64,000 nucleotides of DNA, from NCBI GenBank assembly GCA_951406725.2, contig CATOCA020000002.1, positions 62,001-126,000 on the forward strand, written 5' to 3'. Every line of letters begins with the position of its first letter. The stretch's first letter is position 1. This document shows, one piece after another, positions 1-64,000 of this stretch. This DNA comes from Octopus vulgaris (lineage: Eukaryota). The position numbers and the translations under genes were made by a program. The notes below the pieces were generated by a model. The model saw nothing but the letters and a program-made list of their open reading frames with translations, did not search any database and was not told the DNA's origin.

Positions 1-1072
<1,072 letters not shown>

Positions 1073-1074
<2 letters not shown>

Positions 1075-1366
1075 AGGCGCAATGGCCCAGTGGTTAGGGC
1101 AGTGGACTCGGTTTCGATTCCCAGACCTGGCGTTGTGAGTGTTTATTGAACGAAAACACCTAAAGCTCCACGAGGCTCTGTCAGGGGATGGTGGCGATCC
1201 CTGCTGTACTCTTTCGCCACAACTTTCTCTCACTCTTTCTTCTGTTGGCCTGCTCGCTTAGCCAGCAGGGTGGCATCATTTGAAGGCTAAAACAATGTGA
1301 AGCGCATTGTGACCAGTGATGTGTAGCAACATCTGATAGCCTGGTCGGTCACGGTGATCATGGTGA
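1073..1366 (+). mobile_element. tRNA-derived SINE
   Basis: Head GGCGCAATGGCCCAGTGGTTAGGGC...GGTTTCGATTCCC with A- and B-box-like motifs; same head at 36838; 3' part repeated inverted at 1427-1542. Confidence 0.85.
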
Positions 1367-1426
1367 AATATACATATATATGTATATATATATATTTATA
1401 TATGTAAATATATATATATATATATA

Positions 1427-1542
1427 TCACCGTGAGCAACCAGGCTATCATATCAAATGTTGCAACACATCGCTGGTCACAAAGCGCTTCGCATTGTTTT
1501 AGCCTTCAAATGACGCCACCCCGATGGCTAAGTGAGCAGGCC
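1427..1542 (-). mobile_element. 3' fragment of the same SINE, inverted
   Basis: Reverse complement of ~1247-1358. Confidence 0.8.
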
Positions 1543-1554
1543 ATGTATATATAT

Positions 1555-2613
1555 AAACAGAGGTGACTGAAGAAGGGGAATTTTCCTTGTAATGTGTGTC
1601 TTGTACTCTATTTTTTTGTTGTTTAAGAAAAATGTCCATTTCCTTGGTTTTGTGTTTATGTTTTCGTTTCTCATTGTGTTCAGCGTTTTTTTTGGGTGTC
1701 CTGTACCCATGCATGTATATATACATGTAGATGTAGGTACATACATATATGTATGTATATATGCATGTTTTATTTATTAATTTATTATTATATGACGGAA
1801 CACACGCATCCATTTCTAAGTAAGTTTGTTCTTAATATTAATAATGATGCGCACTCTTAACCTTTCTGTCCCCCTCCCTTTCTCAGCTTTCATTCTTTCT
1901 GGTTTCCTTTTCTTATACCTTACTGTCTCTCCCCCTCTCTCTCTCTCTCATTCTTTCTGGTTTTCTCTACAACCATTCCCTTTTTTCTCTCCCTTTCTCT
2001 ACAACCATTCCCTTTTTTTCTCTCCCTTTCTCTTACTCCTTCTCCTCTGTCCCACCGCTGACCAGCAATGAGAAACTACTGTCTTTCTGACCTCGCTTCC
2101 TTCGAGTGTAGACGGCTTGCCATCGCCGTTCTCAAAAAGTGTTCGTAATATTTTCTCTCATTTGGCTTAACAGCCCTCAATGTCTGTGTTACTGTTATTC
2201 TCCTTGTCCTGTCTTTTACTGTTTATATTTTGTACTGTCTTTACTGTCCTGTTTTTGTTACCATTTTTACCCCTTCGCAAAAACGTCTCAAATTTTATTT
2301 AATTTATCCTTTGCGGGAAGGAATATGTTAACGAAGTCGTGTCTCGCCTTTACCTTCTAAACGCGGAGTAGATGAAACAGAGGCGACTGAAGAAGGGGAA
2401 TTTTCCTTATGTTGTATGTCCTGAACTCTATTTTATCGTTGTTTAAGAAAAATGTCCATTTCCTTGGTTTTGTGTTTATGTTTTCGTTTCTCATTGTGTT
2501 CGACGTTTTTTTGGTGTCCTGTATACCCATATATGCATGTATATATACATGTAGATGTAGGTACGTACATGTATGTATGTATGCATATGTTTTATTTATT
2601 AATTTGTTATTAT
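1555..2613. repeat. Non-coding element with ~240-bp direct terminal repeats (1555-1793 and 2375-2613, period 820 bp); partial-tandem pLTR-like layout
   Basis: aaacagagg(t/c)gactgaagaaggggaattttcctt...ttattatat occurs twice; no TG..CA LTR ends. Confidence 0.7.
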
Positions 2614-2726
2614 ATATATATATATGTGTGTGTGTACGTGTGTGTGTGTGTGTGTGTGTGTATACACATATGTATATATAAATATATGTATGTATATATG
2701 TATATATAATGCATATATATATATAT

Positions 2727-4420
2727 CATCATCATCGTTTAACGTCCATTTTCCATGGTAGCAAGGGTTGGACGGTTCGACCGGGGTCTGGGAAGCCAGG
2801 AGGCTGCACCAGGTTCCAGTCTGATTTGGCAGTGTTTGTAGAAACACTTTGTGGAAGCTGGATGCCCTTCCTAACGCCAACCACTCCGTGTGTGTGGTGG
2901 GTGCTTTTTACGTGCCACCGGCACAGGTGCTAGTGGAGGCTGGCAATAGTCATGATCGGTTGGTGCTTTTTACGTGCCACCTGCACGGAAGCCAGTCAAG
3001 GCGGCACTGGCATCTGCCACGTTCAGATCGTGCTTTTTACGTGCCAACGGCACAGGTATCACAACTACAATTTCCATTTGATTTTTATTTTGATGTTGAT
3101 GTACTTGACTCCATAGGTCTCCTCAAGCACAGCAGGTCACCCTACGATCCAAGGTAAGCACAGCAGTTCATCCTGCAATCCAAGGTACTTTGGATGGGCT
3201 GGGGCTATGCAAAACTGGTGCAGGAGGCAGCCATGAAATCACATTATTTGTCTGGTCTTTGCAGTCATAGCATATCTCCAGAGATCTCGGTCTTTCGTCA
3301 TTGCCTCTGTGAGCCCCAACATTCGATGGTCATGCTTGACCACCTCATCCCATGTCTTCCTGGGTCTGCCTCTACCCCAGATCCCTTCAACTGTTTGGAA
3401 GTGTCACTTCTTCACACATCTCTCCTTATCCATCCATAGTATATGACCATACCAGCGCAAACGTCTCTCTTGCAGGTCAAATCCGATGCTTCTTATGTCC
3501 AGCATTTCTCTCACGGCGCTCACACTCTGTCGTGTGTGCACACTGACATTACACATCCAGCGGATCATGCTAGCTTAATTTCTTTCAAGCCTACGTATGT
3601 TCTCTGCAGTCACAGCCCATGTTTCAATACCGTGGAGCATGTCAGTTCGCACACATGCGCCGTACAATCTACCTTTCACTCTGAACGAGATACCCTTTGT
3701 CATCAGTAAGGGTAGAAGCTTTCTAAATTTTGCTCAGGCTATTCGTATTCTAGTGGTAACACTCTCTGAGCATCCAACACCCCCACTAACTTGGTCACAT
3801 TGGTAGCAGAAACTATCAACTACTTCTAGTTTCTACCCCTGTTTTCTGAGTATCTGTGGTGTCTATTGCCCCTGTGCATCTGCCGCACATGATGTTGCTG
3901 CACCTCTTATGTGTCCATAGCTTACACTGGGTACATCTTATGGAGTTTTTACCTACCCTTTTTCTACAGATCAAGCAGGGCCACCTACCTGAGTTCACCT
4001 TCATACTTACTATAAATTTGGTCTTTGCTAGATTGACTCTAAGGCCTTTTGATTCTAAACCTAGATTCCACACCCGAAATTTCTTTTCTAGTTCCAGTAG
4101 TGATTCTGCTGAGGTCCAGATCATCAGCATAGAGGAGCTCCTAGGGGCAACCCGTCTTGAATTTCTCTGTTATTGCCTGGAGGACTATGATGAATAAAAG
4201 GGGACTGAGGGCTGAACCTTAGTGGACCATTACTTCTACCCAGAATTCTTCACTATACTCATTGCCAATCCTAACCTTACTAACAGCCTCTCTGTACTGC
4301 CTGTACTGCCCTTATTAACCATTCATCAATCTCCAGTTTCTGCATTGCCCACCAGATAAGGGATCGGGAGACCCTGTCAAAGGCTTTCTCCAAGTCCATG
4401 AAAGCTAAATAGAGGTGTGT
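2727..4420 (-). mobile_element. RTE-clade LINE, 5'-truncated and degenerate, with 3' UTR and (GAT)n tail
   Basis: LYLAFMDLEKAFDRV, QGSALSPLLF, LLYADDL, Cys-rich insert WPCLICRKRVGKNSIRCTQCKLWTHKRC; 3' end ggcgttaggaagggcatccagc...ggacgttaaacgatgatgat. Confidence 0.85.
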
Positions 4421-4432
4421 ATGTGTTTTTTT

Positions 4433-4485
<53 letters not shown>

Positions 4486-4692
4486 TATATATATAGTCCT
4501 CCATCTTCGTTTTCTCTTGGTCTTTCTTCCGTCTCTTGTTTGTGACAAAAAGCTTTGCTTTAATCGTAAAACTACTTCTCTTTCCTTGTCTGAGCATCTG
4601 CTAATACTTTGCCTATACCACGTCCTTTCGCTGTTTTGTTTTTTGTTGTTTTTCGTGTGCTTTTCCTCAGTTTTTGGGATTAATTATATATA

Positions 4693-6865
<2,173 letters not shown>

Positions 6866-7828
6866 ATATATATATTTATATATATAATATATATATATGT
6901 ATATGAGAGATCCAAGGTGGCAGGTAACGCTATGTAAGTGCTATGGAAGGACTGTAGTTAAACTCTGGGTTTCATAATTATATGAGTGAGGAGTCTAATG
7001 TGGGTCTGGTATGAACATGTATCTGTTAAATAAAATGAGACAAGAAAGCCAAGGCTGTGTGGAATTTTCAGGACATTTATGAAGAAAGATGATGCCACAT
7101 TTATCCTTTCTTAGTCAGCACCATGCATTCTTTACTCTTTCTTTCTCTACTGACAGACAACCTTTTTCAACACTATCAACTATTAACCAGTGAGCCATCA
7201 CTATCATGAGAATTGTTGGGCAAACAAATAAATATATGTAAATAATATTTCTTCCTTCTTGGTGTTAATTCTTTGATGTTCACTGGTTACTCCAATACAA
7301 GAACCTTTAAGTGTTACATCAACACACTATATTTGGTAGTGGGCTGTAGCTACCATATCAACGTGATATGGCATGTCACATTCAGCCTGCTACATATACG
7401 TACTTTGGAATCTTCCATGGAGACTGTACACTGATATACTATATTTTTCATGAGGCATTATTTTCCAAGGGACAGGTGGGGCAGCTACAGCTGCATAGAC
7501 TTCAATAGGGTGCTAAAGTAGAGTTTGTGGGCCTATGATTACCTGTGGTTAATTGGCTCTTATATTTAGTATTAGCTTCAGCATTAGGATTGGTATTGGT
7601 TGTGGTTGTGAGAGAGCTATCCCAGGAGTGTAGCTTATAGTACCTATAATATTATTCCTATTATTCTCTCCTTCAGTAACTGGTATAACTGGATCATTAG
7701 GATGGTTAAGAGGATTGGGTGGAGTATTAGGATTGGTGCTAGTGAGGTGAGGGTCAACGTTGTTAAGGAGTTTAATGATGTCTTATGGCTATAGTTGGGG
7801 GGCTGGGGGTTATAGTGTGCTGTATTTG

Positions 7829-9436
7829 TGTTATGTCCCACATTATTATGAAATATTTCATCATCTCTGTGGGACTGGCCCAAAAAGTGTGCCTTGCTGA
7901 CTAACATTACTGATTGTGTCAGTCCACTATTTATTAGTAGTGGACCAGCCCACTTCTCACCTGGGGGCATCTGCCACAACACCTTCCCTCTTTGAGATTT
8001 TTTTCGACACCTTTTTTTAAACTTTTTTTTCTAACCAAAATTATTTTTCTTATTTAGATTTTTTTCTTGTTCCACACAGAATTATATATATATTTTTGTT
8101 TCTTCAAAGATTACACAGCATTATTATATATATATTTTTCATTTTTATGACTTTTCCTTTTGTTACAGAAACTGGACCGGTTACCTGCAAACTTTCATTA
8201 TCTTTTAAAGTGTTTGCATTAAAACGATTCCTCAATGAAGCATTTTCAGTAGAAGGACCTTTTCCTGTAACAGATGGCTCAGATTCTCTAATTTCAGAAT
8301 TTTCTACGTGTTCTTCACTAGTCACGTCAATTGACATTTCATCTGGAGTCTTTTCAAGGAGGACTTGTTTAGTATCCTCAATCACAAAATGGCTTGCATT
8401 TGCTTTGTCCATTTTAACGTTCTTAGCAACTGGTTCATTTTCCATTTTTAAATCTTCTGACATGACTCAATTTAATGTATTGTTAATTCTTTTTCATTTT
8501 TTTTTCTTCTAACCAGAATTATTTTTTGTTCCACACAGAACCATTATTTTTCAAAATTACTTATAAATCCTTTGAATGGACTTATTATTATTATCATCAT
8601 TTTTTGTTCCATACTGAGCCATAGTTTTTTTTTCAAAATGCTGCAGGTAGTACCAAGTCTACATTATTACTGGTAGCGCTACTGCATATAGCAACCTGAC
8701 TTATAAATCCTTCAAACGGACTTATTATTTTTATCCCCCACACAGAACCATAGATTTTTTGGTTCTCAAAATGCTGCAGGTAGTAACCAAGTCAACATTA
8801 TTATTGGTAGTGCTACTATATATAGCAACCTGACTAATAAATACTTTGAATGGACTTTTTTTTCTCAAAATGAATTATTTTTCACCATGTGTCGTTTCAG
8901 TTCTGTGTAGAGTTCCAGTTTTATCAGACAGTGTTTTCTTCAGGATATTTTTTTTTATATATATGTTTTGCACTGTTTGTATATTACTTTTCACCATGTG
9001 TAGTTCAATTCTGTGTTAGCGTTTTTTTCTTCTTCAGAATCTTTTATATATATATTTTTCCCTGTGTGTATATTACTTTTCACTGTGTGAAGTTCAATTC
9101 TGTGTTAGAGTTCAAATCCTTCAAATGTTCTTTCATTGTTCTTGAATGTAAGTCTTCCATTTTGACACTCCTACAAGTGTTCGTAAACTCATTACCACTG
9201 TTATAACAACACCTTTATACAGAGGATGGTATCCTCATTGCCACTGTTATGTCCCGCATCTACATATCAGTGGTGGTGTGAGCTACAAATCCTCATCGCC
9301 ACTGTTATGTCCCACATTATGACAATGTATTTCATTGTCTCTACAGAACTGGCCCAAACAGTGTACCTTGCTGACTGACATTACTGACTGTGTCAGTTCA
9401 CTATTTATTAGTAGTGGACCAGCGTCTGCCACAATA
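7829..9436 (-). mobile_element. Small non-autonomous LTR retroelement (TRIM-like), LTRs 7829-7981 and 9303-9436
   Basis: LTRs tgttatgtccc...gccacaa(c/t)a; TSD ATTTG at 7824-7828 and 9437-9441; PBS TGGCGATGAGGAT (near match to the tRNA-Ser(GCU) 3' end) at about 9289-9301; PPT AAGAGGGAAGG at 7982-7992. Confidence 0.85.
8104..8463 (-). CDS. 119-aa E/S/K-rich ORF inside the LTR element, function unknown
   Basis: Open ORF with protein-like composition, in the element's sense orientation; no recognisable gag/pol motif. Confidence 0.3.
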   Translation of the reverse strand: MSEDLKMENEPVAKNVKMDKANASHFVIEDTKQVLLEKTPDEMSIDVTSEEHVENSEIRESEPSVTGKGPSTENASLRNRFNANTLKDNESLQVTGPVSVTKGKVIKMKNIYIIMLCNL

Positions 9437-10378
9437 ATTTGTATGATAAAAGTTAACTAATTGTTGGTTCTGTAGCTTATCATTAACTCACCAGATTATA
9501 TCAGCAATGTTAGTAGTGGTGGAGTAGAAAAATTTAATAGATTAGGGGTTGAAGATATTCCTATGGGTATTGGAACTAGGGAGATGTTTTTCAAGTAGAG
9601 CAAAGAAAAGGTTAGATAGTTGGTCTGAGCATTAAGAGTGTAGTGAGGGGGGAAACCAGATAATGTTGTGTATCCTACTCCATTTATTTATTTCTAGGGG
9701 GTTACCCACATATGGCTTGGGGTGAGGAAGCGCACGTTTACATGAATGTTGATAGGCAACAGTAAATTTGGGATCCCAACTTCCAGGAGTGCGCATTGAG
9801 TTTGTTACTAAGGTTAAATTTGGGGGGTGGGGGAAGGGGAAAATACGGAGGATACCCCAGGTTTTATCTAAGGAGACAGAGGTATCTGCAATGTCAGGTC
9901 CGGGTGGGGGGCACTCCATAAAGGGAGATATCTGATTGAATTTTTATATACCGTGCGGTGTAGGATGCTGTTGTAAAATTCTGCATATTGCTCACATATT
10001 TCCTTATTAGCAGATAGGAATGATATCCTAGAGGACACACACTGTCCATGATGGATTTTGGGACAGAAGGGGTATGATTTGAAGAAAAGTTAACATAATT
10101 TAAGCTTTCCCTGGATTTATGGTAAAGAGTATACGTGTGCATGGGCAGGTATGTGAATATGTATGTATATTTACTATGAGGTAATAAGCAACCAACTTTA
10201 ACTAAAACTATTGTGTTCTCCTTAAGAATACAACCTTCAACTCTTATCTTCTGCTTTTTCTTTCCCTCCTCTTCTTTCATAACAACTCCATCCAACTCCC
10301 ACTTCTAAATTTTTGACCTCTCCTCTTTTTTTTCTTATTCTTAACCATTTCATCTTTGTAAATTTTTTTCTGTATAAA

Positions 10379-10553
10379 TGTTTAGGAATGAGTAATATTC
10401 GTAACCACTTTAACATGACTGTCCATTCGAACAGACTCTTTCAAATGAACAGCCATGTTAAAGTGGCTACAAATATTACTTGTCAGTAAAACTACTTCGT
10501 TGATCTCTTCGAGAGATTTTAGAACTAGCATTTTTGCTTGTTTAGGAATGAGT
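10379..10553. repeat. ~41-bp imperfect inverted repeat (10391-10431 and 10440-10480) between 15-bp direct repeats
   Basis: tgtttaggaatgagt at 10379-10393 and 10539-10553. Confidence 0.6.
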
Positions 10554-11269
10554 GCACCAAAAGTGGCCCAACTTAATTTTTACGAAGACCCTTCTCCTAA
10601 AGTCAGGATCTATCTATTCTAAATCCATCTCTCTCCCACTTCTCATTTTCTTTATTCTGATTAACTTTAGACAATTCTTCACTCCCAAATATTTAACCTC
10701 TTCTCCCACTTTTCTTACTTACTGATCATATTATTTCTTCAAGCATTTGCTTTTTTTTAATTTCTTTTATCTATATTTCATTTGATTTTTCAACTCTGTT
10801 CTTCTGACTTTGCCCCTCATTTCAAATTATATCTTTGGTGAGTTAACTTGGGATTCCCTAATGATAGTGTAAACTTCATATAATTAAGGTATCTTTAGTC
10901 TGATGAGTAGCTAGCTGAGTCTCCCTTGTTGAGTAATTATTATATCAAATGATCTGCTTGGTAGGAAGCATATGTAGCCTTAATTTCTCTCACTCCATTC
11001 CCTCAATTTGGATTTGCATTTGCACTCATAGCAACTCAACTTGCTAACCGTGAGCTATAGAAAATTTTTTTCAGCTTAGACTTCCGTATAGGAACAGCTT
11101 ACAACCTTCAATGCCAATAAATTATCATTGTTCTTGAGTGCTGTTTTTTTACATCTACCACAAACTCCTCAAAGCTTACAAACTTCCTACACTTAGATAC
11201 TTGGTCTTACAATTACATACATACATGGCTAAAATGAATCATTGAAATGAGTCAGTGATAATGCAATGT

Positions 11270-12600
11270 GAGGCCATTATTTGACTCTTGAGCCCCATCA
11301 AAAGATTTGCACATTTTATTGCATAATGCACAGTTGTGCTGGCTGGCAGAAGGAACAGGTGCCACAGTATGAAGTCTTTTGACATGTCTTTTTAATCCTC
11401 CAACTGAACGACACACCTTTCCACAGCTTACACATGTTCTGTTGTCAACAATTGCTGTATCATAATTTACAAGGGTCAATTCTTGTGGCTTCTTTGATTG
11501 TTGACCAAGCCTACACAACTTAAGCATTGCTTCTTACAAATCACATAAATGAAAATCAACACTCCTTCATTTTCTACTGGTTCATTCTTTCTAAGGTTTC
11601 TCCTGATCTTTTCATGCTTCATTCTCTCTCTTTCAAGCTTCAAGCAATCACTGTGCACTCTTTTCCTTCATCTACTTCAGTCTTGTGCTTCTCTCTCCCA
11701 ATCAACATTTGAAATTCCTTTTGTGCCAAAGTAGCTTTAAGGCAGACTTTGAGCCTCATTTTAGGTTTATGTGCTGGCCTTTCACAATCTTTCAGCTCAC
11801 AATACAAAATTTGCTTAGGAATTCTTTTATCCCTTATTCTCACCAGATGTCTACTCCACCTCAAACAACTTTGTAGAATGATCAATTCTACATACCTACT
11901 ACAACTTTTCTCAAGTTCCTCTACATCACTGATCACCATTCTCCAGTTTATCCTAAGAATTCTAAATGCTTCAAATGTTTACGATAAATAACCTGTCTCA
12001 CTTTCATAGAGCAATGATGGTAGAACATGTGTTATAAACCTTAACTTTAATTCAGATAGATATGACCAGAGCTGTTTGTCAAGCTTACCGAAAGCATCAC
12101 TAGCCTTGCTGATTCTATATGAAATTTCATTATCAAAACTTAGAGTACTTCCTAAATACATGAAGTTGGTGATATCTTCTAGCCTTTGTCCATATTTAGT
12201 TACAAAAGGTTCCATATAAAGCTTAGATGGGGTAGGTTGATATATCAGTTTCCTTGAAGGCCCAATGCTGTACATGCTGTAGAAATAAAAGTGGTTATAA
12301 TGATAATGAATAATGGAAAGAACCCTGGTATGGATGGATTAGGTGCAGAGATATGTTGCTGACAGTATTTTGCTTTCTGTTTATATCCAGAATGAAATAT
12401 TTTGGTTTCCTATTGATTACTTGGTAGTTGCTAAGGGATACCATCATTCCAAACAAAAACATATTTCCATGTATTGATGTCCTCTGAGATATGTGTAGTG
12501 ACATTCTGTTGTCAGGTGAAAGATGGGATATAGATATCCACAAACAACGCATATTTTGAAGGATCAGGAAGATCCTGTTAGCATTTGACCGGGTAAAGTC
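11270..12600 (-). mobile_element. RTE (BovB-like) LINE 3' fragment, degenerate
   Basis: [49 protein letters not shown], and C-terminal C2H2-like fingers. Confidence 0.85.
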
Positions 12601-15600
12601 AGTGCTGTGCCATTAACAAGTTCAGGTGGAGTATGTCTGACTCTCTCCTTAACCATGGATCAAATACCAAGGAGGACAAGTGGAAGATATTCCAGCCAGT
12701 TAGATCAATCTGGATATACTCTTACAGCTGCCTTAAGCTGATGGCGAAAGCGTTCGACCATGCCATTTGCTGTGGGGTGGTATGCTGTTGTGTGGGTGTG
12801 CTTACATCCAAGGAGACAAGTCAGCTCGGTGAAGAGGTGGGAATTGAACTGATGGTGATCATCGCAGGTGTGCAAAAACATGAAACCCAGTGAAATACTA
12901 GCATTTTGGCAATAGTTTCCATGGAAGTATCTGACAGGGGGGAAAGCTTCCGGCTAGCAAGAAAATCTGTCAACACAGATGAGCAGGTGAGTGCAGTTGT
13001 TAGAAGGAGGCAAGGGTCCAACAATGTCAATGTGCACATGTTGGAAATGTGCATCAGGTGTTGCAAAATAACTGATAGGAGATTTAATGTGTTGAGGAAT
13101 CTTTGCTTTTTGGCATGCAACACAGCTCCTAGCCCATTTACAGGTGTCCTTGTTGATGTTGGGCCACACAAAATGGATCATTATCAGCTTCTGTGTGGCA
13201 TGGATACCAGGATGTGCTAGGAAATGCAATGCAGAGAAAACATCACATCGATGTTTCTGCAGCACATATGGACATTCATGGCCAATGGAGGTGTCACACA
13301 AAATATAGCCTGTAGCATAGGGTAACAAGAATTGCTGAAATTTCAGAGATGATGAATTCCGGAGCTTTAATAGTTCTTTTTCATCTTGTTGATCAGCTGC
13401 AATCCACTGGAGATCAATAGTAGCAGTGATGTGGATTGCCAAATGCTGTTGGTGAGTATACACAATGGGGTGTCTGGTTTGAGATACACCAGCATCGTAG
13501 CGTTGGATAACACCTTTTTCAATTCAGTGAAAGAGTATGTTCTTTTACTTTCAGTGTAATGTTTACATTTTTGCCTATTTGCTGTCACAGCAAATCTGTG
13601 AGTGGTTGGGCTGTCTCTGCACAGTGAGGTATGAATCTTCAATAGGAGTTCACCAGGCCCAGAAATTCCCACAGTTTACAAAAAGATGTGGTTGATGTAA
13701 AATCCATGATGGCTTTGACTTTGTCTATGATGTGCCCTAGAAAATGAAGGGACGCAACTCTGAACTTGCACTTGCTGGGGTTGATGACAATAGCATATTC
13801 CTGCAGGTGTTGGAATTGCAGATGCAGGTGTTCTTCAAGAAAGTTGTCTATGTATGCATTGACAAAAGGCAAACCTCTGGTAACCTTGTCGATAAAACAT
13901 TGAAATGTCTGTGCTGCGTTGCATAAACCAAAAGGCATACACAGGAATTCAAACATTTCAAAGTGTGTTATGACTGTAGTCTTTGGAATATCCATGGGTT
14001 CTGCAGGGATTTGATTATAAGCTCACACAAGGTCAATCTTTAAAAAGATACGAGCTCCAGATAAGGCACTGAATATGAATCAGGCATGGTGCAGTTGTTC
14101 AGTGATCGATTGTCACTGCAAAATCGCCAGCCAGTTGATGACTTCAGTGTGTGGGTGAGGACAGGCAGATGATTTTGAGGTCAAGCATGTGTTGGAATTC
14201 TCATTAGACGGCCTTGATGGTAGCCTTCAGGATCATGCAGTGACAGGTGGACTGCAGGTCTTGATATGGTGGGTGACTTCATGTTTGATGGGTTTATTGT
14301 GGAATACAGGTCAAGTGATGTCAGGGTATTCATTGAGGATATCACTGTGATGGGTGGTAAAATAATTGGGCTGACTGCCGCCATCCAAGTGGCTATACCA
14401 TGCACAGTGAGCTGAGTGGTACTGTCAACAAGTCTTCCATGCTTGATATCCACTAGGAGACCAAAATGATGTAGAAACTGGCTCTTAAAATAGGGGTCGG
14501 CAGCTTAGCTATGACAAATACCCACTGGAAGGTGTAGCATAGTCCTAAGTCCATTGTTAGGGACTGTTCACCGTAAATAGGAATCAGTGAGTGATTGATT
14601 GCCTGATGATAGACTGGTGTTTCTTTTCTGTTGCCTGGAGTGCAGGAAACAAGGATTGCACCGACTTCTGCACTGGTATCAACAAGAAAATGTGTGACTG
14701 TTACATGAACACAGATCAAAGTCAGGCAACCTTGTGGGTAAGAGTCAGGAACTTCTGTTGCATTCAATCCTTAGCTGTTTCGTTTCCTGAATGGGATGTC
14801 AAGAATGAACACAAAGGCATGCACATCTGCACCTGTGTTCCAAATGTACAATGGTACCTACATGTTTCTGGTGAATAACAAGAGGCACTCAGGCTTCATG
14901 ATCATCGACCAAATCAATGCGGTCGGCTGCTACTTCAATAGGGGATACTAAATGACAGGGCCTTTATTCGTGCTGTCAGGGCCTGCATTTGTCCTCAATG
15001 AATGCAAATTCAAAATTTCCAAAGCATTGGATGATAAAAGGAAAGGATTGGTGGCAAGAATAGCTGGAGTCACAGCAGATAAGGTAGAATATTTCTGCAG
15101 AACCTCGCCAATTTTGTCTGCAAGCTCAGCCAGCTCCTCAATTAAAGAACTACCTGTGCGTTGGAGAGCAGACACTGGAGAAAAAGCTGCCGAAAGATTT
15201 CTTCTGGGAGGGCTGTTCTTGAAGAAGCTGCTTCATTCTCTGTAGAAGCTGGGATGGTTTTCTGTTTCCTAATTCCTAATTCCCAATATAAGGAGCTGGT
15301 GAAGACACTTTTGTTGCAACTCTGAAGTCCTCTTAAAGAGAGTAGTTTTGAATGTGTTGTGTAACACAGAACTGGGTAGTGCCAAATGAGATCTCAGACC
15401 ATATTCATGATCTTTGGTGATAGTGATCCGATCACATGTGTTAGACAAGCTGCATTGCTGACAATCCAGTTCAAAGAAAACTTCAATATGATAAGACCAT
15501 GAATCCAAAATGGTGGAATCTTCAATGTAATCACTTCCTGGAATGCCATATAAACCAAGGATGAGTTTACCGCTGGGTTGTGTTCCAGTAGAGACATAAG

Positions 15601-15885
15601 TAGTGTGACGACTAATCACAGCAATTCTCCAGTTTAGGTGCAATGATACTTGAAGTGAAGACTATTATTTTTGTCAGAGTCACCAAATGTAGCTGAATGT
15701 AATGTTGAGGGATCAATGTAAGTTGTCAGGTATAGCAGATGATGTTAGGCATGTTAGACCAGTATTGATGAAAAATAACGAAAAAAGAATAGGAATGTAT
15801 TTTACATTATTTATTTGGTCATAGTTGCATTCACTTGTTGGATACTGAAAGCTTGATTTGAAATATGAGCAAATATGCTGCTACA
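12600..15885 (-). mobile_element. Gypsy LTR retrotransposon, degenerate (gag-PR-RT-IN), 5' LTR about 15688-15885, 3' end missing
   Basis: TLKIPPFW (gag), FLVDTSAEV (protease), MPFGLCNAAQTFQ and AYIDN (RT), HxxH..CxxC and HVHIDIVGPLP (integrase); PBS TGGTGACTCTGAC (tRNA-Trp-like); LTR ends tgtagc..gctaca. Confidence 0.9.
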
Positions 15886-15889
15886 TAAT

Positions 15890-17788
15890 ATGCCAACTAC
15901 TTTGAGTCAGTGAAGAAATGTGTGAAGTAAAACAGAGGAAAGAGAATGTTGATGGAACAAGACAGTACAAAGACACTTTGTGTCTGTGTGTGCACTTACC
16001 CATCACTTCTGCTGTGTTGTATCTCTACCTCGTTTGCTATGTCAGGTCTGTAGCTATCTCTCTGGTCTCCCTTGGCTTACTCTACTGACTGCCCATGTCT
16101 GCCTATGGAACCATTGATGCCACAACCCTTTCCTTCTAGCTCATCTCATCCCCACATGTCCCCCTGATCTCAAAGATCACCTCTTCACTCTACTCCATGT
16201 CAAAATCTGCCATCCACCCATGTGGACATCTCACATGTTGTGATCATTGTAGGGAGGGAGCCCCATTCTCTTTCTCTCCTCCATCCTCATCATCCGACGA
16301 AGTGACAATTCTGTGAACATCCAAGACATGACACAGCATTGCATTCACAGAAACGTTATTTTTGGAATTAACAGCTGTCACTGTTCCTCTGTTCCACTGA
16401 GATGTGCAGTGTGCTTTTGGGGATTGACCCAGACTTCATCTCCTACCTCCATGAAGACAGGCCCTCTCTCTTCCGCAGAGCATTCTGATACTTTTCTAGA
16501 ATGCTGCCATTTATATCTGAATATCACTCTGTGTGGCACAAACTCTTTGGCCTATCCTGACTAGGCTGACATATTGTACTAGAATACTGCTTCCAGCAGT
16601 GAGATGCACCCCCTCTCTGCCATGGCCTTGATTGTATGATGGTGTCTTTCTACATCCCCATTTCCACTCAGCCTGTATGCTGCTCTGAAGAAGCAGTGCA
16701 CATTCCACTTATCAAGCATCTCCTTCAGTATCTCTGAATGAAATGCAGTGCCATTGTCCATCTCCAATTCATCCACTGAGCTATTCCAGGAATATCTCAT
16801 TCAGGATACATGCAATCTCATTTGCAGTGTTGGTCTTCATTTCTCTCCAAATAACCATCTGACCTGATCCACAGTTGACCATCAAGAGATATGTCCCCTG
16901 ACAGTAGTGTGTCACATCCACCACCAGTCATTCCTAGTTGTACTCTACTGAGATGCACAACCGGAGCAGGGTCAATGGATTGACACCTATCACAGTTCCC
17001 GACCATCTTTTGGATGCTCTGTTTAGTAACATTGGCATCAATGCTCCTGGCAAGTTACAGGGTTCTATCCACATCCATATGATGCATGACATGCAGTCTC
17101 CCTAGTTCTGAGTCACTTAACTGACACACTGCAGTTATCCCCTTCTTCGAATTTTCCGGCTCCACCAACCAGGCCTTTTTCACCCTGGTTAGAATGTCTG
17201 CCTTGTTCCTTTCTGAAGGCACAAAAATCACACTCAGCTTCAAGTCAAATTCAGCAGCTAGCTCTCCTAGAATCCCTAGGCAGCACTTTACTAACATCTT
17301 TTCAGCCCCTTTGGTTCAAACCCTCTTTTCATTAGTGATCATTGGTCCTACCCACCCAAGCATGGTAGTCAAATAAGTTCAGATTTCGAGGGAGTACAGC
17401 TCCCATTTCAGGGCTGAATTTACCCCCTTTAGTACTGCATCCAACTCAGCCACTTTTCAAAGCCAGGCCGTGTCCTCCACTTCAAAGCCTATCACTATGC
17501 TGCTAGCATCGCACTATATGGTCCCATTCTCCATTTTGGGCATGTACCAGTTCCCTCTTACTTGGCCTTCTGCTCTTGTCCTCTCTAGAATCTCCCACAT
17601 CAGCCTGAACTTCTTTAGATGACTTACAACCTCTGTGGTGGACACTATAGTCTCATCTACCAAGATGTCAACTATATAAGAACTGGTGGCCCTTCTTATC
17701 CTGTCTGCATTTCCCAGGATAGACATGAGCACTGTCACCATGATCTTCAGCACAGAATTTAGCCCAAAACCTAGCCTAATCAAACAGT
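15890..17788 (-). mobile_element. Second Gypsy relic (RT/RNaseH/integrase, possible 3' LTR about 15890-16156)
   Basis: RLGFGLNS, SSYIVDIL, FVPSERNKADILTR, CDRCQSIDP, DNGTAFHS, NGDVERHHHTIK. Confidence 0.8.
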
Positions 17789-18085
17789 ATGTATGGCCCT
17801 TATATCAAACCAGCTGATACTGCCACAGTTTCTCACTCACATGGAGCTGCAAATATGCGAACTTCAAGAGAAAGAGAAATGTATGGACCATTGAGAAGGC
17901 GTTTCCAAATCCAGCACCCAAGATACACTTTCAGCTTCATACCCAGTATTATTGGAGCAACAGGATATATACCAACCCACAAGAGCAAAGTATGGCTAAA
18001 CTTGGAATGTTGGGGAAAGAATGTAAGGAGGATGAGATAAACTACCTGCATCGGCTTGCTGTAAAGGCAGGTAGTAATTCTTAGT
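17789..18085 (+). mobile_element. C-terminal fragment of an RLE-endonuclease (R2/R4-group) non-LTR element
   Basis: REMYGPLRRRFQIQHPRYTFSFIPSIIGATGYIP resembles the KxxKY..PIIIGAxG RLE C-terminus. Confidence 0.5.
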
Positions 18086-18099
18086 GAAAGTTTTGAAGA

Positions 18100-18650
18100 G
18101 TGCAGTTCTTTTAATAGTGTTCCTTTCAAAGTTATAATGGAAGTGACAAAGGAGTATATTCGGCACATATTTTTTATGAGTTCAATAAACGCAACAGAAA
18201 GTTCAAGGAATATTAATGCAGTATATGGGGATTGGACAATAAGTATAAGCCATTTTCAACAGTAGGTCTAGAGATTCCGAGCCAGAAACTACAGCCTAGA
18301 AGATCTGTAGAGCTCTATGGGGATGTCCTGCAAAACCTAGTGGAACAAAATACCACCATAACTGTTGAGGGACTAGCAGAGAAGCTTGGATTTGGTCATT
18401 CAACCATTCATCAACACCTGTGTGCCATAAAAAAAAGTCAGCAAATTGGGTCAATGTGTTCCTCACAAACTTTCCAGGGTTACTCACATGCAGAGAGTGA
18501 ATGCGTTCTCTTGTTTGCCGTCACGTCTGACGAATGAAGCTTTTTTGGATTGAATAGTGACTGGTGACAGGAAATGGGTTCTCTATAAAAATGTCAAATG
18601 ATGAAGACAGTGGGTAGGGAAAGGAGGAACACTGGCACCCCAGGATAGAA
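18100..18650 (+). mobile_element. mariner transposase 5' fragment
   Basis: MEVTKEYIRHIF, LAEKLGFGHSTIHQHL, CVPHKL, IVTGDRKWVLY. Confidence 0.8.
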
Positions 18651-18669
18651 GGTTATATTATCTTCAAAT

Positions 18670-19181
18670 TGAAAGCAAGGGACATCCAAAAGAAGAAAAG
18701 TGTCCTTAATGTCAACTTCAACCAGAGCAACTCCAGTGTCATTGTCAGTATCTGAAGCAGAGACTGAAAGTGAATATCAAGAGTCCAAAAAATCAGATGA
18801 AGAATCCACACAAACAAGGAGGAAGTATAGCAAAACTAGAACTGCAACCAAGTTAGTAATATCTTCTAAGCTATCAACCCAGAAAGCAGCAACAGTTTGT
18901 TGACAATTATCTCAAGATGGAATCAATGTCGACACTTCTTCCCAATCTGGTATTTACAGGTCTACTATCAAAGAAGCTGTTAAACTAAAAAAAAAGAAAA
19001 TGAAGAAAACACTACATTTAGAAAACTGGTCATTGCATTTTGATGGTAAACATATTGATGACCAAGAATACCAAGTGCTAGTTTTAAAGAATGAACAGGG
19101 GGAAGTTAAGTTAGAAGCACTCCAATTACCAAACTGAAAAGCTGATAATGTTGTGAAAGGAATAACATCTGTTTTAGATGA

Positions 19182-19182
<1 letters not shown>
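18670..19182 (+). mobile_element. DDE transposase fragment (HxDGK type, probably hAT-related)
   Basis: WSLHFDGKHIDDQEYQVLVLKNEQGEVKLEALQL..VVKGITSVLDEY. Confidence 0.55.
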
Positions 19183-19224
<42 letters not shown>

Positions 19225-19586
19225 ACTGTATATTCGTTTCCAGTCGAAAGATGCCTGCTGTTATGTCCTATATTATTATTGTTTTTATTTTTGTATTTAT
19301 ATTCGTGTAACATCGTCCGTTTTTCTGTCCTTGTTTCATATACATTCGATGCTTTCTTCCAAGGAATCTAATGCTCTTAGCTTAGTTTTTCCTTGGGCTG
19401 GCCAGATTCGAGCAATCTCAAGATTAATCAGCTGAAATTGCGAGGATGATCCGGTTCTTGACTGAAGAGTAAAGGCTTGGAATGACCCGTCCATGTTTTT
19501 TGTATTGTGTATCTGGATATTTTGTTTTCCCTTTTCGTATCACCTAGTTGTCTGGATGTTTTGCGTTCTTGTCCCATTTTGTATTT
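19225..19586. repeat. Non-coding interspersed repeat fragment
   Basis: T-rich block between microsatellites, similar in style to other pLTR fragments. Confidence 0.35.
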
Positions 19587-19601
19587 ATATATATATATAT
19601 A

Positions 19602-20887
19602 CAGGGTGGGGATGCAAAATTTACAATGAAAGTTAAGTTGTTTTTTCTCAGCAGGCACTAAGTCAATTGTTTTGAAACCTAGCATATATTGATGTCGTAA
19701 TCATACCTAACACTATTATCCTTACCTTTTCAGAAACTTTTGCCCATATGAGTAATCAGAAAAGCAATAGTCAAAGAGTGTGTAATTTGCTGAATGCACT
19801 CGTCATACCAAAGGAGATTTCAAGAATAGTTGGAGTGTCCATAAAGACTGTTTATAATGTAAAGAATAGAATGACTATGAGCAAAACTATTATGAGGAGG
19901 TCTGGAAGTGGAGAAATCAGCAAAAACGTACCAAAGCTTTTATTAAAGCTCTCAAATCCCAAATCCTAAAGGATCCAACCAAATCCATGAGAAAAATGGC
20001 AATTGAACTTCAGGTAGTCAACAAGACCATTAGAAATGCCGTAAAATATGATTTGAGGTTAAAATTTTACACAAGAACACCAAAACACTTGTTGCCAACA
20101 GCTATGAAGGAAAAGAGATTGGAAAGGTGCAAGAAAATTATTACATGGTTCAAGAAAAAGTCTTCCATTGTAACAATCTTTTCAGATGAAAAGATCTTCA
20201 CTGTTGATGCTGTTCTGAACCGCAGAAATGACAGATTTATTGCAAAATCAACAGCTGAGGTTAAGGGGACATTTAAAACAAAACATCCTGCTCAAGTTAT
20301 GACTTTTGATGTTGTGGCTTCCAATGGAAAGAAAATGCCTATAAAATTCTACAAAGCTGATGAAAAGATCAATCTTAATACTTACTACAAGACTCTGAGA
20401 TACCAGGTATTGCCATGGCTTAAAGCAAACTACCCAGATGGTAATTATGTATGGACACAGGATGGTGCTCCAGCCAACACAGCTAGAAAAATACCAGATT
20501 TCTGCAAATCCAACTTTAGCAATTTTTTGGAATCATGTTTATGACCGCCTTCTAGCCCAGATCTAAACCCTCTGGATTATGCTATTTGGGGCGTTTTAGA
20601 ACATGCTACCAATAGAACATCACACAGCAATGTCGACTCTTTTAACGATGCTATTAAAGAAGAATGGGGGAAGTTGTCTCCCGAATATCTGAGGAACACT
20701 TGTGCAAGTTTCAGGAAGTGTATGAAGGCAGTTATTGAGAAAGGAGGACACATAGAATGAAAACATTTTCTATTATGTAAATTTTCTTGTGGCAAATAAA
20801 TTTTCATGACTTTCAATAAACTAATTGGTCATACACTGTCTTTCAATCCCTGCCTCAAAATATTGTAAATTTTGCTTCCCCACCCTG
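19602..20887 (+). mobile_element. Full-length Tc1/mariner DD37D (maT) element with defective transposase (19748-20760)
   Basis: TIRs cagggtggggatgcaaaatttacaat / attgtaaattttgcttccccaccctg; FSDEK, QDGAP, SPDLNPLDY with 37 aa between D2 and D3; one frameshift and one stop. Confidence 0.93.
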
Positions 20888-21461
20888 TGTATATATATAT
20901 ATATATTCTATTTTAGTTTCAGCTTGAAATATGAGGCACTACTATTTGCTTTGCTACACATTCACTGATTCACCTCTGAGTGTGTGAATGTATGTGTGTG
21001 TGCAGACGCTTGTTTACATTTCTTAGATGGATGAAATATGTAAAATATATTATTCTTGGAAAAGGAAATAATATTTTGAAAAACAGATGGGTTTAATATT
21101 TAATTTGATGTATATATTTCAGAACAAAACCTTTCACAACAGTTCGCCTTCATTCAGCATTTCTGACTGTCACTCGGTCTTACTCCATTTCTTGTTTTAG
21201 CTTCCTTTTCCCAGCCTCATTGATGAAAGACAAGACAGTCCTTAAATTATCTTTACAACTTCCACACTTATGAATTTTAAATTGTAAAGATAATTTATTC
21301 TCCACCCCAACCTGTTTTGGGAAATAAAACAGTGTATAAAACAGTGTATTAGTGTATTAGTATTTGTGTATTAGTTGAATACACAAAAAGAGCCTAACTT
21401 ATCAATTTTATTTAGAGAAAATAGTGGTCAAATACAAACTTTGCTTCACTTCATATATATA

Positions 21462-21627
21462 GGTGTAGGAGTGGCTGTGTGGTAAATAGCTTGCTTATCA
21501 ACGACATGGTTCTGGGTTCAGTCCCATTGTGTGGCATCTTGGGCAAGTGTCTTCTACTCTAGCCTTGGACCGACCAAAGCCTTGTGAGTGGATTTGGTAG
21601 GCAGAAACTGAAAGAAGTCCGTCGTAT
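21462..21627 (+). mobile_element. tRNA-derived SINE, 5' half
   Basis: gtggctgtgtggt...gggttcagtccc, CORE-like cttgggcaagtgtctt; same family as 63250-63605. Confidence 0.8.
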
Positions 21628-21687
21628 ATATGTATATATATATATAAGGTTTGTATGTATGCATTCTTTATGTTTTAATATAATGTA

Positions 21688-22903
21688 TTAGGGTGTTCAG
21701 AAAGTAATTGTGTTTTTTCACCACTATAAAATATGAATCAACCAATCACATTAGACACAAGGTCGAATGGGCAGTAACTGTCAAGAAATTGTATATCATC
21801 TCTTCTATCCAGTAGTGTGTCATTCATAGTTATTTTGGCAATTAACCCCATGAAAGATAAGAACTTTATGAATCAACTTATTCATCATTACTTACTGTAT
21901 AAGTTTTGAAAGAAAAGTACCACTATAGAAGCAATGAAAAACATTTGTGAAGTGTATCTGGATGCAGTGAAAGCTTGTACATATTAGCTGAGGTTTAAAA
22001 GGTCGAAAGATGGCAATTGTGAAATATCTGACAAGCCTCACTCTAGAAGATAACCCACTGAGAATGATGATCTTTTGAATGAGACTATTGTTTCCTTCCA
22101 CATCAAAGCACCAGAGATTTGGCACTAAAATTTAATGTGTCATGTCCACCTATCCATGAACATATCAAACAGATTCGGAAAACATACAAAGAGGGAACTT
22201 GGGTTCCACATGAGCTAACACTTGAGAATTGAACACAATGTTCCACCATCTACAGCAGTCTTCCAACCAGGAATAACAACTTCTGCAGCGCCTTGTTGCA
22301 GGTGATGAAAAATGGGTTTTGCACCACAACAGAAAATAAAAAAAACAACGGTTATTATGTAATGAGAGGCCAGTGCCAATACCAAAACCAGAAATCCATC
22401 CACAAAAATCTTTCCCCTGTTTGGTGGAACATGAGAGGTATTGTGCATTACGAACTACTGGAACATGGAAGGACCATCAATGCAGATGTCTATTGCCAAC
22501 AACTTGTTCATGTAAATGAAAATCATGTCGAAAGTGGCTAGCTCGGGTAAATAGAAAAGGTTGCACTCTTCAAAACAAACTCAAGAAAAAATAAAATCGT
22601 TAAGATGGGAAGTTCTTCCACATTCACCATACTCACCTGACTTAGTGCCTATGGATTTTCCTCTGTTCTGATCATGGGAACATTTTATAAGAGGCAAAAC
22701 ATTCAGAAACAAGGAGGAAGTTGAAAACAGTCTTTGAGATTTTTTTTCAGAAACAGAAATGTTTCTTTGAACGTGGCATAAAAAAGTAACTTTCCCATTG
22801 ACCTGCAGTCTTCAAAATAATGATGATTACATTCTTGATTAAAACTATTCAGATAAACATAGTTTACATTCGTTTTTATATCCTTTCTGGTAAAAGGCAA
22901 TTA
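21688..22903 (+). mobile_element. Degenerate mariner (DD34D-type) element
   Basis: WVPHELT, AGDEKW, VWWNMRGIVHYELL, PYSPDLVPMDF. Confidence 0.85.
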
Positions 22904-24275
22904 TAAAGAGATCATAGATATTCATAGATAACCCAAGTACATACATAGACTAAACCACTAGACACATAGCAATAAGCAAGCCTCAACATGGTCGTTCAAC
23001 CTGCAAGAAATAGCAATCAAATGTCCTTCAAATCATATCCTACCATCTTAAAAGGGACATCATCAACAACAACGATATCCATATTAGATATTGCTTCTTT
23101 TCAGTTATGGACATAGCCAGGAATTTGATTAAAGTAAGGTGGTTTCTCAATAAAATGGATCTACAATTAGACATCTAATTTGTCGAAAAGCACAAAATTT
23201 AAAAACAATTGTTAGAGAGTAATATTTGCATGAATAATTGATTATATATACATGTCATTGTATCTCATCATTTAGCTATATAATTTCACAAGTCATTTGC
23301 CTGGGTTGTAAAGAAGCAACAGCACCTACAGAAACTACAAGATGGGGTGGAGATTTGTCTAAACCTGAAGAGCTACCACTCCATACGTATTAGCATTACC
23401 ATTTTCTTCTTTAAGACCACTCACACCTTAGCCTGGTCACACAGTTTGTGTGTATGTAGCAGTAACAGACTATTTTCTCAACCCAATTGTAAATTCTACC
23501 ATTCATGAGATTAATATTTCTCATTCAATAATAGATTATACTTGTATCAGTTTTCTCTAGCTTTCCCAGATGATCTGCATTCATTGTACGTCTGTCATAT
23601 AATGCAACATTATACCTCTTACATGAGCTAATCTTTACACAATGAGAAAAATACTTTGTTACAAAAAGAGGCAATGGCTTTCATGTTTCCCCATTTCTTT
23701 CTTACTCTAGTTGATGTGCCTTCATTGCAACAACATACAGAACTAATTAAGATCAATGTGGTAATTGAACCACAAGGTGACTCCTGGTACATAAACCAAA
23801 GTATACAATTTAAAAAATTAAGACATTGCTATAGAAAGGTTCTTAAGTGTGCAGTGTACCCTCTTTCTATTTGTCTCTGATGAAAGCTTTGTATCAAAAT
23901 TTGATTTGTTATTTGCATTCATTTATATACCTTAGGCATGCATTGATTCATGCAGAAATGCCACTGACAAAAATTATAAACCACATTATACACACATAAT
24001 TCATAAATTTGTACATGCATGCCTTTCTTTTGTTTATTTTTTAAATAATTTCTTTCTTCAATGGGGTCTGCAAATTTTTATATTCATGTAAGATGTTCAA
24101 GGTATTGTCTCATATTTTTACTTCCAAATCTTACACTTGCTCATCACTCTACTTTGATGTAAGAGTAGGTTCTCAATTTTTCTGCTTAGATTAAAGCAAC
24201 AATAATCTACAAGAAGCTATTGAATTGTTAATAAAATTATATATTTTTGACTGTTAATGCTATAATATACCTTAC

Positions 24276-24386
24276 CCTGGGTGTAACTGTAGTGGCTTTA
24301 AATATAAGGTCTCTATAAATAGTTACTGACAAAAACTTATTTCCTGAAAAGATTCCAGAAAATATTGAAAAATCCTCATTTTCCAT
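24276..24386 (-). CDS. Candidate 111-bp host exon
   Basis: ttttcatAG acceptor, GTAAG donor, open reading MENEDFSIFSGIFSGNKFLSVTIYRDLIFKATTVTPR. Confidence 0.25.
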
Positions 24387-25039
24387 CTATGAAAATATAT
24401 AAAAAGCAGTTGTCCAATGTGTATATTATACTTTAATTACACTCCCAGTGTCACCTAAAACCTTACATTTACTCTAAAGTACATTGCATCGAAACACTTT
24501 GCTTAATACATCAACAATATATAAACTGAACTAGTTGCCAACTATGTGTTATCTGTGTAAACCATTCTCAGATTTAGTGAGCACTTAATTCCAGAGACTA
24601 TAAATACATCTCCTGCAAATCTCAAAGGGAATGAAAGATCTCAAAGGGAATGAAACCAGTCAGAATGGTCCTTTCTTTTCTATCCAGGAAGAGATTGCAT
24701 AGAAGACAGTTGTTTATAAATTGTCCTTTGAATATAACTACTTACACAGAATTTGTTAAACACTTATGATTTAGTCTAAAGTACATTTTAAATATCACCC
24801 CATTTCACTTTGCCATTACACTCTTTCACCCACACATCATAACTCTTTGTCATCATTCTGTCTCCTTAATCATATTGCCTTGTCATTGCTCTAGCCACTT
24901 GGTTATGTTCGTTTGCATGTACACACATATCTTACACATAACTCTTATCACTATCATATATGTCTCTCACTCTATAAATAGTTCATGAGCAGAAATTTAT
25001 GTTGTGGTGTAACTACAAAAAGTGAACCCAGTTCAATCA

Positions 25040-25295
25040 GTAAAGTGAGGGGTTAAGAGTGCATGCTGAGTGCATGACCTTTTTAGAGTTAGTTCCATGA
25101 TAAAATACATCCAGTTCACTCAGTGAAGGGATTGGAATTAGGAAAGTATCCAGCCATAGAAACTAATTCAAATAAAAATAAGATGCTGTTCTCTGACCCT
25201 TCTAGATAAGTAGTACCTCCAAAAATATACTGTCTCACACCATAACAACCTATTCAACCCATACCATCATGGAAAGCAGACACGAAATGATGATG
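25040..25295 (+). mobile_element. Old RTE-tail (Nin/Deu-domain-like) repeat remnant
   Basis: ttaggaaagtatccagcc...catggaaagcagacacgaaatgatgatg. Confidence 0.5.
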
Positions 25296-28047
25296 TGCAT
25301 GCTATAAGTTGAAGAGATAAGAGCAGGAACAAAAGCTAACATATAGACAACTGGATCAAGCACTTTATGAATAGTACTTATTGACCTAGAAGAGTGATAG
25401 GCTAAGTTGATCCTGAAGGAATTTCAACTTATAATGAAGACTGCTAAATATAAGGTTATTTCATGTCTGTCTGAAAACTTGTTTCCTGAAATTAATTACA
25501 AAATATTGTATGAACAAAAATCAAATAAAAACAGATGCATATACACTTGTCAAAATTAATTTATTTTTCTTTTTATCCCAATTATCACATAGTTTGTTCA
25601 CAATACAAAGTGAATTAGTAGCTGGCATTAAACATTGCTCAGCATAGTAACCAATCAACTAGTTTAAACTTAAAGGTCTCACAACAAACCTGAGATACCA
25701 AAGAAAAAAACAAAAAAGAAAGAAAAAAAGAGATTCAATGAGGTGGAAATAATTGAAGGGGGAGTGAGAAAAGTACCACAAATTGTTTCTTTTTATCTGT
25801 GTTCTTGACTTTCATTCTTGTTTTTTAACACACAGATAACCCAAATTTTGTTGCTGGAAATGAAACATTTGTGGTGTGCTTATAACTGCCTTAAAAAGAA
25901 AAAGTAAAAACAAGGAGGAGAAAAATAAAAGTTACCGAGGAACGGAAATCCAAGTTGCTCTGTTGATTTATAAGAAAAAAAAGTTTCATTCAAAGCACCT
26001 ACCAGTTGATTTGTGGTTTCTATTTCATTGTGTTTGGTCTCTTCTTCAATAAATGTTGTTTAAACTTGAGGTTAGTTTTGATTAAACAAATTCATGATCA
26101 AAGGTGTTCCAATCATAACCATTCAAACCCACTCTCACCTCCTGACACAGCATGCACAAGATGGCATTCAATGTACCAATTATTTTTTAAGAGTAAGGTT
26201 GTGATTTGAAGGAGATTTAGTTGATACTATCAGCATGTCAAGCGATCATGCTGGTCAGAAAATCATCACACATCATAACATGTGTGTGTGTGGATCTAAT
26301 CAGTATAATTTTTGTAAATAACAAGTTCAAGGGATTATAAAAAACCTAACGAATTTGAAACAGAACAACTAATAAAATTCTCATCTAGCACATCTTTTCT
26401 TGTAAATTCTATCATATCTAAATATGCATTGATTTTGTTCTAATTAAATAATATATTAAAGAATAAAATATTCTTATTTTTCAGAAAAAAAATTTCCATT
26501 ATTAACTTCATATATGTACATAATTATGTTTATTTAGAGATAGAAAAATAAATACACACTTGTGTAAAAAAGAAATGAGTAGACTTTATATGTCTCACAC
26601 ATCAGATTTTCCACACTTCTTTTTAACAGCAAGTGTATTGATGATTTAATGATTTTGCTCATGAAAAACCAATAGAATACTATGGGTATGACATAGTTGA
26701 GCCTACTAGCATTCATGAACAAAATACAGTTACACATATTATATATAATGTTATATTGTATTTGTGCGTGTGTATGTGTGTTCAGCAACAAATTGGTTAC
26801 CTTACACAAAACACAAACAAATTTCAACTTGGATATTTAAAGGGAAGAGCAGCAGCCAGGAGCAAGGAAGGGTGGGAATAATTTTTCACAGCTTCATTAT
26901 CTTCACTTTTGAGAAAATAACAAAAACAAAAAATATTACAAAATTTTAATATATATATATATATATATATATAAACGAGGGTTATAAAGATGTCAGAATA
27001 CAGAGGCAATAATTTACTATCTCACAAACCACTATTAAAATAAAGTCATATGTGGCAAAATGAAAATAATAATTGTCAGTGCTGACTTAAAGACCACAGA
27101 GCAAACCAACAAAGCATGAGTACCAGATTAGCATGGCAAAAAATCTAACATTTCCAAAATCTCTAAATATAATAATTCCATTTCCCCATCTCATACATAC
27201 TAAGACTCCCAACAAACCCCCCCCACCCATTCATCTTAAGTACGTTTGGGAAAAATGCACAATAAAATAAGAGTGTTTATATACACCAATCATGGCAGGT
27301 AATGAAGTTTGTGTGTGTGTGAGTGTGTTATACATGCACATACATGTAACATATACACTACACACGCATATTGATGTATGTATGCATGAATGTGTGTGTG
27401 TAAATATAATAAATTATTCACATTATATAAAGTGCAGGTGTGCATATATACAGATAGATTTAAATCACTTTTCTTGTCATTATATATAAAAAAACATATA
27501 CAAATACATATAGACACACACACACACACATACACACTCAAAAACTTGTCTCAATATACTTACAAATATTCACAAAACAGATATAAATATACGATATATG
27601 CACATTTATGAATATACAGAAGACAGTGCAGTAAAGAGTGTCACATCTACAAAAATTGAAAATGGACTGAACCATATTTAATTTCAAACAAGTCTTTTGC
27701 ATTTGATTCATGCAAAGGCATCTGTCTTGGAATACATACATACATAGATATATAAATATGTATGTATGCATGTATAATACATATACACATATCTATGCAC
27801 ATATGGTGTGATGTGTGTGTATATACATACATATATAGATATATATGTGTGTATGCATGTATTTGTATGTATAATGCATCATATAATTGATGCCACTGAC
27901 ATACTAAAGAACCATTTGGTGCCATTGAATATTTTTATCAATATTTTCTTTGGGTATGTGTGTGAGAGTATATGTGTGTGTATATTAGGTGTGCGTATTT
28001 TTCTCTCAGACTTAAAAAATGGAGACAAAATACATTAGAGCTGATAG

Positions 28048-28980
<933 letters not shown>

Positions 28981-29416
28981 GTTTGTAGACCATTGTCAAG
29001 AAGCTAAATCTTGCAAAGAAAATATAGATATACACTATATTTGGTGTGCATGCACTAACTTGAAAATCTAAACAATAATACAAAACAAAAACTACAACCC
29101 ATGATAACATCCAGACAATTCTGAAATATCAATTGAATTTTTACCCACATACGCATAGAACAAACAGAAAAAACATCTTGTCAGTACAAATTTTGTTTTT
29201 ACAAATGAGAGGATATCAGGTCAATGAAAAAAACTCCCAAAATAAACCATTGATATTGAACCAGATATATATATATATATATATATATTTAATAAAAGTG
29301 GTAAGACAACAAAAGAATGAAAGAGACTTCGATATTATGTAAATAGAGGAATTTATCTGTAAATGTAATATGTGACAATTATTCGGTAGCCATGATAGCA
29401 TTTTTTCCGATGGCCG

Positions 29417-29475
29417 GATAACTGAAGAGATGGCAGTGTGGATTTCCACCTCGGCATCCGAAACTCAGTTTTATC
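29417..29475 (+). ncRNA. Type I minimal hammerhead ribozyme motif inside a fold-back element (arms 29357-29397 and 29472-29510)
   Basis: GATAA-CTGAAGA-GATG..GTGG ATTT CCAC..CATCC-GAAA-CTCAG-TT-TTATC; stem I GATAA/TTATC; GUU site. Confidence 0.7.
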
Positions 29476-31075
29476 ATGGCTACCGAATAATTGTCACATT
29501 ACATTTACAGGTATATATATATATATATATATTGCTGTTACAATGAGTGTGTTTCATGAATAGAAAGGGACATATGGGATCAAATATTGAATAGGAAGAA
29601 GTGGGTGGTGGTTGTCACAATATAAATATGCTTATAAATCCTTGAGCGGAAGACACATTTGGAAATAAAGTTAGTTGCTTTCTGCATGCACATGATTTAA
29701 TCATGGATATATGTTTTTAGTGTGTGTGTATATGTGCATCTATGAATATCTGGGAATAATTTCTATATAAAAGTATACTTGTACATATGGGATATGTTTG
29801 CAATTGTGTTAAGTGAAAATAAGTTGTTTTTGTCAAAGTATAAAAGCACTATAAGATAGTAGAACCAAAACAAACATTTACATGCTCTTTACTTTCTTTC
29901 CAGTTGTGTGGAGACGGGATAATTTTTTGAAGCAAGAAATTTCATATTTCAAATTTACAACTTCCAAGTCAAACAAAATGAACAACATATATACATAATA
30001 CATACCCACATATGTAGAGGTTAATCGAAAAGTTAACTTCATTAATTATTAATCCGTTAACCAAAATTAACTTCGTTAATCGTGAATTCTTTGAAAATGT
30101 AACTGAATTTAAAATTAATCCGTTAACATTAACGTTTATTGAAAAAGGCATAACTATAGTTTAATACCCCACCGATTTTACTGCCTCATAACTTCCAGAC
30201 AGATAGATACTTTTGAATAAAACTTTCACCAAATAATCGCTTATATACTATAGATTGAGTGTATGTAAAGATTTTGGAAAAAATTTTCCAAGGGGTTGGG
30301 GAGAGGAGTTTCAGAAAAGTCAAAGGACCATACATTTCCCCCCTCATAACTTTCTGGAAAATAGGTTTTTTTAATGAGATTTTATACACAAACCTTTCAA
30401 ACGGTGTAGATTCAGATTTAAAAAAATGTAGGCAAAACTTTTGGAAGGGGGCGAGGGGAGTTTCTGAAAAACGGAGTTCTTCAGAATGATAGGAGGTATC
30501 TTTTCATGAAAATGAAGAAAAAAATTTTGAAATTTTTTCACTCCTGCTACCCCTCACCACCACAGTCCAAAACAATTTTGCCCATTTTTTTTTTCCACTT
30601 AAAACCCGTGAGGGAAACATTTTCGATTTAAAAAATGATTGTTAATAATTTCAGAGGAAAATGTGTGATTTAAGGGAGATCTAGCCGCCTTCCTTGTTCC
30701 TTTCTCACTCACACATCTATTGATATTTTTCAATATTTTTCTCCCCATAAACAAATTTTCAAGCGAGGCTGTGTTATGTATGTGTGAGAGAGAAAAAACA
30801 CCTAAAAAAACATCTTTAGTGTTCATATTAATCTGTCAAATATAATGCTTATTTGTTCATGTTATTTTGAATTATTTTAAAATTTAAAATATAAAAACAT
30901 AAAAATTTATAAATATAAATTTAAAAATTACAAATTTCAATAATTTAAATTTTAAATTTTATATATATTTTGTATATTATATTAATTATATTTATTTTTT
31001 GTTTTTTATGTTTTGGTTTATGTCTATCACTGTTTGAGTTGTCTAATAGTGGTTTTATCTCTAATTTAATTTATT

Positions 31076-31129
<54 letters not shown>

Positions 31130-31134
<5 letters not shown>

Positions 31135-32087
31135 ATTTAATGCATGTATATGTGGTCGGACTGAGCTGAAAATTTGCATACCTATGTTAACAGTGCTGAA
31201 GAGTTTGCATGGCAAATTTGAGTTTGCTCAATTGAAAGGTGTGGCCTCTAGAGCAAAATTCCTCATCTTTAAAATATGGATCAAGTAGACCCGAATGAAA
31301 TCAAGTTATAATACTAGTATATATATATATATACTAGTTTAAGGTGACCTGCTCTACGTACGGGTGAGGGTGTGGTTGTTACTTTCTGTTGCTTCCTTAC
31401 TGTTTCTTATCGCTATATTCTCCCTCTTTGTTTCTCTCTCACTTTCCCACTCTCTTATTCTTATTTCTCTCAGACTCTCCCTCGCTTTCTCTTACTCTCT
31501 ATCTTGATTTACAACTTGATTTCATTCGGGCTTATTCTCAAATTGCCACATTTTAAAAAATGAAAAGTCTTTCAAAATAATGGCAAGTTTATTAAAAAAT
31601 TGATTGAAAAAAGGCAAGTATGCAAATGGATAATACAGTCTCTTAAAAAGCAATTACTCACACCCAACTTAATTTCGTAGAATCAGTGTCACAACCTGAA
31701 TGCATGAGTCAGGAGTTTGACTGGAAGAAGGTATCAGGTTGCACATGCCAGTCCTTTTGACACCACCCCTCCCGTGTTTTCCAGTCTTAAAAGACAATGC
31801 AAACTGTATGGTTTGGAAAAATGGGAAAGGAAAAATTTAATGTAAGACTTACTCAGGCTAATGGGAGGGTGACGCATATACAACCAATGTTCAATAAGAA
31901 GAGAGAGTTGAGAGGACGGCGCATGATTTTAAGGTGACCGTAACTGAAAAAGAAAAAAATTGTTAAATACGGGTGAACAGTCTTCATCAAAATAAAAGCA
32001 CGTAGCTAACAGTTGCATTTGAAATGATGCAACCATTGAAAAAGCGATATGGACTGCATGGCATGATGGGGGCCACATCAAGCAAAG

Positions 32088-32130
<43 letters not shown>

Positions 32131-33843
32131 ACGATGTTGAGTGGACTGAAGAAGACGTGAAGAAGCACGAATACATAGAGACACAGAGAACGACGTTGAG
32201 TGGATCGAAGATGTTGAGGTGACCTTGATAGGAGAGGAAAACTGTTGTAAAAGGTGATACAACAGATGTCAATCAAGTAAAAAAGTTTGGCAGAATTGAT
32301 TGAAAACGGGATTTGTTGCCCTAGTAACCACAGCTTTTGAGATGGAGATTTCTAACCTAGTCCAGTTGCTTCCTTGCCTCATTTTACAAGTCTCTGTAAA
32401 TTTTCACCGCAATCCGAGCACGCCTACAGCCATTGAACCCTGTGTAACCACTAAATGAGACATGCAAACATACAACTTTCGGCCATTTCACTTTTATATA
32501 TAGATACTAGCAGAGAAACCCGGCCTTGCTTGAGATTGAAATAGCATAGTTTTATCATTGTTTTACTTGTTTCAGTATTATAACCCAGTTTCATCTGGGT
32601 CTACTTGGGCTACATTTTAAAGATGAGAAATTCACAAAAAAAAAAAACGAAAATTTCATAAAAAATTTGGTAATGAAAAAATACATGCCAAATGTTTAAA
32701 CAGTCTTTGAAAAGCGATTGGAGAAACCTTGCGGATGCAGATATGAAGGGCAAAGAATGACTGGAAAATGCTGGAAAGAAAACAAAACACCAATCAGGTG
32801 TCTGCACATAACTGAAATTGTATAATATGACTGCAATTACAATATTTTGGATACAATATGTAGTCACACCCAACCTAATTTTGCAGAATCAGCGTCACAA
32901 TGTGAACCCATGGGCTGGGAGTTTGACTGACAGAGGTTGCCAACGATATGAAGAAGGTGGATGCAGTTGGGCTAAAAATTGAGAAAGTTACAATGACTCC
33001 AGTGACAGGAGAGTAATGACGGTAGGTTCAAAAGTGTTATTGCAGGGCTTCTTTGTAGACAACGTTCCTGGTGTTGCCCGGATTACCACAAATGAAGAGA
33101 TTGTGTGGGCTGCCAACACGGGAGCATTGGATGCATAGTTGACCATATGTAAATACCTGCTGTGTCAGATTTAGGCCAACTACTTGTAACAATTGTCCCT
33201 GTGCCTTGTTAATGCTCATTGCAAAGCATACTTTTAAGGGAAACTGCTGTCACATAAATTCAAATAGCACAGCAGAGGGACTAAGGCTCATGGGTGTTAA
33301 TAAATTTGTCATGCCAGCAGATGGTCCACTCAGAATGGTTGTCATCAGAATTAAAGTCCCAATTTTTTGATGATCAGATATGTAGCGTAGCATAGTTCTG
33401 GTTTCCCAGCAGTGTAACTGGAACACCAACCTTCAGTCTAAGGTCATGAGATGGATGTCCGGGAGCTAGTTGGCTGTTGAGAAATTTAATAGGTGTGCAA
33501 ATTTTCAGCTCAATCCGACCACATTTACTAACACTTTTGCCTGCATAACTGCATGTGAGACAATGTCCGCCTTTTTACAAATATGTATTAGAATAGCAGA
33601 GATATCCGACCTTCCTCGGGGTTAAAATAATTTATTATTGTTTTACTTGTTTCGGTATCATAACCTGATTTCATTTGGGTCTACACAGGCCATATTTTAA
33701 AAGATGAGGAATTTTGCCCTAGAGGCCATGCCTTTCAATTGAGCAAACTCAAAGTTGCCATGTAAACTTGCCATGCAAACTTGCCAGCACTTTTAACATA
33801 GGTGTGCATATTTTCAGCTCAATCCGACCACATATGCACTCAT

Positions 33844-33875
<32 letters not shown>

Positions 33876-33912
33876 TATATGTAAGTATATATATATATAT
33901 ATATATATGTAA

Positions 33913-33966
<54 letters not shown>

Positions 33967-34640
33967 GCATTTAATATGTACATATATATGCATTATTTCT
34001 ACATTTCTACACACACACACACACATATATAAATATATACACTTTATATATATATATATATATATACACATGTATATACATTATATATATATCTATATGC
34101 ACACATATATATATAAATTAACACAGTAAATACCTAATTAATAATATCTGTTATGATTGTGTGGTGGTGGTGGGCGATAATAATTCACTGTTCTAAAAGA
34201 CCTGTGGTGGGAATATTTAAGCTTTTGCGGCTGTCAATGCTTTCTCTCTATAGCTACAGACAAACGTATACAGAGAGAGGCAGTTGGAGAAAGAGTGACA
34301 GAGAGACGAAGATATCAAACGTCGTTATAGACAGAAAGTGGAGGGAAGGAAGGAAAGACTGAGATCGAGGAAGAAAGGGTGATATCGGAAAACGAGAAAC
34401 GACAAACATTTGTCAAAGTCTGGGTTTTGTTGCCCTAGTAACTACAGCTTTTGAAATAGGGGTTTCTAACCTAGTGCAGTCACTTCGTCACCTCATTTTA
34501 TATGTCCCTGTAAATTTTGGTGCCAATCCGACCCCATCTACTGGCCCTTAAACCATTCCCATCCCGAAATGAGACAAACAACTTTTTCGGATTTCAGCTT
34601 TATAGATATTGATACACACACACACACACACACATATATA
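31130..34640 (-). mobile_element. Cluster of tandem/nested Helitron-derived elements
   Basis: Minus-strand 5'-TC ends (32504, about 34606) and 3' hairpin+CTAG ends (31334, 32507, degenerate about 33593); module 31140-31317 recurs inverted at 33650-33845. Confidence 0.7.
33037..33490 (-). pseudogene. Helitron Rep/Hel PIF1-helicase C-terminal fragment
   Basis: HDLRLKVGVP, QFPLKVCFAMSINKAQGQ..VGLNL..VFTYGQL..CSRVG. Confidence 0.88.
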
Positions 34641-35029
34641 TAGCTTTATAGATATTAACAATTGAATTATATGTAGTAAGTAATAATTAAAATCAAACTA
34701 AAGTATAATATAATCGTAACATAACAAAAGTAAAAATAGCAATTGGTATAAAATTGCATCAATGACTTGAACTTGAATCAGTGGTTTCACATGAATGGGA
34801 ATAAATTAAATTAAATCAACTGCGTACTGCTTTTTGATTCACCGTAAGGTTTGTTGTTATTATTACTGTTTAACTATTGTTATCACGTTTGTTGGTTCCT
34901 CGTAAGGGAAACGTTGTGTTGCATTTGTTAAATAATTGTAAACTGTAACCTTCCCCCTTTGGGAGAAGGAGCTTTGGTTATTGTTTAAAAATTGAATTGT
35001 GTCCCTGTTTGGGGAAATTGATAATATTT

Positions 35030-35590
35030 TCACAGTATATACGGAACCATTTTTGTTAGAATGCCTTCGATAGAAGAAAGTCCAAAATAAATTTCACTGC
35101 AGCTGTCGGCGGGCGCGAACTCATTAAAATTAAAATGGAAGAAATACAAACTTATTTCAGATTGATCACCGACAAAGACGGTGAATCTAGGATAACACCA
35201 CCAAACAAAATAAAAAATTAAATTAAAGAAAAGACTATTGTCTATAAAGTATACAATGTAGAGAAAAATAAGATTTGAACACCAGGAGGAAAGCACCATC
35301 GAAAAGTGTCTTGGTGCGACTATGAAAGATATCTAACCAGAGGCGGTAAATTCGCCACAATAGAAGCAATGTTCGAGTCAACAGAGTGTGCAAGGGAGTA
35401 CTCGACTCGAACCTTACAAAGTGGAAATATTTTATTTTTACCTTTATATCTGGGACGTAGGACGTCCCGGATAAAAATCAAAAATATCCCCCCAGAAGTA
35501 GAGGTAGGCTGGATTGTAGCCACACTTCTATAGAAGAGGGAGGACAAGATACAATTGATCGAAATTGCAAGAGACGGGCCTACAATTCCA
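35030..35590 (+). mobile_element. Tx1/L1-type ORF1 fragment
   Basis: AREYSTRTLQSGNILFLPLYLGRRTSRIKI..W aligns with AKEVSTQTLKNEEIMLLPTDLGRRTTKVTV..W at 58458-58673. Confidence 0.65.
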
Positions 35591-35788
35591 GTCTGTTATA
35601 TATTTTGAGTATTGTTATCACTAGCGATATCAAGATATAACTTTATATTTTGTATGTTATGTGTAGATGAATATATATAGATGTACATGTAATATGTACA
35701 CATATATACATGCACTAGCACTATGAGCCAGCAACGACAAGTCATAATGCTAGTATATATATAAATATATAATATGCGAGGCAAGTGA

Positions 35789-36349
35789 AATAAAAAATCA
35801 AAATCAAATTCAATGACTGCCGTCCGTGCTAGAAGGGTGCAAAGAGCACCATACGAGTGTGATCATTGACAGAGCGGTTAACCGGCTTCTGTGCCAGTGG
35901 CACTTAAAAGGCACCATTCGAGAGTGATCATTACCAGCGTTGCATTACTGGCACTTGAGCCCCATGCTAGTAGGGTATTAAGAAGCACCATCCGAGCATG
36001 ATTGTTGCCAGAGCGGCTATCTGGCATTGTGCCGGTGGCATGTAAAAAACATAATTCGAGTGTGATCATTACCAGCATCACCTTACTGGCACCCGCGCCG
36101 GTGGTATGTATAAAAGATTCGAGCAAGGTTGTTGCCAGTGCTGTCTGACTGGCCCTGTGCCGGTGGCATGTAAAAGATTCCACTACACTCTCGGAGTGGT
36201 TGGCATTAGGAAGGGCATCAATCTGTAGACACTCTGCCAGATCAAGATTGAAGCCTGGTGCAGCCATCTGGTTCACCAGCCTTCAGTCATATGTCCAACC
36301 CATGCTGGCATGCAAAGCGGACATTAAATAATGATGATGATGATGATGA
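35789..36349 (+). mobile_element. RTE 3'-UTR-derived repeat with internal ~55-bp tandem units and (GAT)n tail
   Basis: Repeated gtgccggtggca units, ggcattaggaagggcatc, cggacattaaataatgatgatg. Confidence 0.8.
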
Positions 36350-36837
36350 TATACATACATATATAAATATATCAAAATATACATGTAATATATATATATA
36401 TAAATATATATGCATATAGAGACATATGTATATATAAATATATGCATACCTATTACACAATACCTCTTTAAATCTGCAATGGCTCCATAACTATCATCTT
36501 GGCTATAAACTTGAAGCCCTAGTAATCCATTACAGCACTTACCCAGCGTACCTAGTTGTTTAGATAACCTGTGACCAAACTCCCCATATTTTGTATATAT
36601 ACATATATATATATACATTTATATATATATATATATATACACACACAAATACATATATGTACATGTGTAGATATATATATGCATATATATATAAACATGT
36701 TTATATATATATGTGTATATATATATAGATGTATATATATATCAGTATATATATATAGATGTATATATATACATGTATATATCTATCTATATATATATAT
36801 ATACATGCATTCATACATATATGTGTGTGTGTGTGTG

Positions 36838-36910
36838 AGGCACAATGGCCCAGTGGTTAGGGCAGTGGACTCGCAGTTGTAGGATCGCAGTTTCGATTCC
36901 CAGACTGGGG
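36838..36910 (+). mobile_element. SINE tRNA head fragment
   Basis: Matches 1073-1127. Confidence 0.75.
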
Positions 36911-36979
36911 AATATATATGTGTATATATATATATCTATATATATAAATATATATTACATTAATCAAGGACATATTAAA

Positions 36980-37190
36980 GTGCCTACCCACTAGAAGTAA
37001 GAGTTAAAATCATCATTTGGACCACTAAAAATATTTGCACTGTTTCCATTAAATATATAGCTTTATGCTACATAAGTATGTGAACAATTTTTATGGCTTG
37101 CTTGTATACAGTTGAATCTGTTGTTTTCAATGTAAATATTTTTGGTGATCCAAATGATGATTTTAACTCTTATTTCTGGTGGGTAGACAC
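36980..37190. repeat. Fold-back repeat with ~60-bp imperfect arms
   Basis: gtgcctacccactagaagtaagagttaaaatcatcatttgga / tccaaatgatgattttaactcttatttctggtgggtagacac. Confidence 0.7.
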
Positions 37191-37409
37191 TATAATCTGC
37201 CTTGAGTAATGTAATAGTAAATCTATAGCTATATAATGCTGAATTAGGCCTGCAACCACCTCTGTTAATATTGTTATTGCCTTCGATAATAATAACACAA
37301 TTAATATCAATCTAAATATTCCCTTCTGTATGTTTTTGCTGCTGATACACATACACACACATATTTATCAGTTTATATACAAAGATACAACATACCTACA
37401 TATAAATAT

Positions 37410-43283
<5,874 letters not shown>

Positions 43284-43284
43284 A

Positions 43285-43678
43285 CTAGCAGTATCGCCCG
43301 GCGTTGCTCGGGTTGTAAGGGAAATAACTATATAAGCATTTTTAGAGAGTTATAGCCAAAAAATAGCAAAAAAATGCATTAAAAATTGAAAAAAAATTAA
43401 GGTAAATTTTTTTTTAAATCGTTGACACATCGTAGATATTTTTAGAGAGTTACTTCCCTTATATAAAAGCGAAAAAAATGCATTAAAATGGAAAAATATG
43501 ATGGTAAATTTTTTTAAATCGTAGACTCATCGTAGACGCACGCTAATACCCAGAAGGGCTCGATATGAATCACGACTATAAGATACCCGCTTTTGGTTAA
43601 ACTGCACCGCAAAATGTGGGAGTAGTTAGGAATCTAAATCGTAGGAGACAGACACACAACTTCACTCTTATATAAAGA
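43285..43678 (-). mobile_element. Complete non-autonomous Helitron
   Basis: Minus strand: A|TCTTTATATAAG ... CCCGAGCAACGCCGGG hairpin ... CTAG|T. Confidence 0.85.
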
Positions 43679-43689
43679 TGCTTTTTTTT

Positions 43690-44008
43690 TTTCAGTCATA
43701 GAGTTAGATTTATGAAGGTCTTCAGTAGAAAATCCTTCGAATTCTGACTCGCTGCTTGATATAATGAAATTCGTATCCATTTTTTGTCAGAATTACAAAT
43801 TTTGAAAACACAATAGGAACAAATTTCGGAAAAAAATCTCCCATAATTCACGGAATTAAAATTACACTTCGATTTTTGTACAAAACTGTAGTTGAAGTGT
43901 TTACGAAGTATAATACGTGTTTTCACGAATGTACTAAAGAGATTTGCTCTGATATTCTCATTTAAATATGAATAGGTAAATTCGGCGGCTTGGTAACGAA
44001 AGGGTTAA
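43690..44008. mobile_element. piggyBac-like MITE end
   Basis: Ends ...cgaaaGGG-TTAA; the opposite TIR was not found. Confidence 0.45.
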
Positions 44009-44943
44009 ACGGATGCATACATTTATTAATCTCTTATTATAATAACTATATATAAGTGTCGTCTGTTTATACATAAACACTGTTTCATACTGCAATTATA
44101 TATACATATATCTATATATAGTATATAATAAAATATATACAGAGTAAAATAAAAACCAATTTACCTTTTCTGTCCGTCCGTGTGTCTTTGCAAATGTGTT
44201 GGAATGATAAGTGAGTTGTGTTTTGGTGCCTTTTTTACTAATAACAAACACACACGTGTTTGTATGTAGTTATATGTGTATGTAGTTGTATGTAGTTGTA
44301 TGTGTATGCGTGTGTGTGAGGAATGACACACACACACTCACGCACGCACACATGTACATCAATGCTTTTGGAGTGATATGTTAAAATATTGAGTTTTCTC
44401 GAATTTTGTCTTAATTGGTGGTAAAATTGAAAGAAATTTTTTATGGCATCACCCACTGAAGTACTCTGAAAAATCATGGGTACACTCTAATTGAAGAAAT
44501 TGTGTGAGGAGTAAATCGTTATGTATTTATTTGTTTCTGTTTGCTGTGTTTCTTTATTTTTTGAGTAGTGGTTTAAATACTTTCAGTTTAGTCTTCCTCA
44601 AATCACTCTGTCGCTATTTACTTTCATTTTATTCGTTGCACACTGTGTGTGTGCATTTGCGTGTGCTGTAAACCAGACTAAGAGAAGCATTTGACACACA
44701 CACCAGAATGTGAGTTTTCTGTAAATTTTGCTTAATTGGAGTTTAAATTTTAAAAACTGGACCTGGCATGACGCGATGCATTCTACTCTTAAAAATGCTA
44801 GGTAAATTGTAATTGAAGAAATCCTATATTGTAGATTTCTATAACTCCCAAAGGGAGGCAGATAAAATCTGCCTTTTATAATAAGAGATATATATATATA
44901 TATATAAATACATATATATATATATATATAAAGATATATATAA

Positions 44944-45000
<57 letters not shown>

Positions 45001-45001
<1 letters not shown>

Positions 45002-46286
45002 TCAGTCACAGGTGGATGTGGTATATCTCGACTTTGCGAAGGCCTTTGACAAAGTCGACCACGGAGTGATATGTCACAAATTACTCAGACTCGGCATAAC
45101 AGGAAAAGTAGGTGAGTGGATACATGACTTCCTGAAGGACAGAAGCCAGATGGTTGCAGCCAATGGAGCCCTCTCGGGAAAGACACCAATAGCAAGCGGG
45201 GTGCCACAGGGCACAGTCTTGGGACCCTTGCTGTTTTTGGTGGCGCTCTCTGACATGCCCTTGGTAGCACAAACAACATCCCTCACTAGCTATGCTGATG
45301 ACACAAAGGTAGCACAGGCAATCAAAAACCCAGCTGATGCTGACCTTTTACAACAAGATCTGGATGCCATATACAAATGGGCTGAAGACAACAACATGCA
45401 ATTTAATGCTGGTAAATTTCAAGCCTTACAATATCAAGCTGTAAACACATATACATTACAACACAACTATACTGGTCCAGGAGGGATCGAAATCCCAGTA
45501 TCGAAATCAATACGGGACCTGGGGATAGACATGAGTGACGATGCATCTTTTTCTTCACACATCGCGAAGGTGGCGACAATGTGCAGACGACTCACTGGCT
45601 GGATCCTGAGGACATTCCGGACAAGAGACTGCGAGACCATGTTGACACTATGGAGGACATTTGTCCTAAGCCGCCTGGACTACTGCTCCCAACTGTGGTC
45701 ACCGCATAGTGTCAAACTAACCACAGAGCTTGAGACAATCCAAAGACATTTCACCAAGAGGATTTCCACCATGAAAGAAAAGAACTATTGGGAGAGGCTT
45801 AGGGAACTCAATTTGTACTCCTTGGAACGAAGACGAGAGAGATATGCAGTGATATACATATGGAAAATCCTGGAGGGACTAGCACCAAATTTTGGAATTG
45901 AGAGCTGTTCCAATCCCCATACAGGACGTCACTGTGTGGTGCCAAAGGTCCCGTCTTCCACATCCAGGGTAAGGAGCAGATACTGTAATAGCCTGGGGTT
46001 CAGGGGCCCTCAGCTGTTCAACAAACTGCCAAGAAAACTAAGAGATCTACATGATGCGGATGTGGACATTTTCAAAAAACATCTAGACAAGCTGCTTTCC
46101 GGGATCCCAGATGAACCCACTGCAAGGTACGAAGGTAACCTAAGGGCAGCAGCTACAAACTCTCTCTTAGATCAGTGGCCAGCCACGGCAAACTGGACTT
46201 AGAGAGGGTAGCAACAAGGGCGGTGCCCCAGCATGGCCTCAGCCGGATGGCTGAAACAAGTAAAAGAGTAAAAGAGTAAAAGAGTA
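45001..46286 (+). mobile_element. Young 5'-truncated CR1/L2-group LINE inserted in (TA)n
   Basis: Uninterrupted RT ORF, short 3' UTR, (AAAAGAGT)n tail. Confidence 0.95.
45012..46202 (+). CDS. Reverse transcriptase (ORF2) C-terminal 396 aa
   Basis: [47 protein letters not shown]. Confidence 0.93.
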
Positions 46287-46872
<586 letters not shown>

Positions 46873-46949
46873 GTAGGTCCCGGGTTGAGTCGGGGTTAAC
46901 CACAGTAAATAAGGTACTCAATACATAGCAGAGTAAATTAATTTATTTT

Positions 46950-47224
46950 ATATCCTGCCGAAGAACCTGAGAGACCTGCATGGGGTGGATGCAGATGTCT
47001 TTAAAATGAAACTGGATCTCTTCCTGTCAGGTGTCCCAGATGAACCAACTTCACGGCAGGAGGTGCAGATGAGGACAGCTGCATCGAACTCTCTCATGCA
47101 CCAAATGGCAGTTGCTAGAAAGTGTTCGTGAAGTAAAACCAAGTAGCAACACCAAATGGCGGTGCCCCAGCATGGCCACAGCTCATGATCTGAAACTAGA
47201 ATCAATCAATCAATCAATCAATCA
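46950..47224 (+). mobile_element. CR1/L2-group LINE 3' end with (ATCA)n tail
   Basis: LRDLHGVDADVFKMKLDLFLSGVPDEPT; ggcggtgccccagcatggcc. Confidence 0.85.
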
Positions 47225-47228
47225 TATG

Positions 47229-47441
<213 letters not shown>

Positions 47442-47443
47442 TA

Positions 47444-47923
47444 TAAATTGATCAAAATAAAATAAAAACATGATGCGAAGGATTCAGCGGTACATATGTT
47501 TCGGGCCTTTATTAGACAGATTTATAACAATGCATAATGTATGTCTGTGGCCTTCTTCTGTCGCGCACAACAGCTTCCACAAGGACATGTGTTACATCAA
47601 AAATTCTTGTGAGAGAAGAAAGAGATGGACGCTTCAATTCTATGCTGCTGCCGCATTATGTCGTACGCGAATGAGAGGATTTGCATCCCCAACAAAGAAT
47701 TTTTGATGTAACACATGTCCTTGTGGAAGCTGTTGTGCGTGGCAGAAGAAGGCCACAGACATACATTATGCATTGTTATAAATCTGTCTAATAAAGGCCC
47801 GAAACATATGTACCGCTGAATCCTTCGCATCATGTTTTTATTTTATTTTGATCAATTTACTCCACCACCTACACCACCAAACGGTATACACAGGTGCTTA
47901 TAATTATCAAGTACTCACCCCGA

Positions 47924-47930
<7 letters not shown>
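47444..47930. mobile_element. Penelope-pLTR-type fold-back with ~165-bp near-perfect arms (47444-47608 and 47695-47859)
   Basis: Arms are reverse complements; each carries the HHR 3' half GAAAC-ATAT-GTA. Confidence 0.7.
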
Positions 47931-48010
<80 letters not shown>

Positions 48011-48479
48011 ATATATATATATATATGTAAGTAAAAAGCAAAGGAGTAAAAATGTTCATAGCAATCGCGTATGTGCGCATGTGCATTCATACATACACAT
48101 GCACTCACGCACACTCACATACATGTGCCTATATGCATATGCTCACTCACATTCGCATGAAACACACACATGTGCACCCACACATGAACCAATAGATGCA
48201 CATATATATGCAACCATACATGTACATGTATACATATCCACACACACACGCAAAAACACACACACACATGTGCACATACTGATAAGCGCACAGTTATATT
48301 CAAATACACGTCTAAAATTACGCACATGCTATTATATGCTCACTCACACTCGCGTGGAACACATGCATGTACACCCACATATATGTGCAACCATATACAT
48401 GTACATATATACATACCCGCACACATGCACAATGTACACATATGTATATTTGTACACACGCGCACACACACACATAGAG

Positions 48480-49197
48480 TGTGGGTCAAATGCTTCTTTT
48501 GGCTGTCTCCATACGTATGCTTGGCCAGTGGTCGGAAATGAGGTAAAGGATGACTCATCTGAGAAAATAGCATTCTTCCACTACTCTAGGGACCAATTCT
48601 GTAGGTTTTTACTCCACTCTAAATGCTTTGCAATGTTTGTTTTTGAAAGGAGTGGTTTTGTGATTGCAGCCCTTCCGTGAAATCCGTCTTTGTGCAGCTC
48701 CTGGCAAACAGTTTTTGTGCAAACTGGGTTCTCAAGGTGGTCATTAAACTGTGCAGTAATTTTGGGAGCTATAGTTTTGTGATCCTTTCTAATAATTTGC
48801 ATAAGAGTTCGATGGTCCCTGTCTGAAAGTTTTGGTTTCCTTCCTGAGTTTTGTTTTGACAAGGAGGTTTTTCCCTCTTTCCCAAAGGTTGTTGCTACTT
48901 TTGAGACTACTTCTTGATACACCAAACATTTTGGTTGTTTTCATTATGCTAGCACCTGCCATACGAGCACCAACAATTTGACCTCTTTGAAAGTTCGATA
49001 GATCTGTCATTTTAATGAATTTTAATTACCTTTTTCTGATGATATCTGAAAAGAAACACAATTTTAGCAAAACATATTAAGGAACACTAATAATAAATAA
49101 AAAAACATAAAAATAAACAATTTTTGATGGTTTTATAGATATTTCAAAATTATGATGCTATGATGCTAGCTGTTTCCATTATTTTGTCCAACTACAG
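48480..49197 (-). mobile_element. Tc1-type transposon 5' half
   Basis: MTDLSNFQRGQIVGARMAGAS, SGRKPKLSDRD, AITKPLLS, FSDESSF; left end ctgtagttggacaaaataatggaaac. Confidence 0.85.
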
Positions 49198-50460
49198 AAC
49201 TACTGGCGAGACATCTTCCCAGATGTACATTGCCACTCCACCATGAGTCCTTTCTCTCCTACCAGTTCGAATCAACAGATATCCTGGTATATGTATCTCA
49301 ACATCTGATATGTCCACATTCAAATGTTTTTTCTGTAAGTGACATACATATTGCTTGATTACATGTCACTATGTCTCTCAGGTACTGTGTTTTGCACTGT
49401 TGGGACATTACGAGGCCCGATATTCAGCAAGAATACTGGTGTGACATATATGGTGTCAGTAGTGGCTACTGATCTGACATGCACCAAGGTGTCAGAGGTG
49501 GTCACCCTAGATCCTTCGTTATTTGAGGTGGTTGTGAATACTGGTGAGTGTTTATCATAATGGATGTCCAGTGAAGCCAGGTCAGTTGCCTTACAAAAAA
49601 GCAACCTCCAAAAAGCCTGTTGTTCAGCAGCCACTATCTGCACTGCATCCACACACTTCCATGGGAGTGGAATTGTATCTTGTGATCTAACTCTGTGTCA
49701 CTGGAGGCTGTTCTTCCTGGTTTTCAGGTGAGTGGAACAAGCACTGCTCACATGGGATTTGGGATAAGCAAATCTGCAGCCTGTCCCAATGTCACCATGC
49801 CAGCGGGTACCCTTTACATAGAACTTGCAAACTGGCTTGGTTTCCTTTTTACCAGAGCCATTGTCTTTGCAGGTTCTATTTCATTTTCTTTGTGAGCCCA
49901 CCTTGGGCCCACATCCATTCTCAGCTTGCTGGCCCGCTGGTGTGTTTGTCTTCATTTGGTTCTCCTGTTTTAGTTGCTGCTGTTGTTCTCCTCTACACAT
50001 GTCTTCACCTTTGGCTTTGTTGGTTTCTCCTGGTGCACTTTGGCATTCTTCATGGACACACAGCTGTCCAGGGTGCTGGTGTCTTCTTTGTTTTGTTGCT
50101 CTCTTTCAGCTTTACCATACCCTTCTCGGATTCTATAGAGTCACTAGTTTCTTTTTCTTTTCCCCCCTTTGGTACCTTCACCTCTTTAAATATTTTCTTT
50201 AATAATTCCATGTTTGGTTGTATTCAGGTATATGAGCGAAAGAGATCATTCTTTTTCCTTTCAATTTGAGTCATGGTTCAGTGAAAACCAAAGCTCTTCG
50301 GGGCCTCTGAAATAAGAGTGTTTGGCACCATTCCTTCTGCCAGCTCCCATGCAAGGAGCATTGTTTTAATTTCCTTGACCTGACAGTTTCTCTGAATTTT
50401 GAAACTTATGCTTTCTTTTGTGTAGTTTGCTTTACTGAGGTCCATGTTGCTGAGACAGGG
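49198..50460 (-). mobile_element. 5' portion of a CR1/L2-type LINE (ORF1 remnant and start of APE endonuclease)
   Basis: LLNI, EIHIPGYLLIRTGRRERTHGGVAMYI; upstream VCKFYVK..HG CCCH-like motif. Confidence 0.55.
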
Positions 50461-50795
50461 AGAGAAAAAAAATGCCAAGAAGTGGGGACAGATATATATA
50501 GAGAGAGATGGTGAAGAAAGCAGAGTGATAAACAGGGAAAGTGAGAGAGAGATAGATAGATAGAGAGAGATAGAAATGTAGAGGAAATGAGGGGGCAGAG
50601 AGAAAAGAAATACAAAGGTAATGAAAAGAGCAGGGACATTTATAAAGATAGTGAAGAAAGGAAGACAGAAAGGAGAGATGTAAAGGTAGTGAGGGAAAGC
50701 AGAGAAGATATATACACTGCAAGTGTAAAAGAGAGAGAGAGAGAGGATATATATAATATATACATACATATATATTGTATATACATATGTATATA

Positions 50796-51876
50796 CAGGG
50801 TGGGGAAGCAAAATTTACAATGAATGTTAAGTTGTTTTTTCTCAGCAGGCACTAAGTCAATTGTTTTGAAACCTAGCATATATTGATGTCGTAATCATAC
50901 CTAACACTATTATCCTTATCTTTTCAAAAACATTTGCCCATATGGGTAATCAGGAAAGCAAATGTCAAAGAGTGTGTGATTTGCTGAATGCACTCGTCAC
51001 ACCAAAGGAGATTTCAAGAATAGTTGGAGTGTCCATAAAGACTGTTTATAATATAAAGAATAGAATGACTATGAGCAAAACTATTATGAGGAGGTCTGGA
51101 AGTGGAGGAATCAACAAAAACGTACCAAAGCTTTTATTGACGCTCTCAAATCCAAAATCCTAAAGGATCCAACCAAATCCATGAGAAAAATGGCAATTGA
51201 ACTTCAGGTAGTTAGAAATGACAGATTTATTGCAAAATCAACAGCTGAGGTTAAGGGGACATTCAAAACAAAACATCCTGCTCAAGTTATGGCTTTTGGT
51301 GTTGTGGCTTCCGATAGAAAGAAAGTGCGTATAAAATTCTACAAAGCTGATGAAAAGATCAATCTTAATACTTACTACAAGACTCTGAGATACCAGGTAT
51401 TGCCATGGCTTAAAGCAAACTACCTAGATGGTAATTATGTATGGACACAGGGTGGTGCTCCAGCCAACACAGCTAGAAAAATACCAGATTTCTGCAAATC
51501 CAACTTTAGCAATTTTTTGGAATCATGTTTATGGCTACCTTCTAGCCCAGATCTAAACCCTCTGGATTATGCTATTTGGGGCTCTTTAGAACATGCTACT
51601 AATAGAACATCACACATTAATGTCGACACTCTTAAAGATACTATTAAAGAAGAATGGGAGACTTTGTCACCTGAATATTTGAGGAACACTTGTGCAAGTT
51701 TCAGGAAGTGTCTGAAGGCAGTTATTGAGGAAGGAGGACACATAGAATAAAAACATTTTCTATTATGTAAATTTTCTTGTGGCAAATAATTCTCATGACT
51801 TTCAATAACCTAATTGGTCATACACTGTCTTTCAATTCCTGCCTCAAAATATTGTAAATTTTGCTTCCCCACCCTG
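50796..51876 (+). mobile_element. Second maT (DD37D) copy with ~200-bp internal deletion
   Basis: Both TIRs present; highly similar to 19602-20887. Confidence 0.93.
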
Positions 51877-51888
51877 ATACACATAATC

Positions 51889-51920
<32 letters not shown>

Positions 51921-51924
<4 letters not shown>

Positions 51925-52343
51925 CAAAAACGATGAACATCAATGGAATTTGTATCTTTGCGGTACCAGTGCCGGTGGCACACAAGAGAACCATCCGAAC
52001 GTGGCCGTATCCAGTACCGCATCGACTGGCCTCCGTGCTGTGGGCACGTAACAAACACCATCCGATCGTGGCCGTTCGCCAGCCGCATCTGGCACCTGTG
52101 TCGGTGGCACATAAAAAAACACCATCCGAGCGTGGCTGTTCGCCAGCCTTGTCTGGCACCTGTGTCGGTGGCACATAAAATCACCCACTACACTCTCAGA
52201 GTGGTTGGCGTTAGGAAGGGCATCCAGCTGTAGAAACATTGCCAGATCTGACTGGCCTGGTGCAGCCTTTGGGCTCCCCAGACCCCAGTTGAACCGTCCA
52301 ACCCATGCTAGCATGGAAAGCGGATGTTAAATGATGATGATGA
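51921..52343 (+). mobile_element. RTE 3'-UTR-derived repeat
   Basis: Same family as 2727-3100 and 35789-36349. Confidence 0.8.
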
Positions 52344-52473
52344 TACATACATACATATATATATATATATACATACATATATATATATATGCATATATAT
52401 ACTTACATACATATATACACACACATATATATTAATATATATATGTATATATATATACATATATATATATATA

Positions 52474-52568
<95 letters not shown>

Positions 52569-52762
52569 ACATATATAAATTCCTCTATTTACATAATATT
52601 GAGGTCTTTTTCTTTTGTCATCTTACCGTTTTTACCAATATATGTACATATATATATATATATATTTATGCACACACACACACATATATATTTACATACA
52701 TATATATGTATGTGTGTATATATATACATATATATATATATATATGGATATATGTATGTATA

Positions 52763-52824
<62 letters not shown>

Positions 52825-52841
52825 CATATATCCATATATCC

Positions 52842-52916
<75 letters not shown>

Positions 52917-52923
52917 CATATAT

Positions 52924-52967
<44 letters not shown>

Positions 52968-52977
52968 ATATATATAT

Positions 52978-53023
<46 letters not shown>

Positions 53024-53070
53024 GATATATGTATGTATATATATGTGTGTGTGTATATATATATATATAC
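52344..53070. repeat. TA-rich microsatellite
   Basis: Directly visible. Confidence 0.9.
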
Positions 53071-53088
53071 CGTCGTCATATATGTATA

Positions 53089-53750
53089 TCATCATTATCA
53101 TTGTTTAACATCTGCTTTCCATGTTGGCATGGTTTGGACAGTTTGACTGAGGAAAGGCAAATCAGGAGGCTGCACCAGGCTCCAATCTGATCTGGCAAAG
53201 TTTCTACAGCTGTATACCCTTCCTAACACCAACCACTCTGAAACAGCAGTGGGTAATTTTATGTACCACCAGCACGGGGGCCAGTCAGGTCACACTGGCA
53301 TCGAACACACTCTAATGGTGCTTTTTACATGCCACCGGCATGAGTGCCAGTCAGGCAGCACTTACATTGTACACACACACGCACACACACATACACACAC
53401 ACAAACACACACACATACAGATATATATATATGTACAGATATACATGTACATATATATATGTACATATGTATATTATATTCAACATGGGCTATGACAGCT
53501 GAGAACATGTGTAGGCTCAGTGAAACATCAGCTATGACAGCTGAGGATATGCATAGGCTTGAAAGAAATGAAGCCAGTATGCTTTGCTGGATGTGCAGTG
53601 TCAGTGTGCATGTTTGACAGAGTGTAAGTATCTTGAGAGACAAGTTAGTCATAAGAGGAATCAGGTGTGGTGTGCAAGAGATATAGTCATGTGATGTGAA
53701 TGGACGAAAACAGCTGTGTAAAGAATTACCGATCTCTAACTGTGGAAAGG
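53089..53750. mobile_element. RTE-tail repeat (minus, 53089-53360) and RTE ORF fragment (plus, 53480-53750)
   Basis: Tail motif; TWAMTAEDMHRLERNEASMLCWMCSV. Confidence 0.7.
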
Positions 53751-54497
53751 GTGTGAAAGTCACATATGCCTTAATTTCCTTGATGAGATCTTCATAATGG
53801 GAATGACAAAATGACATAAATATCCAGAATAATTTGAAAAATTGATTCAGATAAAACATACTTACCGTGAGATTTTATCCAAATGTTCATTAAGTATAGT
53901 GGCCAGCAATACCATTGTAGTCACATGACATATGATGGGATTATTTTTCCTTTGGTGTAGTTGAACACTGTAGTGAGTGATTTGGCCACTGCATCACTGT
54001 AGGTGCAGTAATAAGGGTTAACACCTCGTTTTTGATTGTCCGCAGCTTAGCACCAAAAACTTAACTTTGACTAGTTGGCACTTAGAGTTAGATCTGTTCA
54101 CAAGTCCTCGCTGTGTTGTTGGTGTTGATTTCTCAATGTGTGATGGTACACACATCTCTCCAACATGCAATCACTAACATGACAACTCCACTTAAGCACA
54201 GCCATAATGCATAACATCGCACATTCAGCCAGATAACACTTTTATGGAACAATCATAAAAATGTTAGTAAATGTTTACATCTATTTTGAGGTCATGAATA
54301 TTACATGCACACATACACATCACGAATGAACACACAAAAACTCCATTCCGCTTCACTGTTTTAAGAGTCAATTTAATCTGCTACATTGAACAACATTTGT
54401 AATAAAATGTTAAGAATTGTTGAAATTACGACTCAGTCTCCTGTTATATATACCTTCTGATTAATTTTCTCACTCACTAAACTGCTGACCACTCATT

Positions 54498-56826
54498 CAA
54501 TTATTCCCAAACTTCATTCAACAGGAAGTGTGGGAAGTATTGACCAGGGTCATCCATTTTTGGCTCAAACTGTTAACATAACAACTGCTAGCTCGTGTGT
54601 GAGCTAGCAGGGGTTGGTTGCAGCAACTGCTAAGTTAGATAGGATGTGAGTTTTGGACTAAGTACAGCTGGACAGTCATCATCACAAGAAGGTAGGTGAA
54701 CTGTATATTATTTTCCCTCATACAACAGTTCTTTTTCTAGTCTTTCCTGTTTCACTCAATTAGTAAAATTTTCTTTCTTATTCTCCTTCACTTCTTTATA
54801 TTTTCTTTAAAAACTTCTCTATTTTTTGTAGGTTTTGACAATGGCAGACGCAGGAGCGAAGAAGAAACACCGGCAATATAATGTCAAATATTTGAAATAT
54901 GGCTTTATTCCATTACTTCACAGCAAGCAATTGCCGTTTCACCAGATATGTGAGAAGACATTCTCAAATGAAGCCATGAAGCCTTAAAGACTGAGCAAAC
55001 ATTTCAAGAAGTTGCATCTCAATAAAACCAATAAAGATGTGGGCTATTTCAAAGACTTGCATGACAAACATGGAAAGAGCAAAACTTTACATGACATGTT
55101 TGCCAGTGTGACACATAACAATGACAATGGCCTATGCACTTCTTATAATATTGCTCTCTTCATTGCCAAAGCAGGCAAAGCCCATAGAATTGGGGAAACT
55201 TTGATTGCTTAAGTAATTCATAAAGTTATGACAACTGTTCTGAAGAAAACTCCTGAACCAGTTTTGAAAGCTATCTCTTTGAGCAATAATACCAGACAGA
55301 GGGGCATTGATGAAATGGCCACTGATATTGAAGAAAATCTTTGCAACATTTTACGAAACATGGAGTTTAGCTTGCAACTAGATGAATTAACTTTGCTCAA
55401 TGACAAATTTCTGCTCTTGGCTTATGTACAATTCATTCATGGCAGGAAACAATACCAAGAAGTTCTGTTTGCTTGCACTATGGAAACCAATATGAAAGAA
55501 CACTGTATTTCATACTGTGGATGAATTTTTGAAGCAGAAAGAAATACCAATGAAAAACATTCTTGCATGTGCAACAGACGGTGCTGCATCTAAGGTTTGG
55601 TGGTTCTAAGGTTTCATCGCATTTCTCAAGCAAGCAGTCCTAAATGTTATGGTCATTCACTGTCTCGTCCATCAACAACATTTAGTCACTAAAAACATCA
55701 CTCCATGTCTAAATGCTTCTCTGACCATCGTGATTGCAGCTGTGAACAAAATCAAAGCTCACTCATTGAATTTGTGACTTTTCAAAATGCTGTGTTCTGA
55801 AAACAACGAAGAATTTGAGAGGCTGCTACTGCACACAGAGGTGTGATGACTTTCTAAAGGAAACTGCCTTGCTTGCTTTTTCTCACTCTTTATCTGTGTC
55901 ATTAATTTCTTACAGTCAGTGGATTTGTTGCTAACAGAACAACTCACAGCCATTAAGCTCCATGTTGCCTAGTTGGCTGACATTCTCACAAAGTTCAACA
56001 ACCTGAACCTCCAAATGCAAGGTGATGAAATGAACCTCATCAAATCCAAGTCAGCCATCCCTGGTTTCATTGTGAAACTGCCCTTTTACCAGTGAAATAT
56101 TGGATGCAAAGACTTCTGTCAATTTCCAAGCCTTAGAGAACTGGGAGAATGCTCATCTGATGATATGCTTCTCCTTTTCCCAGAGTATCTCAAGAGCATT
56201 GAAGCTGACATGAAACTGCATTTTCAGGATTTGTCAGATCAGGAAATCCTGCCTTGGATCTTGGACCCTTTTCAGGTCACAGATATCGACATGGACGGGC
56301 CCATTCAAAGAGAACTTATTGGACTTGTGAAATGATTTTTTTAAATGGCACGTTTACCAAGAATTTTGGCTGCAATCCACTGTTCCAGAAAAATTTCCTG
56401 CATTGAGGGAAAAAGTAAAGTTGTTTTTATTGCCTTCCCAACATCGTATTTAGTTGTTTAGTTTCAGTGTGGTGTCCCAGATTCTCAACAAGTCAAGAAA
56501 TCACCTGGATATTGTGCAGAGATGAGACCTGCGACATCACTCTACCGGCATGAAGCCCAGTATTGAAGAACTCTTGAGCAAGCATCAAATTCATCCTTCA
56601 CATTAATTACATGTATGACCATGGATATTGAAAAAAAATGCTATTCAGAACTATGTTTCTATCAACTTTACTAAGATTAGATGGTGGAAAACATCAATTT
56701 TACTTCAAGTACCTTCTTATCACAATAAACATAGTGTTGAACATTTTTTAGGGTGAGGCAGGGGTAATAGATGGGCGAAAGTATTGAAAAAGAAGCGACA
56801 GCTTGGTCAAGTTTGGGAAGCACTTG
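54498..56826 (+). mobile_element. hAT Buster/Charlie-type DNA transposon, degenerate (transposase 54841-56606)
   Basis: YLKYGF..CEKTFSNEAMKP*RL..H, ISLSNNTRQRGIDEMA, FSLQLDE, CATDGAAS, HCLVHQQHL, LLLHTEV, HPSH*; degenerate TIRs caattattcccaaactt / aagtttgggaagcacttg; TSD not seen. Confidence 0.88.
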
Positions 56827-57002
56827 TCTAAATTACACAAAAATGAAAATAACACTGACATCTCAATTTAACAGATATATTTACCAATATATATATATAT
56901 ATATATATGAAGTTAATCCAAACAAGAAAGCACAAAAAAAACACAACAACGCGAGGACGTGTAACAAATATAGTATTATTGGACACTCAGGAAAGAAGGA
57001 AA

Positions 57003-57450
57003 TGCATTTCTAAATCTCTCAGAGAATTTATACAGTAGCAGTACGATAAGGTGATGTTATGTTGCCAACTTAATGTGGCAGTCCCATGAAAGGGAAGAAT
57101 GCTACTGCTATTTAGCCCCAGGAAACACTGTTTCCAGTTGGCCATGAACACATTTTCTATGTCCTTGTGTTTTCACAGGGGGATATAAGCACCTCCAACC
57201 AGCAAAGCCAGCATCCAGAAACTAGTTTCAGAGTCATTGCTCATCATCAGTCTGGAGTAGCATGGCTTGCTAGCTGTAGATGCTCATTCACCTTTGAAAA
57301 CAAATATATTTCAAGTGAAATACATTCACTGATTTCAAAAATAGAAATATTGCATTTCTAAATCTCTCAGAGAGATTTATACTGTAGCAGTACAAGGTAA
57401 TGTTATTTTTCCAACTTAATGTGGCAGTCCCATGAAAGGGAAGAATGCTA
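57003..57450 (-). mobile_element. Retrozyme-like HHR repeat, about 1.3 tandem units (period 348 bp)
   Basis: tgcatttctaaatctctcagag at 57003 and 57351; reverse complement of the 57465-57822 unit. Confidence 0.8.
57215..57255 (-). ncRNA. Minimal type I hammerhead ribozyme
   Basis: CCAGA-CTGATGA-TGAG CAATGA CTCT-GAAA-CTAG-TT-TCTGG; palindromic stem III ACUAGU; GUU site; U-U at the base of stem II. Confidence 0.75.
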
Positions 57451-57464
57451 TGAGCATGGACACT

Positions 57465-57822
57465 TAGCAAGCCATGCTACTCCAGACTGATGATGAGCAA
57501 TGATTCTGAAACTAGTTCCTGGGTGCTGGCTTTGCTGGGTGGAGGTGCTTATCTCCCCCTTTGAAAACCTAAAGACACAGATGTGTCATGACCAAATGGA
57601 AACGGTGTTTCCTAGGGCTAAATAGCAGTAGCATTCTTCCCTTTCATGGGACTGCCACATTAAGTTGGCAACATAACATCACCTTATTATGCTGCTACTG
57701 TATAAATATCTCTGAGGGATTTAGAAATGCAATATTTCTATTTTTGAAATGAGTGAAGGTATTTCATTTGAAATATATTTGTTTTCAAAGGCGAATGAGC
57801 ATCGACTGCTAGCAAGCCATGC
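57465..57822 (+). mobile_element. Retrozyme-like monomer (345-bp period) with HHR at 57482-57522
   Basis: Starts and ends with tagcaagccatgc; CCAGA-CTGATGA...GAAACTAGTT-CCTGG. Confidence 0.8.
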
Positions 57823-60800
57823 CTTTCTTCGTCTGTGACACGTTATTTTCATTTTGCTACCCTGCGTTATGTGAGTTCGTTTCTATCTGTTTCTTGTACA
57901 TTTGTGCTATTTGTTATATACCTTACCCGAATTTGAACTGTTGTCTTTTGACAAACTGTAATTTTCACCCTACGGGGCAGAAAATTTCTGATAATTTTTA
58001 TTCAAAATATTTTTGCGAACTGTTTAGTTTTTAACCTTTACGGGTTATTTTTCTGAAAATTTTTCTTGTCATGGAATTCAACCTTTCATCAAAAAAGGAT
58101 TTTCCTGAGATAGGAAAAGGAAATGCAACTGTGAACCAGCAGGATACAAAGGAAAAACAGAGTTTTTCAACCGCATGGGCGGCAATGCTACAGAACTTGA
58201 AGTAACAATGGACCAGCTTTTCAAGCTTAGAAATCTAATTAAAAAAAGTGGAGTGGAGACCAAGTTGTTGCCACCCCTTGAGACAGTACAAGCCATTAAT
58301 GTGAAAACAGTTGGGTACAAAGCCTATAACATCAAAGAAAAGTGTATAATGGATGTAAAAAAATGAAGCAGTAAAAAAATGTATGGCACCTATCTGGAAT
58401 AAAGTACGCTACGTTAGCTGAGGAGCAAGAAGTGCCCCAATTGAGTCACATTTCGAGTTGGCTAGCATAGCCAAGGAGGTATCAACACAAACGTTGAAGA
58501 ATGAAGAGATAATGCTGCTGCCCACTGACTTGGGTCGCAGGACCACAAAAGTGACAGTGGAAGAGATCTCGGTAGGGTATGAGTTAAAGTGGGTAGTAGC
58601 TGCAGTAGTGTACGATGTGGAGGAAGAAATTTCAATCCTACAAATGAGGAAAAAAGATGTGGTAAACTGGTGAGGACAATCCTTGGAAATGGTCATTCAA
58701 GCGGCCAAAATTTACCTGATAGGGTGTTGTAGGGGAGGGGCATACAATTCATATGTTGGTAGAAGGACATAGGCTCAGATGCTTCAAATGTGGAGAGAAG
58801 GGCTACATCCGTTCCAAATGCGCCAAAAAAAAGATGGTGAGGCCCCTCCCCAAAAAGCTGCAAACGGGAAGAAGGAAAAGAACATGACAAAGGAAGTGAA
58901 CAACAAAGAGTGAAATGCAAAAAAAGAAAGATGAAGTAGAAACTAAAGCAGACACGAGTAAAGACAACGAAGAAATGGACCTCCCCACAGTCACCCATAA
59001 GAGAAGAAAAGATACACATTTGCAACTCCCTCCCCAAACAAAAAAAAAATCAACAAAAATGACAGCAAACACACAAAACCAAATTCCCCAATCCAACCCC
59101 ATTTGCCAAACTCCTCCCCAAAATACAAGAAAAAATTGTGATGTTCAAGGAAAATAATGAACCATTAGCAAAAGTGATCAAACACCATCACATGGTGAGA
59201 ACTTATAAACAAAATAAAGACACACCAAAAGATGTAAGATTTGCTAAAATGGACAGAACCCTTTTTCCAGAGCTGAAATCTCACTATCATGAGGATATAG
59301 GAGATGTTAGCTCTGATGTGACAGAGGGGAGGCTTATTGTAAGTCCAGCTGCCACACCTAGAAAAAGCCCAGCAGCTACACCATCTAAAGAGAAAGATGG
59401 GGAGGTAGGCGGATTTGTGCAGCCCCTCCCCCAACTTAAATTGTAAGTACCCCTTTAAAATTTTTATACCATGTCGATTAAGTTAGGGTGCATGAATGTG
59501 TGCGGTCTGGGGTCGTAATGGAAACAAACTTGTTTCTTGGATGACCTCAGGTTACATGATATAGATGTGTGCATCGTAACTGAGTCCAAAATGAGTGGAC
59601 CACAAGCGTTCTTGCCTCTCTTGAATGGCTATGAAAAATTAATTGCTCCTAGCTGACAAGGAGGAGGGGGTGTGGTGGTCTTATTCAGGAAGAACTTGGA
59701 TGTACAAGTTAGTACTGTCTTTCTGGATCCAGAAGGTAGGCTGGTCATCCTGGATGTGACCCACAAGATTAAACAGTCCTTCAGGTTGGTAGCTGTCTAT
59801 GCTCCTAACGAGTGTGGGCAGTCTGGTTTTTTTTGAGACCTGGAGCAGTTTCTAGTGATGTCAAAAACAGTAGTTCTGTTAGAAGACTTTAATACTATCC
59901 TCGATGCACGGGTGGATGGTGTTGGCTCAACTGATAGGAAAGGAAATCCTGGCCTCAAAGACTACTAGAGAGCTATAATCTAGTAGACCGTTATAGACTG
60001 GATGAACCAAGCATTCCACAGTGGACGTGGAGTAATAACGACGGCTTCACAGATCTTCTATAGATAGGGTATTTGTTAGAGATAGGGATACATTTAGATG
60101 TCCATGATTTTTTATTGTACCTTACATGGACCACAAATTTGTGATGTGTGAGGTACGCAGATAAATGTCAAAGACAGAGACCTGGGTACTTGGAGATGAA
60201 CAAGTTTATTTTGACTTGTAAAGTCTTCCGTGCCCGGATTAAGGAGTTAGTACAGAGGGCACTATGTGACACCATCATTAATAATAGATGGTAGCATGCC
60301 TCCAAGAGAGCCATTCGTTTAGAGCCTATTAGATTTAGCAATCAGCTAAGTTTGGATAGATCTAGAAGAGAAGGGGAATTAGTTAAGAATTTAGATGAGG
60401 CTATGGACTCTGGCTCTGCTTCAAGAGTGCAGGCAGCGACAATGACCTTGTACCGTCACCTCAAAGCCAAACATGAAGGTAGCAGAGTTAGAGCTAAGTT
60501 ACATGCAGGGTTGAGGAAGTGTTAACATTGCTGGATGGGCAAGTTGTGTGGAGAGTTATAAGGGCGAAAAAGCCTCTATAAAGTTTTTAACTGACAAACA
60601 GAGGTGCAAGATCTATGGACAGGAAATGATGCAAAGGGCCTTTCACCAGCATTTCACCCGGTTGTTTGGGTAAAGCAGAGCACTTGAGCTTGGGGAGCCC
60701 TTAAAGGACTTTCTAGCTGGTGGGCCATGACTCTTGGCAAAGGAGGCGAAGTGCTGTGAAGGACCGATTACTCCTGCGGAAGTAAAAGAGGTGTTGGCCA

Positions 60801-62981
60801 AGTGTGCCAGGGCTGGATGATCTACTCTATGAGTTTTATCGTAGCATGCCGGACTTGTTTGGGGACCTGCTGGCCAGCGTCTACACAAACTAGCAATGGA
60901 ATGGGAGGATTCCCAGCTCTGTGAGTGGTGACATTGATCCAGAAGGATCCAAGAAAGGGGTATAATAGTAATTATAGGCCCATAACTCTACTTAATGTAG
61001 AGTTAAAGCTTTTGGCCAAGGTGTTTGCCAAAAGGTTGACAGCTGTCGTGGAGAAACTTGTAGGAAAGGCACAGACATGTGCCATCCCAGGCAGGTTGAT
61101 CCAGGACAATCTTTACCTTATATGCTACACCTTAGACAGGGTTGGTAAATTATCCAGTAAAGGTGAGGCAATGGTCCATTTAGCCCAAAGTAAAGCGTTT
61201 GATAGGGTAAACCACCAGTAACTGGCAGTGGTCCTCAAAGTGGCTGGGCTGGGCCTGGACATCCATAGGTGGATCTCCGGCATGTACAGCGACATCAAAT
61301 CCACCATCCAGATAAACAACCGTTTATCTATCAGAGCTGTTTTCAATCAAGCACTCAGTTTGTCAAGGGTGTTGCCTGTCTCCACTTCTGTACATTTTGG
61401 CTCTTGAGCCATTGCTGCGGAAGTTGGAGAAGTTGAGAGGCAATCCTAATGAAATCAGATGCGGTAAGTCTGTTTCTGCTTATGCAGATGACATCACCTT
61501 CATCGTGTCCAATGAAGTGCAGTTACCTTGAGTAAAGGGTGCTATCAAAGGATACGAGGCAGTGGTAGGGGCAAATGTTAACAAGGACAAGTCCATTAGC
61601 TTGTGCCTCGGCACCTGGAGGAGCAAGTCGATATCATCCAGTGTCATGAGTCACTGGACAGATGGTCCAGTTAAGTTGCTTGGAGTTTGGTTTGGACCAG
61701 ACTCCCAGTTGGAGAAGAATTGGAACAGGTGGCAGACAAGGTAGAGACTCTAGTACGGACTTGGAACAAAGGGCTCTGTCCTTGAAAGGAAGGGCAGAGG
61801 TGGTACAGATGTTTATTGCATGTCATCACCTAGTACCTGACTGTTGTCCCTTGCCCCAATTTGTGGATAAACAAGTTGGAGTGCCTCCTTTTCTGCTTTT
61901 TGTGGAAGGGAGGAAAGCCACTTGTGAGGTGCTCCATTTGCTGCCAGGAACCATTAAAGAGTGGTTTAGGGATGCTCTGGTTAATGATGTGCAGGCATGC
62001 GTTGAGGCTGAGGTATCTCTTGCATTACCTGGAGGGTGATAAGGTGTGGAATCTGCTGGCAGAGGAATTCTTTCCACGACGAGCCTCTTTGAAGCAATTT
62101 AAACCTAGTTTCATTAAAAGATGTAATCTGACTGAATAGCAAAAGGAGTGTTGACAGGCACTCATGCTTATCCACAAGATGGGCAATGCCGGCAGTGGGA
62201 ATATCACCTTAGTTTTGTAAAGAAGGCTGGTAGAGTACAAAAACGATGGCGCCCTAGGAAGGGCTCTGGGGTTCGATGAGAACCAACTTACCAACCTGTT
62301 TGAAAAAACTTTCGGACCAGGGTAATTGGATATTTACCAAAAATCTCTGGCCTGGCAGTGCTACAGGAATGCTTTACCTGTTCATGATAAGTTATCCAGA
62401 CACAGAATGTCAGTGCCAATAACGTGTCCAAGATGTGGGCTGGACGATGAAACCATCCAGCACATTTTTGGGAAGAGTACAGCTATTGGTGAAATCTATA
62501 ATATAGATTGTATTACCAACTGGACTCTTGAAGGAAGGTGAGGTATGTCTTTTCTGTACAGTTGTTGTGCTGAAAGAATGTGTGTGGAAGACTAGAATGC
62601 AAGGACTCATGACAGGATCCTTCATCTCTGGCCCTGGTTTGCTACAATTCTTCAGATATCATCTGAAGAGCAAGATAGGGCTGGAGAGGAGGATCCTGTC
62701 GTGAAGTGTGTTTGAGGAAAGATGGAAGTCTGTGTTAAGAAATGTAGGTGCAAGTAACCCTACTTAATCTGCATTGGAAAAAAAAGGAAAGGAGTAGTTG
62801 CTGGGCCTTTGAGGTAACCAGGCATAAACCTCTCCCCAAAAGGAAAAAGGCTATATATTAAAATTAATCATTTCATTAAAATTTTTAAATAAGGATCATT
62901 TGAACTCATATTAACTTTTTGGCATGTGTTGTCCTGTGCTGTACCATCTATGTGTGACATTTATTGTCTTAACAAAAAATT
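57823..62981 (+). mobile_element. Full-length degenerate L1/Tx1-clade LINE (ORF1 about 58071-59446, ORF2 about 59471-62767)
   Basis: ORF1 zinc knuckle CFKCGEKGYIRSKC; APE MSIKLGCMNVCGL, AVYAP, DFN, MDHK; RT NYRPITLLNVELK, SKAFDRV, AYADD; CPRC..DETIQHIF; A-rich tail; TSD gctagcaagccatgc at 57808-57822 and 62984-62998. Confidence 0.92.
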
Positions 62982-63210
62982 CAGCTAGCAAGCCATGCTA
63001 CTCCAGACTGATGATGAGTAATGTCTCTGAAACTAGTCTCTGAATGCTGGTTTTGCTGAGAGGAGGTGCTTATCTCCCCTTTGAAAATATAAGGACACAG
63101 GAAATGTATCAAGGCCAACATGAAACAGTATATCCTAGGGCTAAATAGCAGTAGCATTCTTCTCTTTCATGGGACTGCCACATTAATTTGGCAACATAAC
63201 ATCACCTTAT
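62982..63210 (+). mobile_element. Continuation of the retrozyme-like repeat with HHR at 63003-63042
   Basis: CAGA-CTGATGA-TGAG TAATGT CTCT-GAAA-CTAG-TC-TCTG; GUC site. Confidence 0.8.
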
Positions 63211-63249
63211 ATTTATATATATATATATAAATACACATATATACATTCG

Positions 63250-63605
63250 TTTATTTGTTTCAGTCATTTGACTGTGCCTTTAGTCAAAGAAACTGATGCC
63301 AGGACTTCTTCTTTGTAAGCCCAGTACTTATTTTATTGGTCTCTTTTGCCAATCTGCTAAGTTACCAGAATGTAAATACACCACCATTGATTGTCAAGCG
63401 ATGGTGGGGAGTGGGGAGACAAACAGAAACGCACAGTTAAATATATATATATATTTGATGGGATCTGAAAAGAATCCACTCACAAGGCTTTGGTCAGACC
63501 AAGGCTATAGTAGAAGACACTAGCTCAAGGTGCCATGTAGTGTGACTGAACCTGGAATCATATGGTTAGGAAATAAGCTCCTTACCACACAGGCACACCT
63601 GCGCC
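63250..63605 (-). mobile_element. tRNA-derived SINE with a CR1/L2-like 3' tail
   Basis: Same head as 21462-21627; tail ..gactgaaacaa resembles the LINE 3' end at 46251-46260. Confidence 0.8.
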
Positions 63606-64000
63606 CATATATACATATACATAAATATATATATATAAAACAAATATAAGGTCATCCACGTAATATTTTATATCTCGAACATTTAATCACATAATGCTTT
63701 TTCTTTCACATAGAATATACATGCATAAAGTCATGGAAGATGAAACACAACTCATCAATACAAGCATATAAGAAAAATATAAGAAAAATGTGTGAATACA
63801 GTCCATCGCGGTTAAAAGTTAATGATTAATACTTTAGCGACTAAAAAAAATATATATTTTTTAACATTACAACATCTAGAATAATAAATACATAAAAATA
63901 TAAATATATAGATATATAAAAAGATATAAAAATACATATATATAGGAAACATATAAATAAATAATATATAAGGTAAGATAAAAATTCATTGTTTAGAAAT

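Follow-up and report, generated by a model that had tools for sequence, protein, structure and literature searches.

Does a LINE that lies in a hammerhead retrozyme repeat, with a same-sense ribozyme on either side, target the ribozyme and depend on it for the release of its RNA, or does it exploit another property of its landing site? The question is raised by a copy in a 64,000-nt stretch of Octopus vulgaris DNA (the window), where the following features were delineated, with target-site duplication abbreviated TSD.

57003–57450, minus: hammerhead-repeat array, about 1.3 units, head-to-head with the plus array, fold-back junction near 57450
57220–57250, minus: type I hammerhead core, GUU triplet, z −4.58
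57260–57274, minus: empty (uninterrupted) target site, exact 15-mer
57327–57333, minus: U2-type promoter motif ATCAGTG, 59 nt before the empty target site, an offset as in U2 genes
57451–57807, plus: upstream repeat unit (period 345 nt), without the promoter motif in front
57487–57517, plus: upstream hammerhead core, GUU triplet, U.U closing stem II, z −3.13, predicted cut after 57517
57749–57755, plus: decayed U2-type promoter motif ATGAGTG, −59 from the TSD start, T5 run in front (57741–57745)
57774–57781, plus: AT-rich, TATA-like element, about −34
57808–57822, plus: 5' TSD, its first base the inferred transcription start
57823–62983, plus: LINE, full-length but dead, L1-group (Tx1-like), without poly(A) tail
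58047–59389, plus: ORF1 remnant in 3 frame segments with 9 stops; CCHC knuckle in the intact relative
59468–62764, plus: ORF2 remnant (APE endonuclease, RT, zf-RVT) in 8 frame segments with 19 stops
62984–62998, plus: 3' TSD, restoring the 5' arm of extended stem I
62984–63210, plus: downstream part of the interrupted repeat unit, up to a TA microsatellite
63008–63038, plus: downstream hammerhead core, GUC triplet, palindromic stem III, U.U closing stem II, z −0.87

The LINE is indeed inserted in the hammerhead repeat with a TSD, as an earlier, sequence-only reading of this DNA had proposed: excising 57823–62998 recreates the uninterrupted minus-strand sequence, which is also found at empty sites elsewhere in the genome. 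The 15-mer of the TSD occurs exactly at 57808–57822, 62984–62998 and, on the minus strand, 57260–57274, against a chance expectation of 0.04 matches, and with 2 mismatches at 57463–57477. The start of the originally proposed span (57823–62981) holds, but the end moves to 62983, because ...AAAAATTCA is the conserved 3' end in other LINE copies; with this end, the TSD is the exact 15 bp, and the longer version of 17 bp with one mismatch falls away. The ORF1 remnant and the ORF2 remnant, with its APE, RT and zinc-finger regions, are broken by frameshifts and stops.

An intact relative encodes two proteins that matched, in a domain search, PF03372, PF00078 and PF13966 (P0001) and PF00098 (P0002), and the window ORF2 is collinear with it (59–74%). 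A separate ORF1 and an ORF2 with an N-terminal APE, an RT and a C-terminal zinc-binding region are features of the L1 group and, among references with solved structures, a set in which other clades had no such reference, the match is closer to human L1 ORF2p (E 1e-64) than to R2 (E 2e-24). Judged from these sequence comparisons, the window element is an L1-group APE-type LINE. It is Tx1-like by resemblance, the L1-group placement being the one that comparison provides; no named Tx1 protein (Tx1L, Keno, Kibi or Koshi) was among the protein-search matches, a search with the endonuclease region gave no hit, and the outgroups in the tree were unnamed or hypothetical. Decay of the window copy makes its placement in the protein tree unstable. 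A metagenome scan returned a single distant locus, L271 (27% identity), without a usable junction, and a coverage gap at L124:7091–7161 was set aside as an artefact, an internal duplication there having caused multi-mapping.

The host repeat is a non-coding unit of ~345 nt with a period of 345 nt, and it has the structure of a retrozyme, that is, a type I hammerhead within a 170–400 nt non-coding unit, solo or in tandem. Hammerhead core and stems covary over 76 distinct motifs (0 in the shuffled control), with the 3/8 pair of the core being C3-G8 in 51, U3-A8 in 12, U3-G8 in 8 and C3-A8 in 5. The triplet is GUC in 67 of the 76, compared with GUU in the upstream window ribozyme, and a non-canonical U.U mismatch (10.1/11.1) closes stem II in 24/31 family-A ribozymes. 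At the gathering score, no Rfam match was found in the window. Co-folding of the two window ribozymes yielded an extended intermolecular duplex and no double hammerhead; their stem III palindrome duplex has a computed energy of −6.7 kcal/mol. The ~345-nt unit, the type I hammerhead, the short palindromic stem III and, in sister families, U3-A8 recall non-LTR retrozymes and Penelope end repeats, although the excerpts consulted of the corresponding papers (PMC7229834, PMC4209133, 10.64898/2026.07.22.740005) do not describe a U2-type promoter motif in each unit or occupation by a LINE. The fold-back geometry of the hammerhead repeats also resembles Penelope, whose end repeats border an ORF for RT plus GIY-YIG; the ends of 12 GIY-YIG loci (out of 148) did not match repeats A–E, and no autonomous Penelope partner was found there.

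Among 25 related complete LINE 3' ends, 18 run into the window's hammerhead repeat, 5 into sister hammerhead-like repeats and 2 into the target start only, and none has a 3' flank unrelated from the first base. With 0/25 of these ends in unrelated DNA and LINE tails at 10 of the 100 listed exact target sites, the proposal that the family targets hammerhead repeats is borne out, and the recurrent junctions to the repeat that such targeting predicts were found. The 18 of 25 flanks in one repeat, at one base, also amount to a Tx1-type target preference, for which an excerpt of PMC4494074 gives a criterion of >20% of flanks in one repeat type. Of the 24 LINE 5' ends, 5 lie behind the upstream half of the window's repeat, 9 behind sister repeats and 9 behind another LINE tail plus TSD, and 1 is unclear. 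Insertion is at one exact base and in one orientation, with TSDs of 14–20 bp, and, across the 120 RT-nearest loci, hammerhead repeats flank 52 and U2 sequence flanks 4.

A promoter motif, chosen by eye from the same data, stands at −55 to −62 from the TSD start in 39/42 hammerhead sites, at −57 to −61 before +1 in 18/20 U2 loci and at −55 to −62 in 10/17 empty family-A sites, counts that represent few independent cases because U2 upstream regions group into about three kinds and because B, C and D are mutually related repeats. The offset is constant though the target and TSD sequences differ, a fixed distance from promoter elements across unrelated targets being a feature of position-specific integrators. 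A Pol III (U6-type) promoter was considered as well, given the T run ahead of the motif in families A–D, but the motif is present in 0/20 U6 loci. A nested sub-clade inserts about 30 nt behind TATA boxes: at 21 distinct other, non-snRNA-type sites, a TATA-like element lies at −36 to −26 in 12, compared with 0–2 of 21 in eight other windows, and 9 are without a TATA match. The insertion base is thus likely to be the transcription start of a U2-snRNA-type promoter carried by the repeat, as far as motif spacing can indicate it.

Sister elements whose TSD begins at U2 +1 (within 3 nt) account for 4 of the 120 loci. They are 98.6–99.1% identical over 5.5 kb to the elements in hammerhead repeats C and D, and all four retain, from a former target, a 14-nt leader that matches the TSD of a hammerhead-C site with 1 mismatch; these four leaders may stem from one event. 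Near-identical elements use U2 and TATA promoters, mostly at sites without a ribozyme, so that a transcription start describes the target better than a ribozyme arm does.

The original proposal for this locus was that the ribozyme arm is targeted, the LINE is co-transcribed with the array, and the two flanking hammerheads release its RNA, as R2 is released by its own ribozyme. Hammerhead cores are present on both sides, yet the upstream one has the GUU triplet and a U.U in stem II, and it lies upstream of the promoter-like motif (57749–57781), which sits between it and the LINE. Of 42 comparable sites, only 8 have an intact ribozyme of the same sense in the 450 nt upstream, which does not support the release of the LINE 5' end by an upstream ribozyme and differs from an R2-like arrangement, in which every full-length copy would have a ribozyme at its 5' end or ahead of it. 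Moreover, the leader of the U2 elements starts at the TSD start and not at the cleavage site about 300 nt upstream, and U2 genes harbor 99% identical sisters. We accordingly regard release by paired ribozymes as very improbable, even though the downstream hammerhead pattern is intact at 34/42 sites, the cores covary like functional ribozymes (n=76), and the core lies at a fairly steady 22–33 nt from the TSD start. The downstream ribozyme, with its predicted cut after 63038, 55 nt past the LINE end, could possibly trim 3' read-through. The other part of the proposal, use of host-repeat transcription, probably stands, given insertion at a specific site relative to the promoter-like motif of the repeat; the LINE would then borrow the promoter of its landing site rather than being excised by two ribozymes.

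Our preferred reading, to which we assign a probability of about 0.72, is that this LINE lineage inserts at the likely start site of the retrozyme repeat's U2-snRNA-type promoter and probably captures this promoter for transcription. The first nick, at or near +1, would be positioned by promoter-bound factors or the open initiation complex, and not by endonuclease sequence reading alone, and the captured promoter would transcribe the TSD together with the LINE. Read-through RNA extending past the LINE end would carry target sequence and could pair with the nicked primer strand, a pairing that would keep each sub-family on its target; the downstream ribozyme may trim this tail at +55, probably as a dimer only. 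Retrozyme arrays would be hit for their numerous harmless promoters, with no requirement for a pair of ribozymes to free the RNA. More tentatively, targeting may have two layers, with the nick set by the promoter machinery at +1, in snRNA-type as in TATA promoters, and the read-through tail, hammerhead-trimmed in retrozyme hosts, guiding re-use of a promoter family.

Under classical Tx1 specificity, the endonuclease of each sub-family would recognise a brief stretch of target sequence or a hairpin, and coincidence with start sites would follow from shared initiator-like sequence. A precedent is the Tx1L endonuclease, reported in an excerpt of PMC1919474 to read about 10 bp of the target itself, so that some target switches could require no more than a few residue changes. 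A weak pyrimidine-purine word (TTC/ATCG or T/CACT, for instance) recurs at many nick sites, and family E has both the most different target and the most divergent endonuclease (77–89%). This account nevertheless appears unlikely, as endonucleases up to 98–100% identical serve different TATA-type targets whose sequences are unrelated, upstream-motif offsets are fixed while TSD sequences differ, and a word of 4–5 bases is too short for the observed concentration in a 2.8-Gb genome. Somewhat more doubtful is RNA-guided homing alone, where tails would choose the site without promoter factors and start-site copies would dominate since they are transcribed and hence propagate. Precise 3' junctions without poly(A), tandem LINE arrays that re-use one TSD and the loyalty of near-identical proteins to different targets all fit such homing, which may be partly true alongside promoter capture, but one-off sites, which could not be copied from a parent tail, still lie about 30 nt behind a TATA-like box, 5'-truncated copies (L107, L108, L123 and L193) among them. 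Finally, one or a few chance insertions might have spread as chimeras of LINE and repeat, through Penelope machinery or duplication; 17/20 older family-A copies lack the upstream repeat half or TSD at the 5' break, and L131 has a Penelope-like fold-back that takes in the LINE tail. Many old copies without a 5' TSD may have been co-mobilised in this way, which probably accounts for a share of the old family-A junctions. As the sole explanation, hitchhiking is highly improbable: several different LINE tails join the same repeat base, young families at other repeats have mostly retained their TSDs, and the 5'-truncated copies L141, L149, L099, L106 and L254 have independent truncation points, each with its own TSD and the upstream repeat half.

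Promoter capture at a fixed position has partial counterparts among known elements, as excerpts of the cited papers describe them. Transposon-targeting Tx1 families, namely Xenopus Tx1L in Tx1D and the crocodilian Tx1-Mar, Tx1-8_Crp, Tx1-4_AMi and Tx1-9_AMi, are likewise APE-type LINEs that occupy a fixed site in a multicopy mobile element, produce a TSD and re-insert in tandem, and transcription from the flanking element has been raised for Tx1 families (PMC4494074). A hammerhead-repeat target is not listed in the excerpt of that paper, and the LINEs described here keep a set position relative to a promoter motif although the target sequences are unrelated, with near-identical elements in different targets. 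Keno and Utopia target U2 snRNA at one site common to both families (PMC4640811), and sister elements here lie in U2 genes too, but with the TSD starting at U2 +1 and U2 as one target of many. Insertion governed by position near a transcription start, and not by sequence, is shared with the LTR elements Ty3 and Tj1 and with Dictyostelium TRE5-A and NLTR-A (L1 clade), which integrate at Pol III genes via TFIIIB, TRE5-A being an APE LINE tethered by ORF1 to a transcription factor (PMC5911963). Whereas those integrators live in yeast or amoebae, with TRE5 inserting 44–54 bp upstream in opposite orientation (PMC5911963), the present element is an animal LINE, inserted in sense at the putative +1 of U2-type and TATA promoters. 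R2, which carries an HDV-like ribozyme at its own 5' end (PMC6765202), similarly depends on a host transcription unit, but here the ribozyme is that of the target, behind the LINE 3' end, and there is usually none at the 5' end.

A literature search found no description of such LINE targeting of hammerhead repeats. Target-specific LINEs are usually explained through sequence reading by the endonuclease; here, intact elements that are 99% identical occupy unrelated sequences, and their common feature is the distance from a promoter motif. If targeting does have two layers, target choice would be reprogrammable through RNA with the protein almost unchanged. The finding opens a long-standing question to direct test, namely how site-specific LINEs change targets and how they are transcribed when they lack a promoter of their own. 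Animal retrozymes would, by this evidence, carry a U2-type promoter not mapped before, and the LINE would be an integrator that delivers cargo to transcription starts.

The window LINE is flanked, as the sequence-only reading had proposed, by a target-site duplication (TSD), with the exact 15-mer at 57808-57822 and 62984-62998 and 5,161 nt between these two copies. The same 15-mer lies on the minus strand at 57274-57260, and a copy with 2 mismatches starts at 57463; 0.04 matches would be expected by chance. The host hammerhead repeat (family A; B-E denote its sister repeats) has a period of 345 nt and folds back head-to-head near 57450. Collinear alignment to an intact relative from the same genome delineated two decayed reading frames:

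58047-59389, + strand: ORF1 remnant, 3 segments, 9 stops
59468-62764, + strand: ORF2 remnant, 8 segments, 19 stops

The intact relative contains APE, RT and zf-RVT domains, with a CCHC-bearing ORF1; its best match among solved structures is human L1 ORF2p, and the nearest named protein comes from Argonauta hians (63% identical), which makes an octopod host likely. Because no named Tx1 reference was obtained, 'Tx1-like' serves here as a label rather than as a tested placement. Elsewhere in the window lie decayed coding fragments (55213-56600), presumably akin to a DNA-transposon transposase, as well as a second Tx1-like ORF1 fragment (35081-35572; 34% to P0002, the ORF1 protein of the intact relative) and, from another LINE, an RT fragment (45018-45338).

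Searching with the 3' end of the LINE and scoring 40 of 710 candidates yielded 30 loci, of which the 29 others correspond to 25 places (3 form one array and 2 lack the end). The window repeat stands directly behind the 3' end in 18 of these, 16 at the same base and 2 with short deletions, which is the recurrent junction that the sequence-only reading had looked to as a sign of targeting. Other hammerhead-like repeats follow in 5 places, and the remaining two show a TSD with another LINE head, and 13 target-like bases followed by unrelated DNA (classes assigned by eye and BLAST). Among 24 places with a 5' end (one array merged, 4 lacking the end dropped), 5 lie behind the upstream half of the window repeat, and the others behind sister repeats (9) or another LINE tail plus TSD (9), with 1 unclear. 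Viewed from the repeat, for which there are at least 2,633 first-look candidates, a LINE tail occurs at the target base in 5 of 29 other loci, with differing tail sequences, and an A-rich LINE-type tail, judged by eye, precedes 10 of the 100 exact target matches listed, of 126. By our own arithmetic from the 2,633 candidates, random insertion at the target base and strand has a probability of about 5e-7; with a 100-fold higher copy number, this would rise to 5e-5. The LINE is almost certainly site-specific as such.

Among 20 older copies re-examined with 6.5 kb upstream, the upstream repeat half and TSD were found at the 5' break in 2 (L141, L149) and 4.6 kb further up in L132, and were absent from the 5' break in 17 across the 6.5 kb covered. 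Locus L131 carries a fold-back copy (5653-6729) that includes LINE tail and repeat, suggesting co-mobilisation by Penelope-type machinery. Given the 17 copies and this fold-back, some old junctions may be LINE-tail-plus-repeat chimeras that moved together, or may merely have decayed. The case for targeting does not depend on these junctions, since truncated copies with their own TSD were found and TSDs are mostly kept in young families.

The fetched loci (1.47 Mb) contain 76 distinct type I hammerhead motifs, with 0 in shuffles; as the motif filter required stem pairing, information comes only from the types of pair and from the core positions. At positions 3/8, C-G occurs in 51, U-A in 12, U-G in 8 and C-A in 5. 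In its available text, PMC4209133 describes U3-A8 as a variant in Penelope ribozymes and motifs with a short palindromic stem III as dimer-dependent. In family A, 24 of 31 motifs show U.U at 10.1/11.1, and the upstream motif in the window has GUU as well as U.U. Of 42 sites, 34 have a predicted ribozyme of intact pattern behind the LINE, but only 8 have one within 450 nt in front of it; bracketing by two ribozymes, on which the sequence-only reading had built, is therefore a consequence of tandem arrangement and not a requirement. We consider it less likely than not that the functional 3' end is generated by the downstream ribozyme.

An RT search listed 150 places, and 120 of the 149 others were fetched, those skipped being mainly internal tandem-array members. 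Their 3' flanks comprise 52 with a hammerhead repeat (types B, C, D, E and one A-like; two mis-binned by the pattern were moved by eye), 4 U2 snRNA, 28 belonging to six recurrent non-hammerhead targets, 24 other and 12 with no tail detected. In our trees, one of which excluded rows with >150 gaps or no tail, the non-hammerhead group is nested in hammerhead-targeting lineages (49 tips, support 0.905), and the U2 elements are nested in a C/D lineage; U2 and C/D elements are 98.6-99.1% identical over 5.5 kb. In a set of 55 endonucleases, which contained none from U2 elements, identity reaches 98-100% when elements at different non-hammerhead targets are compared, and 95-97% for comparisons among B, C and D.

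Head-to-tail arrays with a 5.28-kb period were seen in the searched genome (G000), with 9 near-intact LINEs at C9:59207107-59249628 and 6 at C5:29181887-29208559. Among the six recurrent non-hammerhead targets, t2/t3 resemble 5' ends of LINEs that we take to be RTE-like (3' flanks of L122, L215, L216, L218-L220, L222, L223); in L122 and L220 an endonuclease-type ORF follows. Target t1 (L118, L119, L203-L205, L208-L212, L214) and L207 resemble other Tx1-like 5' ends, with ORF1-like fragments in L203 and L207, and t4, a repeat or a gene family whose copies cluster, has taken several insertions (L110, L194, L200, L229, L241), four of the five within G000:C27:22.8-22.95 Mb. The lineage member at L193 follows a TATA-like box at a distance of 29 nt and occupies a minimal-hammerhead repeat; the core of this repeat matches that of one next to a GIY-YIG ORF (L275 near 2376, oriented), so that a Penelope end repeat may be an additional target. 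Many 781-aa GIY-YIG open frames, probably young Penelope elements, occur in G000 (e.g. C16:20838796, C16:33685215), with minimal U3-A8 hammerhead-like motifs downstream.

We read the target as a promoter start, with a probability of about 0.72. An ATCAG-type motif, picked by eye, lies at -57 to -61 from the U2 +1 in 18 of 20 loci, the other 2 being LINE-occupied, and in none of 20 U6 loci; at U2 sites, the TSD starts at most 3 nt from +1. A slightly looser pattern is present in 39 of 42 hammerhead sites, 55-62 nt before the TSD start. Of 17 empty family-A sites, 10 have the motif in this interval, and in the window its offset is -59 at the occupied as well as at the empty site. When 39 other sites were reduced to 21 distinct ones and scored against a TATA consensus (at most 1 mismatch), 12 had a match at -36 to -26, versus 0-2 in eight other windows (11 of 20 without one mis-binned B site). 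Not all of these cases are independent: among the hammerhead sites, the B, C and D repeats are related to one another, and some TATA targets are related RTE-like 5' ends. In all four U2-inserted elements, the 14 nt between U2 TSD and element body match, with 1 mismatch, the TSD of a hammerhead-C site (L238), as expected for the remnant of a transcript that started at the TSD start before the move to a new target; the four leaders may represent one event.

Immediately in front of the promoter motif, both in the window (57741-57745) and in families A-D, stands a T4-5 run near which many copies of the repeat end; it may act as a terminator or as a preferred site for starting reverse transcription. 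U6 loci L152, L154 and L159-L163 lack the U2-type motif and carry instead an octamer-like motif (~-78) together with a TATA-like box (~-30).

Insertions show a fixed position, sense orientation, a TSD and fixed offsets, and the lineage shows target switching with little sequence change as well as leader retention. Under the promoter-start reading, factors bound to the promoter, or the open complex itself, would position a nick at +1, the LINE would capture the promoter, and its read-through tail would pair with the primer strand, a step with a precedent in R1Bm, with optional trimming by the downstream ribozyme.

The available text of the sources describes Tx1 families whose targets are microsatellites, U2 genes or other transposons (PMC4494074, PMC4640811), position-specific integration at Pol III genes by Ty3 and TRE5 (PMC5911963) and R2 release (PMC6765202). 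An octopus repeat annotation reports 13 recently active L1-Tx1 families, its accessible portion making no mention of target, ribozyme or promoter (PMC13282606), and the accessible parts of two retrozyme papers (PMC7229834; bioRxiv 10.64898/2026.07.22.740005) describe no such LINE, the latter without mention of Tx1. The earlier impression that no case had been described held in this literature, which yielded no LINE with hammerhead repeats or with snRNA-type/TATA starts as its target; a description may exist in Repbase Reports, in subscription journals or in supplements. Hammerhead repeats are the commonest target class in our sample. We regard the element as a target-specific L1-group LINE, and a transcription start as the best description of its target.
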